Shown: positions 1 to 64,000 of the stretch, piece after piece
How positions within the stretch are numbered: the stretch's first letter is position 1
Layout: the number at the start of each line of letters is the position of its first letter
Assembly: GCF_006345805.1 (NCBI RefSeq)
Contig: NW_021832866.1
Coordinates: 28,098-92,097, forward strand
Length of the DNA: 64,000 nt
Source: Octopus sinensis
Lineage: Eukaryota
Direction of reading: 5' to 3'
Position numbers and translations under genes: made by a program
Notes under the pieces: generated by a model
Database searches by the model: none
Seen by the model: only the letters and a program-made list of their open reading frames with translations
What the model was told of the DNA's origin: nothing

Positions 1-112
1 TTTTACATTAGCATCATCACCTATCCTGCTAGCACTAAGAGAGCAGAGGAATAACCTCTGAAACATATCTGTGGAGAGTGACCTGTGAATTAAATAGCAG
101 ATAATCATTTAA

Positions 113-328
113 CCTTTTGGCATTTAAACCAACCATGTCAGACCCAAATATTCTTGCTGTTTTAAATTCAAAGTAGCCAGATCCAACCTCTTGCTCCTAT
201 CCTACAATGTCATTCTAAAAACAGTCATATCATTGACCTCTTGAAGATATGAGATAATACATCATTAATTCAAACCAATGTGAATAAATAAACATTATAT
301 GCTGCAGTGTAATCTGAGTGCTAAAGGG
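113..328. mobile_element. piggyBac-like MITE (TTAA TSD, CCCTTTAGCA-type TIRs); further copies 2217-2436 and 30689-30876
   Basis: ttaa|ccttttggcattt...tgctaaaggg|ttaa; homologous interiors in three copies. Confidence 0.75.
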
Positions 329-377
329 TTAACAGGTAGGAACTGGTAACAGAGAGATAGCTCTTTCATTAAAAAAT

Positions 378-609
378 AATAATAATAATGAAATTATTGT
401 ATACAGTGCTCAGGTGCACCACAGCTTGTCAAAAGTGTGTATAAAGCATATGCAGTAATGTACAAATGTCTGGGAAGTGAACAGTGTATGAGTCAGATAC
501 ATGCTTGTGTGTGTATGGAGGGGAGAAAAATCAGGTGTTGGCGAATCTCAGGAAGCATGGAAGTTTTGAAGGATGCAGTGCTCCGACAACTAACACCTGA
601 TGCTGGCAG
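378..609 (-). mobile_element. CR1-clade LINE 3' end fragment
   Basis: Near-identical to the 3' end of the 11241-11720 element; (ATT)n tail. Confidence 0.75.
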
Positions 610-3107
610 TAAGTAACAGTTACATGGTTTAAAGTCCCTTAAATGTGGAATCCCTGTTCTTTTTCTTTCTCTTAATGTTAATTGTGAACTCTGACTCATT
701 TATAATAAAATTATATGAACTGCTAAGCCTTCACCCTTTTCTGGCCCAATTGTTATACTTATTTTATGTTCGACATGATCAGATCCAACCTCTCACAATT
801 TCCCTACAATATCATTCTAAAAACAAACAATCACATCTTTGAAAAGAATAAATATATGATTCAGATTCAGCTGGCTCCAGATCACAATATCTGGAACAGG
901 CCTCTCTCCAAAGTTACAGCTCTCCACAGCATCACTTCTCCACGAGACAAATGTCCAGGACTTAACTTTATCGTAAATCCATTCTGCAGGTTCTAATACA
1001 GTCTGGTTCTTGATTCTATGCTATTTTGGCAACTCTCTTTACCAAAACAGTGCTAAACCTACTGATGTGATCTGTTGAGCCCCATGTGTGAGGCTGAGAG
1101 GGGAATTTTGGTATCTAGCCTCCCTACAATCTTCATACACCCAAGTTAGATTTATACCCTTTGAAAATTAGCTGAAGAAACTTCTATGAGGCAGGCTGCT
1201 TTGTCCCAATAATTCTAGATATTGTGGCCGAAATTCTAGTTGACCTCTCATTCAAGAACTAATTCATCTCTTGATATAGAAAAGTGAGATGAAAGCTAAA
1301 AGTTTGTGTGTAACTTATGTATGTGTGTATGTATACATAGCTATTTTATGAATTGTACATATAAAATTGGTAATGTATATTTAAATATTTTTGTGTCCAC
1401 TAGACACCAAAATAAGAAATTAGAGAGAGAAAAAGAGTCTCAGAGATGGACAGACACACAGATTGTATGTAGTTGTACATATAGCAGAATACCAGGAACT
1501 GTTTGCTGACCTCTTCTATTATTCTAGGGTCATATTCTGTCTTATCACCTCTACCATACGATCAAATATATTTCTGCTTTGATACAAGAGGCAGGAGAAT
1601 AGTTTCCCTCTTTTGTTACCATTTTGATAGAATTTCTACTAATATTAATAACATTATGTGGATTGTGTTTCTTCCATTTCTTTGGTATTCGTGTCTGGTC
1701 CCACCCTGTTCCCACCCTGTTCCCACCCTGCTCACACACTGTTGTATCATCTGAGTCTTTTAACACTCTTAACATGAATAAATATTTTGGTGTGAAAGGA
1801 AGTGCAATTTAGTTGGACAACAACACACGATGTCTATGGTGCTCCAGCATGGCCAGGGTACACACACACACATACATGTTTCTAAATATAAAGATCCCCT
1901 TCGGTCATGAATGACCATTGGAATGCTCCTAGAAAGTTACTCTCTGAGGCACAAGTTGGGTCAAGGTTGTTCATAGAAGACCTGCAGTCACCCATACATA
2001 TCAGCTTCCACCTTTCCACACCACCAATGTTGTCCAAAGAAAAGGCAAAGAGCCAATACAGCTTGGAACCAGTAATGTCACAACTCAGTTCTACAACTGA
2101 GTTAATTGGAGCAACGTGAAATAAAGTGTCTTGCTCAAGAACACAACACACTGCCTGGTCCAGGAATTGAACTCACCACCTCATAATTGTGAGCCTGACA
2201 CTCTAACCACTGTTAACCCTTTAGCATTTAACCGTCCGTACCTGGCCGAAATATTCTACCTGTTTTACTCCCAAACTCGCCATATCTGGCCTTTCACACC
2301 TACCCTACAATGTCATTCTAAAAATATACAACCGCATCACCAAAATTCCAAAGTGATGAGACCATGTGTGATTAATTTCTAAACAATATGAATACATAAG
2401 GATTACATTTGACAGATTAATTTGACTGCTAAAGGGTCAAAATATGTGTTTGTCCCCAACTCCCACTCTTTGTAAGCCTAATACATATCCTATCGGTCTC
2501 TTGTGCTGAACCGCTAAGTTACAAGGATGTAAACGCACCATTATTGGTTGTCAAGCGATGTTCGGGTGACAAACACAGACACACAAACACAGACACACAA
2601 ACATACACACACAAACATACACACACAAACATACACACATATATATGACAGGCTTCTTTCAGTTTCCATCTACCAAACCATTCACAAGGCTTTGGTCGGC
2701 CTGGGGCTATAGTAGAAGACTCTTGCTCAAGGTGCCAGGCTGTGGGACCAAACCCGGAACCACACAGCCACTCCAGTGGCTATTATTATTATCATTATTA
2801 TTATTATCATCATGTTTTTTCCTTCTTTCTTCAAATTTTCTTCTGTTTCTCGCCGAGTGTTTTCCATACACCTAGGGCAGAGAAGGGCATTGTTTGCATT
2901 CCCAGATTACACGCGCAAATTCACAGATAAAATATGTATTTAAAAATTAATAAATAAATAAATTCATGGATGGATGTTATTTTCACAGTGATAGTGCTCT
3001 TCTCAATACATGAGCCGTTCCAGTTAATACGATTTTTTGCACTTTCTGTAAGGATGGTAAGCCTGGAATCATTTTCAAATAGGTTTCAGTGCCTTTTTTT
3101 ATCATTC

Positions 3108-3184
3108 CTTATTATTATTATTATTATTATTATCATTATTATTATTATTTATTATCATTATTATCATTATTATTATTATTATTA

Positions 3185-3223
<39 letters not shown>

Positions 3224-3510
3224 TATTATTATCATTATTACCATTATTATTATTATTATTATTTATTATCATTATTACCATTATTATTATTATCATTATT
3301 ATTATTATCATTATCATCATCATCATTATTATTATTATTATTATTACTTTGGCGTTAGGAAGGGCATCCAGCCATAGAAACATTGCCAGATCAGACTGGG
3401 CCTGATGCAGCCTTCTGGCTTCACAGACCCCAGTTGAACCGTCCAACCCATGCTAGAATGGAAAGCGGACACTAAATGATGATGATGATGATGATTACTA
3501 CTATTATTAC

Positions 3511-3550
<40 letters not shown>
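3108..3550. repeat. (ATT/ATC)n compound microsatellite interrupted by an RTE 3' tail (3349-3495)
   Basis: Direct inspection. Confidence 0.95.
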
Positions 3551-5311
3551 TGTTTTCGTCTGTTCTCTCTGTCAACAATCATCCAAATACCAATTTGAAC
3601 GTTAAAACTTGGGAAAATATTGGAAGAACTCTCTTGTTTGTGGTAATTATAGTTTAATTGAACTCAGATACAAATGCTATTCCTTTGATGGTCGTCGTGC
3701 TAGCAGAATGAAATAACTTTCGAGTTCCATTCTGGATTCAAAATCTTCAGAGATTTCCAGTTGGCAACATCACACATTTACACATGCAGTGTTAGTTCCC
3801 TGGTAGTTCTGCTGAAGTTGTTCTGCTTCTCTTGCGGGGGGAAATGTTCAAAGAATTTATGAGATGATTGCCGATGTACAACATGTTTCTCTTTAAACAG
3901 GTTCTGTTGCTTTCGATAAAGGTTAATGGAGTGGACAGTTGAAGAATTTAGAAGTTCGGTAATGTGTTAACATTATTGCCGGAGATAATAACTCCAGGTT
4001 CCTTCTAAAGAGGTTGGTTGATCTGATGCCAGTTGTAATGAGATTCTGTACATGGAATTTAGTGTATCCTGAAAATTTTGTTTCTTTAAATATTAAAAGA
4101 GTGAAAATAATGAATACTTTCACTTCAATTTAAAGATTTTAATCTGAGCAGAGACCAGGAATTTGCAGTGGGGGAAGATAATTGACTATATCAACCCCAA
4201 TATTTCAATGGTCCTTTATTATACAAACCCCTAGTATGTAATTGGTATTATAGGTGCAGGCATGGCTGTGTGGTAAGAAGTTTGCTTCTTTATCACATGG
4301 TTCCAGGTTCAGTCCTACTGCGTGGCACCTTCTAAAGGCTTGTGAGTGGATTTGGTATGTGGAAACTGAGAGAAGCTCATATAAATACCTATATATATAT
4401 CTATGTGTGTCTTTCTGCATTTATTCCACCCCATCACTGCTTGGCAACCAGTGTTGGTTTATTTACATCATTGTAAATAGTGTGTGTGTGTGTGTGTGTG
4501 GTATCTGTATATGTGTTTGTCCCCCGCTCCCACATGACAACTGGTATGTTTATGTCAACCTAGCTTAACGGTTCAGCAAAATGATGGGGTCAATTTGTTT
4601 GAATTAATCCTTCAAGGCAGTGCTCTAGCATGGCCACTGTCCAACGAATGAAACAAGTAAAAGATAAAAGGTACGCACACACACACAAACACAAATGTAT
4701 ATACATAAACACACACACACACATGGGTTTACTGAAAATACAAGCTTGTTTGTTATTTTATATTTTGGAATGTGTGTTTGGATGTAATTCATGTGGGCTT
4801 CTGGTTTTCTACATCAATGGATATTGGTTTGCAAACTGTAACTGTAGTCATTTGCAAATGTTGTCCCTTGAGATATTTGTTCTGCATCACTTTACAGATT
4901 CTCCCTTCTACCAACTTACTACAAAAAGTGTTTTATTGCATAAGCACAGGCATAGCTGTGCATGTGTGGTTGTGTAGTAAGAAGTTTGCTTCTCAGCCAC
5001 ATGGTTCTGGGTTCAATCCCACTGCATGGCACCTAAGGCATGTATCTTCTACAATAGTCACAGGCTGACCAAAGCCTTGTGAGTGGACTTGGTTGATAGA
5101 AAATGTAATAAGACCACCGTGTGTGTGTGTATGTGCGCACACACACGCATGCGTCTGTGTTTACATCCCCTCATCTTAGTAGTTTGGCAAAAGGGACATA
5201 CAGAATAAGTACTGGACTTAAAATGATGAATACTGGGGGTCAATTATTCAAGGCTGTGCCCCAGCATGGCTGCAGTCTAATGTCTGAAACAAGGAAAAGA
5301 TAAAAGATATA

Positions 5312-6385
5312 TACAATAGACCCCATTTTATAAATCCATCTTGGGACTGCCTCTTTTGGATTTATTAAATGAGGGATTTTTTTAACAGAGGGAACAAAAT
5401 TCGCCAAATGATTAAATAAGTGTATTTATTAAAATACAAACATATACAAATACACGAATAAAAACATTATAAACAATGTCATTCAATGAAGAATTTGTCG
5501 AGTGTTCTTTGCTTTGCTGGACATTTTGTCCACAACTCTGCATTGATTTTTCCTTAAGAGTTCTAAAAAGATTCATGTCATCATCATCATCATCGTTTAA
5601 CGTCCGTTTTCCATGCTAGCATGGGTTGGACAATTCAACTGGGGTCTGGGAAGCCAGGAGGCTGCACCAGGCTCCAGTCTAATCTGGCAGTGTTTCTACA
5701 GCTGGATACCCTTCTTAACGCCAACCACTCCATGAATGTAGTGGGTGCTTTTTACGTGCCAGGGGAGGCTGGCAGCGGCCACGATTGGTTGGTGCTTTTT
5801 ACGTGCCACCAACACAGAAGCCAGTCAAGGCGGAGCTGGCATCGACCATGTACAGATGGTGCTTTTTACGTGCCAATCAAAATTTTTAAGGCCACTTTCT
5901 AATTGAGTTAGTGTCTCATTTCAGTTGGTGTTGGAGGTGCCAGAACTCTTTCATCAACATCAATGTCGGAATCATCATCTTCATCTCCTTTGGATTCCTT
6001 CTCAGGTTGCTGAATGTCATGAATGATCTCATCTAGTTTCTTCTTCTTCGGTGATGATCTCTGGGGCAACAAAAGCACCATCATTTATGGACAACCAGTT
6101 CTTAAATTGCTTTTTAGTCAATCCAGTTGGCATTGAAGGCAGGATCAAATCTTTGTTAACATCTATGACTTCATTTGATTTTTTGGCCAAAAACAAAACA
6201 AGCTTTGCTCCAACAATGTTTGATTGTCTGGCTAGAGACCTTCTTCCAAGCTATGCTTAGCATGTGCATGGTATCCAAAATGGTGACCCACTTTGCAACT
6301 TCTTTGGCAAAACTGTCACATCAGTGTCTTCCATAACATCAATGAGCTTCTTGAACATTTCATGTCTGAAGTAGGCTGTGAGATG
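5312..6385 (-). mobile_element. Tigger/pogo transposase remnant, interrupted by an RTE 3'UTR copy (5575-5878)
   Basis: Minus strand reads ..VTILDTMHMLSIAWKKVSSQTIKHCWSKACF..acidic tail..PPTPTEM (TIGD/CENP-B-type C-terminus) with frameshifts. Confidence 0.8.
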
Positions 6386-6399
6386 AAGCAGCAGTTGTC

Positions 6400-6960
6400 C
6401 AAATGGAAGAGGCCTTCATCTCCACTACTGAAGAAGGCATAAAAGAGCCGCACCTCAATCAAGCATGTTCTTCATTTTTTTCCAACATCTGCAGTATTTT
6501 GCATTGAGAATTCCTCTTCCAGGGGCCAGATCATCAACCAAGAATTCTACTGCAACGTTTCGAAGCATTTGGGGGAGGACATTCGGTGGAAGTGACCGGA
6601 TCTGTGGAGCACAAAGAATTAGATTCTTCATAGTGACAATGCACCATCACTGAGCTCTCCTCACTCATGAGTTTTTTATACCAAAATCAACATGGTATCA
6701 CTTCCACACCCACCCTATTTGCCAGATTAGCACCTGCAGATTTCCATCTCTTCTGCAAAAAAAAAAAAATGATGCTCAAAGGTCACAGATGGTTCTCGAC
6801 TCACTTACAGAAAATGACTTCCAGGCCAGATTCCAAAAGTCGCAGGAATGCTGGGACTGGTGTAGTGATGCACAAGGTAACTATTTCAAAGGAGATGATG
6901 GTAAAACTTGGGTAATTTTCATTAAGCATAACTAGTCCAGGAACTTTTGGATGCTTGTAT
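6400..6960 (+). mobile_element. mariner transposase remnant
   Basis: Broken frames give GQIINQEFY..PDLWSTKN*ILHSDNAPS..LPHPPYLPDLAPADFHLF (mariner HDNAP / YSPDLAP motifs). Confidence 0.85.
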
Positions 6961-7163
6961 ATAATGCTTGTGCATATACTTAATATATCATTATGTATGT
7001 TACATGTTTGTGTACATATTATTAGAATTGTTACTCTGTCAGTGGAATGGGCAAGAAAGGAGCTGGGTGTAATCAAGAGATAAGGTTTACATATTCTTTC
7101 ACATATTTGTGTGCCAAATATTTCTGGTTTTTGTTTAAAGTCCTTCATTTTTATCTCTTGCAG

Positions 7164-7210
7164 CTTTTGGTAATGCTAAGACGGCCAGGAATGATAATTC
7201 TTCCAGATTT
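7164..7210 (+). CDS. myo1b: myosin-I exon (switch I: [16 protein letters not shown])
   Basis: ttgcag|...|gtaagt, 47 nt, phase 1-0. Confidence 0.95.
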
Positions 7211-10200
7211 GTAAGTTGGATTTTATATACATATATATATATTTAAAATTCTTTTGCTCTCTTTGTTTCTTAGATCAATTTTTATATATTTTATTAACAG
7301 TTGTGGTGGTGGTGGTGGTGGTTCTGGTGACAATAGCTGTTGTTATGTGGCATGGGCTACTTTAACTTTTTATCTGTCTACTATGCATGGCCGGGTGCAA
7401 AACGGTCTCAATCATGGTTCTGTACCATTCTCCAGTCACTGTGACACCATTTCTGTCATCGTCCTCAAAGGAATAAAGACTGATAATTCCATCTTCTATC
7501 AATCCACACCATACCATGCACCTTACAGGGGGCTGCAGTTCTCATTGGTGCTCTGTTCTTGGGTTCTCAGAACCCCCAAAATGGCATTTTTGTTTGTTGA
7601 AGAATCCATTCAAATGAAAGCACATAAAATCTGAAAAGAGAGAGAAAAGATTAAATAATTAATTTCCATAATGTCCTTTATATTGTATCAAAATTTCGTG
7701 CATTTATTTGTGAAGTGAAGGAAGTTATTCAAAATTGAAATCCATCAGTGACTTTTGGGACACCTCGTATAACCTTGACATTGTTGTACAGAAAGTCACA
7801 AAGAGCCCCACATACCCCTAGAAACATAGTTTAGCTATACCTGTATGATATTTAGAGGTCTTCACTTATTCAACTGCTTACCTAAAGAAATCAGAAATAT
7901 AAAAGGAACCTCTACTGAGATTAATTCCTAATGGTGATACTGGACCAGCCAACCATTCAAGGATACACTCAGGGAAAATCAGCTGCTCCAAACTTGATTG
8001 TGGACCAACTTCCAGCCACAAAACAACAAAAGAAAATAAATTATAGCAGTGCTCCAGCATGGCTGCAATCTTACAACTGAAACCATTAAAAGAATAAAGG
8101 GAAAAAAAGAATAAGTTAAAATCTTCCATCAAAATTTCACGTTAATTCATGTTCCAATCATCAACTTAATACTGGTTATACTCGATATTGCTCCAATCTG
8201 GCCAACCCCAAGGAAAAATAAACCAAGAGCATTACATTCCTGGGAAGAATTTTTTTTTTCTGTCCTTGTTTTTGTATACATTTGCTGCATTCTTCCAAGC
8301 TCATTTTTCCTTGGGGCTGGCCAGATTGGAGCAATCTCGAGTAGAACCAACCGAAATTGCAAAGATAATCTGGAACTTGACTGAGGATAGAAAACTCCGA
8401 ATGATTCATCCTTGTTTTCCTTGTATCGTCTGTCTGGATATTTTTCTCCCCAGACACAATAGAATATGCTTCAACACATGAACTCATATAAAGAATCTTG
8501 CAAACCAAATTTAAAAACGAAATAGTTTTTAAATATCAAATGGCTATGGGGGTCCACCAGAATAAAAGAATAACTAATGGGGTCCACAGATAAAAAAAAT
8601 GGTTGAGAGCACCTATGTTAAAAGTAACTATAACACTGTAACAAAATTTTCATTTTTGTTTTGTCTTTGGTCAGTAAGTATTATTTCCTATTTGCTTCTA
8701 TCAAAAAATCAAAGGAAATGGCTACTATTCCCTTGAAACTTTGCTTTGTGGTCTGGGCATCAATGTTTTGAAACTGATCTATTTTCCATTACATTTCAGA
8801 CAGATTCACTGCTGAATTGCTGAAGCAGAAATATCATTATAGCAAATATTCTGCTCAATACCAACAGATTTGCTTGGCACTTGCTTGACGTTAACCACTT
8901 GAGCATGTCCCTTGGTGGCTGACAATATGTGCATCTCTGAACGTGAGCAGGAGAGCATAATAGCCATGTGTTGAAAGGGGATTCTTTGGGGTTTGAATAA
9001 ATGTAACAAAAGCAAAGTTTGAAGGAAATGTTGGCCATTTTTCTTACTTTCTAAGGGTAAGCAAATAAGAAATAACTGTTGCTACCCAAGCATAAAAAAA
9101 ACAAAAAATCATTCTTTTGAGAAGCTATTTACTTCATTCACAATAACATGTCACCTTTATTGCATTCCATCAACATGTGGTTGTCTTCTGTGCTTCTGTA
9201 AATGTTCTTGGTGTTAATGTTGTTGCTTTTATTTTTCAGGGGAAATATATGGACATAGAATTTGATTTCAAAGGTGACCCAATTGGTGGGGTCATAACAA
9301 ATTGTAAGAATTTATAGTTTTTTTGTTTTGTTATTGATTTTGACTAAATAAAGAGTGACCGTATCTGTACGTACACACACACTGATACAAGCATATATAC
9401 ATATATACACATACACAGATACACACACATAGTATATATGTGTGTATATATATATATATACATATAGATAGACTGATAGATATAAATACACACACACACA
9501 TGCATATGTATGTATGTATGTACACATGCTTAAATATATATACATATATATAAACACACATACACACACACATAAACACACACATACATTTTTGCCCCCA
9601 TTTCTTCCTTTCTCTATCTGTTTTCTCCCCTTGTTCCTTTCTGTGGAAGAGCATAAACGCCAAAGACTTCCTTTTCTGCTGAGTGCCAAATTAATATATC
9701 CCGTTTGTTGTTCCCTTACTTGTCTTTGCCTTCTATATCATTTTAAACCTTATTCATATATATATATGCATATGTGTGTGTGTGTATGTGGAGGCGCAAT
9801 GGTCCAGTGGTTAGGGCAGCGGACTCGCAGTTGTAGGATCGCTGTTTCAATTCCCAGACCGGGTGTTGTGAGTGTTTATTGAACAAAAAACACCTAAAGC
9901 TCCACGAGGCTCCAGCAGGGGTTGGTGGTGATCCCTGCTGTACTCTTTCGCCACAACTTTCTCTCACTCTTTCTTCTGTTGGCCTGCTCGCTTAGCCAGC
10001 GGGGTGGCGTCCTCTGATGGTTAAAACAATGCGAAGCGCATTGTGACCAGCGATGTGTAGCAACATCTGATAACCTGGTAGGTCACGTGATCACGTGATA
10101 TATATATACATACATACACACACACACACGGGTATGTTGGTGCAAACAGGAAAAATAGAACTGAATATATACATATGATTATATGCATATTTTTATTAAA

Positions 10201-11036
10201 TATTAATAAACCTATGTATAAGGTGCAGGAGTGGCTGTGTGGTAAGAAGCTTCCTTCCCAACCACATTGTTCTGGGTTCATTCCCACTGTGTGGCACTTT
10301 GAGAAAATGTCTTCTATTATAGCCTTGAACTATGGTGACAATATTACACAACTTAAAGAATAGTGAAACACAGGACATGAACACCACCGCCTGGCTACTT
10401 CGTTGTCTGTTACCTTTCACACCTGTACAACACCTGTTGACTCCTGAGACTAAATCTACAATAGACAGATTTATTTATCAGCTGATAGTCAGAGATTCTT
10501 CAGCTGTGACCTTCCTGTCTTTAAGTCCGACATAATGTATTCAAGACGACATAAGCCAATGTTCTTTCACTATGTTTAAAATGGTGGTGTGTGTTATTCG
10601 AGCGGCAATTAACTACTATTTGTAACACATCAATTTGGTGATCGTTATAATAATCAAAAACGATATAGGGGAAATAACTCTTATTAAAAAATTAACAGTT
10701 ATTTCCCTTTAAAATCTTTTTTTTTTTCCTTTATAAATTTGGGATTTAGTGATATTCTTTGAGTGGCAGGCACTTAAACTGGGATGTCCACTCCTCTTTG
10801 ACTTTGTATTTATTCTTTTGAAAGAAGCCCATTGTATGTTTGTGTCTGCCACGTGCATTGCTTGACAACTAACGTTGGCAATTTGATAAAAGACACCAGT
10901 GAAATAAATTGCAGACTTAAAAATAAACTCTGGGAATTTTTTTGTTTGTTTTGTTCACTAAAACCTTTCAAGGTGGAGCCACAGTATGGCAGCAGTCTTC
11001 AGTCAAAGTCAAATGACTGAAACAAGTAAAAGAAAC

Positions 11037-11074
<38 letters not shown>

Positions 11075-14000
11075 TTATAATTAAGGGTGTCTAAGAGATA
11101 CCACCACGCTGAAAATAGCAGTAGAAACTCTACTCTAAAACCACATTAAATGTTCAATATAGCACCAGGAGAGAAGACAAGGAGACAAAATAATCGAGCA
11201 AAAAAAATTACTGGATAATTTTGCTAGTTTAATGTTTTACTAATAATAATGAAATTATTGTATACAGTGCTCAGGTGCACCACAACTTGTCAAAAAGTGC
11301 GTATAAAGCATATGAAGTAATGTATAAATGTCTGGGAAGTGAAGAGTGTATGAGTCAGATACATCCTTGCGTGTGTATGGAGGGGAGAAAATAAGGGGTA
11401 ATGTTGGCGAATCTCAGGAAGCATGGAAGTTTTGAAGGATGTAGTGCTCCGACAACTAACAACTGATGCCGGCAGTTTGTTCCATGCTTCAGCAACTCTT
11501 AGCGTGAAAAAATGGTTCCAAAAGTCATGGGAGCTGTGCTGTTTTCTGACTTTGTAAACATGTCCACGAGTGTTAGACAGATGGAGTTTGAAAAGGTGCT
11601 CAGAGTTATTGTTTGTAAGATGGTTAATAATTTTATGGGTGTCTGCCAAGTCAGCTGCCAGACGTCGGAGTTTCAAAGTATCCATGCCCAGGGAAGTAAG
11701 GTGTTCAGAATATGGCAAATGCTACTAAACACTATGGCATCCTCTCGTTAAAACTGTATTACTATGTCTGTCTAATACTAATATTGTTGAATAATGTTTT
11801 GTTTTGTTTTTTTCTCTTTCACTAGATTTACTTGAAAAGGTATGTAGTTTTCCATTTTGTTTCTGTTGATTTTCACATTATCAAATTCAATTTTTGTTTG
11901 TTTTTACAATTTTCCAAAATTCAGAAATTAAATTTCTCTCAAATTTGCATTTCTTTTTCAATTTAATTCCATTGCAAATTTTCAAATATAGGAAACATCC
12001 ATATATTAGAATTCTTGACACAGATAATTATCTTCAACTTGCTTATATTTAAATGAATTTTTAATTTTATTTCATTTCTGCTAATATTTGTTGTACTTTC
12101 TTCAAATGTTCAATCCTTCTCATGGTGTTCCATGGAATAAATGCATAATAACATAGTCACATGTTTAGGTATTCATGTAGGAAGATGATAATATGTGATA
12201 AAATGCAGAGCAACAGTCATATATTTGTGACCCCAGAAATTTACCCTCCGAGGCACAAGTCTGGGCAAGGTTGTTTATGGAAGACCAGCAGTCGCCCATG
12301 CATACCAGCCTCCCCTCACCATGCCACCGATGTTATCCAAGGGGAAGGCAACGGCCGATACAGCTTGGCACCACTGTCATCGCAGCTCATTTATTAACGT
12401 GCAAGTGGCTGAGCACTTCACAGACACATGTACTCTTAATGTAGTCCTCGGGAAGATTGTGTGACACAGAGTGTAACAAGGCTGGCCCTTTGAAATACAA
12501 GTACAACAGAAACAGAAAGAAAGAGTGAGAGAAAGTTATGGTGAAAGAGTACAGCAGGGATCGCCACCACCCCCTGCTGGAGCCTCATGGAGCTTTAGGT
12601 GTTTTCGTTCAATAAACACTCACAATGTCCGGTCTGGGAATTGAAACTGCGATCTTACGACTGCGAGGTCGCTGCCCTAACCACTGGGCCATTGCGCCTC
12701 CAGAACAGTCACATATAGACAATCATAATCCATACTTGGTGGTAGATTTAATCTCAGCTCTTGGATATCTTTTAGCACAGTAGTCCTCAACCCTTTTTTG
12801 TACCTCAGGCTAGTTTCATGCTGGACAGTCTTTGTCTTGGAAGCGGTAATCAGACATGTAACAACCAGAACAAAGTGCATAATATATAATTTGATTATTA
12901 CAACAAGCTGGCCTCCAAGCCGATGGCCCGTTAAACACACCATTCCGAGTGTGATCATTACCTGTGTTGCCTACTAGCACTTGTGCTGGTGGCACATGAA
13001 ACATTCGAGTGAGGTCATTGCCAGTGCCGCTGGACTGGCTACTGTGCTGGTTGCACATAAAAAGCACCATTTGAGCATGGCTATTGCCAGTACCACCTGA
13101 CTGGCTCTCGTGCCGGTGGCACGTAAAAGCACCCACTACACTCTTGGAGTGATTGGCGTTAGGAAGGGCATCCAGCTGTAGAAACACTGCCAGGTCAGAT
13201 TGGAGTCTGGTGCAGCCATCTGGTTTGCCAGCCCTCAGTCAAATCGTCCAACCCATGCTAGCACGGAAAGCGGACGTTAAACGATGATGATGATGATGAT
13301 GATCAATAGGAAACTGAACCTTTCAGACTGAGATACTTGGCACTCGTCATACTCAAGAAGACCCATACCCCGCAGCAGAAGTATTAAAACATCCTTCTGG
13401 TAGTGTAATGCACTCATGATGGTACCATGTAAAAGCCTGTGCGGTGCCACATACAAGTGCCCATGTGGCATCATGTAAAAGCACCCACGTAGCATCACAT
13501 GAAAGTGCTTGTGCGAGGCCATGTAAAAGTGACCATGCAGTGCCATGTATAAGCACCTGTGCAGTACTACATGAAAGCACCTGTCCAGCACCCATGTGGT
13601 GCCATGTAAAAGCACACTCTGTAAAGTGGTTGGAATTAGGAAAGGTCTGCCGCTGTAGAGACCATGCCAAATCAGACTGGGGTCTGGTGCAGCCCCACCC
13701 CCACCCAGTGTGCCAGCTGCAGTCACACCATCCAACCCATACCCGGAATGGACAATAGATATTAAATGATGATGAATGTTAATCGTCACCATCATCATCA
13801 CCATCATTTCAAGTTTGTTTTCCATGCTGTCATGGGTTGGACAGTTTGGCAGGAGCTGGTGAGGCTTGGGATTACACCAGGGTCCACTGTCTGCTCTGGC
13901 ATTGGATTAAAATAGAAAATGGGAAACAAAACACTTGGCGTCACTTGAAAAACATTTTAGATGAAGAATATATCTGTTTATAATCTCCATCGAAATTAAA

Positions 14001-14079
14001 TGTTTTTTGAGTGATGTCAAATGTTTTGCTTTACCACTTTCTATTTTAATCTGTCTCTCTCTCTTTCTCTCTCTCTCTC

Positions 14080-14120
<41 letters not shown>

Positions 14121-14188
14121 TATTTTTATGAATGAATATGTATATATATGTATATGTATATATGTGTATATGTATATATGTGTGTATG

Positions 14189-14262
<74 letters not shown>

Positions 14263-15537
14263 AAACAAACCCAGAGGCTTGATAAGTTATGGAGAAAGTA
14301 TGACTATGAAAGTCTTTTTTATACAATAATATTGTATAAAAAATGACTTCCGTAGTTTCTTTCTCTGTAACTTATCAAGCCTCCAGGTTTGTTTACAAAT
14401 TTTATATATAGTACTAGACAGTTAAGTATCTATACATAAGATTTGACTGAAATTTATGGGTGAGTGTCTGGCTTAATTAGCTGCACAAGGAGCCGTGTTA
14501 GCGTTGATATGTAGGTTTGATTCTAGCCTGAGTTAGCTCATTGTTTTTCAGTCAGTTGTTTAAATAATTGTCACTTTAGTTGCAGTATATATATTATTAT
14601 TATGATATATTATTATATAGTTATTATTCTACATAAAAGGGCACCATTCAAGTGTGATCGCTACCAGTGTTGCCTTACTGGCACTTGTGCCTGTGCTAGT
14701 AGGGTGCCAAGAGTACCATCCGAGCATGATCGTTGCCAGAGCAGCCAACTGGCTCCGTACCGGTGGCACGTAAAACGGCACCATTTGAGCATGATCATTA
14801 CCAGCGTCACCTTACTGGCACCCATGCCGGTGGCATGTGTAAAAAGATTCGAGCGAGGTCATTGCCAGTACTGCCTGACTGGTCCCCATGCCAGTGGCAC
14901 GTAAAAAGCACCCACTACACTCCAAGAGTGGTTGGCATTAGGAAGGGCATCCAGTTGTAGAAACTCTGCCAGTTCAAGATTGGGGCCTGATGCAGCCATC
15001 TGGTTCGCCAGACCTCAGTCAAAATCGTCCAACCCATGCTAGCATGGAAAGTGGACGTTAAACGATGATGATGATGATGATGACTATCATCTCTTGATCT
15101 ACCCCAAGCTATGGTTTTTGTCTACTACACATTTCCGTATCAACCATCTACTACCATTTATTTCCAACCATACACCACACCATATCTATATGATACCAGA
15201 TCTAGTTATCAGATGCCAAATCTGTACAGACACCATCAACAGACATCACCGAAAGGTCCTCCAACAAAGTCAGGTTTAAATTATCTCTGCAAACATAATG
15301 AGTTTTTTGTGCTCCTGCCCATGCAAGCAATTATAATCTGCTTTCTCTCTCTCTTTCTTCTAGTCACGAGTGGCAGCCCAAAGTCAAGGAGAAAGAAACT
15401 TTCATATTTTCTACCAGTTGCTTAGTGCTGATGATACTAGTTTTTTAAGTAAGTCTCTTCTCTTTTTAGCCTTCCATCTGTCTATCTGTTCATCCATCCA
15501 ACCATCCAGCTGTCCAGATACATTTCTATACATACAT

Positions 15538-15597
<60 letters not shown>

Positions 15598-15670
15598 TAT
15601 ATATATGCATGCTTATCTATATATACATGCATGTCTGTCTGTTTATCTATCTACGCTCTCTCTCTCTCCC

Positions 15671-15712
<42 letters not shown>

Positions 15713-18700
15713 TTTATGAATAAAGCTGCAAAGACATCACAAAAACTGTTACTCAAAGTTTCACGTTGCTGTTCGTCGGACAGTTTTGGTTTTTCTCAAC
15801 CAAAACTATTCAATGAACAACAGAGTGATACTCTGAGTAAATGTTTTTGTGATGTCTTTGCAACTTTATTCATAAAGCAAATTACTCTACCTCCAGTATT
15901 CGAGTACTATTTTCCCACCTTGGTTCACATTCATGTGCTTACTCTGGTATATATATATATATATATAATTAGAAAAACCACTATTGCCACTATTATGCAA
16001 TTCAAATAATGATAGGCATAATCCAAATCATAAATAAAAAATAAAATATATTTTAAAACATATAACTAGATCACAAGAAGTACAAAAATGAACAAACAAT
16101 ATATAATAAGTAAAAATACTACGTACGTTTCATGGCTATAATTTTAAATTGCATAATAGTGGTTTTTCTCTAATTTGTATATATTTATATATATCATATA
16201 TTTATATTGTGAAATTTGATTTAATACTAAATTGAATTTTTCCCTGTAAGTTTGGAGTTATACTCCCTAATATTATATATATATATGCAAGCATACAAAC
16301 ATATACATGTTTGTGTATGTATTTTAGTTTAATCAATTGTAGTAAATTTATAAATATTACCTGCCCAACTACTACTACCACTATTCTTCATTGTATTATT
16401 TTGATTTCTTTTTCTCCAAATTTAGAATCTTTAAAAATTTCTAGAAATGCTGAGAATTACAATTTTCTGAAGACCAGTGGCTGTGTCCGGGTTGGAACCA
16501 TCGATGATAAGGAGAACTTCTATGCTGTCAAGGTAGGTGCTGTAGCATGGTCCATCTTTTCTAAGAGCATGTGCTTCTTTATCATTGCTGAATGCATTGT
16601 CGCTATTAATCGACCTGTGAAGGTGACAAGCTGGCAGAATCGTTAACATACCAGATTGGATGCTTAGCAGTATTTCATCTATTGTCACATTCTGAGTTCA
16701 AATTCTGCTGAGGTTGACTTTACTTTTCATCCTTTTGGGGTTGATAAAATAAAAACCAGTTGAGCACTGGGGTTGATTTAATCAAGTTACACCCTGCCCT
16801 GAAATTGCTGGTCTTATGCCAAAATTCGAAACCATTATTAATCAACTTGTGTTATCTCTCTCTTTTTTTCTTTAGCTCTCTTGCTCTCCACTCCTTAATT
16901 TTCAACATTACACCTGTAGTCTGTATATCTATTATCCATAGACACAGGCATTCCTTCTTTCTACCTGTAATTACACCTGTAGTCTGTATGTCTATTATCC
17001 ATAGACACAGGCATTCCTTCTTTCTACCTGTAATTACACCCCACCCATGTAATCTTTCTAAATCTTATTTCTAAACATTTCAGAATGGAATGGAAGTAAT
17101 TGGTTTCCAAATCCAGGAAATCTTTGCCGTGTTTCAATTAGTTTCCAGTGTTTTAAAGTTGGGAAATTTAGAGTTTCACCATCGAAGTAACGTAGATGGC
17201 ACCAATGGTTGTGTCTTAGTGAATGAGTATGGTAAGTACTGCCCTTCATTCGAGATTATTACACCAAAACCTCACACTCATAAGCATCACTCACACTCAT
17301 AATCATCACTCACACTCACATCATGTTTGGGCTGCTTTTATTTTCTGCTTGGGACAACATGTTTAATGTTCTGTTGGTGGTGCAATAAACCACACTCAGC
17401 CCACACTCTAGGTTAAACAGAAAGACAAAGCTGGTTGGGTTTGCTCTGTTTTTCTATTATGGATCTGGTACAAAAGTGAGAGATTTGGTACAGTTGTGAG
17501 ACAGATATGGTACAGATACAAAATAGATCAAACACAGATGAGATACATCTGGTACAGATGTGACTGGTCTGGTATGTATGTGTGACAGATCTGGTACAGA
17601 TATGAGAGATTTGGTACAGTTGTGAGACAGATATGGTACAGGTACAAAATAGATCAAACACAGATGAGATACATCTGGTACAGATGTGACTGGTCTGGTA
17701 TGTATGTGTGACAGATCTGGTACAGATATGAGAGAAATCTAATGCAGATGTAAGACAAATCTGGTGCAGATGTGGGACAGATGTAAGACAAATATTCATT
17801 TGATAAATAGTTTCTGTTGTGGATAAGATTCCAAAATGATGTGTCACAAAGTTGTCTGGTGAGCATCCATAAATTCACATAAAATGATGATGATGATGAT
17901 GATCAATGAATGGCTTTTATATCATTATCATTTAATGTCTATTTTCCATGCTGGCATGGGTTGGACAGATTGACAGGGCGGCGAGCTGGCAGAATCGTTA
18001 GCAGGCCGGGCGAAATGCTTAGCGGTATTTCACCTGTTGCAACGTTGTGAGTTCAAATTCCGCCGAGGTCAACTTTGCCTTTCATCCTTTCGGGGACGAT
18101 AAATTAAGTACCAGTTACGCACTGGGGTCAATGTAATCAACTTAATACCTATGTCTGTCCTTGTTTGTCCCCTCTATGTTTAGCCCCTTGTGGGTAATAA
18201 AGAAATAGATTGACAGGATTTATTGAGCAGCAGGGCTGCACCAAATTCCTTTTAGCTTTGGCATTGTTTAACAAAGCTGGCCTTTTGAAATACAGGCACA
18301 ACTCATTTTTATCAGCTGAGTGGACTGGGGCAACATGAAATAAAGTCCCAAGGTCACAACACACTGTCCGGTATTGAACTCATGACCTTAAGATCATTAG
18401 CCAAATATCCTAACCACTTGGTCACATGCTTTCACACCTCAATGTAAACTCAGTAGGTCTGACCGGCTATTATATACCCCTATGCAAAGACCATAGAATT
18501 GATGCAATCTTATATATACCCCTACAGAAAATCTTCTCCATTTGCTTTCCCCCTAAGTCGTTTATAAATAATAAATAAAATAAATGCGCCCTTTTTAAAG
18601 CCTAGGCAGGCTCATGGGCCCGGTTTCCCGGTTTCAATGGTGTATATGTTCCCCAGCTGGACGGGATGCCAGTCCATTGCAGTGTTACTCATTTTTGCCA

Positions 18701-21258
18701 GCTGAGTGGACTGGAGCAACGTGAAATGAAGTGTTTTGCTCAAGAACACAATGCACCACCCAGTCCAGGAATCGAAACCACAATCTTTCAATCATGATGC
18801 TGACACTCTAACCACTAAGCCAAGCGCCTCCAAAGTGCCACTATATTACCTTGCCACATCCCCAATTTTGTCATTATCTTACAATTTGTGTACCTCCATA
18901 TCTGAGATGCCCCAGGGTGGTAGCCTTTACCTACTCCTGTTCTGTAATGTTCTAATGAGTTGTGTGTCACTTGCAGAGGCCCAGGAGATTGCCGAGTTGT
19001 TAGGTTGCTCCTATGAAGAGTTGAAGACTGCCTTAACCCAACGCACTGTCGAGGCCCGTGGAGAGAAGTTAAAAACTGACTTAAGTACAGCTGATGTAAG
19101 TATTTCTTGAATATTACAACCACCTGCACATCAACCACAACCACCACTACCTCCTATACTATAACTACTACTATTACTTATGACACCACTAACACTTACA
19201 TTACTACTACTACTGCTGATCCTTCAACTACAACATTACCACTGTTATTATCACCACCACCTACACTATCCCTACCACCCCATCACTAACTCTGCCACCA
19301 CCACTTATATTTCCACTAATTACCTACCATTTATATGGTAGGTAATAGTATACCATTATACTATTACCAACACCACTGCTATCATCAACATTACTACTCC
19401 TGCGCTATTACTGCAATCATCGTTTCTTAGACCATTATTGCTACTCTGCCCATCACTATAATTACAACCTCATACAACTGTTACTACTACTACTACTACT
19501 ACAACTAGCACCGTTACTACTACATATACCACTACTACAGTGACACCATCATCACTGTTTATGAACACAACCACCAATTTACACCTCCCGCTACTACCAT
19601 GACCACATTCACCATCACAACTATTATCTTCATCAGCATCATCATCACTACTACTATATTCAACCGACTCCTACCACACTCACCATCACCACCATAATCA
19701 TCACTATAATCACCATCACTGCCATTACAACCATTGCCGTCACCACCATCCTCACAGTCATCCACCACCACCACCACCACTAACCCATGTTACCTTTGTC
19801 TCTTCCCTTACAGTCCGCCTATGCCAGAGATGCTTTATCAAAAGCCATTTATAGTCGAATGTTTTCATGGTTGGTGCAGAGAATCAACGATGGTATAAGG
19901 GTAAGTTGTCTTTGAGAATTTCAATGTTGTTATTTTCCATCTCACCATTTTGGGAATAATTCCACAAATGGTGAGATTGTCTCCATGTGGGAATGAAAGA
20001 TAGATTTTGAAGAAATCGGTGATGGACAGCACGAGTAATGATGAGAATAAACTTCAAGAGCCTAGTACAGGTGGCAGTCTCGTACAGATCTATAAGACAG
20101 ATCTGGTTCAAATGAAAGACAGATCTAGTGCAGATGTGAGACAGATCTAGTGCAGATGTGAGACAGATATAGTGTAGATGTGAGATATTTGGTACAGTTG
20201 TGAGACAGATATGGTACAGATACAAAATAGATCAAACACAGATGTGACTGGTCTGGAATGTATGTGTGACAGATCTGGTACAGATATGAGAGAAATCTAA
20301 TGCAGATGTAAGATAAATCTGGTGCAGATGTGGGGACAGATGTAAGACAAAAGGCTTTAAAAAAGATATGTGAGCACTGGAGTTGATTTGTTTGATGAAA
20401 AATTCTTCAAGGTGTTGCCCCAGCATGGCCATAGTCTAATGATTGAAACAATAAATGACAAAAGACAGCAGTCAACACCCGGATACATTAGCATATGAAC
20501 AAGTATCACATGACCCAGAGAGGTAATTCTAATGCAGTCTGTGTCCAAATTAAATCTGCCCCACAAAGGATCCTCCATATACAAACACACACACTGATGG
20601 AGAGATATAGGCGTAGGAGTGGCTGTGTGGTAAGTAGCTTGCTTACGAACCACATGGTTCCGGGTTCAGTCCCACTGCGTGGCACCTTGGGCAAGTGTCT
20701 CCTACAATAGTCTTGAGCTGGCCAAAGCATGGTGAGTGGATTTGGTAGACGGAAACTGAAAGAAGTCTATCATATATGTCAGTGTGTGTCTTTATGTTTC
20801 TGTTTTTTTTTTCCCCACGACCACTTGACAACGAGTGTTGGTTTGTTTACATTCCTATAAGTTGGTGGTTCAACATAAGAGACCGATAGAATAAGCACCA
20901 GGTTTTTATTTTAAAAAATAAGTACTGGGGTCAACTTGTTTGACTAAAATCCTTCGAGGCAGTGCCCCAGCTTGGCCATAGTGCAATGTCTAAAACGAAT
21001 AAAAATAACAAATTCCTCCTGATGCAGGCGAGCATAGACATGTGGACATTAAAACACTGATGGTGATTATATATATTTATATATATTTATACTTATAAAA
21101 TTCAAATTTACAGAAAACAAAAGATAAAGCCGGATGAGGGAATAACAAGTAGGTGTATTAGTTTTGATGCTTAGGTAGAATGGGAAAGTCTTTGACATTT
21201 TGAGCCTATGCTCTTTGACAGAAAGGGATGAGAGGAAACAAAGTAGAGAGAGAATGAA

Positions 21259-21296
<38 letters not shown>

Positions 21297-21402
21297 AAAG
21301 ATATGTAAGGATTAACAGTTTAACACACACACACACACGTCCAATAACACTATACTTGTTCCACATCCTTGCATTGTTGTATTTGTTCATGTTTGGATTA
21401 AC

Positions 21403-21435
<33 letters not shown>

Positions 21436-22256
21436 GGGGAGAGTTTACGAAAAAAACAAAAGACGAAGACAGGTGGTGTACAAAACAAACAGATGTATTA
21501 GTATAACACTCAGGAATAGAAAAAGTCTTTTACATTTTGAGCCTACGCTCTTCTACATAAAAGGAGACAGAATAAACAAGGAGAGAAAAAAAGTGTGTGT
21601 AGTGGCTAACGATCTATCATGGCGACTATATGTAATCATCATTTAATGTGTGTGTGTCTTTTTTTCCTCTCCTTGTTTTTTCTTTGTTCCTTTCTGTAGA
21701 AGAGCATAGGCTCGAAACATAAAAGACTTTTTCTATTCCTTAGCATTATACTAATACATCTCTTTGTTTTGTACACCACCTGTCTTCGTCTTTTGTTTTT
21801 TTTTCGTAAACTCTCCCTATATATATATATGTACTCATACACATACACATATAGACACAGGCATACTCATAAAGATACACACAGATGCAGTGGTGATACT
21901 GGTTGTATCACAAATCTGTCATGTTTTAAGAACACAGGGTAAAAAACTAAAAAATAATTGATTATTAGAAAGATACACAAGTTTTTGAATTTAGGCATTT
22001 TTCTTAATCAAAAATATGAGCAAATGTTAGATAGAATTCTGGATAATATGAAATATTTCTATAGAAGTCTCTCTCTATCTCTCTCACCACACACACACAC
22101 ACACACACACACACAAATATTGTGTGTACATATATATATATATCTGTATATGAAGGTATATATGACCTTTACTTGAACTTATGAAAAAATTCCTCTGAGA
22201 ATCCATCAGGTTATCTAACCAAAAAAAGTTCTCTTTCATTCTTTCTTTGTGTGTGT

Positions 22257-22295
<39 letters not shown>

Positions 22296-22497
22296 AGTAT
22301 CTTTTATTCTTTAGAGTTTGAATGATTTCTATAGAAAGCGAAATAGTTGAACTGTGAAGAATTTGTCTGTGTGCAAGTTAAGGAATCGGTGAACTCTGCT
22401 GTGTAATGCTTTCACACTTCACTACATTCTTCATAGAGTATCAGAGCTAGTATATTACTGAACTTTCTTCTGAAGATTGCAGATAAGCAAGTATTCA

Positions 22498-22540
<43 letters not shown>

Positions 22541-25500
22541 AGAGGTGGTGGCAAAGGTGCTGGTGTTGTTATTGTTAGCCGTGGTCAACTTCCACGGAAC
22601 ATATCTCTGGCATTTTAAGTCAGCAGTCCACAAAGAAAACCAGTTGATTCACACACATACTGTGTGTCACTATAACATCATATTGTATATATGCATGTAT
22701 ATTGATATACTCTTTTACTTGTTTCAGTCATTTGACTGTGGCCATGCTGGAGCACTGCCTTTTTAGTCGAGCAAATCAACCCCAGGTCTTATTCCTTGTA
22801 AGCCTAGTACTTGTTCCATCGGTCTCTTTTGCTGAACTGCTAAGTTACGGGGACGTAAACACACCAGCATCAGTTATCAAGCGATATTGGGGGCGAGCTG
22901 GCAGAAACGTTAGCGCGCTGGGTGAAATGCGTGGCCGTACTTCATCTGCCGTTACGTCCTGGGTTCAAATTCCGCCGAGGTTGACTTTGCCTTTCATCCT
23001 TTCGGAGTCGATAAATTAAGTACCAGTTACGCACTGGGGTCGATATAATCGACTTCATCCCTTTGTCTGTCCTTGTTTGTCCCCTCTGTGTTTAGCCCCT
23101 TGTGGGTAGTAAAGAAATAGATATTGGGGGGACAAACACAGACACACAAACATATATACACACATACATACATACACACAGATATATATACATATATACG
23201 ATGGGATTCTTTCAGTTTCCGTCTACCAAATCCACTCACAAGGCTTTGGTCAGCCCGAAGCTATAGTAGAAGACACTTGCCCAAGGTGCCACACAGTGGG
23301 ACTGAACCCAGAGCCATGTGATTGGTAAGCAGGCTACTTACCACACAGCCACTCCTACGCCTACGTATGTATGTATGAATGAATACATGTGCACATGTGT
23401 ATGAGAGGGCTACATCCTGTGCTGACAATAAAGGAATTCTCTCTCTCTCTTTCTCTTTGAAGGGCGGAGTGTATGGTGCAGGAGTGATGAGTGCAATATT
23501 GTATATTAGTAAAGTGGAGGTGCAATGGCCCAGTGGTTAGGGCAGCAGACTCGCGGTCATAGGATCGCGGTTTCGATTCCCAGACCGGGCGTTGTGAATG
23601 CTTATTGAGTGAAAACACCTAAAAGCTCCACGAGGCTCCGGCAGGGGATGGTGGTGATCCCTGCTGTACTTTTTCACCACAACTTTCTCTCACTCTTACT
23701 TCCTGTTTCTGTTGTACCTGTATTTCAAGGGGCCAGCCTTGTCACTCTCTGTGTCACGCTGAATATCCCCGAGAACTACGTTAAGGGTGCACGTGTCTGT
23801 GGAGTGCTCAGCCACTTACACGTTAATTTCACAAGCAGGCTATTCCGTTGATCGGATCAACCGGAACCCTCGTCGTCGTAACCGACGGAGTGCTTCCATA
23901 TTAGTAAAACATGGACAGTGAATGTAGGTGATGTGAACGTGATGGAGAGAACTAAAGCTGGCATGCTGTGATGGTTTTGAAATGTTGGGGTTTTTTAGAT
24001 TTAGGAAAGCACATTAGTCGCTATCTACAGTTGTTGGTGGTGGTGGTGTTTGTTTTGTTAGGTTTCCAAAGTTCTGCTGGAAAAGACAAGCAGGTGGACA
24101 AACAGACAGAACTACATCCCACATGGAGGTTGTTAAAAACAATGATTAGTTCGTTCATGTAATGTATCAGAGAGAGGAGTTAAAATAGTTGTGGGTGGCA
24201 GTGGCGGTGGAGGAGCTGAGTGGAATCAGATACAGAGTGGGATTTGAGGCGATTGTGGTGGTATGGATATGTAATGTGGGTGGTTGATGCCATTTGCATA
24301 ATGATTTTTAGGGTCCTGATAGGGGCTGGAATGTGTGTAAGAAAGAGACTGGGGAAAAAGAGGACCAAGTGATGGAGGCTAATCTCAGGATTATTGACTT
24401 CATTAAGGAGATGACAGAGGACCGTTGGCAATGGGGACCTCCAGTTCTCAGACCCCAGACCCTATCCCTGCTCACTGTTCTCAGAGTGGAAATGGCTGTC
24501 TGCAAGTGTGAGCCCTGTGAGTCATAGTGACTGTGCCAGTGTATCTCCCTCACCATCCTCCAGGGTAACACCTTTTCCATTTAGTCTGCTGGGGATCATA
24601 TTATACATTGCACTCTCGGCGGCCCTGGAAAATCCGAGCCCATAACGATTCGCAGCTCTCAAGTCGGTCTGTACCCACCATCCACAGCAGTTACTCCATA
24701 TAATGCCTGGCACTTTATGGAAAGCAGTAGGCTTTTGCATTCCACTGATGCCCGATGAACTAGCAGTGTGCACTTCTTGAGAAGACATCCCCACACATTC
24801 AAACAGGTGAGAGGAAAACTAAAACAACATAGTACACGGCCACAGCACTAGATGCCCTTCCTGTCTCCAGCTCTGTTACTTATCCCCCACACTGTCCAGA
24901 GATGGCATTTATTTATTCTAAAGTCTGGATACAAACAATGTTTTATAAATATGTGTAGTCCATATGATAACATTTTCTTGATTTTGTTTTTCTGTTTCAG
25001 GTGAAGAAAAAAAACAAAACAAAAGTGATGGGTGTGTTAGACATATATGGTTTTGAAGTTTTTGAGGTGAGTTACTTTTGAACATGATTTGTATGTCATT
25101 CCTGGCGCTATATTATGCCTTCCCTGTTGATCTATGCCAAAACCTTTGTTGTCCATTTCTACCGTTACATTTGTACTGTATTATGAAGTAGAACCTGAAT
25201 AAATCCTGAGAGGGATGTCACAGCAGGATTGTCCATCTGGTCTTAGATGTCCAGTGGATGTAAATCCTGAGCATTGACCTTTCTGCTGTTCTGTCATTGG
25301 TGACACAAAAGATATACTATCAAGATATCTGAGGATTATGTGTGACATGTGACATCCCAACATATGACATCCTGACCTTGTCTACTGGGAACACCATACA
25401 TGGCGATTAGATGTGGGCACAACTGAAGAAAGACATCAACTAAGCCAGAGTTAAAGAGCTTCTCTCTGGCATGGTAGATAGAGATGAGTGGAGGGTGCCC

Positions 25501-27747
25501 TGGGCTTCATTGCTTTAGCCTTCTCTTCATAATGGAAGTAAGGGGCAGTTAACACTCTTATTTTGTTATACCAGTCATGTGATGTGGGCATGTCTAAAGT
25601 AAGGCATCAATTATGCCAGAATTGAAGAGATAGGATAGGTGGGTGGTGTCATGTTGAGAGCTCAAGTAACTGCATTGCCTTGGTCTCGTCTTCATAGGGA
25701 AAAAAGGAGGCAGTTAACATTTTTATCTTGTTATACCAGTCATGTGCCAACTTGGCCCATGGAACTTTCTCAGTGGCCTGCCAAAAAAGAAAACAATTGC
25801 TTAGACTTTTTCTTTAGTGTGAGCCTGCCTGATGATGAACTATGTCTCATGTACCCTGCTTTATATAAAAGTTTCCCACCCATAGCTGCCACAGTTTGGT
25901 TCTCCATCAGTTGTGACGATGAGTGTTCTAGATGATTTGATCAACAGACCAGCCTGCTCATAAAATTAACATGCAAGTGGCCATCACTCCACAAACACAT
26001 GTATCTTTAATGTAGTTCTCTGAGAGATTCAGCATGACAAGTCTGACCCTTTGAATTACTTTATTTCTCATTGCTCCAGCTGAGTGGACTGGAGCAATGT
26101 GAAATAAAGTGTCTTGCTTAAGGACAAGAAACACCAGCAGGAATTGAACTCCAGACCTTATGATCATAAGCTGAATATCCTAGCTACTAAGTCACATGCC
26201 TTCTCTCATGACTGTTCAAGACATTACCAAGTTAACTATTTTTTCTTGCTTCTTCTGTAATTTCCTGATTTTCATTTCTTAATCTTTTCCAATCTTCGTT
26301 TTCACAGAACAATAGTTTTGAACAGTTTATCATTAATTACTGTAATGAGAAATTACAACAAATTTTTATTGAATTAACCTTAAAAGAAGAACAAGAAGAA
26401 TATGTGAAGGAGGTAAGAATGTGTTAGATTCCTTACCAATTTTTGGTGTCTTGGAGTTTGCTGAGACTTTTGTCTTTCCATGTAGCAATAATATTCATAA
26501 TTAAATACAAGATAGTTTGGCATTATCTAATTGTTAATTTTAATTGCAAGTGTTAAATACTATCATCATCATCATCATTAACAATATCAACACCACCAAC
26601 ATCATTATTACCATCACTGACATCACCGCAACTCATCTTCATCATCATCATGATAACACCCACCACTACCACCACCACCACATCACCACTATCACTTTCA
26701 TTAATACCACCACTACTATCACCATCATTATCACTTCAACCACCACCATTATCATCGATATCACCAATACCCATACCATTATAATCATCACCACAACCAC
26801 CACCATCACCTATTACTACTGTAATTACTCTTCGTGGTATGCTACATTAAGTGACTGGTCATTGTTTTTAACATCCTCCATGTGTGATGCAGTTCTGCCT
26901 GTTTGTCTGTCTTTTCAAGCAGAAACTTAACAAGACAACAACAACAGCAACAATAGATAGTAACCAATGTATTTTCCTCTAAAAACACATAGTATTCATA
27001 TCATGGAGCCAAATGATTCAACATGTTTCTACTATGTGGCTAGTAAATGTTTACTGTTTCTACATGTTTACCCATCCCCATGTGGTGTATAGGCTTTATG
27101 ATAAAATTACACATTTCTTCCCCCACTTCATGCCGTGGACATGTGGTCTGCTATGACCCAATGTGTTTATGTTATGTAAAAGTATAACAAATAAGGAACT
27201 GTGTTTATGCAATAAAATTAACAGAAACCTGCAAAGGTGGCGAAATGGCAGAAACGTTAGCACGCCAGGTGAAATGCGTAACCGTATTTCGTCTGCCGTT
27301 ACGTTCTGTGTTCAAATTCCGCCGAGGTCGACTTTGCCTTTCATCCTTTTGGGGTCGATAAATTAAGTACCAGTTATACACTGGAGTCGATGTAATCGAC
27401 TTAATCCGTTTGCCTGTCCTTACGTCAAATCCTATTTCTTTACTATTTGTCGTATTTGAAATTACGTCAAATTCCTCCGAGGTCGACTTTAAGGATGGAA
27501 TATATGACATAGAGAAACGTCAGGTAAATGTCATAAATGAACATGGATCGTACTTTGATTAAATAAATCAGTTCTCTAACACTTCTGAAACATTTTATTG
27601 TTACCTTTCAAATACGACATTTCATGTGAAATAACCTAATATTTTTCTGACCCATTTTTTTTCAGGGAATTGAATGGATCCACGTGGATTATTTCAACAA
27701 TGCTGTGATATGTGAATTAATTGAAAAGGTAGGTAATGACAATTGTC

Positions 27748-27787
<40 letters not shown>

Positions 27788-29515
27788 TATATGTTTATAT
27801 GTGTTCATGCTTTTGGTTATATGAGAATGTATGTGTGTGTGTGTCTATGTCGTTTTTCTCACATCTGAATGTTTCTATGACTGGTTATGTAGACTGTGTG
27901 TTACTTTCTCTCTGTCTTTCTCATATACACACACACACACATATATATATATATGTTTTTATATATACACACACACACATGCACACACATACACATACAT
28001 ATGCCAGCATGGAAGGTGGACGTCAAACGATGAGGATGATATATATTTTTCATGTCATAAGAATTTTATACACTTTTGAGAGAACAGAAAATCATATAGG
28101 TGCAGGCTTGGCTTACTTCCCAACCACATGGTTCTGGGATCAATCCCACTGTGTGGCCACTTGGGCAAGTGTCTTCTACTATTGTTTTGTGTCAATCAAA
28201 GCCTTGTGAGTGGATTTAGTAGACGGAAATTGAAAGAAGCCCATTGTATATATATAAATGCATGTGCATCTGTATATGTATCCTACCTCTACTTGACAAC
28301 TGATAGTAGTACGTTTATGACCCCATAACGTAGTGGTTTGACAAAAGAGGCTGATATCATTAGTACCAGGCTTTAAAAAGGGAAAATTAGTACAGGGGTT
28401 AATTGATTCAACTAAATATTCTTCCGGGCAGTGCCCCAGCATGGCCAGTCTAATGACTGAAAATTGTAAAAAAGATGAAAGATAAAAAAGATTTGTGTTT
28501 TGGAACAGCGGATCTCACAGCACCCATAAAGCTATAAGTAATAGCATGTAAATATTGGGTAGAAAATTCCTTTCGGATAGAAAAAGCCACTAGCTGGCAG
28601 AATATCTAGAATATCCCCCTTAAAATTGCTGGCCTTGTGCAACATTTGAAACAATCATTTTTTTAAAAAATAAGTACCAGTTGAATACTGGGGTCGATGT
28701 AATCAACTTGCCCCCGCCGTTGAAATTGCTGGTCTTGTGCAACACTGGGCAAAGTGTGTTGTGACATTTCGCCCATCATATATGTTCTGAGTTCAAATTC
28801 TGCTGTGGTCCACTTTGCCTTTCAACCTTCCAGGGTCAATGAAACAGGTATCAATTGAGCATCAGGATCGATGTAATTGATTAGCCCTTTCCTGCAAAAT
28901 TTCAGGCCTTATGCCTATTGTAGAAAGGATCATTGCTACTATTACAAGTTGAAGCTTAGTTTCACGTTTGATTATTGAGGCATCAGAAAGACAGAGCTAC
29001 TTCAACAATATATTTAAGTAAAGGTATTGGGAAACATATTTTTACTTATATATTGACATAATTCTTAACTTTTTTCGTACATTTAACTCTGAGTAACAAT
29101 TCAAGAAATTACAAATTTTAACAAAATATACTCTGTTTCATGTATTGAGTGTTTTTTTTTATTCTTGGCAAACACAAATGTTCACCAATAGCGTGTTTGT
29201 GTGTGTGTGTGGATCAGTTAATATATTGTGCAATGGACTGATACTCAGGATAAACTGCACTATCGAAATATTTGTAGTGATGTTTTGAACTATATATTGG
29301 CTTTTGTTTACTATACACATATATATGTATAAATATACAAATAACAATAATCTTTGGATGGAAACTATAAATTTATCCTACATCATATCGGCACAGCTCG
29401 GTGCAACCCCCGAAAACTGGTTCACCGGTCAGCATCATTAGACTGCAGCCGACATAATGGAATAGGAGCTTTGTTTGCCTGTTCAAAACATTTCTCATAA
29501 AAACAAATTCAAAAG

Positions 29516-29551
<36 letters not shown>

Positions 29552-30370
29552 TTTTCAACATGTGATCTCTTGAGCACCACCAGCTCAAATATTTTCTCCT
29601 CTGTCTTCCCTCCTTGGGATCTTTCCTTCTCCTTGTTTACGACGAAGAGCTCCGCTCGAAACGTTAAACCCTCCTTCCCTTCTTTCCTGAGCGTCAATAA
29701 TACTTTAATTGTTCCACGTCCTGCATTGCTGTGTTTTTTTCTCTTTTTTTCTGTGTTTTCTTGTTTGGATTAACTTTATATATTTATATATTCTGTTTCA
29801 GAACAATGTAGGAGTTTTAGCGATGCTTGATGAAGAGTGCCTTCGACCAGGAACCGTCACAGATTTAACATTCCTTGCAAAACTTGACTCCATTTGTTCA
29901 GAACATCCTCATTACGAAAGTCGCGGCTGTAAAAAAAGCATGTCTGACAGAACGTTGCCTCATGAATCTTTTCGCCTCAAACATTACGCAGGCGCAGTAA
30001 GTAACACAATATTTATAATTGATCTTCTTCTTCTTCTCCTCCTCATTGCATAATTCCTATCTTCCTCTCCTTTCATTTCTCATCTCATTTTATATTTATC
30101 TTCCTGTTGTTGCTGTTCTTGTTTAACACCCTCAGCTCACCTCAGATTCATCAGGGGGGGAAAAAAGGTATTCCAGCTTGTCCCTTTTTGTTTAAAGTTT
30201 GTTTCCAGACACAGGAGTGGCTGTGTTGGTAAGTAGCTTGCTTACCAACCACATGGTTCTGGGTTCAGTCCCACTGCGTGGCACCCTGGGCAAGTGTCTT
30301 CTACTATAGCCTTGGGTTGACCAAAGCCTTGTGAGTGAATTTGGTAGACGGAAACTGAAAGAAGCTCATC

Positions 30371-30408
<38 letters not shown>

Positions 30409-33400
30409 ATATATTTGTGTGTCTGTGTTTGTCCCCACCCCCAACATTGCTTGACAACCGATGCTGATGTGTTTACTTCCCAGTAACTTAGCAGTTCGGC
30501 AAAAGAGACCGATAGAATAAGTACCAGGCTTACAAAGAATAAGTCCTGGGGTCAATTTGCTCAACTAAAGGCGGTGCTCCAGCATGGCCGCAGTCAAATG
30601 ACTGGAACAAGTATGAGAGTACAAGAGAACTAAAGTCTCCTGGATCCACTCATAGTCTCTTCCTTTTCTAAAACAGACCATAATTTAACTCTTTAGCATT
30701 CAGGTTATTCTGTCAAATGTAATGCTAATTTATTCACGTTGTTTTGAATTAATCATGTATCTTCATGAATTCAATGATTTCGTTGTGTATTTTTAAAATG
30801 ACATTGTTGGGTAAGTGTGAAAGGCCAGATCATAAGAATATTTGGGTCGGATATGGCTAGTTTAAATGTTAAAGGATTAAATATGCTTCACTGAATATCA
30901 ACTAAATTTTTCTGAGGAAAATTTGGTAGGAAATCTCTGTGGAAGGCCAATAGAAGGACCATTCCTGTATTTGTAGATTTAATCAGTTGACCACTGGCTG
31001 TCTTTAAAATGGAGTCCATTATATTAGAACCACTGAAACCAGGTTGCTGACCACAAACTGATCTCCTCATTCTGCTAACCGTTTTTGGAGACCTTGGCAA
31101 ATATTTCTTCCTGCTCCTTACATTATGAGTTCAAAAGAATCAACTTTGCCTGTCATATTTTTGGGGGTTTATGAAATAAGTACCACTCAGGTGAGGATCA
31201 TGTTTCTTTCCCTCAAAAAATTGCTGGTCTTGTGCCAAAAAATTAGAAATCACTATTATTATTACTATTATTATTATTATTAGGGTGGCAAGCTGGCACA
31301 ATTGTTATCATGCCAGGCAAAATGCTTAGTGGCATTTTGTTCGTCTTTACATTCTGAGTACAAATTCTGCCAAAGTCAACTTGGCCTTTCATTCTTTTGG
31401 GGTTGATAAAGTAAGTACCAGTTGTGCAGTGAAGCTGATGTGATTGACTTACCCATGTACCCAATATTTCTAGCTTTATGCCAAAATTTGGAACCATTAT
31501 TATTATTATTATTACTTTAAACATGTTTTTTATACCTGCTTCTCTGTATCTCCTTTTGCTTTCCGTTCCATCAGGTAACCTACAGGGTTGAAGGGTTTGT
31601 TGATAAAAACAACGACCTTTTGTTCCGTGATTTGTCTCAAGCCATGTACAGATGTAAACATCCTTTACTAAAAGACTTATTCCCAGAAGGTAAGCCACAT
31701 CTTTTTTTGAACATCTTTCATCCTCGCATCTATTGATTCTTCCTCGTTTTGTAATTGTTGTTGTTGCTATGCAACTTAAGTCTGTGATGTTGCAAGAAAA
31801 GTAAAGAACTGTTGTTTGCTTACAAACCTCAACAGTTTCAGTTCTGAGGTTGGTGGGTTTGCCATTTATCCTTCAGGCCAGTGGTTCCCAACCTTTTCAC
31901 TACCAATGACACCTTTTATGTAAATGAGTTTTTTCCCATGGACCCCTGGGCATAAAGAAATAAGAATCATTTGAATATCAGAAAAAGTACTTTGAAGAAT
32001 TTCTTCAGGCTCTTTATATTTTGTTTTCAAATGTCACCGAGGTCAACGTTGCCTTGCATCTTTTGTGATACATTGAATGCCAGTTATATACTGGGAATAA
32101 TTCAACGAACTACACCTTATCTCTACAAATAACCTTGTTACAATATGTAACAGTTTTAAAACTGTTTTAACTTAATTTCGTAGATATTATATTTAAATCA
32201 TCGTCATTCATTTCTATTCCATGCTGGCATGGATCAAATAGTTTGACAGGATCCAGCAAGTGAGGAGACTCTATCAAGATCTAGTGACTGTTTTGCCAAG
32301 GTTTCAACAGCTGGGTGCTCTTCCTATCACCAACCACTTCACAGAATGTTGTGGGTGATTTTGGCTGTCACCAACTCTAGTGAGGCCGCAAAGCAACTCA
32401 CAAGTAAAGAAGACCCCTTGACCGAGAAGAGTATGGTGTCAAAGGAAATGACTTATGCCAGGTGTGGAGAGATACTACTATGACAGAGGAAATGGAACAA
32501 CTGTCTTACTGTTGAGGAGATACATTACATGGTTACCCTCAGCTGGAAAAGGGAAGAAAAAGATGATAGTGATGAGATATTCACCTGGTGGTTAGCGCAG
32601 TGGACCTTGCGGTTGAAGGATCACAGGTTGGAATCTCAGACCGTGTATCTTATCCAACATTCTTTCTATGAGCTGAAAGGGCCCGTACCCTCCCTTGCAG
32701 CCGTTAATTTAATGGTGGTGCATCAGCATGGCCGCAGCTCTGAGCTGAAACTGCAGAAAAAAAAATACATATACATTCACACATACATATTCTGTTCTTT
32801 CTCATTGATAGGAAATCCCGCTCGCCCATCTTTAAAACGTCCAGCCACTGCCGGCTCGCAATTCAAAGTAAGTATGTTTAATTACATCTGTATACAAGTA
32901 TGTGGACATGAGAAAATAAGATGACTAACGAATAAATGGTTATCTTATCATCATTTATTCCTTAGTCATCTTTTTTTCTTATTACTGCTCTATACTCAAG
33001 TAATGTTTCGTTCTGAAGCATGCGTATATTGAGTTCTATGCCAAGTTATTAGTCTCACAATGCCTAAATTAAATATGTATATGTATATATATACAAAATT
33101 AGAAAATGGAGAAATATATCTAAATCAATCATCAACCATCTGATAATACCCAATCAATACTTTATTAAACCATTACACAATAGCAATGATATTATACATT
33201 AATACAGTACAAATATAACAAGACATAGAAATAGAAATACATTTACATTGTAGCTGACAGCTGTTTCGGCCATGAAGACAGATATATATATATATAATTA
33301 AATAATAATATTAGGGAGTATGGCTCCAAACTTACAGGGAAAAATTAGATTTAGGATTAAATCAAATTTCACAGTATAAATATATAAAATATGAATTAGA

Positions 33401-33904
33401 GATAAAACCACTATTATGCAACTCAGTGATAGACATAAACCAATACATAAATAACAAATAATATAAATATAATTAATATAATATATAAAATATAATAAAT
33501 AATATATAATATAAAAAAAAAATAAAGATTTTATTTTAAATTTAAAAAATTTAAATTTTATATATATATATTATATTAATTATATTTATATTATTTGTTA
33601 TTTATGTATTGGTTTATGTCTATCACTGAGTTGTCTAATAGTGGTTTTATCTCTAATTCATATGTTATATATATATAATATTAGGGAGTAAATCCAAACT
33701 TACAGGGAAAAATTAGATTTTGGATTAAATCTAATTTTACATTATAAATATAAATTAAATTAGAGATAAAACCACTATTAGGGAAATCAAACAGTGAAAA
33801 ACATAAACCAAAACATAGAAATAAAATTAATTAATAAAATATACAAAATATATAAAATTCAAAATTTAAAATTATTTAAATTTAAAAATTTAAAATTATT
33901 AATT

Positions 33905-33981
<77 letters not shown>

Positions 33982-36900
33982 TATTTTTTTATTTATTAAA
34001 TATATGTAACTATCAAAAAGTATTAAAAAGTTTAATATAAGATATATTACATATATATCCATAATTACTGGATTGGCTGTCTTGGTTATTTTAAATCTAA
34101 ATTTAAATGTCCAAAATCTTCAGGGATTTCTAAGGACCTGTTCTTAATTTGAACCAAATGAAAAATAAATCTCCACCTGGGTATGGTACCAAATATTACA
34201 GGTGACATTGGTGAGACAATATTGACTACCAACTTGATGTTATTGTTGCTTTAACCCCTCCATTCTTTTAGATATTGGTTTACCACCAAATTTGGTTAAC
34301 TCATTCTTTTTTCATGTCTCCAGGTATCTGTGGCAGAACTTATGAAGAACTTATCTTCCAAGAACCCCAATTATATCCGGTGTATCAAGGTACGTTTTTC
34401 TAGACCTAAGATCAAATGTGTTCCAGCTTTTACCATCCAATAGATTTAGGTAGTGAATTAGTAGAGTGGGTAGAACATTGGATAGACTGCTCTGCAGCAT
34501 TGGTCTGAATTTTGGTTCTCTGCTTTGTAAGTTCAAATCCCAGTGAGGTCAACTTTGTGGAATGGTAGAAATATATGAGTCTTTCAGATGTCTTAGGGTT
34601 TCCATTCTGGTTTGTTATGCTCTGAGTTAAAATTCGGACTGCATTCTAATGGTCAAAGTTAAATAACCTGATTGTGGAAACCCCTTGTCAAACAAAAGCT
34701 GGTCAGTGTGGACGAGCAGGCCCAAAGTGGGATGTTGAGAGATTATGTTCAGCAGTAAATAGGCAATGCGACAGAATATATATCAAAGACAATGCATCCA
34801 TTTTAAAATGTGATGATGTGTGATTTGAGAGAGATGAGGGCCATTGTTTTTAGACAGTCAAATAACTATATGAAGACTACATTTTGCACTTATTTCAAGG
34901 TGGGTTATTGTCAGGGAGGGCAGACTGAATGACCTCTGACCCTCAGTGTATGGGGAAATAGGGATAAGGCAAAAAAGGTTAGCAAACTGAATGTGCCTTT
35001 GTTGTGGATTAAAGGTCAGTTATTGAGTTAAGGAAACATTTTTATATACTTTAATTTAGCAATATTTAATTTATGCATTTGATTTTTAAATTTCAAGTGG
35101 GATAATTTTTCCTGTTTTTTGACATAATTTTTGAGAGTGGTCAGGTCCATTTTTAGTATTCTAGTTTGTTAGAGCAGTCGAGTTTATTTCAGATATTCTC
35201 ATTTTAAAAACCCTGACTAATCGTTGAGAGGACACTGGTGTTGCTTTGGCAGAAGTTTGCACTCTCTGAGTGCTCTTATTATTATTATTATTATTATTAT
35301 TATTGTTTTTGTTGTTGTTCCAGCCCAATGATTTCAAGAAACCTATAGCATTTGATGAAGATCTAGTCCGGCATCAGGTTCGCTACTTAGGGTAAGTAAC
35401 TTGTTGATTGGCTCACCTGTCTTGTGATGCTCTGAGTTTTCAGCACTCACAAGTCCATACATCACCAAATATACACATTCACAAGCAACATATCTATCAC
35501 TAACACTCATCTATTCACATTTATGCAAATGCATGAATCTACGACCTGGCTTAGAGGGTATTGCCAAAGACATGGCTAGAGGCCCAACCTTACAAGTTCT
35601 TTTACAGGGGTTGGAAAAACTGAAGAACCACTGCAATAAGTGAGTGAATCTGAGAGGGGAATATCCTGAATAAAATCACATAATTAACTGATCCTCCTGT
35701 ATTTTCTTTTTGCCAAAACCAGGAACTTTTCAGTATCCCCTTATAAGATTCTACCCATCCTAAATACTTATAAAGACAATCACAAACCCTTCCACTCTCA
35801 TCCTTTCAGATACCCCACTCGTATTTATTAATAGCTGGTTTAATATTTATCTATTACAGGCTAATGGAGAATGTTCAGGTGAGACGTGCTGGATATGCAT
35901 TTCGACAGAGCTATGGTCATTTCTTATATCGTTACAAGATGTTATCACCTTTGACCTGGCCACATTGGGATGGACCCGTACAACAAGGGGTCAAGGTTCT
36001 CATGGACAATATGGGATTTACAAATACTCATTATGCTTTTGGAAAGACAAAAGTCTTCATTAGGAAACCAAAAACGGTAAAATTTCATTTTCTTTTTTTA
36101 ATATTCTTTTCATATATTCTATTTTCTTAATTTAAAAAGTCTCTCCGCAGTGAATTTTTTTTATCCTGCACATGCGCAACTTGGCTATCCCTGCGTGGGC
36201 GGCCAAGTGTCAACCACTGTCCCTCAGTCATTGTGTATCCTTCAGCATGTCGACATGCTAACCATTAAAGAATGTACGTTTTTAGTTGAATGGGCGTTTC
36301 GAGCTGGAAACAAATGTACAGATATTGTGAAACAGAAGTTCCACTGAAACTGTTGTTCTACATCATGGCACTGTGCGGGGATTTGATAAGAAAATTTAGA
36401 AACACAGGCTCAGTGGAAGACGCAGCAAGAAGCGATAGGCCTACTGTTCTTTCTGACGAAACACTCTCTAATGTTTCTGACAAACTGTTGGCAAGCCCAT
36501 CAAAATCCCTACACAAATTGTCACAGGAAACGGAAATCAACCCAGGAAGTGCTCACACGGCAGTAAAAAGAAATTAAATTTTATGTATTGAAAATGAAAG
36601 ACGACACTTTCAACACCTTATAAAGTTTTTTAAAATCTGGTTAAGTCTAATACGGTACTACTTGAGAACAGTGGTCCCTGTGCACGCACTCGCGTAGTCG
36701 TGCATCCGCGCTAGCTAGTCATGACTAGTCGATCCTTACTTTGTGCTTTTATGTGTTATTTACTTTGTTTAAAAAATTATTTACTTTGTGTTTTTGTGTT
36801 TCATTTACTTTGTTTAACAAAAATTATTTACTTTGTTTTTAAAGAATTAATTTTGTGTTTTATTTACTTTGCTAGGTAGTGGTAGGATTGACTAGTCACG

Positions 36901-39900
36901 ACTAACTAGCGCGCATGCGCGACTACGCGAGTGCGCGCACCGGGACCACTGTTCTCAAGTAGTACCGTCTAATGTATTCTTTTGTAGTCTTACACCATCT
37001 TATAAATATTTGTTTTGCAATAAATTACTTACTGCGGATAGACTTTTTGAACACCCTGTAGTATCAAAGTAACTACGACAAGTTTAGCCAGTGTCCCCTT
37101 TTAAGATGGTTGAGTTTTGTTTGAGTGAGATTTCTCTGCTATTCCGGACGGGTGGAATTACCACAAGAAGTTCTCTGGTTGACGCTTAATGCTGTCATCA
37201 TGGGAGATAACCTATAATAAATTTATATTGTCGAAATAAAATTAGAGTTATCTCCCTTACAATCAAACTTTTTTTTTTTGCCCCCAATTCCACTTTCTAA
37301 GGAAATTTCTTTGAGAAAATAATTATAGTCTTTTCTTTATTATTCCACTTATCTATTTAACAATAGTAATGATGATGATGATGTGTCAATGAAAACAATT
37401 CAGCCTTTGTTTTAGATGTCTCACTGATGCGAAATTAAACTCAAATCTGAAATTGTTGTTAAGACCAAATCTAATGTGATCATCATCATCATCGTTTAAC
37501 GTCCGTTCTCCATGCTAGCATGGGTTGGACGGTTCGACCGGGGATCTGGGAAGCCAGAAGGCTGCACCAGGCTCCAGGCAATGTTTCTACAGCTGGATGC
37601 CCTTCCTAACGCCAACCACTCCGTGAGTGTAGTGGGTGCTTTTTACATGCCACCCGCACAGGTGCTAGGTGAGGCTGGCAATGGCCACGGTCGGATTGGT
37701 GCATTTTACGTGCCACCGGCACGGAAGCCAGTCGAGGCAGCGCTGGCATCGGCCACAATTCGGATAGTGCTTTTTACGTACCACCAGTCCAGGGGTCCTG
37801 GCATCTGCCGGGTGCCAGTCATAGGATTGGTTCAATTTCGATTCTGATTCCGATTTCGATTTACAATTCTGAGAGAAAAGATTAACAGTCTGTTCGTTAG
37901 CAAACATTGCATGTATTATGGCTCAGGTCTCATTGATAGTTTCCAGACCCAAATCGGTTCTTCTAATGGCTAATAGAACCATTTATGTTAAAATCTTAAA
38001 CATTTCGTGTTCTTTCTGTTTTGTAGTTATTTGAAATGGAAGAGAGACGTCGCGGTCAAATGCATTATTTAGCCATGTCAATACAGAAAGTGTGGAGAGG
38101 CTGGCAGCAGTGGTCCTTGTACCAGAAAATGAAATACAGTCAAATCATAATTTCGTGTAGATTTCGTGGGTACTGGGTAAGTATGCTTTGGGTTCATATG
38201 TCTGCTTCTCTCTCTCTCTCTTTATATATATATATATAAATTAGAAAAAAACCACCTTCTATCAATTCAAAATGAACAATTAAATTACACCATCTAGAAA
38301 ATCTTTATATATAAAACTAAAGTTGTGTGTCTATCTCCTACGATTTAGATTCCTAACTACTCCCACATTTTGCGGTGCAGTTTAACCAAAACCGGGTATC
38401 TTATAGTCGTGATTCATATCGAGCCATTCTGGGTATTAGCACGTGTCTACGATGAGTCTACGATTTAAAAAAAAATTTACCATTATTTTTTTCCATTTTA
38501 ATGCATTTTTTTCGCTATTATATAAGGGAAGTAACTCTCTAAAAATGTCTACGATGAGTCAACGATTTAAAAAAAAAATTACCATCCTTTTTTTTCCATT
38601 TTTAATGTATTTTTTTGTTATATTTTGGCTATAACTCTCTAAAAATGCTTATATAGTTATTTCCCTTACAAACCCGGGCGATACTGCTAGTTACATATAA
38701 TAGAAATATTAAATATAAAATAATAATATACCGATGATTAAGTAAATTGCAAAAAAATAATAAATAAAACGTATATATTTGGTATATATACCAAATATGT
38801 ACGTTTTATTTATTATTTTGCACATTACTTAATCATCAGTATATCATTGTTGTTTTATATTTAATATTTCTATTATATGTAATTTTCTAGATGGTGTAAT
38901 TTAATTGTTCATTTTGAATTGATTAAAGGTGGTTTTTTTCCAATTTATATATATATATATATATATTATATTTTGTGAAATTTGATTTAGTATTTCTAAA
39001 TTGAATTTTTCCCTGTAAGTTAGGAATCATATTCCCTCAAATTATTATTATTATATATATATACAGAGAGAGAGAGAGAGAGAGCGAGAGATGGAAAATT
39101 TTGTCAATCATTCTGTGTGACTCACTGTCTGTGTCTGTTTGTCTGTATTTGTCTCTACCTGTCTGTCTCACTATCTCTTGGCCAATCCATACTCTATCTG
39201 TTACACAAACACACACACAACATTACAATAGATGTCATTATTTCCCTGCAATACTTTGATAAATTCTCTTCATCTCTATTTTTCTCTTTTTCTCCAGGCA
39301 CAGAAATGCTATCAGCTGATAAGGACTGCTACCATAATCATTCAGTCGTATTTCCGAGGCTATAAGGTAACCACACCCTCTTGTTTCTAACATTCCAATT
39401 TTACTTATCGAATTATTTCTTCAAAATGTTCAACAGTGAACTTTCCTGGTGTAATTTTTAATATAAAAACACGGACTTGTTTCAGCCTTGTTAGCTTCTC
39501 TTCAGCAAGGCACATGTTCCTTTCTCTCTATCATATTTTACGCTCCTATCATCAGGCACAAAGCCACCTCCCTCAATAGTACTCCCCCTATCACCTTAGT
39601 TGAGGGGTTCTTGTCTTTTGAATTAATTGGCAACCTCATTAGTGCTAGTTCCCTGTAAAAAGTACCAGTGCACTTTGTAAAGTGGTTGGCATTAGGAAAG
39701 AGCATCCCGCTGTAGAAACCAACCCAGAACTGACACTGGAGTTTCATGCAGCCCTCTGACTCATGGTTTCCTCTTTAACCATCCAACTAATGCCAGCATT
39801 GAAAATAGACACTAAATGATGTGATGAAGAAAAATCACCAGTTAGATTTTCTTCTACAGGGCCAATGCTTTTGCTGTGAGGTGTATTTTTTAATTATTCT

Positions 39901-42900
39901 CCCTTAGGTGCAGGCATGGCTGTGTGGTAAGAAGTTTGCTTCCCAACCACATGGTTCCAGGTTCACTCCCACTGTGTGGCACTTCAGGCAAGTGTCTTCT
40001 ATTATTGCTTTGGGCGAACCAAAGCTTTGTGATTGGATTTAATAGATGAAAACTAAAAGAAACCTGTTGTGTGTGTGTGTGTGTGTGCATATATGCGTGT
40101 GTGTGTCTTTGTCCCCCTCCATCATCACTTGACAACCAGTGCTGGTGTGTTTACATTCCTGTAACTTAGCAGTTTGGCAAAAGAGACTAATAGAATAAGT
40201 GCTAGGTTTAAAAATGAAAATAAGTACTAGGGTTGACTAGATTGACTAATATTCTCAAAGTCGTGTCCCAGCATGACTGCAGTCTAATAGTGAAAGTTTA
40301 CTGTTTGACTGAAGAACATACAACTTAATCCTAAAGGACAAACTTGCTGTTTTATCTAAACCATGACCATCCTTCAAGATATTTCAAACATCAAATTAAT
40401 TAGAACAAAGTTATTTTATTAAATTCTCCATTGTTTTGAAATTTAATTGAAATGAAGGCTGTGTACTTCAATAGGAATATGGTAACAAATGGGTTAAACA
40501 CAGATGATAAGGTGCTGTATAATAATCTCTCTTTATCTCTCCCACTTTTAACCCCTCCTCCCATCAATTTTTACTTTTTATTCAATAAGCTCACTAATTA
40601 CTTAATTGCAGAATTACTGCTTTCACTAATTAGAGAGTTTTTTTTTTCTTTCTCTTGTTAGGCGAGACTACTTTTAATGCAACTCAGACATCACAAGCGT
40701 GTACTTTGGGCCGTCGCTGTAATACGGAAGTTCTACAAAGGATGGAAAGTTCGACGTGAATATAGAAATAAATTCAAAGCTATTGCTGGTCCAAAAATAA
40801 TTCTTTTCTTTCAAGTGGCTTTAGTAAGTAGAACCTGAGAATTGGTTTGGTAGTTTATTTTTGTTTTCCATAATTTACATTCGTTTCCTTCTTTGGTAAC
40901 ATGTTTTACTTGAAGTATTTAATCTTTTTTTTTAAAAAAGCCACCTTAACTGGCTTCTGTGCCGGTGGCACGTAAAAAGCACCAACCGATCGTGGCCCCT
41001 GCCAGCCTCCCCTGGCACCAGTGCCGGTGGCACGTAAAAAGCACCAACTGATCGTGGCCCCTGCCAGCCTCCCCTGGCACCAGTGCCAGTGGCACGTAAA
41101 AAGCACCAACCGATCGTGGCCCCTGCCAGCCTCCCCTGGCACCAGTGCCGGTGGCATGTAAAAAGCACCAACTGATCGTGGCCACTGTCACGTAAAAAGC
41201 ACCCACTACACTCATGGAGTGGTTGGTGTTAGGAAGGGTACCCAGCTGTAGAAACACTGTCAGATCAGACTGGAGCCTGGTGCAGCCTCCTAGCTTCCCA
41301 GACCCCTGTCGAACCGTCCAACCCGTGCTAGCATGGAAAATGGACATTAAACGATGATGAGGATGATTTCCATCTCAGATTTAGATTTGAAGCAGTTTGG
41401 AAAATTTTCAGTGAATTTGAAACACTCTTTACAATGCCATTTTCTAATGTTATATTAGATATATATCTAAAGTTATCCCAGATGTATATCTAATGTTATC
41501 CTATACACTTATCTAATGTTGTCCCTAAATTAGTTAATGCTATTAATGCCAAGGATACAGTAAAGTCATGGGACTGCAGCATGATGGATTGTGTAATGAA
41601 CCAACGGTGCTGCTTACATGACTTGTTTAATTACTTTTACCACTTCCCAACTGGAGCAAACGCATGGGCAGGCAGCTGAAGACCTCGGCAACGACGATAA
41701 AGGGGGACCTCTCCGAACTCTCATATCTGCAGGTGGTCAGTCTGAGCAGATGGAACTGCAAATGGCTCACTATCTCCAGTGACCTCGCACAGGACCATCA
41801 AGCATGGGCCTCCATGGTTCGTGATGCCGTTAAGACCAGAGCAGAAGCCGGCTCAACCCGCCCTGGATGAACGCTGTCATAAGAACAAGTAGTAAGTTTA
41901 CCAGTTGATCGTTAACCTTCAACTACCTGGCCCTTAATCCTAGCCATAGCGGATTAACTCCAGTAATATGTTGAAGGTCTTACATATTTGATGACTAAGC
42001 TTCAGTTTTATGGACTGAAATGAGAGTTATATTGCCACTGGATTGGATCCCAGTTCATCTCATCTAACTTCCCCATATGATGGTACTAACTAACATTCTG
42101 CTTGAAAGAATGATTCATCTGAAGTAGATTAGAACCCATGAACAACAAGCTGGGGGTCCATTTATGAACCATTTATTCAGACTACATCTCAAAGACAGAG
42201 CTTCTATAGCCTGATAACCATTTTGATGGAGTTGGTGTGGCCACCCCTTCAGAAGATGGTGTTTCGGTAGGGTGACTATCTTATCCCCTGACTTACCGGA
42301 AATAACAGTACAATTTCCCTCAAATCACAATCTAAGGGTGATACTAGGAGTATTGTTCTTTAGAAAAAGACTGGGGTTAGGGGTCATTACTGGAATACTT
42401 GACCATAGGTCAGCTCAGTTAAGGCTGATCTGAGGCTGACCAACAAGTTGTAGCCTCTACTTAAGGACACTCTATAAATGCATTATGAACTAGAGGTTTA
42501 CATTGATTGATATTATTTTTTGACATATAACAGAAAGTAAATCCAAAGACACAGTCTTCAGCATTGTAATACTTTTCTTTTTCATTCTGAAGTGCCTAAC
42601 GGTGGTTAAAAGAAGTTTTGAAGAATCTAAAGACATTGTCTCCTGTGACTTGATATTCAATTTAAAAATATAGAAATATTTTTGCTCATGTTTCCTTTTC
42701 CTTCTTGAATCCTTCCAGAGGAAAAAATTCCTGCTCACTCTGCGAGGCCGTTTACCATCAATGTCACCAATATCAGAAGAATGGCCGAAATGTTCAAACA
42801 TGTTTAAACCAGTTTCAGAAGAATTGAGGAAGATCTTTCATCGATGGCGGGTGTGTGTTATAAAAATTCATGGTTTTATGTTTGTTTTTAGGATTAACAA

Positions 42901-45900
42901 GAAGCAGTTCCTGAAAACACACAAACAAGTAAACAAAAAATAGTTTGTAGCAGGGACTTGATCAAACTTTTTTTTAAATTTTACCCTATGGTCAGTAAGC
43001 GTTATTTCCTATTTGCTTCTATCAAGAAATCAAAGGAAATGACTGCTATTCCCTTCAAACTTTGCTTCCAACCATTTTACAGTGTCTACTGGATGCTTTT
43101 ATCATACTACCAGCACTGGTGAGGCTGCATTCCTCTTAAGGGCTGTTCCCTCTCTAAACCAAATTACACCGATTGGAACCAGAAGCCTTTTATGGTGTCC
43201 CCTCCACTGACCAAGTCACTAAATTTATATACAATTCATCACATAGTCAACAAATCTGCTTTATTATAATAAGACAGTTGGAGTTTGAAAAGGTGCTCAG
43301 AGTTATTGTTTGTAAGATGGTTAATAATTTTATGGGTGTCTGCCAAAGTCAGCTGCCAGACGTCAGAGTTTCAATGTATCCATGTCCAGGGAAGTAAGGC
43401 ATTCAGAATATGGCAAATGCCTGATGGAGAGTATTCTCTTGGTTGCACATCGCTGAACGGTTTCCAGACGATTAATATTCTGGGCAAGATAGGGGTTCCA
43501 GACTGGTGATGCAAATTCCGGGTGAGGCTGCACCATAGCTATATAAAGCCTCAGATAGACAGCCGGAGAGTGGCTCACAAAGGACTTGGTAAGTGATGCC
43601 AAGACACTCTCAGCCTTCTTGGCAACTTTAGCAATGTGTTTTGTCCAATGCAAATCGCTGTCAACAATAATGCCCAGGTCACGTTCACATGAAGACTTTT
43701 TGAGATTAGTGTTGTGGAGGGAGTAAGTAGACGCTGGGTTTTTCCTCCGAAAATGCATGGTGGTACATTTGTCCACAGCCAGCTTGAGTTACCAGTCCAT
43801 GATCCACTGTTGCATATGGTCCCATAGTAGATATCAGTAATGTACTGTGGTCCAAGTCACCACCTCCCGACTATTTACTGATGCAGGGGTTTAATTGTGA
43901 TGCTTTTTATGTTTCAGTGTCGAAAATATCGAGAAAAATTAGACGTGATGACCCAGAATAAAATGAAAGAAAAAGTTATTGCAGGTGACATATTTAAAGG
44001 CAGAAAGGTCACTTACCCACCAAGGTAAGTGTTGTTGCATTCTTCAGGGTCTCCCTTCTCACTATGTGTGTCTCTGGTTGTTATACATGATGGTCTTCTT
44101 TCAGTTTCCATTTCAGTGGATTTGGTAGATGGAAACTGAAAGAAACCTGCCATATTTGTATGTATGCATGTATTTAAGTGTCTTGATATCATGTGATTGT
44201 TTTAAAGGAGCATCCCCTTTGTAAGTGTGATGTTGTACTTTTCTAGGCTTTCATGGAAAACATGGCCACAGGGAAAATATTACCCCATGAGAGTTGACAA
44301 CAGGAAGGGCATGCAACCACAGAAAAATCTGCCTCAATGAATTCTCTCTGGCACATGTAAGAAGGACAAAGAGAACAATAATAAAGATGATGAAGATGTG
44401 CATTCACAGCAGAGTGTAAGTGCCCTGAGGGAAATGCTGGACATAAAAAGCATTGGATGTGGTGTGCAAGAGAGACATTTGCGCTGGTATGGTCATGTAC
44501 TACGGATGGATGAGGAGAGATGTGTGAAGAAGTGCCACTCCCAAACAGTTGAAGGAATCCAGGGTAGAGGTAGACCCAGGAAGACATGGGATGAGGTGGT
44601 CAAGCATGACCTTCGAACGTTGGGTCTCACAGAGGCAATGACAGAAGACCGAGATCTCTGGAGATATGCTGTGACTGCGAAGACCTGACAAATAATGTGA
44701 GTTCATGGCTGTTTCCTGCGCCAGCTTCACGTAGAAGCCCCAGCCTTTCCAAAGTGCCTTGGATCGTAGGGCAACCTGCTGTGCTTGAGGAGACCTATTG
44801 AGTCAAGTACGTCAGCATCAGAAATCAAATGGAAATTGTGGTTACGATACCTGGTTACATGCCTGTGGCATGTAAAATGCACCATCCATATGTGGCCGAT
44901 GCCAGCGCCGCCTTGACTGGCTTTCATGCCGGTGGCACGTAAAAAGCACCAACCGATCGTGGCTGTTGCCAGCCTCCCCTGGCACATAAAAAGCACCATC
45001 TGTACATGGCCGATGCCAGCGCAGCCTTGACTGGCTTCCGTGCCAGTGGCACGTAAAAGGCACCATCTGTTCTTGGCCGTTGCCAGTCTAACCTGACACC
45101 TGTACCGGTGGCACATAAAAAGCACCATCCGTACGTGACCGTTGCCAACGTCGCCTTGAGTGGCTTCCGTGTAGGTGACACGTAAAAGCACCAACCTAGC
45201 GTGGCCGTTTGCCAGTCACCTCTGGCCCCTGTGCCGGTGGCACGTAAAAAGCACCCACCACACTTATGGAGTGGTTGGCGTTAGGAAGGGTATCCAGCTG
45301 TAGACACACTCCCAGATCAGACTGGAGCCTGGGGCAGCCTCCTGGCTGCCCAGACCCCGGTCGAACCGTCCAACCCATGCTAGCATGGAAAACAGACGTT
45401 AAACAATGATGATGATGATATATATATCTACAAGAATGATGTTGACAGTGACTTCAGGTGGTGAGCTGGCAGATCAGTTAGCGTTTCATTGGCCTTTATA
45501 TTTTGAACTAAAATTCTGCCAATGTTGAATTTGCCTTTCATTCAGAGTCAATTAAATTAAGGACCAGTCAAGTATTGAGCTTAATCTAATCAACTTTCCC
45601 TCCCCCTAAAAAACTGCTGGCCCTGTGCCAAAATTTGAAGCCATCATCATCATCATTATTATTATTACTATTGTTGTTGTTATTATTATTATTTTGGTGG
45701 CAAGCTGGCAGAATCACTAGTATGCTGGGCAAACTGTTTAGTGGCATCTCGTCCATCTTTACATTCTGAGTTCAAATTCCACTGAGGTCAACTTTGCCTT
45801 TCATCCTTTTTGGGGGTCAATAAATTAAGTACAAGTGGAACACTGGGGTCAATGTAATCGACTAGTCCCCTTCTCCCCAAATTTCAGGCCTTGTGCCTTT

Positions 45901-48900
45901 AGGAGAAAAGACTTATTATTATTATTATTATTGTGGTGGTCAGCTGGCATAATCATTAGCATGCCAGCAAAATGTTTAGTGGCATTTCTTGTCCATCTTG
46001 TCCATCTTTACATTCAGAGTTCAAATTCTGCTGGGTGGGGTGGGGGGGTGGGGGTTGTCAAATTTTTGTTTCATCCTTTGGGGTTGATAAAATAAGTACC
46101 AGTTGAGCAATGTAATCAACTTACTCTCCCCCATCCCCGAATTTGCAGGCTTTAGGCCAAAATTTGAAATCAGCATTATCAGCATCATCATCATCATCCT
46201 TATCATTATTAGTATCGAGAGGGAAGTGCTGTCTCGTAGCAAATTTATTGAAAGGTAGGTGAATGTCAGAAGAATGGCCAGTATGAATGAACCAATTCTG
46301 AGGATACACCTGTAAGAAAAAAAGATAATATAAAAGGGGCTCTCTACCCCCTTTTTGACCAGGCACCTGTGGCTTTTATGAGTTTTTCCACGAGTAACCT
46401 TTCGAAGCACCTCCCCCTATTGGGAGTTTTTACTTGTTATATTTTTGTTGTTATCTTGCATTTTTACACGGACTTTTCAAACGGACAAAACCCTTTTTGT
46501 AACTTTCGTCCTGTATTTTGTCCTTACATGTTCTATTTGATTTTTGTTAGCCCTTGTGGCCAATAAACGAATTAATTATTATTATCATTATTATTATTAG
46601 TGTGCCGCACCCCTTTAAAGGGGACTACTTAAACCTCCGCAGTCATATGAAATGGAAGAAGATGTACGACCATACGAATGACCAGAACTTAATCTTTGCC
46701 GATATGGTACTGAAAGTGAACCGAGCCAATGGCAAGGTGAGTTCTTAATGTATTCCAATGCCATACCGACCCCTCCCCGCCACACACACACATAAAGGCA
46801 TCTGAGCAGAATCATGCAGATCCTATATTAAACACTGACAAATCCTTCTTCCACCGAACAGTATCCCACTGTATCCTCTAACTACACATGTTTTGTCCCC
46901 ACCCCTCTTATCACTACCTTACTCCTACTTGCAACTGTCAAAGAAAGACATTCCATTTGGTTGTTCATAGTTTTCAGTCTTAGAACCTAAAATGGTGAAA
47001 TGCTTCTGGCAGACAAGCCAGGGAATCACCCTTGTAGTATTTTAATGGTGTCAGTTATTACAGACTGTGGCCATGCTGGGATACCACTTTCAGGGCTCTG
47101 TTAAATCAAAACCAACAACTAAGGATGTGTACCAGTGATCGTTTTGGTGAATGAATTATTTCTGTTTACAGAGTTATCTCCCATGAAAGTGTAACGGTTA
47201 TGTGGCAATTTTACACTGCACACACACACACACACACACACATACACTTCGTTGTACATGCTCATACACCCACACAACAGTACGTGCGCACGCACACACA
47301 CACACACACACACACAACAGTGCAAACACATACAGGCAGACTACACACTGCAGTGTGTACGTGCACACACACACAACAATACACTCATACACACACTAAC
47401 AGCACACAATCATGAGAGCACATGCACGCACACACACAAACACACACACACTCACTACGTTGTACATGCTCATACACCCACACACACAATAGTGCAAACA
47501 CATATAGACACACTAACAGCACACACACATATACACACAAACACACACATAGTAGGATCACTCAGTTACAAACAGCAGTTTTGTTCTATCACCTTTAAAA
47601 ACGGATGTAAACATGACTCCCTAATTGTAAATATGGTGAGAAAGACATGAAGGTCATGGTTAGATTGTGAGTAGAGCAATGAAACAACTTTCCAATTAGG
47701 GTTAACAGTCGCAGGTGCACATACAGTCTTGGGTAAGGATGGCTAACACAATTCTACATACTTCTCTCACTTCATCTAGGAAAGTTACCTGAGAAGCAGT
47801 GTTGTACTATCCAGGAGAGATATTTATTCTCTTCTTAGTAGTGCAAGCATGGCTTTGTGGTTTCAAATTCAGTCCTACTGTGTGGCACCTTAGTCTTCTA
47901 ATATATTTATTTCTTTATTGCCCACAAGGGGCTAAATATAAAAGGGAACAAACAAGGACCATTTTCATTATGACACACTGGCACCTGTGCCTTACTAGCA
48001 CCTGTACCTTACTGGCACCTGTGCCGTTGGTATGTGTAAAAAGATTCGAGCGAGGTTGTTGCCAGTGCTGCCTGACTGGTCCCCATGCTGGTGGCACGTA
48101 AAAGCACCCACTACACTCTCAGAGTGGTTGGCGTTAGGAAGGGCATCAAGCAGTAGAAACACTGCCAGATCAAGACTGGAGCCCTCAGTCAAACCGTCCA
48201 ACCCATGCTAGCACGGAAAGCGGACGTTAAACGATGATGATGATGATGATTTCTAGAGTCCTCCTTTGTATTTCAGTGACCCTGAAGTGAGGTCACAGGT
48301 CAAATGTCGATGAACCACTCCAAGGATTTCCCCCAGTAAATTATTTGTGTGTTTGTTTGTTTCCAGATGATGCAACAGTTGTTTGTAATGAGCACTGAGG
48401 CCATCCTGTCGATTGACCAACGGACCATGACACTCAAGTACCGCATCCCTCTAGCACAGATCGACAAAATCTCAACAAGCCCCTATAATGATAGGCTTAT
48501 GGTTTTCCATATAAAAAAGGTATGAGATTTACATTTTATCCTATTACTTTAAATTTGTTTTATGTATTGCTCATAAAGTTGTGTTTCCATATCAATGTGG
48601 GTTTGATGAGTTTACAAAGTCAAACTCTTGTGAGGTAAATATTTGACGCATGTATAAACTGAAACTATGTATAATATAATATAATATAATCACATGTTTT
48701 CCAACCTATTTTTTTTTTTTTACCTGTGGGTGGACCCTCGTACCCAATTCTATGTTTAAAATTCTCAAATATTTTCGTAATTAAATATTATTAGGAATTG
48801 TGTAAGAATAAATTGTTAAAGCATTTTTTATAATGGAGAAGTACAATCGATTCAATGCAGATAAATTTTAACAACAAAATCTTATATGGACCCCCAACCT

Positions 48901-49905
48901 CACCTCGACCCGCAAGGATCAAAAGGACCTTGGTTGAGATCACTGATATAATCAATGGAGGTGGGGGTTGATAAATGGACATATTTCAGACGCAGTGATT
49001 GATTAGCATAGGGTTTGATATGTTCACAAATCTCCATATAATTATGTATTATAATGGATTTGATGATTGTGTAACTGTATGGAAGGAACAGACTATAGAA
49101 AGTACATGGGATGCTGGATGCCACTGGAGGGACACCAGTTCAGTAGGATCATTCAGATGTGTTAGGTGACCTTAACGTTAAAAGTGGGGCACAGCTCAGG
49201 GGAGAAAGAGAAAAAGTATATGCCTAAGTGAAACATTAATATATATATATATATTAATGTATGTATGTGTGCATATCTGTAGTATATTTATTCCTATATT
49301 GAGGAATGAGAGTTTACCAACCTGGGACAGAATCAAAAGGTTAGTATTAAAATGGAGATTGGTGGGCAGGGGACTAGCAGAGATGATACAGAAAATGGGT
49401 TTAGTGAGAGATGGCATGATAGAGTATGAGAGAATGGTATGGAAAAGATAGTGACAACAAAGGTAAGTAAAAAAAAAAAAAAAGAGAGAGAAATAAAGTG
49501 GGGTAAACTTAGAGAATTTAGTAAGAACTGAAAACCATCAAAACTATTGAAAAAGTTTGCAAGACGCAACGAAAATTTTAGGAAAATAAAAATAAGAAAA
49601 AAGTGGAAATTTTACCGGTGAGTGTGTTAAATAATAAAGCACTAAAAGAGAATGACTCTCCCCAGACATAACAGAATATGCTTCAACACATGAACTCATA
49701 TAAAGAATCTTGCAAACCAAATCCCAAAACGAAACATCATGTCAGTACAAATCCGTTAAATTCTTACAGAATCTTTCTTATTCAAAATAACCATTCTGAG
49801 AACAGATTACATTTTCAGATTTTTAACCATTCTATTCTTCCTGTGAATTTCAACATTTTTACTTTTGCTATTTTACTATTATTATAGCCTACCGATGTTT
49901 ATCAG

Positions 49906-49960
<55 letters not shown>

Positions 49961-52900
49961 AACCTGTATCTGTTATATACTTTTGTGGTGTGGTAACCCT
50001 TTCTTTCAGTGAGTCTGTTGTTAACCCTGCCAATATTCAGAAATAGCTTTCTATTGTCCCATCTGTTAACCCAATGTGTGTTGCTCTTACATGTGTCAAA
50101 CCTATATATATTCATTATTCTGTGTTAACCCATCCGTACATGTGATGACCTTATGTGATTGCCAATGTTGTAATACCATTTATAGTATTAATACCTATTT
50201 CTTTACTACCCACAAGGGGCTAAACACAGAGGGGACAAACAAGGACAGACAAATGGATTAAGTCAATTACATCGATCCCAGTGCGTAATTGGTACTTAAT
50301 TTATAGACCCCGAAAGGATGAAAGGCAAAGTCGACCTCGGCGGAATTTGAACTCAGAATGTAATGGCAGACGAAATATGGCGTTTCGCCCAGCCTGCTAA
50401 TGTTTCTGCCTGCTCACCACCTTATAGTATTAATACCATTGAACAAGAGGTGAGGTTCTGGCAAGCCACAGGCACAAACCAGGTTCAGCTTTAGGTTACA
50501 ATAAATTCACTCATATCAGTGAATGTCTTGTTTCAAGGCATGAGAACCACTCAATCTCCTGTTCCTTTTGCTTTTTAACTATGGCTTTGTGCCTTGATAA
50601 GGGGTCATCATCATCATCGTTTAACGTCCGCTTTCCATGCTAGCATGGATTGGACAATTTTGACTGAGGGCTGGCAAACCAGATGGCTACACCAGGCTCC
50701 AATCTTGATTTGGCAGAGTTTCTACAGCTGGATGCCCTTCCTAATGCCAACCACTCCAAGAGTGTAGTGGGTGCCTTTTACGTGCCAGTGGCACGGGGTC
50801 CAGTCAGGCGGTACTGGCAATGACCTCGCTCAAATCTTTTTACAAATGCCACCAGCACAGGTGCCAGTAAGGCAACGTTGGTAACAATCACGCTCAAATG
50901 GTGCCCTTTTATGGGTATTTCCTGTTATTGTTAGAAAACAAACCAATATGGTATGGCGGCAGAGATTGTAGAGCATCAATGAAAAATACCTTAAAAGCAT
51001 TCAGATATGTCCTACATACTGTGTTTCAAATCCTGATGTTGCCTTTTACCTTTCCAGCTCATAGAATTAACACCTGTATTACAAAGATATAACCTCAAAT
51101 AAACATTCTTCTTCTCTGCCACCATTCGTCAGTGCCAAATTTCAAAGAACAAGAATTACTTTTGTAGAATATATATTTCTCATTAGAAGCACCATTTGTT
51201 TTGAGAAAGTTTACCTTTATTCTTTGATCAATTTCTTGGTCTAAATCAGGCATGGGTAACCTTTTACATGAAGCATACCACATGTGAGATACAGTTTATC
51301 ATCAGGTGGGCCACATACTAAAAGGGAAAGAGCATTATTGTGGGTGCTGGTGTCATAAAAAGCACTAGTGTTGGTGTCACATAAAAAGTACTGGTGATGG
51401 TGCCACGTAAAAAGCAATGGTGCTGGTGCCACACATGCAGCACTGGTGATGGTGCCATGTTAAAAGCACCCAGCTCACACCGTAAAGTGGTTGGCACTTG
51501 GAAGAGCATCTGACCATCAAAACTAAACCAAAACAGACTGTGGAACCTGGTGCAGCCTTACCAGTTCCTGTCAGGCCATCCACCCCATGCCAGCATGGAA
51601 AACAGATATTACCAGACAACTATGTTCTTCTTCTCTTCTTTAATCCCTAGCTGGCAACTAGAGGGGGAGGCTGTCCTCTCAACCAACACTCCAGAGCCCA
51701 TTTTATTTCAAAGCATCAATCTAATATGTCCAGTGTGTACATCCTTCTGACTTTTGTTGTTTTTCCTGTTTTTATTTTTGACTTGTTAGTATAAAACACG
51801 CAATGGCAGAAAGACCACTCTCCAGACAGTTTTCTATTCATTACTAAGTGATATTTACACATTTGATTCCCAGTATGTATCTTTATAAATATAAACGGCA
51901 AAATATCAGTCTGTCTGTGTGTGTGCACGTGTCCTTTATACAAATCCACAATTTTTCAGTTAGAGCACTCGCACTTTCTATGGTCATTCAAAACTGTGCA
52001 AGGGTGGTCGTGCACATCTTTACATTTCCCCAGTCACACCGCAAAGCCATTAAAAAATCATTAGAAGTGACTTTTTTGTGAATTTTCTATTCAAAACCCA
52101 ATCAAAATGCTCGAAATTTGATACGCCAGTTGAATGCCAGCTAGCTGTATGTGATTGGTTGCCAGGTCATAGTGCTAGTAGAATATATTTTTCAAAGATG
52201 TTCTCTCGTAAACCTGTATCCTCAGTACCATCTATGTGAACTATTCTTCTGTTTCAAGATATAACTTCTTCAGAATATATATTTTCACAAAATAGATCAT
52301 GTTTATTTTTGTTTCTCTGTAAATTTCCAACTTTTTATACTTTTCAGAAATTACTGGATTAATTCTGTTGGTACCACTTATGTAAATGAATTGATTAAAT
52401 GCTAATTGCTTTTTGCAGGAAAATGGTGGAATTCTGAGCAAGAAAGGTGATTTCATCTTCTGTGGTGAACATATCTTTGAAATTATCACCAAGGCCTACA
52501 TTTTGATACAGAATATTTCGGGCAAACCTCCTGATGTTCACATCTCAAACCAGTAAGGTTCACACACTCTTATCCTTCATTTTTTACTTCCTTATTTTCC
52601 TCTTCCTTGAAGCTGGTTAGATGTTGACATTACAGACAGTTGATCTGCACTTTCAAATGTGATATGGGATATAACAAACTTTTATCTGAAAAAATAGGTA
52701 AGGTTTGGTGACGGGAAGAGCATCTCACAGTAAAATCCTGTGTAACTCATGCTAGCATTGAAAAGTGGATGTAAATGTATGAACAAACAATAATATTTAT
52801 ACATGAAAAGCTAGCTCAGAGTCTGAAGATGAGTTTCATGCCGGAACACTTATCAAATTTTTAGATTTGAAATTTCATCAAAATCTAAAGAGGAAAAATT

Positions 52901-55900
52901 TCTTTTGAAATAAGGCATTAAAAATATTACTTGATAACAAATGTTTTAATTTACTCACTGCTAAGGAGATATTTTGTTTTCAAGAGAATTTTTTCTCTCT
53001 TTTTTTTTTCTTTGACCAGGATATCAAATGTCCTTTTGCTAGTCACAATCCATCCATTCTTCCTTTGATTGTGCCCTTCCTTTCCATTTGGGTCTAAATT
53101 TTTGACAATGTCCTCTTTCTATCCTTTTGAGATTTCCTTCAAGTGTTCTTTCCTGATCTCTTGAATAACATTTGACAACTGCATCAGTCAACTGGTCAGT
53201 CAGCCTTGCAACATCATCATCACCGTTTAACGTCCATTTTCCATGCTAGCACGGGTTGGACGGTTCGACTGGGGTCTGGGAAGCCAGGAGGCTGCACCAG
53301 ACTCCAATCTGATCTGGCAGAGTTTCTGCAGCTGGATGCCCTTCCTAACGCTAACCACTTCATGAGTGTAGTGGGTGCTTTTTACGTGCCACCGGCACAG
53401 GTGGCAGGGGAGGCTGGTGGCAGGGGAGGCTGGCAGCAGCCATGAGATCTTTTTTAAAGGCTCTGACATGAAACTGTAGGCCCCTTGAGTTACTCATTAC
53501 TTTCTTGGCTATAAATAAATAGGTGTCTTTTAATGCCTGCCTTCTCTGCTAATCTGATGGGTCAGAGGACTGGGTGGTAATCCACTGTTTACTTTTGGAG
53601 TTCTGTCTCTCCCATTTGTACAACCAATCTGGATGTCCTGGGAGGAGGCTGCAAATGATCGCCAATGCTGGATACAAGTACAACACAAGAGGTGGAGGGA
53701 AGGAGTGAGGGGAAGAGAAGCTGGAACTTTTCACCAAAGAAAAACATGCTGAAAGGAAGATGGAATCAGTAGTGCCTGTGGAGAGTTTCTTCCAATGCAG
53801 TCGTGGCATGCAAGACTGCAGCTCCCATTTGGGCCTCTACAGCCACAGCAAATACTGCATCCTCCTCTGCAGCTGACACAAAATTCTCCAGGCATAGATT
53901 CATGGTCTTTCGAGTCTGGTTAATGCCCATCCATCCATTGATCTGTCTATCTATCTATCTATCTACCTACCTACCTACATATATCATCATCATCGTTTAA
54001 CGTCCGTTTTCCGCGCTAGCACGGGTTGGACGGTTCGGCTGGGGTCTGGGAAGCCAGGGGCCGCTCCAGGCTCCAGTCTGATCTGGCAGAGTTTCTACGG
54101 CTGGATGCCCTTCCTAACGCCAACCACTCAGTGAGTGGAGTGGGTGCTTTTTACGTGCCACCTGCACAGGGGCCGGGGGGTCCGGCATCGGTCGCGATCG
54201 GTTTGAGCTTTTAACGTGCCAGCGGCATGGGGGCAACGGGATCCGGGGTACTTTGGGGGGTGGGGAAGGTTGGGGTGGGGAAGGTTGGGGGGTAAGGAGG
54301 AACGATGGCAGGAAGGGTTGGTGCAGGTTCGTAAGAAATAAAAACGTAGGATATTACGAGGCGTGGAGGGGACTAGAAGGAGATAGTAGGATTGAGGCAG
54401 TATCAGATTCAAAACAGGAGGAAGCGTAAGTTCAGTGGGCAGTTGATGAGCTGTGATGCTAGCAGCTTGTCTTTTCACAGTGAAAGCATATGAGGAGAAG
54501 GGGTAGGAAGGGGTGGTGGGGGAGGAGGAGGGAGTATCCGGTGTAGATGGTGAGAACAGTGTTCACCGGTATTGGTGGTGGGGGTGGGAGGGCGGGCGCA
54601 CGGCGCACTGGGAGAAGATGAGATTTTGGCGGCAGAAAGAAAGACAGGATTTGAGATGGAATGCTTTGCGATCGTGTGCATAAGTTTCTATGAGTGGAAG
54701 TTGGGAAAAGATGGGTTACAGAATTAAGCGACAGAAAGAAAGACCAGATTTGAGACGAGATGATTTTACGGTCATGTGAATAAGTTTTTGTGAGTGAAAG
54801 TTTATATGCTTCAGCTAGCATTTGAGACGAAAGACAACGATAACGCTAATATATGGGGAAACAATAATAATAAGAAGGCTTGATGGTGATGATGATACTT
54901 GCAAAAACAATGAAAAGAGGAACAGGACTTAGCTGATATTTTTCATCCTGCGTATTGGCTAAGCCTGTGGAAGCGAGTGAAGGTGAGATATATACAGAGA
55001 GAGAGAGAGACAGTGATAACAGAGGGAGAAACCGACACCACATAGCGAGAGAGAGAGCGAGAGAGAGAGAGAGAGAGATAGTGATAACAGAGGGACAAAA
55101 CGACACGGCGCATTATAATAATAATTATTATTATTTGAGGCAATATTATTCCTAACCTACAGGGAAAAATTCAATTTAGAAATACTAAATCAAATTTCAC
55201 AAAATATAATATATATGTAAAAATTAGAAAAAAACCCACCTTTTATCAATTCAAAATGAACAATTAAATTACACCATCTAGGAAATTACATATAATAGAA
55301 ATATTAAAAATAAAATAACCATAATAATAAAAATGTATGTATTTGGTATATATATATATGACCTCATGTGTACCGTTGGCGATTTTTTCCTCTGTCTTTC
55401 CTTCTCGGGATCTTTCCTTCTCCTATGTTTCCGATGAAGAGCTCCGCTCAAAACGTTAAACCCTCCTTCTTCCCTTCTTTCCTGAGCGTCCAATAATACT
55501 ATATTTGTGTTTTCTTGTTTGGATTATATATATATTAATAGCAATGGTAAGACAACAAAAGAATGAATGAGACCTCGATATTATGTAAATAGAGAAATTT
55601 ATCTGTAATATAATATGTGACAATTATTTGGTTGCCATAATAAGACTCCGAGTTTCGGATGTTGGGGCGGAAAACTTCTCCGGCATCTCGTCAGTTATCG
55701 AGGCAATCAAAAAAGCTATCAGTTTGGATAATATATATATATATATATTAATACTATAAATTTCGGAATATATATATATATAGTTAATCCAAACATGAAA
55801 ACACAAAGAGAAAGCACAACAACGCGAGGACGTGGAACAAGTATAGTGTTATTGGATGCTCAAGAAAGGAAAGAAAGAAGGAGGACTTAATGTTTCGAGG

Positions 55901-56000
55901 AGAGCTCTTTGTCAGAAGTATAGGAAAATGAAAGATCCAAGGAAGGGAAGATGGAAGAAAAAAAAAATCGCCAACGATACACACGCAGTTACATTTTGAA

Positions 56001-56031
<31 letters not shown>

Positions 56032-56392
56032 GTGCGTGTGTGCGTGTATGTATGTATGCATGCATGAATGAATTAATGAATGACTGAATGCATGAATGAA
56101 TGATTGAATATCTTACATTTTCTGTTTTCATCTTGATATTTGTGCAAATTGAGAGTAATGATAAACTCAGAGTATTGATGATATGAAAACTCACTCTGAA
56201 AAAATCAAAAAAATCATATTTGTATTTTTTAAATAATAATTTTTTTATTCATTTTTTTTCCATTCCAGATTCTCAGCAGATCTAAATGGTAAAAAGGTTG
56301 ATGTTTGCTTCCGACGAGTACCACAGGAAGTGTTACCCGGGGTCTTAAAAATCACGCGAAAGGGAAATCAATTTGATGTACTCCAGCATTGA
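7164..56392 (+). CDS. myo1b: Unconventional myosin-I, MYO1A/B (myosin-Ib-like) clade; 26 coding exons, 5'-partial
   Basis: Spliced translation gives [110 protein letters not shown] motifs..TH1 tail..stop. All introns are GT-AG with compatible phases. [19 protein letters not shown] and KRPxTAGSQFK match the MYO1A/B clade rather than MYO1C/D (from recalled sequences). TEDS position is Glu. Confidence 0.95.
8174..8348. mobile_element. fold-back MITE with ~45-bp TIRs
   Basis: ggttatactcgatattgctccaatctggccaaccccaaggaaaaat ... atttttccttggggctggccagattggagcaatctcgagtagaacc. Confidence 0.75.
9240..9303 (+). CDS. myo1b: myosin-I exon ([21 protein letters not shown])
   Basis: tttcag|...|gtaaga, 64 nt. 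Confidence 0.95.
9789..10100 (+). mobile_element. tRNA-derived SINE family 1 (head GGAGGCGCAATGGCCCAGTGGTTAGGGCAGCGGACT); copies 12395-12700(-), 23514-23900(+), 57453-57754(-)
   Basis: A-box/B-box tRNA-like head followed by a conserved body in four copies. Confidence 0.85.
11241..11720 (-). mobile_element. CR1-clade LINE ORF2 C-terminus and 3' end
   Basis: [32 protein letters not shown] = CR1 C-terminal signature. Confidence 0.88.
11826..11839 (+). CDS. myo1b: myosin-I 14-nt microexon ((Y)LLEK)
   Basis: ctag|ATTTACTTGAAAAG|gtatgt; required to complete the invariant NYLLEKSRV and the frame. Confidence 0.92.
15364..15448 (+). CDS. myo1b: myosin-I exon ([21 protein letters not shown])
   Basis: ttctag|...|gtaagt, 85 nt. 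Confidence 0.95.
16426..16532 (+). CDS. myo1b: myosin-I exon ([25 protein letters not shown])
   Basis: tttag|...|gtaggt, 107 nt. Confidence 0.93.
16907..17040. repeat. tandem duplication of a ~63-bp unit just upstream of an acceptor
   Basis: attacacctgtagtctgtat.tctattatccatagacacaggcattccttctttctacctgta x2. Confidence 0.9.
17084..17231 (+). CDS. myo1b: myosin-I exon ([17 protein letters not shown])
   Basis: tttcag|...|gtaagt, 148 nt. Confidence 0.94.
17460..17795. repeat. ~22-bp minisatellite (agatctggtacagatgtgagac) with ~126-bp higher-order repeat; second copy 20080-20350
   Basis: Direct inspection. Confidence 0.85.
17978..18210 (+). mobile_element. tRNA-derived SINE family 2 with Nin/Deu-like core (GCCTTTCATCCTTTCGGGGTCGATAAATTAAGTACCAG); copies ~16625, 22892-23119, 27237, 28610-28930, 31285, 45460-46170 (tandem), 50200-50420(-)
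   Basis: Multiple homologous copies; tail ttagccccttgtgggtaataaagaaat. Confidence 0.85.
18977..19095 (+). CDS. myo1b: myosin-I exon ([21 protein letters not shown]; TEDS site E)
   Basis: ttgcag|...|gtaagt, 119 nt. Confidence 0.94.
19115..19790. repeat. degenerate (ACT/ACC/ATC)n trinucleotide tract filling the intron; similar tract 26560-26830
   Basis: Direct inspection. Confidence 0.9.
19814..19900 (+). CDS. myo1b: myosin-I exon ([25 protein letters not shown])
   Basis: ttacag|...|gtaagt, 87 nt. Confidence 0.95.
25001..25066 (+). CDS. myo1b: myosin-I exon (switch II: [14 protein letters not shown])
   Basis: tttcag|...|gtgagt, 66 nt. Confidence 0.95.
26308..26412 (+). CDS. myo1b: myosin-I exon (relay: [35 protein letters not shown])
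   Basis: tcacag|...|gtaaga, 105 nt. Confidence 0.96.
27666..27728 (+). CDS. myo1b: myosin-I exon ([21 protein letters not shown])
   Basis: tttcag|...|gtaggt, 63 nt. Confidence 0.95.
29635..29669 (+). ncRNA. minimal (Penelope-type) hammerhead-like core, degenerate; homologues 55427-55461(+), 55886-55918(-)
   Basis: guuu aCGACGA a gagc ucc gcuc GAAA cguUA aac; three-copy consensus C(C/U)GA(C/U)GA-A-GAGC-nnn-GCUC-GAAACGUUA. Confidence 0.55.
29802..29996 (+). CDS. myo1b: myosin-I exon ([23 protein letters not shown])
   Basis: tttcag|...|gtaagt, 195 nt. Confidence 0.96.
30212..30630 (+). mobile_element. tRNA-derived SINE family 3 (CORE-like CCTTGGGCAAGT, internal (TA)/(TG) microsatellite); copies 2470-2775(-), 4250-4670, 4960-5310, 20610-21000, 22705-23360(-), 28095-28490, 39908-40290, 61115-61515(-), 63460-63760(-)
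   Basis: Full-length copy with GCAGGAGTGGCTGTGTGGTAAG head and GAAACAAGTAAAAGAGTA-type tail; many homologues. Confidence 0.85.
31575..31689 (+). CDS. myo1b: myosin-I exon ([25 protein letters not shown])
   Basis: catcag|...|gtaagc, 115 nt. Confidence 0.95.
32812..32867 (+). CDS. myo1b: myosin-I exon (loop 2: [18 protein letters not shown])
   Basis: gatag|...|gtaagt, 56 nt. Confidence 0.94.
34324..34389 (+). CDS. myo1b: myosin-I exon ([22 protein letters not shown])
   Basis: ctccag|...|gtacgt, 66 nt. Confidence 0.95.
35324..35391 (+). CDS. myo1b: myosin-I exon ([23 protein letters not shown])
   Basis: ttccag|...|gtaagt, 68 nt. Confidence 0.95.
35860..36076 (+). CDS. myo1b: myosin-I exon (SH1/converter: [29 protein letters not shown])
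   Basis: ttacag|...|gtaaaa, 217 nt. Confidence 0.96.
36131..37060 (+). mobile_element. Tc1/mariner deletion derivative (N-terminal HTH only) hosting a nested MITE
   Basis: TIR halves aaaaagtctctccgcagt / actgcggatagactttttgaacaccctgta; peptide [32 protein letters not shown]. Confidence 0.8.
36652..36968. mobile_element. CpG-rich MITE, ~85-bp TIRs, 5-bp TSD CTAAT
   Basis: ctaat|ACGGTACTACTTGAGAACAGTGGTCCC...GGGACCACTGTTCTCAAGTAGTACCGT|ctaat. Confidence 0.88.
38027..38176 (+). CDS. myo1b: myosin-I exon (IQ1-IQ2: [17 protein letters not shown])
   Basis: ttgtag|...|gtaagt, 150 nt. Confidence 0.94.
38302..38690 (+). mobile_element. non-autonomous Helitron
   Basis: A|TCTTTATATATAAAA...cccgggcgatactgCTAG|T, no TSD; empty site catctagaaaa/ttacatataatag seen in the paralog at 55274-55300. 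Confidence 0.82.
39298..39366 (+). CDS. myo1b: myosin-I exon (single IQ: [23 protein letters not shown])
   Basis: ctccag|...|gtaacc, 69 nt, phase 0-0, IQxxxRGxx motif. Confidence 0.92.
40662..40823 (+). CDS. myo1b: myosin-I exon (IQ4-IQ5-like: [15 protein letters not shown]..)
   Basis: tgttag|...|gtaagt, 162 nt. Confidence 0.92.
41650..41895 (+). mobile_element. degenerate RTE LINE ORF C-terminus (different subfamily)
   Basis: [30 protein letters not shown]. Confidence 0.6.
42719..42850 (+). CDS. myo1b: myosin-I exon (post-IQ: [29 protein letters not shown])
   Basis: ttccag|...|gtgtgt (weak donor), 132 nt; LPSxSP..WP motif typical of MYO1B. Confidence 0.9.
43272..43817 (-). mobile_element. 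CR1-clade LINE RT C-terminal fragment
   Basis: [51 protein letters not shown]. Confidence 0.88.
43918..44024 (+). CDS. myo1b: myosin-I exon (TH1 start: [27 protein letters not shown])
   Basis: tttcag|...|gtaagt, 107 nt. Confidence 0.93.
44395..45419 (+). mobile_element. 5'-truncated RTE-clade LINE: ORF end + ~730-nt 3'UTR with tandem array + (GAT)n tail; 3'UTR-only copies at 5575, 12925, 13425, 14630, 37480, 40945, 47975, 50605, 51340, 53210, 53985
   Basis: [34 protein letters not shown] (RTE C-terminus) runs directly into the ubiquitous GTTGGCGTTAGGAAGGGCATCCAG..CGTTAAACGATGATGAT repeat. Confidence 0.88.
46214..46590 (+). mobile_element. probable LINE 3' end (L1/Tx1-like) sharing its tail with SINE family 2
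   Basis: Short frame [17 protein letters not shown]..; ends gttagcccttgtggccaataaacgaa(tta)n, matching the SINE-2 tail. Confidence 0.5.
46601..46736 (+). CDS. myo1b: myosin-I exon (TH1/PH: [25 protein letters not shown])
   Basis: (att)n-tag|...|gtgagt, 136 nt; PFxGDYL and KxNR motifs. Confidence 0.93.
48367..48519 (+). CDS. myo1b: myosin-I exon (TH1: [33 protein letters not shown])
   Basis: ttccag|...|gtatga, 153 nt. Confidence 0.93.
49888..49905 (+). CDS. candidate alternative 18-nt microexon (PTDVYQ) in TH1
   Basis: Long pyrimidine tract + tatag|CCTACCGATGTTTATCAG|gtatta; phase 0-0 matches the flanking exons. Confidence 0.45.
51880..52178 (+). mobile_element. non-autonomous Helitron
   Basis: A|TCTTTATAAATATAAA..gtctgtctgtgtgtg..gccaggtcatagtgCTAG|T. 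Confidence 0.72.
52419..52552 (+). CDS. myo1b: myosin-I exon (TH1: [25 protein letters not shown])
   Basis: ttgcag|...|gtaagg, 134 nt; KGDFxF motif. Confidence 0.93.
55638..55699 (-). ncRNA. type I hammerhead ribozyme motif (near-complete)
   Basis: Minus strand: gataa CUGACGA gaug(ccggagaaguuuuccgccccaa)caucc GAAA cucggaGUC uuauu; stems I, II, III can pair; one extra C at the base of stem II. Confidence 0.7.
56269..56392 (+). CDS. myo1b: myosin-I last coding exon ([27 protein letters not shown])
   Basis: ttccag| acceptor, frame continues to TGA at 56390-56392; typical TH1 C-terminus. Confidence 0.92.
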
Positions 56393-57753
56393 CCAAAACT
56401 TCATTTTATCCAAACCTTTGGGTCATGACACGTATATCAAAACCAAGTTGTTACAATTGGAAATTCCTCTCACAAAATTCTTATTTTCGTTTTTACATTC
56501 AATGAAATCTTTTATAGAATTCCATTAAGCTTTCTACAGATTGCCATAGTGTTTCGATTTAGTTAGACAAAATTCTTACCATTATTGCAAGGTGTTTCTC
56601 TTAAGTCTAAAAAGTAAAACATCTTAGAAAGTATGAAATCTTAATCTACAAACTGTAATTAGGTGGATATTATTCAAAGTGTGTGTGTGTGTGTGTGTTC
56701 TATATTTTACCTAGCTAGCATGGGTTAGACAAATATTTTAGTGAGGCATTGCTTTATATAGCCAGATGCTTTGTCTGTTACTGACTCTTATCTGTTTTAC
56801 AAGTAAGGGTCTCGAAAGATGTCTTTAAAGATGCAAATCAAACAAAGGATTTCTGGACAGAAAAGGGACAACAACAACAACAACAACACTTGTAGTATGT
56901 GACCTTTGTAGAATGCTAATGTAAACACACACACACACATACAAACAAATAAGCATACATATACATGCATACACACATATACATATATACACACACACAT
57001 GCACACATATACACACATTCATACACATATATACACATGCATACACATTCATACACATATACACATGCATACACACACACTTACATATACACACATGCAC
57101 ATACATACACACACATACATATACACACACATACACACATGCATATATACACACACATGTATACACATACACAGGCTTTTCTAAGGTTTCACAGACAAGG
57201 CTTTGGTTGGCCAGGATTATTGCAGAAGACAATTGCAAAAGGTGCTATTCACAGGGACCCTAACCCCAAACCAAGTGTTTGGGAAGCGAACTGCTTAACC
57301 TCATGAACATGCCTGCCTCTGTGTTTTACATATAGAGTGAGGGTGAGGTTAAAGTGCTGGGCCGACCCTGAGAGGCAAGGCTTCTATATCAAAGCAACTC
57401 TGCATGAAAGTGACATCTGTTGCAAAGATGTGAAAATTCATATATATATAAATATCATGTGACCAACCAGGCTATCAGATGTTGCTACACATCGCTGGTC
57501 ACAATGCGCTTCACATTATTTTAGCCTTCAAATGACGCCACCCCGCTGGCTAAGCGGGCAGGCCAACAGAAGAAAGAGTGAGAGAAAGTTGTGGCGAAAG
57601 AGTACAGCAGGGATCGCCACCACCACCTGCCGGAGCCTCATGGAGCTTTAGGTGTTTTCACTCAATAAACACTCACAACACCCGGTCTAGGAACCGAAAC
57701 CACAATCCTACGACTGCAAGTCCGCTGCCCTAACCACTGGGCCATTGCACCTC

Positions 57754-57815
<62 letters not shown>

Positions 57816-57969
57816 CATGCATACATGAGTGAGAGAGTATGTGGTTTTCTAGAAATAGATTTAATTTGAACATTCATATTAAAATATTAATTAAAACCAG
57901 AATTTGTGAGATAGAATCTTATAAGTTAATTTGTCCCATGTTAAAGTGTTTGAAGCTAACATCCAGACC

Positions 57970-58000
<31 letters not shown>

Positions 58001-59565
58001 TCACAAATGCGTTCTAAATTTAATATGTGTGTATGTATACAAAACAAAAGCATTTTCTATACAAAATATATGTATATTTTATATACAAAAAGCATTTTGT
58101 ATACAAGAGCTCACACACATAAATGCATATAGAATATAAATATTTTCGTATCCTGTAATGTAATCCTATAATCATTTATTTAACCTGCATTAATTCAGGT
58201 TTATGCAACATTTGAAGTGAGAATTGAAAGCTTTGACAATTTTTCCTAACAACGATTTGAACTTCTTATCTTCCTATCTTCGGGCTGGGACACTCGAAAG
58301 TGTCTTGGCCTGAATTATGAGATTTTTTTACCTCTCATTTCTAATTTCATTTCGTTACCAATTTCACATAATTGATAACCATATGCCCACCTCCTCAAGT
58401 TTTTGTTAAGTAATGTTTCCTGAAGTTTTCATCCATTTCCAATACAACTTGGTCACCCTTAAACATTTTGGACTAATCCGTTTTGGCAATGCTTGGAATG
58501 ATAACTGATCTAATAAGGCCTTGTCTTGTCTGCTGCTTCCTCGGTGGATAACTATAACAACAGAATTAAAACATCAGCTACTGATGAAGATGATGATAAA
58601 CGCTAACGACATGGTAACCATATGGTTTATTTTCATAGGGGCTGTTCTGAGAGAAATCTCTTCTACCAATATGGAATTGCTTACATCAAGAGGAACTCTT
58701 GTGCTATTAACACAATTCTTTGTGAATAAGTCAACAAAATCACTTGCATCCATTTCATATTAGAAGTTCCATCAGAGTATCTACATACATTTGTTTACAT
58801 ACATACATATATATAATATGTATACATATTTGTGTATATATATATGCGTGTATGCTGTGCTATATTTGTTTCCGGTCATTCTACAGGTTTTGAAGTTTAT
58901 GAACTAAATTCCTTGCCGTTGTGAAGATTGAGATAAAAAATGAACCAAAAGAAAGCTGACTCCACTGGTTCCTCATCAAAATAATTATGTAGCGACTGAA
59001 AACCCATTTGTCTGATCAGATACCAATTTTTACTCACAGACAAAGAATCTCTCAAAAGGAATCTTTGAAGACAAATCTGTCTTGATAATTTTACTATTCA
59101 TGTTTTTTTTTTTTCATCATGTAAATCTGATTGATTAATTAAGGACTATTTAACAGAAAACAAAAAAGAAATCAAAAAGAAAAAAAAAGGACTTTGTCTT
59201 CCTTAGAGTTCATTAACAAGAGTCATCTACTTTTTTTTTGCACTCCCTCAATTCAAAGCTAAATTCCTATATTGAAATAAGCTCCCCCTTTCCTTTGAGA
59301 GTTGCTAACAATTGCCACCAGGTGGAGATTTTTTTTTTTGTTTTGTCTCTTAGTAAGAGATGAATTTCAATTCATTAAAAAAAAAAAATATGTACATCAT
59401 TCAGTACATCAGCATCTACCTGGATTCATGCCCTTGGCCCACTTGAGTTATCTTACTTGGCTCACTTTTGTTATTATGCAAATTATTTTGGCCAAAAGTT
59501 CTTTGTCACTTTTTTTTCTACATTTAAACAATATCTCTGTCCACTGATCAGTCTTGAGAAGATTG

Positions 59566-59606
59566 TTTTGCTGATGAGGTTTAATAAGGCAGAAACATGT
59601 CCATAG
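59566..59606 (+). ncRNA. minimal hammerhead-like core downstream of the myosin stop
   Basis: uuuug CUGAUGA gguuuaauaaggca GAAA cauGUC cauag; palindromic ACAUGU stem III; stems I/II weak. Confidence 0.45.
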
Positions 59607-61619
59607 TTGTCATCATGCCTGATAACAAAGATCAAATTCCCCACCTAACCACACATGAAAATTAAATTTGCTGGGAAATTAATTCTTAATTTCTTGAAAT
59701 TACCCACCCCTTTCCTTTTTAACGGTCTTCACCATTAACCACTAGGGGCTTATTTTTCTTCTGCAACAAAGCAGCAAGTTTCATTCCATCAAAAATTTTC
59801 TTGCACATTACATCACCATCTATGTAAATTCTCAAAAGCATATTTGAGTATTTTTTTTAATGTTTTTTTTTTAACTATGCCAACTATGGACATGTAAAAA
59901 TGTTTAAAAATATAGAAAATATATATAAATGATTGGATTTAAATGTATGTCAGCAGCTTTGTCAAGGTTAAGGTTTAAAAGCCTGGGATTTGAACTCTTA
60001 TGCTGCAAATTCAACATGTAAATTTATTTTATATGTATCAAGAATCAGATACAGTTAAATGGACTGAAATCATTTTGACACTTTTGTTTGAAGAGTTATC
60101 AGAGTTTCATCCCAAACTAAGATATCTGCAGTTGTCATGGTTTACCCCTCCTACCAAACCCTGTTTTGTTAAATGATGAAATCTAAGATTTGTGAGAATT
60201 AATCAGGATTTTTCAGTTTGCTGTCTAAAACTACATAAAGTTTTGAAGATGGAAACAAACAAAAAAAGAAAAGAAAAGAATTCCTTCTTCATTATTAGTG
60301 TGGTTCACCACCCTGGCTTGTGGCATACTTCCAATCATATTTATTCTAAGCCACGGAAAGAAAGAAAAAAAAAGACAAAACAAAATGTCAAGGACATTTC
60401 GTGTGCCTCACAATTTTCAATTTTTTTACTATTTCTTACCATTATTATATTATAAACTTATTTTTAATTTTCAATTTTTAAACAGAAAGAAGTTTTAACA
60501 TTTTAAATTTTGTTTGCAGTTTCAGAAATATTTGATTAAAAGAGAGAGATACAGAGAATGGAAAAACTAAAAGTTTATTTAATTAATTTGCTAAATGCTT
60601 TGATTCTAAATTAGATGTATCGTTAGCTGACATACATAATCTCAACGGCAATAATTAGCTGCTGTTTTATTTTCACATTTTGTCTTAATTGCTTGCTTGT
60701 CTTCTTCCCCCTAACCTCTGTCCCTAATATTACCCCCCCCCCCCCAACACAGAAATGTCAACACTTTTTATTTCACTATTGTTTCTAGCAGAACCTCTAC
60801 GATGTAGTCTTTCACACACAGCTAGACCCTTACACTAGAACCAACATCACAACAAACCACCAAACTGAATCATGACACTGCACCATCAAAAAGACATCAT
60901 GGCATCACATCATATCACAATCATCTCAGTAAGCTGTCATCCAACATGAAACCACTCCATACCATCTTAGTAACCATACTCAATGAAGAACCCTTTACAT
61001 GGACTAGAAACAGGGGTCAAATATCCCTCAAGTTACACTTTACCATCTATAAGGATAGGACACATTACGTATATATATATGCAGGGTATTCAGGTTAAAT
61101 TTGACTGTTTGCATAACTCTTTACTCTCTTTTACTCTTTTACTTGTTTCAGTCATTTGACTGCAGCCATGCTGGAGCACCACCTTTAATCGAGCAACTCA
61201 ACCCCGGGACTTATTCTTTTGTAAGCCCAGTACTTATTCTATCGGTCTCTTTTGCTGAACCGCCAAGTAACGGGGACACAAACACACCAGCATCAGTTGT
61301 CAAGCGATGTTGGGAGACAAACACACACACACGCATACATATATATACATATATACAACGGGCTTCTTTTCAGTTTCCATCTACCAAATCCACTCACAAG
61401 GCTTTGGTCGGCCCGAGGCTAGTAGAAGACACTTGCCCAAGGTGCCACGCAGTGGGACTGAACCCGGAACCACGTGGTTGGTAAACAAGCTACTTACCAC
61501 ACAGCCACTCCTGCGGAGGAAAAAGAAATATAATATCCCATCTTAAAATAAAAGTATTTTAATAAAATAAATAAATAGCAACTAGATTATGGCTGGGAGA
61601 TGACTTTATGCTTAAAGCA

Positions 61620-62530
61620 GCTGCCCTCAGATCGACACCATTACCTCAAGGCAACTCTGGAACCTGGTGTGCATGCATTCCTCCTTGTGTCCCTTCATAA
61701 TCTTGGTCATTAGTTTGGTGTTGCAGGCAGAGCAGTTGGTGTCTTTCTCAGCTGCACCTCATGCATAGTAATCTATGGGATTAGTATTGGGGGAATTAGG
61801 AGGCTAGAAATTGGGGACTGGTGAAGTCATTGAAATTCTCTGACAACAACTTCTGAATCTTTCTGGGAGTAAGGTAAGGAGTCGGTTCCTGCGGCCACAT
61901 GTATGGCCTTCCCGAGCAACCCTCTCCAGCCAGGATTTGACCATAGTCTCCACCAACTTCACATAACTGTTTGAATTGAGCCTAAGACCCTGTTCAAAGA
62001 TGTAGGGCAGCATGATGTCACGGGAGACACACCCAAAGACCATCACATTTTGGGGGACATCATATGGATTGTAGGCAAGCTACCTGTAGTTCTGGGTATT
62101 GTGTAACTGGCCCTGGCAGAAGGATTTCCATCTGAGAAGAACCTGTTCAGGAGCTTGTTTGCCTTTACCAAATGGTTTTCCTTGGCCTTGGCTTTCAGAA
62201 TTTGTTCCTTGCACCTCTTGTACAAATGGTTGCAAAGGTCCTTATTCAGCAGTTATTGAATGAATCCTGACATTCAGATGCAGTCAGAACAATTGCTGTT
62301 TCCCTTCCTGGGCCACAGCTTTGCAGTCTCCATTGCAGATATCAATTTCTTGTCTTACAGCCTTTAAAGGGTTCACAGAGTTTTGAGCAGCATTTTGGTA
62401 CCCAGCACAAATCATCTTGATACAGATAAGCCTTTTCCAATATTCAGAGGGCTTCCAGTCCTCTGTGTCAATTAACTTTTGTCTCAGATACACCTTTAAT
62501 GTTATGCTCCCCAAAATCATTGACTGTTTA
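61620..62530 (-). mobile_element. Tc1/mariner (maT/DD37D-like) transposase remnant
   Basis: VMVFGCVS..PYIFEQGLRLNSNSYVKL..PPNSPNTNPIDYYA on the minus strand with stops/frameshifts. Confidence 0.8.
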
Positions 62531-63581
62531 TCAATACATCAAGCTGTTCGGGGTGGGGGTGGGGTAATAGGGGACAGAAAAAATTCAACTTTAGCCCGAA
62601 TACCCCGTATACACATACACAACTAATATGATAGTTTCCTTTAACCAAGGTTGGTCTAGGGCTAAACAAAACCCATCATTCCATTCAAACAAAACACTCG
62701 AGTGTGTATACATGTATTATGTCCAGATGTGTATATATATGTGTATGTGTGTGTACTTTTGATAACAAAAAAAATACCCTGATCCAGTGAGAGTGAAATA
62801 ACATTTTTTGAATGTGAAAGTGTGGATCAGCAACTTCAAGTTTTATATCTGTAAAGTGCAATATTTGGCTGGGTTTATACAGTGCATACACTGTATAATC
62901 CAGTAATTCTGGACAGGAACCTAAGTGATTGTTGGATCATAAACAATATGCCTCGTATATGAGCAGAGTTAAATATTGTATAAAACTCGAAGTTGCTGAC
63001 CAACAACTTATGCATTTATTAAATGAGATATATATATATATATATATAATATATATATATAAAATTAGAGATAAAACCACTATTAGGCAAATCAAACAGT
63101 GAAAAACATAAACAAAAACATAAAAATAAAAATAATTAATATAATTTATTAAATATATATAAATGGATGAATGAATTATCCTTTGTTTACCGTTAACATG
63201 AAAAATTCAATAAACAGTTACCAGGGTAGCAAAATTCACGCAAGTAACAAGGATGTAATGACCTGTTCAAAGGTAGAAACTCCGGGTTAATGTGCAGTAA
63301 TTTGTGTGTGTTCAACTCTATTTATTTATTTATTTATACTATATATATATATATATATATATACATACATGAATACAACCCATGCTAGCATGGAAAGCGG
63401 ACGTTAAATGGTGATGATGATACATAAATATATACATACATAAATTCACATTCTTTTATTCTTTGTAAGCCTAGTACTTATTCTATCAATTTCTGTTGCC
63501 AAGCTGCTAAGTTACTGGGAGGTAACCACATCTACATCAGTTGTCAAATGACTGTGCGGAGGACAAAAACAGCACACAAAT

Positions 63582-63617
<36 letters not shown>

Positions 63618-63793
63618 CACAACGGGCTTCTTTCAGTTTCTGTCTACCAAATCCACTCACAAGGCCTAAGGTTATAGTAGTAGACACTTGCCCAAGGTGC
63701 CATGCATTGGTATTGAACCAGACCATGTGGTTGGGAAGCAAACTTCTTACCACACAGCCATGTGTGTATATGTGTACTTATTATGTACTTACT

Positions 63794-63834
<41 letters not shown>

Positions 63835-64000
63835 GACTTATATATATATATAAACATATTGGAAACCCTTATTTTATTTATATATATATATTTAATGTGT
63901 GTGTATGTATGTGTACTTATATATTTACATACATAGATACATGAATACATTAACTATATACACACACACACACATAAGTAAAAAGATGTTCACAAGTCTC

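What the first reader, a model, noticed from the sequence alone, without database searches (positions are those of the whole stretch)
55535..55735. Near-complete hammerhead ribozyme inside a (TA)n-flanked non-coding element in the last intron
Seen: the minus strand at 55699-55638 reads gataa-CUGACGA-gaug[ccggagaaguuuuccg cccc aa]caucc-GAAA-cucgga-GUC-uuauu. All catalytic-core nucleotides (CUGANGA, GAAA, GUC triplet) are present. Stem I (GAUAA/UUAUU), stem II (GAUG/CAUC extended by a CGGAGAA/UUUUCCG hairpin) and a short stem III (ACU-CGG-AGU) can form. Predicted cleavage is between 55644 and 55643. The ~200-nt unit sits between (TA)n runs and between two inverted copies of another hammerhead-bearing repeat. 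Known: hammerheads mark Penelope-like element termini and non-autonomous retrozymes. Inference: this is a cephalopod ribozyme-bearing, microsatellite-targeting retroelement, possibly undescribed.
Basis: partly seen in the sequence, partly recalled or inferred. Interest (0 to 1): 0.78.

Follow-up and report, generated by a model that had tools for sequence, protein, structure and literature searches.

The report
Hammerhead end of a Penelope-like retrotransposon
This is the cut-off end of a common jumping gene, carrying a real hammerhead-shaped RNA that likely cuts itself only in pairs; this one copy lies backwards in a myosin intron and likely does nothing for the host.

Summary
The hammerhead is real: the only descriptor hit in the window, one of at least 1,516 exact-core copies in G000. 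It is not a free-standing non-coding element. It is the 186-nt 3' end (pseudo-LTR) of a Hydra-clade Penelope-like retrotransposon: the same unit lies downstream of the GIY-YIG end in 21 of 30 loci and just upstream of the ORF start in 12 of 25. The ORF has the Hydra motifs RWK, DKT and CxCx5C, and 60 of 72 3' ends abut (TA)n. Hydra elements with hammerheads and TA targets are published, one from an octopus; this is a second, far more abundant family. The 'extra C' is ancestral; stems covary only between subfamilies; folding favours a dimer. This copy has two stem II lesions, a probable 19-bp target duplication, and is antisense to a class I myosin gene. Cleavage is untested, and RNA reads show no cut ends. 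The best lead lies outside the window: a sister subfamily with a weakened core (U4C) has 2,830 pattern matches against 1,886 canonical ones.

The parts
55536..55721 (-). 5'-truncated copy (186 nt) of the 3' terminal repeat (pseudo-LTR) of a Hydra-clade Penelope-like element; 3' end at 55536
   Evidence: 91-95% identical to the 39 other best copies scored; 3' ends coincide; linked to RT and GIY-YIG sequence in longer copies
55632..55706 (-). Type I hammerhead motif with extended stem I (5+5 bp around an internal loop), long stem II and near-palindromic stem III
55688..55694 (-). Core box CUGACGA (C3-A9), intact
55657..55687 (-). Stem II: G10.1-C11.1, one bulged C, then a long hairpin; this copy has two substitutions (55677, 55663) that break family pairs
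55644..55656 (-). GAAA box, stem III ACUC-G-GAGU and C17; predicted cut between 55644 and 55643
   Evidence: same stem III as two published Hydra hammerheads; cleavage not tested
55649..55659 (-). Competing 5-bp hairpin (UCCGA/UCGGA) predicted to hide the GAAA box in the monomer
   Evidence: in the minimum-energy fold of this copy; can form in 38 of 52 copies
55536..55599 (-). About 60-65 nt 'tail' present on forward copies and missing from inverted partner copies
   Evidence: forward copies end at query 195-197, inverted partners near 125-136
55517..55535 (+). Probable target-site duplication, left copy (19 bp; end of the flanking repeat plus TA run)
   Evidence: one mismatch to the right copy; seen in 1 of 45 copies tested
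55722..55740 (+). Probable target-site duplication, right copy
55356..55526 (+). Copy of a different TA-associated repeat with a minimal hammerhead; core mutated here (C at position 4, A at position 12)
55785..55995 (-). Second, diverged copy of that repeat, tail-to-tail with the first; core mutated (A at position 8)
52553..56268 (+). Host intron: likely the last coding intron of a class I myosin gene; the hammerhead is antisense to it
   Evidence: Pfam Myosin_head, IQ and Myosin_TH1 on plus-strand exons; donor, acceptor and phase read from sequence

Best explanation
The unit is a 5'-truncated copy of the terminal repeat of an abundant Penelope-like retrotransposon of the Hydra clade, inserted at a TA run, and its hammerhead likely served the parent element by cutting RNA as a dimer, while this copy is likely an inert leftover. 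Shown: copy number, shared 3' end, TA targeting, linkage to an RT plus GIY-YIG ORF on both sides, Hydra motifs, inverted partner copies, an ancestral core. Inferred: the element's RNA was reverse-transcribed from a nick in (TA)n by its own protein and stopped after about 186 nt, leaving a 19-bp duplication. Predicted: in tandem transcripts (repeat-ORF-repeat) two hammerheads pair through ACUCGGAGU and cut out a unit-length RNA, while a single copy is held off by a 1-nt stem III loop and a competing hairpin (about 0.6). Inferred: this copy cannot cut the myosin pre-mRNA, which carries the other strand.
For: 2,914 candidates in G000, 40 scored; 1,516 exact-core matches, control 0. Unit downstream of the endonuclease end on the same strand in 21 of 30 loci, one being the query's own locus; unit ending just before the ORF start in 12 of 25 loci, two of which look like one duplicated insertion. 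L126 (the L011 locus, 92% identical to the window copy) runs straight into the ORF start with the RWK motif. RVT_1 E 0.001 and GIY-YIG E 0.11 on ORF fragments. RWK, DKT, CxCx5C, CxxC and CxH seen in translations, as defined in PMC8557442 section 11. (TA)3 within 20 nt of 60 of 72 3' ends against 10.9% of random 20-mers in the same loci. Inverted partial copy upstream in 14 of 30 loci. Between subfamilies one stem II pair runs C-G, U-G, U-A (17, 12, 17 of 52) and distal stem I is kept in a shifted register (99 of 110 and 132 of 150 cells). The dimer fold is a median 13.9 kcal/mol below two active monomers in the 45 of 52 copies that could be constrained.
Against: No cleavage was measured. Three RNA runs of a coded organism B show family reads on both strands with no pile-up of ends and no joint at the cut site (about 6% of each run read; only 1 of 997 reads was 99% alike to this copy). 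No covariation above shuffles in the first alignment of 56 copies (325 of 500 shuffles as high); RNAalifold returned no pairs on it. The signal rests on one to three events, on rows I chose and on a structure extended after seeing them; the number of pairs with double changes was not above shuffles (110 of 500). Even the dimer fold lies a median 6.5 kcal/mol per strand above the dimer's minimum-energy fold. Both Pfam hits are below the curated cut-offs. No intact full-length ORF was seen, and no RT tree with reference clades was built. The duplication is seen in only 1 of 45 copies.
Confidence: 0.9

Rival explanations
1. The unit is a non-autonomous non-LTR retrozyme: a short hammerhead repeat that is cut to monomers, circularised and spread with help from a Penelope-like protein.
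For: Short, hammerhead-bearing and dispersed; a 2026 preprint argues animal retrozymes derive from PLE terminal repeats (10.64898/2026.07.22.740005).
Against: Retrozymes are head-to-tail arrays (PMC7229834). 0 of 30 loci have a second direct copy within 1.5 kb. 5' ends are ragged and run on into a GT-rich 3' region and the endonuclease. No joint at the cut site in reads.
Confidence: 0.04
2. The element is as described, but its hammerhead is a passenger: little or no cleavage is needed for the element to spread.
For: A subfamily with C at core position 4 has 2,830 pattern matches against 1,886 with U, forms one branch (12 rows, support 100/99) and has the shortest end branches. U4C lowers activity in vitro (PMC3088659). 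In an anole PLE, hammerhead mutants did not affect insertion in vitro and no reads ended at the cut site (PMC11167929). No cut ends here.
Against: All other core positions and all three stems are kept across subfamilies. The same passage says U4C keeps enough activity for viroid infectivity. A cruder measure did not show the U4C group to be younger (0.062 against 0.060 over 50 nt).
Confidence: 0.3
3. This copy has been co-opted by the host, for example to process the myosin pre-mRNA or an antisense RNA.
For: All core positions are intact, and it lies in an intron.
Against: It is antisense to the host gene. 33 of 56 copies also keep an intact core. Core positions change about as often as the tail in inserted copies (11 of 330 against 112 of 2,711). 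This copy has two stem II lesions and no partner hammerhead of its family nearby.
Confidence: 0.03
4. The hammerhead match is chance in AT-rich repeat DNA.
For: No Rfam hit; not the minimum-energy fold.
Against: 2 of 100 shuffles give a strict hit; same position, strand and stem III as published Hydra hammerheads; stems kept across subfamilies.
Confidence: 0.01

Closest known systems
Hydra clade of Penelope-like elements (Craig et al. 2021, PMC8557442)
   Same: RT followed by a C-terminal GIY-YIG domain; RWK, DKT, CxCx5C, CxxC and CxH motifs; type I hammerhead near the 3' end; (TA)n targets; stem III ACUC-G-GAGU identical to Hydra-2_aMil and Penelope-16_HM.
   Different: Longer stem II (about 11 pairs with a bulge and mismatches, against 3-7 in the listed Hydra motifs), a GT-rich 3' region of roughly 0.8-1 kb that brings the element to about 3 kb, thousands of copies, and a large U4C subfamily.
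Hydra-1_Obim (same paper, supplement)
   Same: Same clade, octopus host, TA targets; the ORF start is alike (28 of the first 42 residues by eye); its hammerhead motif is also in G000 (15 exact matches).
   Different: Different hammerhead sequence; 33-43% amino-acid identity over thumb, linker and endonuclease to the G000 copies carrying that motif; listed with 'no pLTR', whereas this family has upstream repeats in 12 of 25 loci.
Minimal PLE hammerheads (Cervera and de la Pena 2014, PMC4209133)
   Same: Type I, in PLE terminal repeats, long helix II, palindromic helix III, mostly single copies from truncated elements, opposite-strand pairs 100-700 bp apart, low activity that needs dimers.
   Different: Their unpaired base sits 5' of stem II; here it is on the 3' side, after G10.1-C11.1. 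The flanking repeat, not this unit, fits their minimal form.
Non-LTR retrozymes (PMC7229834; bioRxiv 10.64898/2026.07.22.740005)
   Same: Type I hammerhead in a short animal repeat, linked to PLEs.
   Different: No tandem arrays, no fixed unit length, own coding element, no circle junction seen.

Membership tests
Type I hammerhead ribozyme | Core CUGANGA, GAAA and NUH with G10.1-C11.1 and A15.1-U16.1 | tested here: met
Type I hammerhead ribozyme | Three stems can form, open end in stem I | tested here: met
   91-92% of cells paired against 23-60% for slid controls; not the minimum-energy fold
Type I hammerhead ribozyme | Compensatory changes in stems | tested here: inconclusive
   none above shuffles; present between subfamilies, but few events
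Type I hammerhead ribozyme | Match to an Rfam hammerhead model | tested here: not met
   a library match is a convenience test and does not define the ribozyme
Type I hammerhead ribozyme | Mg2+-dependent self-cleavage at the predicted site | not testable with these tools
   no cut ends in fragmented RNA libraries, which is weak either way
Penelope-like element | Single ORF with RT and GIY-YIG endonuclease | tested here: met
   colinear in broken copies; Pfam hits weak; no intact ORF seen
Penelope-like element | Partial tandems (pseudo-LTR), inverted 5' copies and a tail | tested here: met
   21 of 30 downstream, 12 of 25 upstream, 14 of 30 inverted; tail
Hydra clade | RWK and DKT motifs; endonuclease C-terminal | tested here: met
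Hydra clade | CxCx5C linker; CxxC and CxH around the conserved E and N | tested here: met
   CxH is CxY in part of the copies
Hydra clade | (TA)n insertion preference and hammerhead near the 3' end | tested here: met
   60 of 72; cut site 107 nt from the 3' end
Hydra clade | Placement inside the clade on an RT tree | not tested
   reference proteins were seen only in a paper supplement and were not used in any computation
Hydra-1_Obim family | Same hammerhead and near-identical ORF | tested here: not met
Non-LTR retrozyme | Head-to-tail arrays of a hammerhead unit | tested here: not met
   0 of 30 loci
Non-LTR retrozyme | Expressed as circles joined at the cut site | tested here: inconclusive
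   no such joint in 997 reads; the library type is unsuited

The most novel reading that the evidence does not exclude
This family is a natural experiment on why Penelope-like elements carry hammerheads: its youngest and largest lineage swapped a catalytic-core base (U4C), kept a monomer-blocking hairpin through a paired change (C-G to U-A), and outspread the canonical lineages, which would mean that selection tuned the ribozyme down rather than up.
Probability: 0.2. Interest if true: 0.6.

Novelty: new member of a known kind. Interest (0 to 1): 0.3.

Why it matters
The locus itself is ordinary: one of thousands of truncated copies, backwards in an intron. The family has two modest uses. It adds a high-copy Hydra element with clear pseudo-LTRs, where the published octopus member had none. 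And it offers graded natural hammerhead variants (three canonical subfamilies and a U4C one) for the open question, stated in PMC8557442, of whether these ribozymes help the element or merely ride on it.

Tried and rejected
Rfam scans: no hammerhead hit. RNAalifold on 56 copies: no pairs returned. Covariation in that alignment: not above shuffles; 5 of 61 copies were left out for indels or truncation. For one search I kept 27 of the 30 pattern loci (two with indels and one near-duplicate dropped) and added 25 earlier copies. First target-duplication search missed even the window copy through my own cut-off; redone. No RNA holder listed by the run search. RNA reads: no end pile-ups; the 'goes back 203' joint joins TA runs, not the cut site. 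No read support for the host exons was obtained, so the intron limits rest on sequence alone. The group test on the tree failed through a labelling slip; the tree was read from row names, midpoint-rooted only. No coding partner found for the flanking repeat in 15 loci. The two flanking copies as one inverted-repeat element: rejected, since they are tail-to-tail, 143 of 216 columns alike with a 34-nt gap, and 0 of 14 other loci of that repeat hold this unit. Earlier findings of the scan: none returned. Lunse et al. (RNA Biol) is not held and was seen only as a citation.

Full report
Observation. A type I hammerhead descriptor finds it as the only hit in the window; 6 of 100 block shuffles gave a loose hit and 2 of 100 a strict one. 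Rfam has no hammerhead match here, and the motif is not the minimum-energy fold of the 70-nt piece (z -0.25) though the 133-nt piece folds better than shuffles (z -2.16).

Copy number and ends. A DNA search of G000 gave 2,914 candidates; the 40 scored include the window copy and 39 others at 91-95% identity. A pattern with both core boxes has 1,516 exact matches and 0 for the reversed control. Copies share one 3' end and have ragged 5' ends. 60 of 72 full 3' ends have (TA)3 within 20 nt, against 10.9% of random 20-mers in the same loci. 14 of 30 loci have an inverted partial copy upstream, which lacks the last 60 or so bases, and 0 of 30 have a second direct copy. These are the inverted copies and tails described for Penelope-like elements (PMC8557442 section 6).

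The parent element. Longer copies run 5' through a GT-rich region into the end of a coding frame. Searching with that end gave 30 loci: 24 hold the unit, 21 downstream on the same strand, one being the query's own locus. Searching with the ORF's N-terminal part gave 25 loci: in 12 the unit ends on the same strand just before the ORF start; two of these share flanks and look like one duplicated insertion. In L126, 92% identical to the window copy, the unit runs straight into the start and the RWK motif. Broken copies show RT, a CxCx5C linker and a GIY-YIG-type C-terminus in order; Pfam gives RVT_1 at E 0.001 and GIY-YIG at E 0.11, both under the curated cut-offs. RWK, DKT, CxCx5C, CxxC, CxH, a 3' hammerhead and TA targets are the features given for the Hydra clade (PMC8557442 section 11). 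No intact ORF was seen and no RT tree was built.

Known or new. The paper's supplement lists Hydra-1_Obim from an octopus, with a different hammerhead and 'no pLTR'. That motif has 15 exact matches in G000, and those loci are 33-43% identical in protein to this family. So this is a second, much larger Hydra family. Six literature searches found no description of it; Repbase and Dfam could not be searched, and the repeat library of PMC13282606 was not read (main-text passages only), so it may already have a library name.

The ribozyme. The 'extra C' is in 60 of 61 copies and can bulge after G10.1-C11.1; position 7 and position 17 vary freely. In 56 mostly close copies, 91% of cells pair but covariation does not exceed shuffles, as expected for copies that decay after insertion: core positions differ from the majority in 11 of 330 cells, the tail in 112 of 2,711, and chosen stem positions in 11 of 597. 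With more subfamilies (52 rows), one stem II pair runs C-G, U-G, U-A and the score beats all 500 shuffles, though the count of pairs with double changes does not (110 of 500). Distal stem I is kept in a shifted register. These are few events on rows I chose. Stem III has a one-base loop and matches two published Hydra motifs exactly. The active monomer lies a median 10 kcal/mol above the minimum-energy fold, partly because of a competing hairpin possible in 38 of 52 copies; the double hammerhead is a median 13.9 kcal/mol below two active monomers but still 6.5 per strand above the best dimer fold. Published PLE hammerheads of this type cleave weakly and as dimers (PMC4209133 parts 1-2 of 4; PMC6765202 passages). 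Cleavage here is therefore predicted, not shown.

This copy. A 19-bp sequence with 8 non-TA bases is repeated, with one mismatch, at both junctions; of 45 copies tested only this one shows such a match at its junction. It suggests insertion by staggered nicks into the end of the left flanking repeat, after that repeat arrived. The two flanking repeats belong to another family (4,574 pattern matches), are tail-to-tail, differ from each other and have mutated cores: a pile-up at one TA run. The host is a class I myosin on the plus strand; the intron is 52553-56268 by splice sites and phase. The hammerhead is antisense, so the pre-mRNA does not carry it.

Expression. Three RNA runs of coded organism B gave 388, 349 and 260 family reads in 11.5-12.9 million records each, on both strands, with no end pile-up and no joint at the cut site; only one read was 99% alike to this copy. 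This says nothing about the locus and little about cleavage. An anole PLE study also found no reads at the cut site and no need for cleavage in vitro (PMC11167929 passages).

The lead. Several ORF-start loci carry C at core position 4. That variant has 2,830 pattern matches against 1,886 for the same pattern with U (the window's own subfamily, with C at position 7, is outside both patterns). On a tree of 46 copies the 12 U4C rows form one branch (100/99) with end branches of 0-0.045, while the window's subfamily is star-like at 0.017-0.079 apart from one near-identical pair; a cruder measure showed no age difference. Most U4C copies also change both sides of one pair in the competing hairpin: of the first 100 of 4,628 matches, 62 are U-A, 21 C-G, 13 C-A and 4 U-G, counted by eye. 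Both changes are CpG-type transitions and arose once, so chance is a fair reading. U4C lowers activity in vitro yet permits viroid infectivity (PMC3088659 passage). Other papers seen: PMC7229834 passages; bioRxiv 10.64898/2026.07.22.740005 part 1 of 5, supplements closed.

Verdict. A real hammerhead motif at the end of a new, high-copy family of a known clade; the locus is ordinary. Interest 0.3.

Noticed in passing
L146-L157; L127, L130, L135, L139: Large subfamily of the same element with C at hammerhead position 4, mostly U at 11.1 and A in loop III; 2,830 pattern matches; shortest end branches on a small tree.
   Followed up: partly
window 55356-55526 (+) and 55785-55995 (-); L102-L115: About 210-nt TA-flanked repeat with a minimal hammerhead, 4,574 core-pattern matches; most copies start near the same base, which may mean a short non-autonomous element; no coding partner found in 15 loci.
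   Followed up: partly
window 21694 onward (+): A third degenerate minimal-hammerhead repeat copy, near the inverted pair 21407-21592 / 21660-21845.
   Followed up: no
window 55749-55769: Short stub between TA runs resembling the end of yet another TA-flanked repeat (similar words in L038, L042, L056).
   Followed up: partly
window about 35774-56392 (+): Exons of a class I myosin: motor end, two IQ motifs, TH1 domain, last exon from 56269.
   Followed up: partly
L141-L145: Copies of the published Hydra-1_Obim-type element in G000; L141 and L144 continue past the hammerhead into sequence like the published 5' start, which hints at a pseudo-LTR for that family too.
   Followed up: no
L019, L062, L068: Copies with internal inversions and rearranged ORF pieces, suggesting template jumps during insertion.
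   Followed up: no
window 33375-33677: 113-nt inverted repeat, 96% complementary, 77 nt apart.
   Followed up: no
window 17462-17782 and 20093-20331: Two arrays of a 22-nt minisatellite with 42-126 nt higher-order periods.
   Followed up: no
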